Source: Nanobdellota archaeon
GTDB lineage: Archaea; Nanobdellota; Nanobdellia; Nanobdellales; Nanobdellaceae
NCBI GenBank assembly: GCA_020697515.1
Contig: JAIXNB010000017.1
Coordinates: 1 to 7,924 of the forward strand
Length of the DNA stretch: 7,924 nt
Reading direction: 5' to 3'
Part shown: one piece after another, positions 1 to 7,924 of the stretch
Layout of the letters: every line of letters begins with the position of its first letter
Numbering within the stretch: the first letter of the stretch is position 1
Position numbers and translations under genes: made by a program
Notes under the pieces: generated by a model
What the model was told of the DNA's origin: nothing
The model's input: only the letters and a program-made list of their open reading frames with translations
Database searches by the model: none

Positions 1-2
1 AA

Positions 3-107
3 AGGGCTTTAGAATTTGAAAAATTAAAGAAACATAAAATAGATCTAGAAAGAAATAAAGATAAATATTTTAAGAATTTGGAAAAGAGTGTACTAGGATT
101 GTACTAA
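3..107 (+). CDS. 3' end of an upstream gene cut by the window edge; hypothetical, Lys/Glu-rich helical tail
   Basis: Frame 3 is open from the window edge to TAA at 105-107 and translates as RALEFEKLKKHKIDLERNKDKYFKNLEKSVLGLY*. A T7 run follows at 172-178. No start codon is visible and no family is recognised. Confidence 0.3.
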   Translation, partial: RALEFEKLKKHKIDLERNKDKYFKNLEKSVLGLY

Positions 108-171
108 AAGCGCCACGCATAATTTTAGTAATGTGCTTAAAAATTCATATGTTTATATATTATACTTATTC

Positions 172-178
172 TTTTTTT
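172..178 (+). terminator. Oligo-T tract, candidate archaeal intrinsic terminator for the upstream plus-strand gene
   Basis: The sequence cTTTTTTTga lies about 65 nt after the TAA at 105-107, in the convergent intergenic region 108-276. The minus strand has its own T5 run (plus-strand AAAAA at 258-262) about 15 nt after the adkA stop. Confidence 0.3.
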
Positions 179-276
179 GATCTATGGAAAAATCCGATAT
201 ACATATCACAATAGATTGTTAGGAGGATAATAGCGAAGAGATCTTTCTGAGGAATATAAAAATAATCTATGATAAT

Positions 277-846
277 TTAGAGAGAGTTTAGAGCCTCTGC
301 TAATTCTTTACCTGCTTTCTCAATGTGTCCTTCTTGATTTTCTATTACTATCACTGGAATATGCAGATCATATGCCAAGTTTAAAGAATAATTTAGTATC
401 AAATCTTGGTGCAGTTTTATTAAATGTGCCAACTCAATGTCTCTCTGTCTGGTTTTATCTTTTAGACGTCTATGTAGGATGTAATGAGGTTCTGCAATAA
501 TAACCACTATAAAGTTCGGTTTCAAATATTTCGCCATCTCTTTACTTAAACCAGGTAAGAAACCAAACTTAGTCTTAACTAGGAAGTGTGTATCAATTAA
601 TATATCCTTATCTTTATATTTATCGTAAAGGGTTTTACATGTTTCTATCTGGGCTTTATAATAAATATTATATGAAACCTTTTTTCTAATTTCGTCCTTA
701 TTCCTAAGATTATAGTATTTTTTTAGATGTTCAAACAAGATATCTCCAAAGTTTATTACCTCGAAGTTTCTATTTAGATATTTCTTTGCGGCATTCAGTA
801 CAGTCGTTTTTCCAACACCAGGAACACCCACAATAAGGCCTATCAT
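277..846 (-). CDS. adkA: Archaeal-type adenylate kinase (AdkA family)
   Basis: 189 aa. The N-terminal P-loop MIGLIVGVPGVGKTTV (GVPGVGKT encoded at 805-828) matches the archaeal Adk start. Further family-typical blocks are INFGD, LIDTH..VKT..G.LPGL and RRL.D.TR.RD. Length fits the roughly 190-aa archaeal AdkA. Its start overlaps the upstream gene by 4 nt. Confidence 0.9.
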   Translation of the reverse strand: MIGLIVGVPGVGKTTVLNAAKKYLNRNFEVINFGDILFEHLKKYYNLRNKDEIRKKVSYNIYYKAQIETCKTLYDKYKDKDILIDTHFLVKTKFGFLPGLSKEMAKYLKPNFIVVIIAEPHYILHRRLKDKTRQRDIELAHLIKLHQDLILNYSLNLAYDLHIPVIVIENQEGHIEKAGKELAEALNSL

Positions 847-1298
847 CCTAGATATTCTCTAGGTCTCCTATACTCTACTTCTCTATCCCAGAATTCTATC
901 TTTTGTTTTAATATATGACTGGCATTCTCAACAAAGTCTTCAATAGATTCATTAGTAATTTTTATAAACTCTATATATAACTTTTCATCATTTAAGACTG
1001 TTGCTAGCTCATACATCCTTTGACATTTGAGTAGTTTCTTATAAACCTTCCATAGAGTTTGAATATTAATATTTGTACCTCTTATTTCATGAGATATTGC
1101 CAAATCCCCTATATCTGGATTTAAAATATCTTCATATACTGAGCGGAGTATATCTAGTTTTTCATAAATCGCCTTAGCTAATTTTTCTATACAATCCTTT
1201 TTATTTTTCGCATGTTCAGGTATTTCAACATATTTTTCAAGGTTATTTAGAGGTATCTCTTTAAAAACCCTCCTACATTCATACTTTTGAGACTCCAT
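843..1298 (-). CDS. Hypothetical protein, 151 aa, predicted all-helical and soluble
   Basis: This is the only long ORF here. The start ATG at 1296-1298 overlaps the argS 3' end by 20 nt and the stop overlaps the adkA start by 4 nt, so co-transcription is likely. No hydrophobic segment and no motif I can assign. Confidence 0.6.
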   Translation of the reverse strand: MESQKYECRRVFKEIPLNNLEKYVEIPEHAKNKKDCIEKLAKAIYEKLDILRSVYEDILNPDIGDLAISHEIRGTNINIQTLWKVYKKLLKCQRMYELATVLNDEKLYIEFIKITNESIEDFVENASHILKQKIEFWDREVEYRRPREYLG

Positions 1299-3240
1299 CT
1301 ATCTTTAAGATATAGTATAGCTTTTCAAGAATTTGCTGTGTTAAATATACTAAGAATATTCTATAAGGCTTTTCATCAAGTTCCGGCAAAATTGGAACGT
1401 TTTGATAGAATTCGTTGAAAGTTCGTGCTAACTTTAATGAGTACTCTGCCAATAGGTTGAGTTCTAAACTAGAACTAATTTCTAATACTACATCTTTGAA
1501 TAGAAATACAATCTTTAACAATCTTCTTTCATAGTCATTCAGATCTTTAATACATCGTATATATTCTTTAAAATCTTTAATGCCAGATTTTTCTAATAAA
1601 GATTTTATTCTAGCATATGTATACATCAGATAGAGAGCGTTCCCTTCATCTATATTCGTCATTCTCTCCAAATCAAATACAACTGTTTTATTCCTATCAT
1701 ACTTAAGTATCTCAAAAGATATTGTGCTCCTGGCTATTTTAAATGCCAATATTTCTAAATCTTTATCAGATAAATTTGTATGTCTCTCTGCTATTTTCTT
1801 TTTGGCTAACTCGATAGTTTTTTCCAGTAGATTATCAACATTTATATAAATACCCTTTCTACCAGACATTCTAATTACTTCCTTATCAGAATCCATCCCG
1901 AATAGACTAGCAGTATTCTTAGATAACATAACTAAGCCATATCCATAGTAAATATACTTCGATTTTCCTCTAGATACTTCATTAATTATTTTTGATAGTA
2001 TTGATTGTAAATATGATTGCTCAGATCCTATTACGTTTATAGATATGTCGGCTTTTCCGAATTCTTTTGGGTTTTCTTTCCCATTAATATCAGTTTCCCA
2101 TAATTCATTTCCATTAGGTTGAATACAAAATATAGAATATTTAAAGTCTATATCAATTAATCCATGCTTCCAGAATGCATAAGCTATATCCTTTGCAAGA
2201 TAAACAGTAGTCCCATCCGATCTTACAAGGACTTTGTACTTATCTGTCAGATTTTTGAACTCTTTCCAGCGAGTTAGATCTATAGACCATGTACCCTTCT
2301 TATCACCTTCAGTAACGAACTCTATAATCCCTTTCTCTTTTAGTATTTCAAAAGTTTTATTCCAGAGGTTAAAATGAAGAATATCGCTCTCTTTGTTCAA
2401 TAGGTCATAGTATATATCAAAATTCCATAGAGTTTTTAATTGTTCTTCAAGAACTTTCTTCACAATCTTTTTATTTAACTTGTAAATTTCATTATTCCCT
2501 TTCTCTATCTTTTTTATAACTATTGCTCTATACTTTTCTAGATCTGGAATTAATTTGTATAACTGGTTTACTATGACATAGATAAAATCTCCACAATAAT
2601 GATCAAACTTTTTTGGAATTGTATACCCATAGATCTTCTTCAAAATTCTTATTCTGTTTTTGATAATATCTTTGATATTCCTTTCTATATCTCTTTTATA
2701 CAATCCTTCCTTCTTCAGAAACTGTATTATGCTATCAACTAGCCTTTCAATATTTATATCTTCAGGATTCTCTGGGAATCCTAAAAAATATAAACCTACT
2801 ATAACATCCGCAATCTGACTACCAGTATCATCTATATAATTTAAAACCTCTACTTTATATCCTAAAGCTTTAAAGAATCTTACAATACTATCTCCTAAAA
2901 TAGCATTTCGGAGATGGCCAATATGAAGCGCTTTATTAGGATTTACAGATGTATGTTCAACCATAATCTTTATTTTTGGTGTATTAAACGAGAATAAGCT
3001 TTCCCATTTATCTATTACTTTTTCCCAATCTAAATTAATATTTAAGTATCCACTGACAACTTCAAAATCTTTTATATATTCTTTAATTCTATATATTATC
3101 TGAGTCGCTACTTCTTCAGGGCTTCTTTTCTGCTTTTTTACTTCTTTAAACATTTTTATAGTATAATCGTAATCCACATGTTTTGGGGGCTCCGTTATGT
3201 CTATATCAAATTCTTTCAGATGCTCTTTCAACAACCACAT
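1279..3240 (-). CDS. argS: Arginine--tRNA ligase (class I arginyl-tRNA synthetase)
   Basis: 653 aa. A literal HIGH signature sits in NPNKALHIGHLRNAILGDS (HIGH encoded at 2914-2925). VLVRSDGTTVYLAKDIAYAFWK matches the ArgRS catalytic core. RMSGRKG stands in for the degenerate KMSKS loop. The C-terminal helical DALR-type anticodon-binding region includes LAEYSLKLARTFNEFY. N-terminal add-on domain ends GYLNINL. Confidence 0.93.
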   Translation of the reverse strand: MWLLKEHLKEFDIDITEPPKHVDYDYTIKMFKEVKKQKRSPEEVATQIIYRIKEYIKDFEVVSGYLNINLDWEKVIDKWESLFSFNTPKIKIMVEHTSVNPNKALHIGHLRNAILGDSIVRFFKALGYKVEVLNYIDDTGSQIADVIVGLYFLGFPENPEDINIERLVDSIIQFLKKEGLYKRDIERNIKDIIKNRIRILKKIYGYTIPKKFDHYCGDFIYVIVNQLYKLIPDLEKYRAIVIKKIEKGNNEIYKLNKKIVKKVLEEQLKTLWNFDIYYDLLNKESDILHFNLWNKTFEILKEKGIIEFVTEGDKKGTWSIDLTRWKEFKNLTDKYKVLVRSDGTTVYLAKDIAYAFWKHGLIDIDFKYSIFCIQPNGNELWETDINGKENPKEFGKADISINVIGSEQSYLQSILSKIINEVSRGKSKYIYYGYGLVMLSKNTASLFGMDSDKEVIRMSGRKGIYINVDNLLEKTIELAKKKIAERHTNLSDKDLEILAFKIARSTISFEILKYDRNKTVVFDLERMTNIDEGNALYLMYTYARIKSLLEKSGIKDFKEYIRCIKDLNDYERRLLKIVFLFKDVVLEISSSLELNLLAEYSLKLARTFNEFYQNVPILPELDEKPYRIFLVYLTQQILEKLYYILKIDGVSKV

Positions 3241-3288
3241 TAAAATTTTGGATTTTATAAAAATTTAAAGAAACATATACTAGAAAAT
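3241..3288. promoter_or_regulatory. Divergent promoter spacer with archaeal TATA-like elements
   Basis: A 48-bp, almost pure A/T spacer lies between the argS start (3240, minus) and the 3289 ATG (plus). TTTTATAAAA at 3253-3262 is about 27-36 nt upstream of 3289, which fits a short or leaderless mRNA. TTTAAA at 3264-3269 read on the minus strand sits about 25-30 nt from the argS ATG. Confidence 0.35.
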
Positions 3289-3690
3289 ATGTCTCTATCT
3301 ACCACAACCAGACCTGATAAAGGAACCCTCTCTGATAGGGTTCTAAAGGTGAAAAGGTCAGTTGAGTTACCAGCAAATGTTATAGTTATTCTTATAATAG
3401 CAGTTATGGTCTTGCTGGGGTTAATTATGTTCTTTTTTAATAATTATATTAAACTATCTCCTCCCATAATTGGGCTGTCTAAGAACACAAGTGAAGAGCT
3501 AAAAGGAGTTTTACCTTGTAGTAATCTATCTGAATTTGTTATAAAACGGATGTGTATTTCTGCATGTTATAAAATTGGACATGGTTATAGATATATAGGT
3601 GAGTATCATATAATGAATGTATTAGGAGTTATAAAGTGTAAATGTTCGAATATAAGCAATATAGAATATGTAGAGATAGAATGTCAGTGA
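3289..3690 (+). CDS. Membrane-anchored cysteine-rich small protein A (paralog of the next gene)
   Basis: 133 aa. A hydrophobic helix (ANVIVILIIAVMVLLGLIMFFF, aa 29-50) follows VKRSVELP. The ectodomain has 6 Cys (77, 89, 93, 117, 119, 132) and sequons NTS, NLS, NIS. First gene after the promoter spacer. An in-frame GTG at 3349 would give MKRSVELPANVIV as an alternative start. Confidence 0.7.
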   Translation: MSLSTTTRPDKGTLSDRVLKVKRSVELPANVIVILIIAVMVLLGLIMFFFNNYIKLSPPIIGLSKNTSEELKGVLPCSNLSEFVIKRMCISACYKIGHGYRYIGEYHIMNVLGVIKCKCSNISNIEYVEIECQ

Positions 3691-4016
3691 GAGCACAGGC
3701 AATACAAACAATAGTTTTAATTATCCTTGCCTTGATAGTACTAATCGCAGGTATAGTTATAATCAACAAAATATCTTCTAGCGCTGGTAGAGGTATATCT
3801 GAATTAGAAAATATAAAAAAGTCAACCGCTGGGGATATATTAGGAAAATGTGCATTGCTTTCTTCACAGGAGATATTTGAAAAATGTAAAAAAGTTTGTG
3901 AAGATGCCTGTTGCAGTTATAAAGATTATAAACTAACTGATGGAAAACTACTATGCATATGCTATTGTCATGATGGTGCTATAAGGTATAATCGAAAAAT
4001 ATGGGTTGATTGCTAA
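3681..4016 (+). CDS. Prepilin-like (class III signal) cysteine-rich small protein B
   Basis: The ORF track starts this gene at 3642. I prefer the in-frame ATG at 3681, which overlaps the upstream stop (ATGTCAGTGA) and gives MSVRAQAIQTIVLIILALIVLIAGIVII. That is a short basic N-terminus, then R-A|Q-A, then a hydrophobic helix. The ectodomain has 9 Cys and shares C-x11-C-x3-C with protein A. The stop overlaps the next start (TAATG). Confidence 0.7.
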   Translation: MSVRAQAIQTIVLIILALIVLIAGIVIINKISSSAGRGISELENIKKSTAGDILGKCALLSSQEIFEKCKKVCEDACCSYKDYKLTDGKLLCICYCHDGAIRYNRKIWVDC

Positions 4017-4105
4017 TGCATGAGGAAGTAGTAGAGATTATTTATAGAGTTATTATTTTCGTAGTACTAATGGGAATAGTGTTATATTTATTTATGATAG
4101 TTTAA
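4016..4105 (+). CDS. Micro-ORF, 29-aa single-pass membrane peptide (not in the ORF track)
   Basis: Hand translation gives MHEEVVEIIYRVIIFVVLMGIVLYLFMIV*. The ATG overlaps the previous TAA by 1 nt (TAATG) and the stop lies 6 nt before the next ATG (4112). It fills the only apparent gap in the operon. It is short, so a chance ORF in AT-rich DNA remains possible. Confidence 0.4.
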   Translation: MHEEVVEIIYRVIIFVVLMGIVLYLFMIV

Positions 4106-4111
4106 TATTTA

Positions 4112-5401
4112 ATGAGAATATCCTCAATATCATTTTTATATGTACGGCTTATAGTAGTAATAATTACGTTTATACTAGCAGTATATATTTTAACTAAGTT
4201 TGTAAATGTGTTAAATTATGATGGTAGATTTAGTTGCAAGATGGGCGCTGCTGTTGCTAATGTCTTCCTAGGTCCAGTACCAGATAAAGAAAAAGCTTGG
4301 ATGTTTCTAGCAGCTGCTCCCGCTGCAGCCGTGCTCTTAGGACTTGCATATGATACATGGAAAGATAGGGATATAATATACATAAGGGATACAATTACGA
4401 GGACCACGATGCCTGGGATGGTACATATTAAAGCTGAAAGAAGAGTTTGGCGTCTTAATGAGAAAGCTCTTAAAGATCTAATGAATGGGGCAAAAAGAGC
4501 CACAAAAGGTATTAGTGGTTCAATATTTAAGATGGCTAGTAAAAGTGGTAAATCTTTATTAGCTGGAGGAATAATAGCTGCATTAAGCGCTATACTTTTA
4601 GGATTTTTAGATGATGATTCCTCATCAAAGAAACTTCCTTTTACAGACGTTCTTATGAAAATAGCAATATCAGCCCTAAAACTGTGTTATCCAAAACCGA
4701 TTATAATACCTGTAGACAGCATACAGTTAAGTTGTCATAAACTCGATGAGTATTTGAAAGAACAATTAACCAGAGACGCGTATACTGCTTTGCAGGAACT
4801 AATTAAGGAAAATAAAATAGAGACATGCTCTCCCGATTCCCCAGATTGGATAGAATTATTCCTGGATATAGAAATTGCCAAGTTAGGAAAAATGACTTTT
4901 GAAGAAGGTCTGAGAGATACAGAATTACCTATACCAACGCTACATTATGTTCTCTTCTTAGAGAAGATTTCTGCATTAAACAAGGGAGGAAATAAAGAAT
5001 GGAAATTCGGGGAAGCTGAAATGGTGTGTTGGTGGAACCTAATAAGATTCAGAGGGAAGAAAAAGGTCAGCTATTATAAGGAAATCTATGGAAAAGTAAA
5101 GGAGGTATATGATAGTGGAGATGTAAACAATATAGATACTAGTAAGAACATTTGTTGGATGATTTTAGAAGAGCTTGGAAAGAGTAAGGAAGATATACTG
5201 ACTAATAGCGAGGGTAATAACTATATAGCACCATTTTCAGATGAAAATAGCTGTACTGGAGATATTAAGGAGTGTGCAAAAGGAAGGTATGTTGCTAGTT
5301 CTATAGAATCCTCAAATTATAAGACTAATAGCATTGCAGTGAACTTCTATCATGCTGTTGGTAGATTGCTTGTTTATTTAGTGCACTACAATGTTGAATA
5401 G
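4112..5401 (+). CDS. Polytopic membrane protein D with a large Cys-containing C-terminal domain; unknown function
   Basis: 429 aa. N-terminal anchor MRISSISFLYVRLIVVIITFILAVYIL. Ala-rich helix AWMFLAAAPAAAVLLGLAY (aa 62-80). A very basic loop spans aa 81-147. A second helix is SLLAGGIIAALSAILLGFL (aa 148-166). The following domain of about 260 aa has 7 Cys. No recognised family. Confidence 0.75.
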   Translation: MRISSISFLYVRLIVVIITFILAVYILTKFVNVLNYDGRFSCKMGAAVANVFLGPVPDKEKAWMFLAAAPAAAVLLGLAYDTWKDRDIIYIRDTITRTTMPGMVHIKAERRVWRLNEKALKDLMNGAKRATKGISGSIFKMASKSGKSLLAGGIIAALSAILLGFLDDDSSSKKLPFTDVLMKIAISALKLCYPKPIIIPVDSIQLSCHKLDEYLKEQLTRDAYTALQELIKENKIETCSPDSPDWIELFLDIEIAKLGKMTFEEGLRDTELPIPTLHYVLFLEKISALNKGGNKEWKFGEAEMVCWWNLIRFRGKKKVSYYKEIYGKVKEVYDSGDVNNIDTSKNICWMILEELGKSKEDILTNSEGNNYIAPFSDENSCTGDIKECAKGRYVASSIESSNYKTNSIAVNFYHAVGRLLVYLVHYNVE

Positions 5402-5567
5402 ACTAGTTGCAATAGTAATAGCGATTATCGCGCTTCTTATCTTAATTTTATTTGCTATGAAGATAGTAACACCAAAAATATTTGAGAATTTGGATATAAT
5501 CCGAGATATTCTACCTATAACACTTATATTAAAGAACAACTATTATAGAAAATGGATAAATTTATAG
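5391..5567 (+). CDS. Small ORF, 58-aa N-terminally anchored protein E (not in the ORF track)
   Basis: Hand translation gives MLNRLVAIVIAIIALLILILFAMKIVTPKIFENLDIIRDILPITLILKNNYYRKWINL*. It overlaps the gene D end by 11 nt and the gene F start by 16 nt. It has the same short basic N-terminus plus hydrophobic helix as its neighbours. Confidence 0.45.
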   Translation: MLNRLVAIVIAIIALLILILFAMKIVTPKIFENLDIIRDILPITLILKNNYYRKWINL

Positions 5568-5914
5568 TAGCAGTCATATTAATGCTGGTTGGTACATTGT
5601 TATTATTATATTTCTTATTTTACTTTAGCAAAGGTTCTATAGATATATTCAATCAAAAATATAATGAGACTGCAAAACGTATAGTAAGTGATCCAATTTT
5701 ACCAGTTTTGTTTATTTTTGATGTTAGAAGACTAAAAAGATCATCAGTACAAAATTTTATAGTATACCTAATACTAGCTTTGGTGGTTATTTTAGCATTC
5801 CTGTTTTTATATAATAAAATATCACTGAGTGTAAAACATGGCAGTGAGAATATATTTGGAATAGCCAATAAAACAATAGGAGAACCCCAAATAACTAATA
5901 TAACTACTGAGTAA
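5552..5914 (+). CDS. Two-helix membrane protein F
   Basis: 120 aa. Helix 1 is MDKFIVAVILMLVGTLLLLYFLFYF. Helix 2, NFIVYLILALVVILAFLFLY, follows RRLKRSSVQ. Sequons NET, NKT and NIT are present. Same strand and packing as the operon, so preferred over the antisense ORF 5653-5868. Confidence 0.65.
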   Translation: MDKFIVAVILMLVGTLLLLYFLFYFSKGSIDIFNQKYNETAKRIVSDPILPVLFIFDVRRLKRSSVQNFIVYLILALVVILAFLFLYNKISLSVKHGSENIFGIANKTIGEPQITNITTE

Positions 5915-5919
5915 TACTA

Positions 5920-6594
5920 ATGGGTGTGAGGATACTAACTAGTATTTTATATGATGCTATCATAGTTATAATAATACTATTTATAACTATCTATTTAGTT
6001 ATACCTTTACTTTTCCCAGATAATGAGCTATTGCAGTTAAAGAACTCTTTGAAGGCAGTATGTGAAAATAATCGTGCATCTCGGGATTTCCATATATCGT
6101 TGAAAAACTATGATCTATTATTTAAAAAGGGTGCCAAAGAATATACAGTATCTATATTATTATGTGATGATTATAAGATATACAACAATACTAGGTATAG
6201 AGAAAACTGTAAAGTTGTATATGAGTTAGATTGTGGTGTTAGTAAGGTGGTACTTAAATCCGAAAGTACAAAAATCAAGAGTTTTACTCTAGCAGGAAAA
6301 TGTTATAGTATTTACCCAAAACCTTTTTATGAGGTTCAAATCCCAAAACCCTTTGAAGATTTGATTTGTATCCCTATCGGCCTTCACTTTACTCTTATAA
6401 TAGGTCGTAAATACATATCTTCTGTTAGCGGTTTTTCACAAAAAGATTCCTTCGCATTAGGAGATTATTGCTATATTGATTATTGTAAATATGACGCTTG
6501 TGGAGAGAATGATGATATTCTAACTAAAGAGATAACGGGGATTCTTACAAGGCAGGATGATACACTGTACGTGGAAATATATTCAGCTAAATAA
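5920..6594 (+). CDS. N-terminally anchored cysteine-rich protein G
   Basis: 224 aa. The anchor is MGVRILTSILYDAIIVIIILFITIYLVIPLLF. The ectodomain has 9 Cys, including CYIDYCKYDAC, and a duplicated PKPF motif. It starts 5 nt after gene F and its stop overlaps the next start (TAATG at 6592-6596). Confidence 0.75.
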   Translation: MGVRILTSILYDAIIVIIILFITIYLVIPLLFPDNELLQLKNSLKAVCENNRASRDFHISLKNYDLLFKKGAKEYTVSILLCDDYKIYNNTRYRENCKVVYELDCGVSKVVLKSESTKIKSFTLAGKCYSIYPKPFYEVQIPKPFEDLICIPIGLHFTLIIGRKYISSVSGFSQKDSFALGDYCYIDYCKYDACGENDDILTKEITGILTRQDDTLYVEIYSAK

Positions 6595-7679
6595 TGGAGG
6601 ATAAAATATTACAGATTTTGGCGTCATCCTTAATATTTGTGGTTCTTTTATTTATAATTATAAAACTCTACTATTATTCATCACATATTTTTCCGGGAGA
6701 AACATACCCTATAACTTTGGAACTAGCTACTGCAATATCTTATAGCGTCTCTATTCCAGGAGATATAGAGATAGATTTACCTGCATATATAATTTATGAA
6801 AGCAAAGGAGATCCCCGTTCAACACTTGCAACCGAATTAAAAATAAATAATGGGAAATATAGAAATAATATAGTTTATGGGGTGTGTTACTATAGAGATT
6901 TAAAAGACGATGTAAAAAGAGCGTTAATAGATAGTACCATTAATGCAATTAATGGTATTCTTATGGGGTCTACATTAGGATGGCTAGCAAGACTTGCAGG
7001 AGTTGGATCTACAATAGCTTTATCCGGAGGAGTAGAGTGGTCGCTAGAGATAGTAGGACAAATTGCAATTAATTATTGCTCTAACTGGTTATATAAGGAA
7101 GCAGACTTTGAAAAAATATATTTATTGAGTCAAAAATATTTTGTGGATTCGGTTACAGAGGACATTAAAAGAGAAATTAAAAAAAAGAAATCCAGAAGCA
7201 CTGCAGAAATAATCGCAAATTATGCTATAATTTGTGCAACTGCTGCAGCTGTACTCTTTGATGGTTTAGGGCTTATTGCTCTAGCCATTACTACCATAAT
7301 TGCTAGAATAGCTATCCCATTAGTGTATTGGGCTACTGGCCCAGATCTATTGAAGAATTGTTGGTATGGAAATCCAAAAAATTGGGGATTTATAAAAATA
7401 AATGAAGATATGTACTTTTGGAATCCTGAATTTTCCTTAAAGGTAGAGATAGCAAAAAAAGAGAACGGTACTATGATATTATCGAATGTTTCTGAACGAG
7501 AGGAAGAATCCCAGAGTATGGGCGGTAGTGAAGAGGTTGTAAGGTGGTTTTTTATAAACCCATCTCCAGTTATAAAGGATATGAATAATCATACGTATAT
7601 AACTATTAAAATGATTAAGTTGAAAAAAGAAGAAAAATCAAAAGAGTTAAGGATAACTGCGTTTATTGAATCAAAATGA
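6594..7679 (+). CDS. Membrane protein H with Gly/Ala-rich helical hairpin regions; unknown function
   Basis: 361 aa. The anchor is MEDKILQILASSLIFVVLLFIIIKLYYY. Gly-rich hydrophobic region ILMGSTLGWLARLAGVGSTIALSGG (aa 122-146, inside the aa 113-160 stretch). Basic loop KREIKKKKSRS. Second hydrophobic block AEIIANYAIICATAAAVLFDGLGLIALAITTIIARIAIPLVYWA (aa 204-247). The C-terminal domain is acidic with sequons NGT, NVS and NHT. Confidence 0.75.
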   Translation: MEDKILQILASSLIFVVLLFIIIKLYYYSSHIFPGETYPITLELATAISYSVSIPGDIEIDLPAYIIYESKGDPRSTLATELKINNGKYRNNIVYGVCYYRDLKDDVKRALIDSTINAINGILMGSTLGWLARLAGVGSTIALSGGVEWSLEIVGQIAINYCSNWLYKEADFEKIYLLSQKYFVDSVTEDIKREIKKKKSRSTAEIIANYAIICATAAAVLFDGLGLIALAITTIIARIAIPLVYWATGPDLLKNCWYGNPKNWGFIKINEDMYFWNPEFSLKVEIAKKENGTMILSNVSEREEESQSMGGSEEVVRWFFINPSPVIKDMNNHTYITIKMIKLKKEEKSKELRITAFIESK

Positions 7680-7924
7680 GAGTTCAAGATATACTTATTT
7701 CAGTGATAGTTCTCTCATTAACTTTACTTACGATATTATTACAATATAATCTAATAAAGATATATACACTCAAATATGAAACAGTCCCTCTTGAACTCTT
7801 AGTACTTGCTGATGAAATACGTATGGAGAAATTATTATATTCTCAATATTTATCTTCCGGAGATCCCAATTATATGTTTTACTTTGATTCGCGTATAAAA
7901 GATAGTATTATAGAAGAAAACTTA
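7676..7924 (+). CDS. N-terminally anchored protein I, truncated 3' by the window edge (not in the ORF track)
   Basis: Its ATG overlaps the gene H stop (ATGA at 7676-7679). The frame stays open for 83 codons to the window end: MRVQDILISVIVLSLTLLTILLQYNLIKIYTLKYETVPLELLVLADEIRMEKLLYSQYLSSGDPNYMFYFDSRIKDSIIEENL. It shares the post-helix motif ET-x-P..LEL with protein H. Confidence 0.6.
   Translation, partial: MRVQDILISVIVLSLTLLTILLQYNLIKIYTLKYETVPLELLVLADEIRMEKLLYSQYLSSGDPNYMFYFDSRIKDSIIEENL

Follow-up and report, generated by a model that had tools for sequence, protein, structure and literature searches.

The window, a 7,924-nucleotide stretch of the genome of a Candidatus Nanopusillus sp. 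(Nanoarchaeota), carries nine plus-strand genes (A, B, B', C, D, E, F, G, and H) that extend from position 3289 to beyond position 7924. Nanopusillus is a tiny hot-spring archaeon that lives attached to another archaeon. The initial annotation had described a packed, co-oriented operon, and the coordinates reproduce all eight of its junctions exactly (−10, −1, +6, −11, −16, +5, −1, and −4 nt from A to H); the host is indeed an AT-rich archaeon, and the neighbours of the operon are housekeeping genes, as had been proposed. Upstream, a divergent intergenic region of 48 nt (3241 to 3288) separates the start of argS (3240, minus strand) from the ATG of gene A. It contains one copy of an AT-rich, near-palindromic TATA-like element (3253 to 3269) and is probably a compact bidirectional promoter that yields near-leaderless mRNAs. 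This arrangement of argS and the first gene is also found in Nanoclepta minutus (L010), the DRC bin (L008), and locus L007, with a spacer of 35 to 39 nt. Longer contigs from this organism show a convergent gene immediately after H, and the operon therefore consists of nine genes. This T2SSE-like convergent gene was considered as a pilus ATPase and rejected, as it encodes a PINA-type repair ATPase (PIN-ATPase-KH; PRK13764, 767 bits); its adjacency to the operon is absent in Nanoclepta.

Gene A (3289 to 3690, plus strand) encodes 133 aa from the ATG at 3289 or 113 aa from a GTG at 3349 (MKRS-VELPAN...), and gene B (3681 to 4016, plus strand) encodes 111 aa (MSVRA-QAIQT...). The two are paralogues, each combining a prepilin-like N-terminal module with a Cys-rich ectodomain (six Cys in A, arranged as C-x11-C-x3-C ... 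C-x-C ... C, and nine in B), and they share Cys positions 57, 69, and 73. Orthologues of A begin with MKRA-VELPAN in L014, MKKS-VEI in L010, MKKRT-VEI in L008, and M-ELPAN, with the leader absent, in L007; the leader comprises 0 (L007), 3 to 4, or ∼23 residues, and the hydrophobic domain always starts with VE[LI] or MEL. In phmmer searches, A matched Nanoclepta proteins of 137 and 68 aa (4e-6 and 5e-5, respectively). Orthologues of B begin with MPMRA-LAIQN in L014 and with MKKRS-IAIE or MKRKS-LAIE in the L010/L008 set; in Nanoclepta and the DRC bin they are 55-aa proteins made up of a transmembrane (TM) segment and a tail with three sequons.

Two genes encode micro-proteins with a single TM segment, B' (4016 to 4105, plus strand; 29 aa, with an acidic N-terminus) and D (5391 to 5567, plus strand; 58 aa). 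B' shares 72% identity with its L014 equivalent, has positional counterparts in L010 (MEFTEILK...) and L008 (MEFEDILK...), and is annotated as a gene on L001. D has a partial orthologue on L014 (84% identity over 31 aa) and positional counterparts of 44 to 46 aa in L008, L015, and L010. The presence of positional counterparts in each related lineage examined indicates that both small ORFs are real.

The remaining products are larger. C (4112 to 5401, plus strand; 429 aa) consists of an N-terminal anchor, two more Gly/Ala-rich hydrophobic segments (residues ∼62 to 80 and ∼148 to 166) around a basic loop of ∼65 aa, and a C-terminal domain of ∼260 aa with seven Cys; G38, R39, C42, and K43 are invariant in a seven-sequence alignment. 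G (6594 to 7679, plus strand; 361 aa) has an N-terminal anchor, Gly/Ala-rich helices, a hydrophobic hairpin at residues ∼206 to 248, and two invariant cysteines, C98 and C256. Profile comparisons with hhalign linked C and G to the C-like and G-like proteins of Nanoclepta and the DRC bin (97.6% probability, E = 3.7e-12, 289 columns, and 96%, E = 4e-9, 257 columns, respectively); cross-family hhalign controls gave probabilities of <1.1%. AlphaFold (AF2) models of both proteins were unusable (pLDDT of 44.7 for C and 37.9 for G). E (5552 to 5914, plus strand; 120 aa) has two strong TM segments with a basic loop between them, the second (residues ∼63 to 95) with KRS (in orthologues KRG, KRT, or KKA) before it and a short sequon-bearing tail after it. 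Its second half resembles B (2e-5, phmmer), and E aligns with its orthologues at 94.7% probability (E = 6e-8, hhalign). F (5920 to 6594, plus strand; 224 aa) joins an N-terminal anchor, whose helix contains a conserved acidic residue, to a nine-Cys ectodomain; a homologue was found in L006 (1.6e-10), and L010 and L008 have positional counterparts only (hhalign E = 0.005, not significant). The last gene, H (plus strand), starts at 7676, an upstream start being impossible, and continues past 7924, so that the window holds the first 83 (MRVQDILISV...) of the 261 aa seen on the longer contigs. The N-terminal anchor of H has Asp as its fifth residue, and the ectodomain contains six Cys.

All nine products have an N-terminal hydrophobic helix, with a Kyte-Doolittle mean of at least 2.4 over a 19-residue window within the first 45 residues. 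A lower cut-off of 1.6 was passed by 4 of 29 neighbouring non-cluster proteins, 3 of which belong to another mini-cluster. The annotated N-terminal anchor is thus present throughout, but the description of the proteins as only N-terminally anchored does not hold for C, E, and G, which have extra hydrophobic or TM segments. Cys accounts for 2.46% of cluster residues versus 0.69 to 0.74% of those in housekeeping proteins (∼3-fold), with 1.7 to 2.5% in cluster proteins versus 0.69%. Earlier counts of 6, 9, 7, and 9 Cys proved correct for A, B, and F, and C holds 8 rather than 7; every Cys lies beyond the N-terminal helix. The many N-x-S/T sequons reported previously amount to an ∼2-fold enrichment in the window proteins, from which B and C must be excepted, as they contain none. 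Sequon densities of 0.8 to 1.4 per 100 aa, versus 0.40 (2- to 3-fold), rise to 9.6 per 100 aa (24-fold) in the tails of small subunits. That Cys and glycosylation sequons are enriched in the C-terminal parts is consistent with exposure of these parts at the cell surface.

Gene order divergent from argS is kept in three other Nanoarchaeales lineages (Nanoclepta minutus, the DRC bin, and L015), as small A-like, Cys-rich, B-like, B', C, D, E, F, G, and H (then I and J), and includes the two tiny ORFs. Within this framework, Nanoclepta has I and J, which the Nanopusillus locus lacks; the Cys-rich domain, which in the window is fused to both A and B, is a protein of its own in L008 and L010; and L008 carries a duplication of C. 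Between lineages, the reading frames are maintained with 20 to 70% identity; cluster proteins are 22 to 36% identical where ArgRS is 60% identical and 58 to 84% identical where ArgRS is 77% identical, a rapid divergence that is typical of exposed proteins. Consistent with the proposed lineage specificity, a search of 5.8 billion proteins and 1.8 billion cluster representatives returned four to seven clusters per family, all nameless or “hypothetical,” and confined to the closest relatives of the source organism. That the proteins belong to no recognised family was likewise upheld, as no operon product had a significant match in Pfam, NCBIfam, PHROGs, or PADLOC, and a profile search of the PDB, which covers solved archaeal pilins, gave only chance TM matches.

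The likeness to pilins and pseudopilins suggested in the initial annotation was borne out in part. A [KR]-[S/A/G/T] motif followed by a hydrophobic stretch, with a leader of variable length, occurs at the N-termini of A and B, in the second half of E, and in several orthologues. Across families, S, A, G, or T follows the N-terminal basic cluster in 27 of 37 orthogroup-by-lineage cases versus 22% expected (per-family P ∼0.006), and G, S, A, and T interchange between orthologues at the same position (KRG-YISF versus MRS-FISF, MMRG-ISISD versus MKKS-LSFTD in the H orthologues of L010 and L008, and KRA, KRS, KKS, or KRT before VE[LI] in A orthologues). Archaeal class III signals require a basic residue at position −2 (PMC3387779), and the peptidase PibD accepts leaders down to 3 to 4 residues and is flexible as to the surroundings of the cleavage site (PMC4307647). 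At the putative −1 position, Ser or Thr predominates over the canonical Gly or Ala, and a helix N-cap preference could also account for a small or polar residue there; within the window, A and B fit, C fits weakly, and D, F, G, and H do not. A repeated TM+tail module of 55 to 69 aa is common to A, B, and both halves of E (phmmer, 2e-5 to 8e-4), with module scores of z = 4 to 10 versus at most ∼4 for the other subunits. Against the likeness, the Class_IIIsignal, Pilin_N, Arch_flagellin, Flp, and N_methyl profiles matched neither the subunits nor their orthologues at E values up to 1 to 10; as a positive control, the Arch_flagellin model did find an ArlF/G-like protein on a related nanoarchaeal contig (7.9e-13). 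Within 10 kb of any locus examined, we found no assembly ATPase, platform protein, or prepilin peptidase. The two strong TM segments of E and the extra hydrophobic segments of C and G mean that these subunits are not extractable into a filament as they stand. A recognisable prepilin peptidase is reported to be missing from two nanoarchaea (Makarova 2016), and archaeal pilin genes can sit away from those for the ATPase and platform (PMC4858521).

Among known systems, the operon can be compared with archaeal type IV pilin and minor-pilin sets (Sulfolobus Aap and Ups, EppA-processed Epd of Methanococcus, Haloferax PilA1-6, and class III signal peptide proteins). Common to both are several small proteins per operon, a short basic N-terminus that leads straight into a hydrophobic helix of 20 to 30 residues, an N-terminal module shared by several subunits (here A, B, and E in its second half) with a variable leader, and exposed parts that are glycosylated, as predicted here from sequons. 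Unlike those sets, the operon products resemble no pilin or archaellin family at the profile level, their putative −1 residue is mostly Ser/Thr instead of Gly/Ala, some members are leaderless, extra-TM subunits and Cys-rich ectodomains are present, and ATPase, platform, and peptidase genes are not nearby. Bacterial pseudopilin, minor-pilin, and Tad/Flp operons (GspG-K, ComGC-GG, and Flp-TadE-TadF-TadG) similarly encode tiny (50- to 70-aa) and larger N-terminally anchored subunits in series from overlapping genes, and in the H family, as in pseudopilins, residue 5 of the putative mature N-terminus is acidic. In contrast to them, the operon has neither the G-FTLIE nor the G-xxxxEY motif, shows no homology, lacks adjacent secretin, ATPase, and platform genes, and belongs to an archaeal host. 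The “hypothetical external” proteins of Nanoarchaeota (Jarett et al. 2018, PMC6142677), those with one N-terminal TM segment having the top density of nonsynonymous SNPs, and the “conserved predicted membrane proteins” (Wurch et al. 2016, PMC4935971) share with the operon the phylum, an N-terminal single-TM architecture, rapid diversification, and a proposed link to host interaction. Both studies define a category rather than a particular locus; judging from the literature searched, neither describes the nine-gene operon linked to argS, its conserved order, or its module structure.

Our preferred reading, to which we assign a probability of about 0.4, is that this is a Nanoarchaeales-specific (family Nanopusillaceae), vertically inherited, fast-evolving operon for one cell-surface assembly with prepilin-like subunits. 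The N-terminal helices would place the products in the cytoplasmic membrane, with the C-terminal parts facing outward, stabilised by disulfides, and N-glycosylated. A, B, and the C-terminal half of E would carry a class-III-like signal (basic residues, a small residue, and at least 20 hydrophobic residues), cleaved at the cytoplasmic face by a prepilin-type peptidase. The processed small subunits, together with the larger anchored F and H and perhaps C and G, may then build a short pilus- or pseudopilus-like or stalk-like structure on a membrane base of E, C, and the micro-proteins B' and D, assembled by a type IV filament ATPase and a platform protein encoded elsewhere in the genome. Its role would likely be adhesion to, or contact with, surfaces or the host cell, which makes the operon an uncharacterised candidate for a cell-surface structure, possibly pilus-like, for host contact.

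A permanently membrane-anchored, hetero-oligomeric envelope complex that is not a filament and is unrelated to type IV filaments is also possible, though somewhat less likely. The N-terminal helices would here be retained as signal anchors, C and E would form a polytopic core, and the ectodomains would make up a fixed surface structure, such as an anchor for the S-layer, a platform for receptors or adhesins, or a site of transport or contact. Pilin profiles that stayed negative on all subunits beside a working control, the extra segments of C, E, and G, the absence of assembly machinery nearby, and the lack of a small residue at the putative −1 position in D, F, G, and H of the window all suit such a complex, and tight coupling and conserved order suit any stoichiometric complex. 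What it leaves unexplained is the small residue kept after the basic cluster while its identity changes among G, S, A, and T, the 0- to ∼23-residue leader of A before a fixed VE[LI] start, and the repeated modules with glycosylated tails. It seems unlikely that the genes encode surface glycoproteins, such as a variable coat or adhesins, that are independent of one another, diversify rapidly, and, forming no joint complex, share an operon for co-expression only. Divergence that is very fast relative to ArgRS, the shuffling of the Cys-rich domain, the duplication of C, the variable 3′ gene content, and the diversified proteins of Jarett 2018 favour that view, but it sits poorly with pervasive start/stop overlaps and with a strict nine-gene order, including ectodomain-less micro-proteins of 29 to 58 aa, that is kept at ∼60% ArgRS identity; the micro-proteins and the two-TM E are implausible as stand-alone adhesins.

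The residues on either side of TM1 carry roughly balanced charges, so that the topology cannot be deduced from the positive-inside rule, and the acidic N-termini of B', D, and G, which in L008 and L010 are without basic residues, may point outward. Such N-out/C-in anchors, along with the few Cys and sequons of Nanoclepta G, would be expected of an intracellular, membrane-associated scaffold with cytoplasmic domains; the 3-fold Cys and up to 24-fold sequon enrichment in the C-terminal parts of most subunits and the basic character of the majority of N-termini make this improbable. Least credible is an origin in an integrated virus, plasmid, or defence island, as might be suspected from orphan genes, many small membrane proteins, and fast evolution: besides the negative PHROGs and PADLOC searches, IMG/VR contained no relatives, no integrase, tRNA, flanking repeats, or GC discontinuity was found at the locus, and the argS-adjacent position among housekeeping genes is kept in several genera.

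The central observation of the initial annotation, a run of closely packed genes for N-terminally anchored, Cys-rich proteins, was confirmed with minor corrections. The genes, all on the plus strand, are A (3289 to 3690), B (3681 to 4016), B′ (4016 to 4105), C (4112 to 5401), D (5391 to 5567), E (5552 to 5914), F (5920 to 6594), G (6594 to 7679), and H (from 7676), and the junctions previously read between them (−10, −1, +6, −11, −16, +5, −1, and −4 nt) were reproduced exactly. Five public contigs carry the locus. The longer of them contain all 261 amino acids (aa) of H and, after it, a gene in convergent orientation, which sets the operon at nine genes. An upstream start for H is impossible because of an in-frame TGA 9 nt upstream. 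One source lists G as [quoted passage not shown] and B, C, E, and F are EYH22_03560-03575, every one “hypothetical.” The G+C content is ∼30% across the entire window, and scans for tRNAs, Rfam families, and repeats found nothing relevant.

Upstream, on the minus strand, lie the genes for arginyl-tRNA synthetase (argS, 1279 to 3240), a 151-aa protein (843 to 1298) with no family in Pfam, NCBIfam, or PHROGs, and an archaeal adenylate kinase (adk, 280 to 846; NCBIfam PRK04040). The gene for the 151-aa protein overlaps argS on one side and adk on the other, and it is conserved, with its ILNPDIGDLAISHEIRG motif, on a related contig (L007). Between the start codon of argS and that of the first operon gene lie only 35 to 48 nt (3241 to 3288 in the window, 90 to 124 in L007, 7736 to 7773 in L008, a Nanopusillaceae bin from the DRC, and 9962 to 10000 in L010, Nanoclepta minutus), containing a single AT-rich, near-palindromic TATA-like element. 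This spacer resembles a bidirectional promoter in very compact form, and the argS and operon mRNAs are both probably leaderless. A 40-nt stretch inside G (7377 to 7416) is 70% identical to the operon promoter region (3242 to 3281), GGATTTATAAAAAT included. The resemblance may mark a promoter-like element within the operon or be a coincidence of AT-rich sequence.

Relatives of these proteins are few. G fell into 3 clusters among 5.8 billion proteins and had 4 matches when 1.8 billion representatives were searched exhaustively by HMM, and C recovered 4 clusters with a single query and 7 with a seven-sequence profile; the sole name among the C clusters was “Nanoarchaeales archaeon.” A G profile had no match in GTDB species genomes, nor did the C2 and G1 profiles in JGI metagenome contigs. 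Related loci were instead recovered by using ArgRS as the search handle. In N. minutus, in the DRC bin, and partly in another bin (L015), argS divergently adjoins, at 38 to 39 nt, a series of genes, each for a protein with a hydrophobic N terminus. The shared order is a 68- to 69-aa protein, a 133- to 137-aa Cys-rich protein, a 55-aa protein, a 33- to 35-aa micro-protein, one or two C-like proteins, a 44- to 46-aa micro-protein, a two-helix E-like protein, and then F-, G-, and H-like proteins plus two further products, I and J. The same gene order beside argS thus extends to related genomes, as the initial annotation had suggested checking. In profile-profile comparison, C (97.6%, E = 3.7e-12), G (96%, 4e-9), and E (94.7%, 6e-8) were supported as orthologous, against 1.1% or less in cross-family controls; F and H have counterparts by position only. 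In L014, a nearer relative recovered from the same sample, A, B, B′, C, and D are kept at 58 to 84% identity. On the strength of this conservation, all nine open reading frames (ORFs), the 29- and 58-aa ones included, are conserved coding genes, and together they make up a genuine operon, conserved and specific to Nanoarchaeales, whose nine families are uncharacterized.

These nine families, annotated only as “hypothetical protein,” are additions to the known set: searches of Pfam, NCBIfam, PHROGs, and PADLOC returned no significant family for any window subunit or orthologue, and PDB profile searches with C, G, and the small-subunit families gave chance matches only. AlphaFold2 models of C (pLDDT, 44.7; 7-sequence alignment) and G (pLDDT, 37.9; 4-sequence alignment) were built on shallow alignments, and both were judged unusable. 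We also considered membership in a phage, plasmid, or defense module. No PHROGs or PADLOC homology was detected, and scans of IMG/VR viral contigs with G and C were empty; these negative results effectively exclude an origin from a virus or mobile element.

Every operon product has a 19-residue window with a mean Kyte-Doolittle hydropathy of 2.4 to 3.5 within its first 45 residues, while 4 of 29 neighboring noncluster proteins exceed even a lower cutoff of 1.6, and three of those 4 form another small cluster. The N-terminal anchor originally described is therefore present in all products. It is the only membrane segment in A, B, B′, D, F, and H; a second strong transmembrane helix (TM2) is present in E, C has two more Gly/Ala-rich hydrophobic segments around a basic loop of ∼65 residues, and G has a hydrophobic hairpin at ∼206 to 248, the extra segments of C and G being weaker or absent in distant orthologues. 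Because the charges on either side of TM1 balance, the orientation cannot be assigned from the positive-inside rule alone, and the topology is to that extent inferred. Two signals of surface exposure lie beyond the first helix. Cys accounts for 2.46% of the residues of the operon products in the window and 1.7 to 1.9% in the DRC bin and N. minutus, versus 0.69% in housekeeping proteins of the same contigs, with all Cys positions beyond that helix. The density of N-glycosylation sequons is 0.82 to 1.36 per 100 aa versus 0.40, and it reaches 9.6 per 100 aa in the 16- to 34-residue tails of the small subunits. A and B have a Cys scaffold in common (C57, C69, C73 ... C-terminal Cys) and are paralogues.

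Elsewhere on the longer contig from the same organism (L001), ∼7 kb past the operon end, a second mini-cluster (14486 to 15497, minus strand) lies between a DUF460 gene and rpl22. Its three overlapping small genes (96, 109, and 132 aa) encode N-terminal hydrophobic helices (MRSQFVILLTVF, MNPIIVLEIIISIL, and MKPIEILVVVMYLS), and the three proteins had no family matches.

The initial annotation had likened the operon to pilin or pseudopilin modules, and several features recall prepilins. Ser, Ala, Gly, or Thr follows the basic cluster at the N terminus (or before TM2 in E) in 27 of 37 orthogroup-by-lineage cases versus 22% expected (P ∼ 0.006 with each family counted once). These residues interchange among orthologues (KRG-YISF versus MRS-FISF; MMRG-ISISD versus MKKS-LSFTD), and KRA, KRS, KKS, or KRT precedes VE[LI]. 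The class III signal (K/R at −2, G/A at −1, and ∼20 hydrophobic residues) loosely fits A (KRS↓VE, or KRA in L014) and B (VRA↓QA, MRA↓LA); reviews name a basic residue at −2 as the mark of archaeal signals of this kind (PMC3387779) and describe the peptidase PibD as tolerant of 3- to 4-residue leaders and of substitutions near the cleavage site (PMC4307647). The leader of A varies from 0 residues in L007, where the protein starts M-ELPAN and a stop codon lies in frame 6 nt upstream, to 3 to 4 in N. minutus and the DRC bin and 3 or ∼23 in the window and L014, yet the hydrophobic domain starts at the same place whatever the leader length. This pattern suggests a relaxed class III signal, in which Ser or Thr may stand at −1 or the leader may be absent. 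In the H family, Asp occupies position 5 from the putative cleavage site, or from Met1 in leaderless forms; proteins of the B family carry E or Q at +4 or +5.

A module of one transmembrane helix and a tail is common to A, B, and both halves of E; because shuffle z-scores for helix similarity are inflated by hydrophobic clustering, only the contrast with other subunits was used here. E (5552 to 5914 in the window, 7471 to 7800 in N. minutus, and 4152 to 4496 in the DRC bin) appears to join TM1 and a basic loop to the front of a B-like mini-subunit, consisting of KR[S/G/T/A], a helix, and a 16- to 28-aa tail; in two of the three lineages, this tail carries two sequons. If cleaved before TM2, E would release a 50- to 55-aa pilin-like fragment. 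Both micro-proteins (B′ and D) and G in N. minutus and the DRC bin have an acidic N terminus of the form M-[ED]-x-x-E-hydrophobic-L-[KN] (MEFTEILK, MEFSEFLK, MDIGEMLN), with Glu at position 5 from Met1; B′ of the window (4016 to 4105) likewise has an acidic N terminus. This class may reflect the opposite membrane orientation or a mature-pilin-like N terminus.

Family membership was also tested formally. The Pfam profiles Class_IIIsignal, Pilin_N, and Arch_flagellin had no match among the nine window proteins at E ≤ 1, among ten orthologues at E ≤ 0.1, or among eleven small-subunit modules at E ≤ 10, and the same searches returned no N_methyl or Flp_Fap match for a bacterial pilin, pseudopilin, or Flp protein. 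As a positive control, Arch_flagellin (PF01917) matched an ArlF/G-like protein encoded next to adk in L007 at 7.9e-13. Bacterial type IV pilins have G at −1 and F/M-T-L-I-E (Glu5), or G↓xxxxEY in Flp, whereas Asp5 occurs here only in the H family, and the Ser and Thr that predominate after the basic cluster are noncanonical at −1. A search of the surroundings, which the initial annotation had proposed for the downstream sequence, for an assembly ATPase (FlaI/PilB), a platform protein (FlaJ/TadC), or a prepilin peptidase found none within 10 kb at any locus (L001, N. minutus, and the DRC bin). In L001, the gene convergent with H (7651 to 9480, minus strand) encodes a 609-aa PIN-ATPase-KH protein (PRK13764, 767 bits) whose weak “T2SSE” Pfam match could be mistaken for a pilus ATPase. 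We rejected that candidate: the protein is of the PRK13764/PINA type, scores 513 bits, below the model cutoff, against the related Holliday-junction branch-migration ATPase PINA, and is not adjacent in Nanoclepta. Makarova et al. 2016 report orphan type IV pilus ATPases in nanoarchaea, for which no cognate pilins could be identified, and two nanoarchaea that lack a recognizable prepilin peptidase.

The best-supported reading, to which we assign a probability of about 0.4, is a surface assembly in which prepilin-like small subunits would sit on a membrane base. Such an assembly would work much as a type IV filament or pseudopilus module does but differs from one in failing the tests of sequence membership. 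Nearly as likely, if still tentative, is a permanently anchored complex that forms no filament. The recurrent small residue could alternatively reflect an N-cap preference of helices; D, F, G, and H of the window do not fit the motif, and E is polytopic, C and G possibly so. Set against a complex of this kind are the interchange of small residues among orthologues and the constant start of the hydrophobic domain in A. A weaker and rather unlikely alternative holds that the products are independent, variable surface proteins. Their rapid divergence (22 to 36% identity where ArgRS retains 60%, a much faster evolution than that of the neighboring gene) accords with it; the shared gene order does not.

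A function in host contact is plausible from the organism's biology and the literature (Jarett 2018, PMC6142677; Wurch 2016, PMC4935971). The locus bears on the problem of how nanoarchaea attach to crenarchaeal hosts and take up lipids, nucleotides, and amino acids from them, for which “conserved predicted membrane proteins” have been named as the place to look (Wurch et al. 2016, PMC4935971); it is a concrete, syntenic, multisubunit candidate. More speculatively, and with long odds, the operon might encode a machine of a hitherto undescribed type, namely the nanoarchaeal part of the host-contact or “feeding” apparatus that has long been sought. Its pilin-like modules would include some that are naturally leaderless (MELPAN in A of L007, MRVQD in H of the window, and the MEFxE/MDIGE class with Glu5), and such subunits would need no prepilin peptidase, which would match reports that some nanoarchaea lack this enzyme. 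The base would be polytopic and consist of E and the micro-proteins, and the Gly/Ala-rich hydrophobic hairpins of the large proteins C and G would either enter the host membrane or form a bridge to it. Since the operon is present in N. minutus, which is cultivated with Zestosphaera, a direct test is feasible.

A possible trace of an archaellin-family gene lies at the opposite end of the window. A 16-codon ORF (MRGAFSTILVHSFPNS and a stop codon; 70 to 120, minus strand) matches the N terminus of the archaellin-family gene that follows adk in L007 (beginning MRRAAFSTILAHALLF). A convergent HEPN-domain gene (1 to 106, plus strand) occupies the site of the missing remainder. The short ORF looks like the relic of a lost archaellum accessory gene.

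What the first reader, a model, noticed from the sequence alone, without database searches (positions are those of the whole stretch)
3642..3770. Start-codon re-annotation exposes a canonical archaeal class III (prepilin) signal in protein B
The ORF track begins this gene at 3642 (MFEYKQYRICRDR...), which lies entirely inside gene A. The in-frame ATG at 3681 overlaps the gene A stop (ATGTCAGTGA), a typical coupled junction. It yields MSVRA|QAIQTIVLIILALIVLIAGIVII. This fits the established class III or type IV prepilin pattern: a short charged leader, K/R at -2, G/A at -1, Q at +1, then a hydrophobic helix of about 20 residues. It is the one protein in the cluster with a clean match, which makes it a candidate filament subunit, with the other anchored proteins as possible minor or accessory subunits.
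Basis: partly seen in the sequence, partly recalled or inferred. Interest (0 to 1): 0.65.

Follow-up and report, generated by a model that had tools for sequence, protein, structure and literature searches.

The report
Pilin-like surface protein of a nanoarchaeon
The gene does start later than the longest ORF suggests, and it encodes a small membrane-anchored, cysteine-rich surface protein of a nanoarchaeon whose front end resembles a type IV pilin signal, though the neighbouring gene A fits that pattern far better.

Summary
The sequence observation is correct. ATG 3642 and the in-frame ATG 3681 exist, and gene A stops at 3688-3690. There is also an in-frame GTG at 3687, giving a GTGA overlap. 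Two orthologues (67% and 62% identity) start at the A-stop overlap as MRS/MRA and carry stop codons in the would-be upstream extension, so the 3642 start is a longest-ORF artefact.

The window comes from a Nanopusillaceae archaeon (Nanoarchaeota). MSVRA|QAIQT fits the class III pattern in this window. Across 11 syntenic B-family members, however, position -1 is A, S or N and never G, and Q at +1 is unique to this window. One such match among about nine N-terminally anchored proteins is what chance would give.

The stronger case is gene A. Its family (59 members aligned, e.g. Nst1_024) has [KR][KR]G|Q with variable leaders of 4-24 aa. A distant member lies in a real type IV filament locus (ATPase plus platform) in an Aenigmatarchaeote.

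B is a full-length tandem paralogue of A: TM helix, linker, and a confidently modelled disulfide-rich alpha/beta knob with no fold match. B is probably a minor pilin-like subunit. No ATPase, platform or peptidase lies nearby, and cleavage is unproven.

The parts
3253..3269 (+). A/T-rich TATA-like box (TTTTATAAAAATTTAAA), about 20-36 nt upstream of the gene A ATG. Probable operon promoter giving a leaderless or near-leaderless mRNA.
   Evidence: Read directly. The same string at the same distance from the ATG is conserved in orthologous loci L014 and L095. Promoter function is inferred, not measured.
3289..3690 (+). Gene A (133 aa). It has a 24-aa variable basic leader (3289-3360), a KRS|VELPANV junction, a hydrophobic helix, a linker, and a six-Cys head domain. 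It is a diverged member of the Nanoarchaeota Nst1_024 family with a class III-type junction.
   Evidence: Searches show variable leader versus conserved mature part. One search gives the in-register match to TFF-locus pilin-like proteins of L099. One search gives weak UpsB / TIGR04205 / BasC hits for family members.
3642..3680 (+). Spurious 5' extension of the B ORF (MFEYKQYRICRDR). It is not part of gene B and codes only in gene A's frame.
   Evidence: Both orthologues have stop codons in this frame. The orthologues and more distant homologues start at the junction.
3681..4016 (+). Gene B (111 aa from ATG 3681, or 109 aa from GTG 3687, which aligns with the orthologues' ATG in an ATGA/GTGA overlap). 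Translation is coupled to gene A.
3681..3695 (+). Putative leader MSVRA (or MRA), with the proposed class III cleavage between A5 (3693-3695) and Q6 (3696-3698).
   Evidence: The motif is present. R at -2 is conserved as K/R in 11 of 11 family members, and -1 is A/S/N. Cleavage itself is not shown.
3696..3764 (+). Hydrophobic H-domain / transmembrane helix QAIQTIVLIILALIVLIAGIVII (residues 6-28). 'AI' at +2/+3 is invariant in the family, with a polar Q/E/D/S at +4.
   Evidence: (helix 3-48 in the AF2 model).
3765..3833 (+). Ser/Gly-rich linker (residues 29-51), low confidence in the model.
   Evidence: pLDDT below 50 for residues 32-36 and 38-54.
3834..4013 (+). C-terminal disulfide-rich head domain: one helix carrying CxxxC packed on a three-stranded sheet carrying CxC. 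Six Cys are invariant (C57, C69, C73, C92, C96, C111). No fold match was found.
   Evidence: invariant Cys; pLDDT 89.7, pTM 0.72; Foldseek PDB, best E 0.27-0.58; paralogous to A's head domain.
4016..4105 (+). Unannotated 29-aa single-helix membrane peptide gene (MHEEVVEIIYRVIIFVVLMGIVLYLFMIV), with a TAATG overlap on the B stop.
   Evidence: Read directly. It is conserved as MYEDILEIIYRVVIFVILIGIVLYLFMIL in L095, and its start is conserved in L014.
4112..7924 (+). Rest of the operon: C (4112-5401, polytopic), a 58-aa peptide (5391-5567), D (5552-5914), E (5920-6594), F (6594-7679, polytopic), and G (7676 onward, running off the window). All have an N-terminal hydrophobic helix after a 3-5-aa leader. 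All are restricted to Nanopusillaceae.
   Evidence: no family hits; synteny and distribution.

Best explanation
Gene B encodes a small pilin-like surface protein of a Nanopusillaceae archaeon and is a tandem paralogue of gene A.

**Proposed mechanism**
1. A and B are co-transcribed from the TATA box upstream of A. B is translated by coupling at the A stop (ATG 3681 or GTG 3687).
2. The short basic leader holds the N-terminus in the cytoplasm while the helix inserts into the membrane and the C-terminal part is exported.
3. A class III (prepilin-type) signal peptidase removes MSVRA or MRA at A5|Q6.
4. The retained hydrophobic helix either packs into the core of a type IV filament built mainly from A-family subunits, or keeps B at the filament base or in the membrane.
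5. The disulfide-locked alpha/beta knob is displayed outside, plausibly for contact with the host cell or the envelope.

**Shown:** the start site, the coupling, the anchor helix, paralogy with A, the conserved six-Cys domain, and the class III signature and filament-locus relatives of the A family.

**Inferred:** cleavage of B, incorporation into a filament, and any role in adhesion.
For: - **Start and coupling:**
- **Organism:** ArgRS is 58-63% identical to Nanopusillaceae / Nanoclepta, in an archaeal context of Cdc6, PolD and RpoL.
- **Motif in B:** R at -2, A at -1, followed by 23 uncharged residues. RA|Q is a known archaeal processing site (PMC4371748).
- **B-family conservation:** K/R at -2 in 11 of 11 members and a small residue at -1.
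- **A-family junction:** [KR][KR]G|Q in most of 59 members, with leaders of 4-24 aa. The conservation boundary falls exactly at KR[SA].
- **G and S interchange at -1** between near-identical A orthologues, e.g. MVKKG|QSLPINT versus MVKKS|QSLPINT. Serine is therefore tolerated at -1 in this lineage.
- **Link to a real filament locus:** A's mature N-terminus aligns in register with MSKG|IALPVEYLVILIIAVVVLL and KG|ISLPVNT. These come from an Aenigmatarchaeota locus with a FlaI/TadA-type ATPase, a T2SSF-like protein and more than 10 'MKG|' small proteins.
- **Weak in-register hits** of A-family members to the UpsB pilin (E 2.5e-4), TIGR04205 class III (9e-4 to 0.03) and BasC.
- **Paralogy:** A and B align full length (hhalign 91%, E 9e-7, all Cys aligned). 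Their N-terminal families also align in register (96.8%).
- **Cluster-wide signature:** in Nanoclepta, 8 of 11 cluster proteins have [KR][GAS] directly before the helix, including RG|ISISD with D at +5.
Against: - No member of the B family has G at -1. Two have N. Q at +1 is unique to the window.
- Under the FlaFind pattern as I recall it (from memory, not verified), RAQAIQ fails at the last position.
- B and the B family match no Pfam or NCBIfam pilin or class III model. This is weak evidence, because the pilin-like proteins of the real filament locus L099 also fail.
- No filament ATPase, platform or A24 peptidase lies within 10 kb in L001/L002, L008, L010, L096-L098 or L100-L102. The T2SSE-like gene downstream is the PINA-type ATPase.
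- A 2016 census found no prepilin peptidase in two nanoarchaeal genomes (PMC4858521).
- In the window lineage, proteins C-G lack a [KR][GAS] junction.
- The AF2 model places a low-confidence linker between the anchor helix and the head, unlike classical pilins.
- The profile-profile scores are inflated by transmembrane composition.
Confidence: 0.5

Rival explanations
1. B is an uncleaved type II signal-anchor protein. The short basic N-terminus stays in the cytoplasm, the helix is a permanent membrane anchor, and the cysteine-rich knob is tethered to the cell surface by the flexible linker. The conserved small polar residue after K/R (S/A/N) would be a helix N-cap at the membrane interface, not a protease site.
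For: - Position -1 is S/A/N and never G in the B family. S, N, T and G are the classical N-cap residues.
- One canonical match among about nine anchored proteins is the chance expectation.
- No pilin model hit.
- No filament machinery nearby.
- A low-confidence Ser/Gly linker separates the helix from the head.
- Some family members have no leader at all, e.g. L015 and L099 MELP.N and window G MRVQD. Processing therefore cannot be obligatory for all members.
- Two nanoarchaeal genomes had no recognisable prepilin peptidase in 2016.
Against: - The paralogous A family has a textbook [KR][KR]G|Q junction, with variable leaders and relatives in a real filament locus.
- B is a full-length paralogue of A.
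- The enrichment of [KR][GAS] directly before the helix across the Nanoclepta and L008 clusters far exceeds the G+A+S background of roughly 12-17%.
Confidence: 0.33
2. B carries an ordinary Sec signal peptide. Signal peptidase I cuts after the hydrophobic stretch (SSA|G, residues 32-34|35) and releases a soluble 77-aa cysteine-rich peptide.
For: Small residues at -3/-1 follow the helix in the window (S-S-A) and in L095 (S-N-A). The head domain is a compact disulfide-rich module of the type often secreted.
Against: - The hydrophobic stretch is 22-24 residues, which is long for a cleaved signal peptide.
- L014 has T at -1.
- The 55-62-aa B-family members of other lineages, and the paralogue A, have no such site.
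Confidence: 0.08
3. The longest ORF is right. B starts at ATG 3642 with a 13-aa cytoplasmic extension, so the RA|Q motif lies 17 residues in.
For: ATG 3642 is preceded by AGGAG 13 nt upstream. Several gene callers called the 124-aa form.
Against: - Stop codons occupy that frame in both orthologues.
- All homologues start at the junction.
- These clusters do not appear to use Shine-Dalgarno sites.
- It would require a 49-nt overlap with gene A.
Confidence: 0.02

Closest known systems
Archaeal type IV pilins / class III signal peptide proteins of the Epd type (M. maripaludis EpdA-E, processed by EppA)
   Same: - Short basic leader, K/R at -2, G/A at -1 and Q at +1. EpdA is RA|QI (PMC4371748).
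- A hydrophobic helix of about 20 residues is retained in the mature protein.
- Small subunit size.
- Several such genes in a row.
- Pilin genes are often unlinked to the ATPase.
   Different: - B lacks the DUF361 signature QxSxExxxL. It has I at +3 and T at +5.
- Q at +1 is not conserved in B's own family.
- No match to PF04021.
- No EppA, PibD or FlaK was identified.
- The head is a six-Cys alpha/beta knob on a flexible linker, not an Ig-like or beta-sandwich domain.
Nanoarchaeota Nst1_024 family (gene A family; 'hypothetical protein' in Nanobsidianus, Nanopusillus and Nanoclepta genomes)
   Same: - The same locus next to ArgRS.
- The same architecture of leader, K/R-small junction and helix.
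- B is a full-length paralogue of the window's A (hhalign 91%), and the N-terminal families align in register.
   Different: - The A family has G at -1 and Q at +1 in most members, and an LP.N motif at +3 to +6.
- The B family has S/A/N at -1, invariant AI at +2/+3, and no proline.
Bacterial Flp/Tad pilins and other very short pilins
   Same: In other lineages the mature B-family proteins are only about 50 residues, essentially a single helix plus a short glycosylatable tail. This is comparable in size to Flp pilins.
   Different: They lack the G|xxxxEY Flp motif. The window's B carries an extra 57-aa cysteine-rich domain. No Tad-type machinery lies nearby.
Sulfolobus bindosome / Ups pilin-like proteins (BasC, UpsB)
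   Same: Weak in-register N-terminal matches of A-family members to the UpsB and BasC models. The concept of a class III signal on proteins that display a functional head domain is also shared.
   Different: The scores are far below the family cut-offs. There are no matches for B. The head domains differ.
Cysteine-stabilised alpha/beta (defensin-like) peptides
   Same: CxxxC in a helix and CxC in a beta-strand, six conserved Cys, and a small alpha + 3-strand fold.
   Different: The CxC is in the middle strand, and the last Cys is at the C-terminus. Foldseek finds no defensin or toxin match. B is membrane-anchored. This is a resemblance only, not membership.

Membership tests
Class III (prepilin-type) signal peptide substrate / type IV pilin-like protein | Short, positively charged leader directly preceding the hydrophobic stretch at the extreme N-terminus | tested here: met
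   MSVR-A (or MR-A) before residues 6-28. This holds only after the start correction, which the orthologues support.
Class III (prepilin-type) signal peptide substrate / type IV pilin-like protein | K/R at -2 and G/A at -1, conserved among homologues | tested here: inconclusive
   The window has R-A. The B family has K/R at -2 in 11 of 11 members, but -1 is A,S,A,S,S,N,N,S,S,S,S and never G. G and S interchange at -1 in the paralogous A family.
Class III (prepilin-type) signal peptide substrate / type IV pilin-like protein | About 20 uncharged hydrophobic residues immediately after the site, retained in the mature protein | tested here: met
   QAIQTIVLIILALIVLIAGIVII carries no charged residue. 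Retention in the mature protein cannot be tested here.
Class III (prepilin-type) signal peptide substrate / type IV pilin-like protein | Match to curated pilin, archaellin or class III signal models in Pfam and NCBIfam, such as TIGR04205 and UpsB | tested here: not met
   No such hit for B or the B family even at E up to 10. The test is insensitive: pilin-like proteins in the real TFF locus L099 also fail. A-family members give weak UpsB / TIGR04205 / BasC hits.
Class III (prepilin-type) signal peptide substrate / type IV pilin-like protein | Genome encodes an A24-family prepilin peptidase (PibD/FlaK/EppA) | not testable with these tools
   Only 10 kb or less around each locus could be read, and none was found there. 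The literature reports archaella in Nanoclepta and Nanopusillus (PMC10117864), but no recognisable peptidase in two nanoarchaeal genomes in 2016 (PMC4858521).
Class III (prepilin-type) signal peptide substrate / type IV pilin-like protein | Genomic association with a filament ATPase and platform protein | tested here: not met
   None within 10 kb in nine Nanopusillaceae loci. The downstream T2SSE-like gene is PINA-type. A distant A-family member does sit in such a locus. Pilin genes are often unlinked (PMC3244431).
Class III (prepilin-type) signal peptide substrate / type IV pilin-like protein | Leader actually removed, with the mature N-terminus at +1 | not testable with these tools
   Needs N-terminal proteomics or an in vitro cleavage assay.
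EppA-type / DUF361 pilins (Q at +1, QxSxExxxL) | Conserved Q at +1 with S at +3 and E at +5 | tested here: not met
   B reads Q-A-I-Q-T. Q at +1 is absent from all other B-family members (L, L, I, L, I, I, D, D, D, D). No PF04021 hit.
Classical type IV pilin fold (continuous alpha-1 helix whose C-terminal half packs on a beta-sheet head) | N-terminal helix continuous with the globular domain | tested here: inconclusive
   AF2 gives a helix at 3-48, but residues 32-54 have pLDDT below 50. The head uses its own helix (62-75) on a 3-stranded sheet. There is no pilin among the Foldseek hits. The alignment has only 2 sequences.
Cysteine-stabilised alpha/beta defensin-like fold | Structural match to CS-alpha/beta peptides | tested here: not met
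   The Cys spacing resembles CxxxC...CxC. Foldseek against PDB gives no defensin or toxin hit. The best TM-score is 0.61, to a designed cystatin-fold protein, at E about 1.

The most novel reading that the evidence does not exclude
The ArgRS-adjacent A/B gene pair, conserved throughout terrestrial Nanoarchaeota, encodes the pilins that the 2016 census of archaeal type IV pili could not find in nanoarchaea. In this lineage both subunits have acquired a previously undescribed disulfide-locked alpha/beta head. Together with the 6-9 downstream Nanopusillaceae-specific membrane proteins, they would build a lineage-specific surface filament or attachment organelle that the ectosymbiont uses to recognise or hold its crenarchaeal host. 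The filament might be processed by a peptidase too divergent to be recognised, or for leaderless members not processed at all.
Probability: 0.25. Interest if true: 0.7.

Novelty: new member of a known kind. Interest (0 to 1): 0.45.

Why it matters
Nanoarchaeota are obligate ectosymbionts, and how they attach to their hosts is unknown. A published census found type IV filament ATPases in nanoarchaea but could not identify the pilins that go with them. The A/B pair next to ArgRS is a concrete, testable candidate for those pilins. It is present in Nanobsidianus, Nanopusillus, Nanoclepta and many hot-spring metagenomes, and is annotated everywhere as 'hypothetical' or mislabelled FliL.

For annotation, the case shows two things. 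The longest-ORF rule hides the signal of B, and current pilin models miss DPANN pilins even inside real filament loci.

On its own, however, the finding (one more protein with a class III-like N-terminus) is ordinary for archaea.

Tried and rejected
1. **Direct homology searches for B.** The word-based search found only B itself. Exhaustive HMMER found a single orthologue. B as such is confined to one narrow lineage.
2. **Family libraries.** Pfam and NCBIfam on all cluster proteins gave only random transmembrane hits.
3. **PDB sequence searches** with A-family and B-family profiles found nothing relevant.
4. **Foldseek** of full-length B and of the head domain against PDB gave no significant match. 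I considered a defensin-like (CS-alpha/beta) reading from the Cys spacing and dropped it as a membership claim.
5. **First metagenome scan** with the C-family profile found nothing. The second, with ArgRS, gave only three close loci.
6. **Shine-Dalgarno argument for ATG 3642** (AGGAG 13 nt upstream) was rejected, because no SD pattern appears at 38 gene starts in these clusters.
7. **Downstream T2SSE-like ATPase as a pilus motor** was rejected. It is the PIN-domain PINA / PRK13764 type.
8. **C or F as a hidden platform protein or peptidase.** There is no T2SSF or A24 signal, and their topology puts the large domains outside. This was not pursued structurally.
9. **A24 peptidase next to the Aenigmatarchaeota filament locus** was searched for and not found.
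10. **FlaFind rule.** The original FlaFind and PibD specificity papers were not held, so the pattern I applied is from memory.
11. **Rfam and tRNA scans** of the window were empty.
Full report
**What the window is.** The window has about 30% G+C. On the minus strand it carries an archaeal adenylate kinase, an unknown 151-aa gene and arginyl-tRNA synthetase. A plus-strand operon follows, made of proteins that each begin with a hydrophobic helix. The ArgRS is 58-63% identical to those of Nanopusillaceae MAGs and Candidatus Nanoclepta minutus. Contigs carrying an identical gene B continue into a PINA-type ATPase, RpoL, the PolD small subunit and Cdc6. The organism is therefore a member of the Nanoarchaeota (DPANN).

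**The observation.** All stated coordinates are correct. ATG sits at 3642, an in-frame ATG at 3681, and the gene A stop TGA at 3688-3690. The product from 3681 reads MSVRAQAIQTIVLIILALIVLIAGIVII.... I add an in-frame GTG at 3687, which overlaps the A stop as GTGA.

The only detectable orthologues are P0002 on L014 (67% identity) and a gene on L095 (62%). Both start MRS.../MRA... at an ATGA overlap with their gene A stop. In both, the frame upstream of the junction is interrupted by several stop codons. The ATG equivalent to 3642 is still present there, but only as part of gene A's Lys-Cys-Lys-Cys codons.

The ATG six bases upstream of the overlap (window 3681) is present in all three loci. It is created by gene A's penultimate Cys codon. 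The true start is therefore either 3681 or GTG 3687. Either gives R at -2 and A at -1.

The AGGAG 13 nt before 3642 is not evidence, because 38 gene starts in these clusters show no Shine-Dalgarno pattern. The 3642 start is a longest-ORF artefact and the re-annotation stands.

**Is the motif more than chance?** Within the window alone it is not. About nine consecutive proteins here have an N-terminal helix preceded by a few residues, usually including K/R. G+A make up 8-10% of residues. One [KR][GA] junction is thus the expected number, and B is the only one.

The comparative picture for B's own family is mixed. Syntenic homologues give these junctions:

| Source | Junction |
|---|---|
| Window | MSVRA\|QAIQT |
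| L014 | MRS\|LAIQT |
| L095 | MRA\|LAIQN |
| Nanoclepta | MKKRS\|IAIET |
| L008 / L096 | MKRKS\|LAIEK |
| L097 / L098 | MKKKN\|IAIDK |
| L016 | MKRS\|DAISF |
| L017 | MKRS\|DAIDF |
| Nst1 (L100) | MKKS\|DAINF |
| Nanopusillus (L101) | MKRS\|DVINF |

K/R at -2 is invariant. Position -1 is always small (A/S/N) but never G. Q at +1 occurs only in this window. 'AI' at +2/+3 is invariant except for Nanopusillus (L101), which has VI, and +4 is usually polar or acidic (N in the Nst1 and Nanopusillus members).

No Pfam or NCBIfam pilin or class III model is hit by B or its family, even at E up to 10.

**Gene A changes the picture.** A profile of gene A's N-terminal family retrieved 61 proteins, almost all from Nanoarchaeota. 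They include Nanobsidianus Nst1_024, Nanopusillus acidilobi and Nanoclepta, and all are annotated as hypothetical or spuriously as FliL. Aligned on the junction (n=59):
- -1 is G 36, A 9, S 9, R 4, T 1.
- -2 is K/R in 58 of 59, and -3 is K/R in 57.
- +1 is Q in 45.
- Leader length ranges from 4 to 24 residues.

The commonest form, MV[KR]KG|QS[LI].I[ND]T, has the same KG|Q junction as the EppA-processed Epd pilins of Methanococcus (PMC4371748). Near-identical orthologues differ only by G versus S at -1, so serine is tolerated there in this lineage.

In the window's own lineage, A starts at an ATG about 20-36 nt after a conserved TATA-like box. Its leader is 24, 14, 20 or 24 residues long in four orthologues and hardly alignable. 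From K22-R23 onward the proteins are nearly identical: KR[SA][VL]ELPANVIVI.... That is the conservation pattern of a removed leader.

Members of the A family give weak but in-register hits to the UpsB pilin (E 2.5e-4), TIGR04205 'class III signal peptide domain protein' (9e-4 to 0.03) and the bindosome protein BasC.

**A link to real filament machinery.** The most distant A-family hit (P0071, E 7e-3) lies in an Aenigmatarchaeota locus, L099. That locus has a FlaI/TadA-type secretion ATPase (NCBIfam E about 1e-35; Pfam T2SSE 3e-13). Next comes a 681-aa membrane protein with a full-length though weak T2SSF match (E 0.026). More than ten small proteins follow, starting MKG| or similar.

Two of them, MSKG|IALPVEYLVILIIAVVVLL and KG|ISLPVNTAVIVIVALIVLV, align in register with the window's KRS|VELPANVIVILIIAVMVLL and with Nst1_024 (58% over 26 residues). 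These pilin-like proteins of a real filament locus also fail to hit any curated pilin model. The negative profile result for A and B is therefore uninformative.

**How B relates to A.** In the window lineage, A and B are tandem paralogues over their whole length. hhalign gives 91% probability and E 9e-7, with 91 aligned columns from the helix to the C-terminus and every conserved Cys aligned. The N-terminal families also align in register (96.8%), although transmembrane composition inflates such scores.

AlphaFold2 (2-sequence alignment) models B in three parts:
- a long helix at residues 3-48;
- a low-confidence Ser/Gly-rich stretch at 32-54;
- a compact head, with helix 62-75 carrying C69xxxC73, then three strands with C92xC94xC96 in the middle one and C111 at the end.

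Modelled alone, the head reaches pLDDT 89.7 and pTM 0.72. Six Cys are invariant among orthologues. Foldseek against PDB finds nothing significant for either model. The best E is 0.27-0.58 and the best TM-score is 0.61, to a designed cystatin-fold protein. There are no pilins and no defensins among the hits.

In other lineages the B-family protein is only 55-62 residues: helix plus a tail rich in N-x-S/T sequons.

**The rest of the cluster.** Proteins C-G and two small peptides are conserved in order in Nanoclepta and other Nanopusillaceae. They are confined to that family: the C-profile search gave 8 hits, all Nanopusillaceae where a source names an organism.

In Nanoclepta, 8 of 11 of these proteins have [KR][GAS] immediately before the helix, including MMRG|ISISD (D at +5), MKG|VIG and VERA|IVII. 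In the window lineage most have lost that junction. C and F are polytopic and cannot be pilins. In Nanobsidianus and Nanopusillus only the A/B pair sits next to ArgRS.

No filament ATPase, platform protein or A24 peptidase lies within 10 kb in any of these loci. The surroundings are housekeeping genes: MCM, aIF2-beta, aIF1A, fibrillarin and EF-1-alpha.

**Literature context.**
- Terrestrial Nanoarchaeota have archaellum genes, and Nanoclepta shows archaella (PMC10117864, PMC3655853).
[quoted passage not shown] It also notes that two nanoarchaea lacked a recognisable prepilin peptidase (PMC4858521).

**Verdict.** The start-codon correction is confirmed. B is a real, translationally coupled gene for an N-terminally anchored, exported, disulfide-rich small protein.

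Its N-terminus is pilin-like, and its paralogue A belongs to a family with strong class III signal characteristics and filament-locus relatives. The most likely reading (about 0.5) is therefore that B is a minor or accessory pilin-like subunit processed at A5|Q6. The main rival (about 0.33) is an uncleaved signal anchor. Signal-peptidase-I release of the head (about 0.08) and the long ORF (about 0.02) are unlikely.

The claim that B is the single clean match, and hence the filament subunit, is not supported. A's family is the better candidate. In kind, this is a new member of a known class (archaeal class III signal / pilin-like proteins). Its interest lies mainly in pointing to the unannotated, ArgRS-linked A/B pair as candidate nanoarchaeal pilins.

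Noticed in passing
window 3289-3690 (gene A); homologues P0011-P0071: Gene A belongs to a family of roughly 65-130-aa proteins found across Nanoarchaeota (e.g. Nst1_024). The family has a [KR][KR]G|Q junction and variable leaders of 4-24 aa. It is annotated everywhere as hypothetical or mislabelled 'FliL'. It is a better pilin candidate than B.
   Followed up: yes
window 4016-4105 (+): An unannotated 29-aa single-helix membrane peptide gene overlaps the B stop as TAATG. It is conserved at protein level in L095 (MYEDILEIIYRVVIFVILIGIVLYLFMIL), and its start is conserved in L014. An analogous small peptide gene lies between the B-family gene and C in L098.
   Followed up: partly
window 5391-5567 (+): A 58-aa membrane peptide (MLNRLVAIVIAIIALLILILF...) overlaps the end of C and the start of D. 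It is conserved in L095 (2779-2874), so it is probably a real gene. Gene callers omitted it on L001 and L002.
   Followed up: partly
L015 143-403 (-); L099 9515-9706 (+); window 7676 onward (gene G): Some family members have no leader at all. The initiator Met sits where +1 would be: MELPINT..., MELPMNV..., and MRVQD aligned to RG|ISISD. These would be naturally 'pre-cleaved' pilin-like proteins that need no peptidase.
   Followed up: no
L100-L102, about 6-7 kb either side of the A/B pair: A VKOR-family gene and a DsbA/thioredoxin-like gene lie close to the A/B pair in Nanobsidianus and Nanopusillus. This is consistent with an extracytoplasmic disulfide-forming system serving cysteine-rich surface proteins.
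   Followed up: no
window 6594 (F), L010 5614-6648, L096 8437-8577, L097 5154-5294, L098 about 9880-9990: A second recurrent N-terminal motif, M-[DE]-[ILF]-G-[DE]-[FIM] (MDIGE, MEIGE, MELGE, MEFGD), heads the polytopic F family and several 35-46-aa peptides of the cluster. The leader is acidic rather than basic, with G at position 4. Its meaning is unknown.
   Followed up: no
window 4112-5401 (gene C); P0005; L095 1599-2789: Gene C also has start-codon ambiguity. Databases hold 386-aa and 396-aa forms that lack the N-terminal helix. The ORF from 4112 (MRISSISFLYVRLIVV...) and its L095 counterpart (MKKSAVPFLYVRLIVV...) include that helix, and it is conserved.
   Followed up: partly
L001 6603-8432 / L002 6341-8170 (-), downstream of the cluster: The only T2SSE-like ATPase near the cluster is the PIN + KH domain PRK13764 / PINA type (Holliday-junction branch-migration ATPase family). 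It is not a filament assembly ATPase and should not be read as part of a pilus locus.
   Followed up: yes
window 3834-4013 and 3517-3687: The six-Cys head domains of B and A (C-x11-CxxxC ... CxC ... C) are modelled with high confidence as one helix on a three-stranded sheet. They have no significant fold match in PDB. This may be an undescribed small disulfide-rich domain, found so far only in this narrow lineage.
   Followed up: partly
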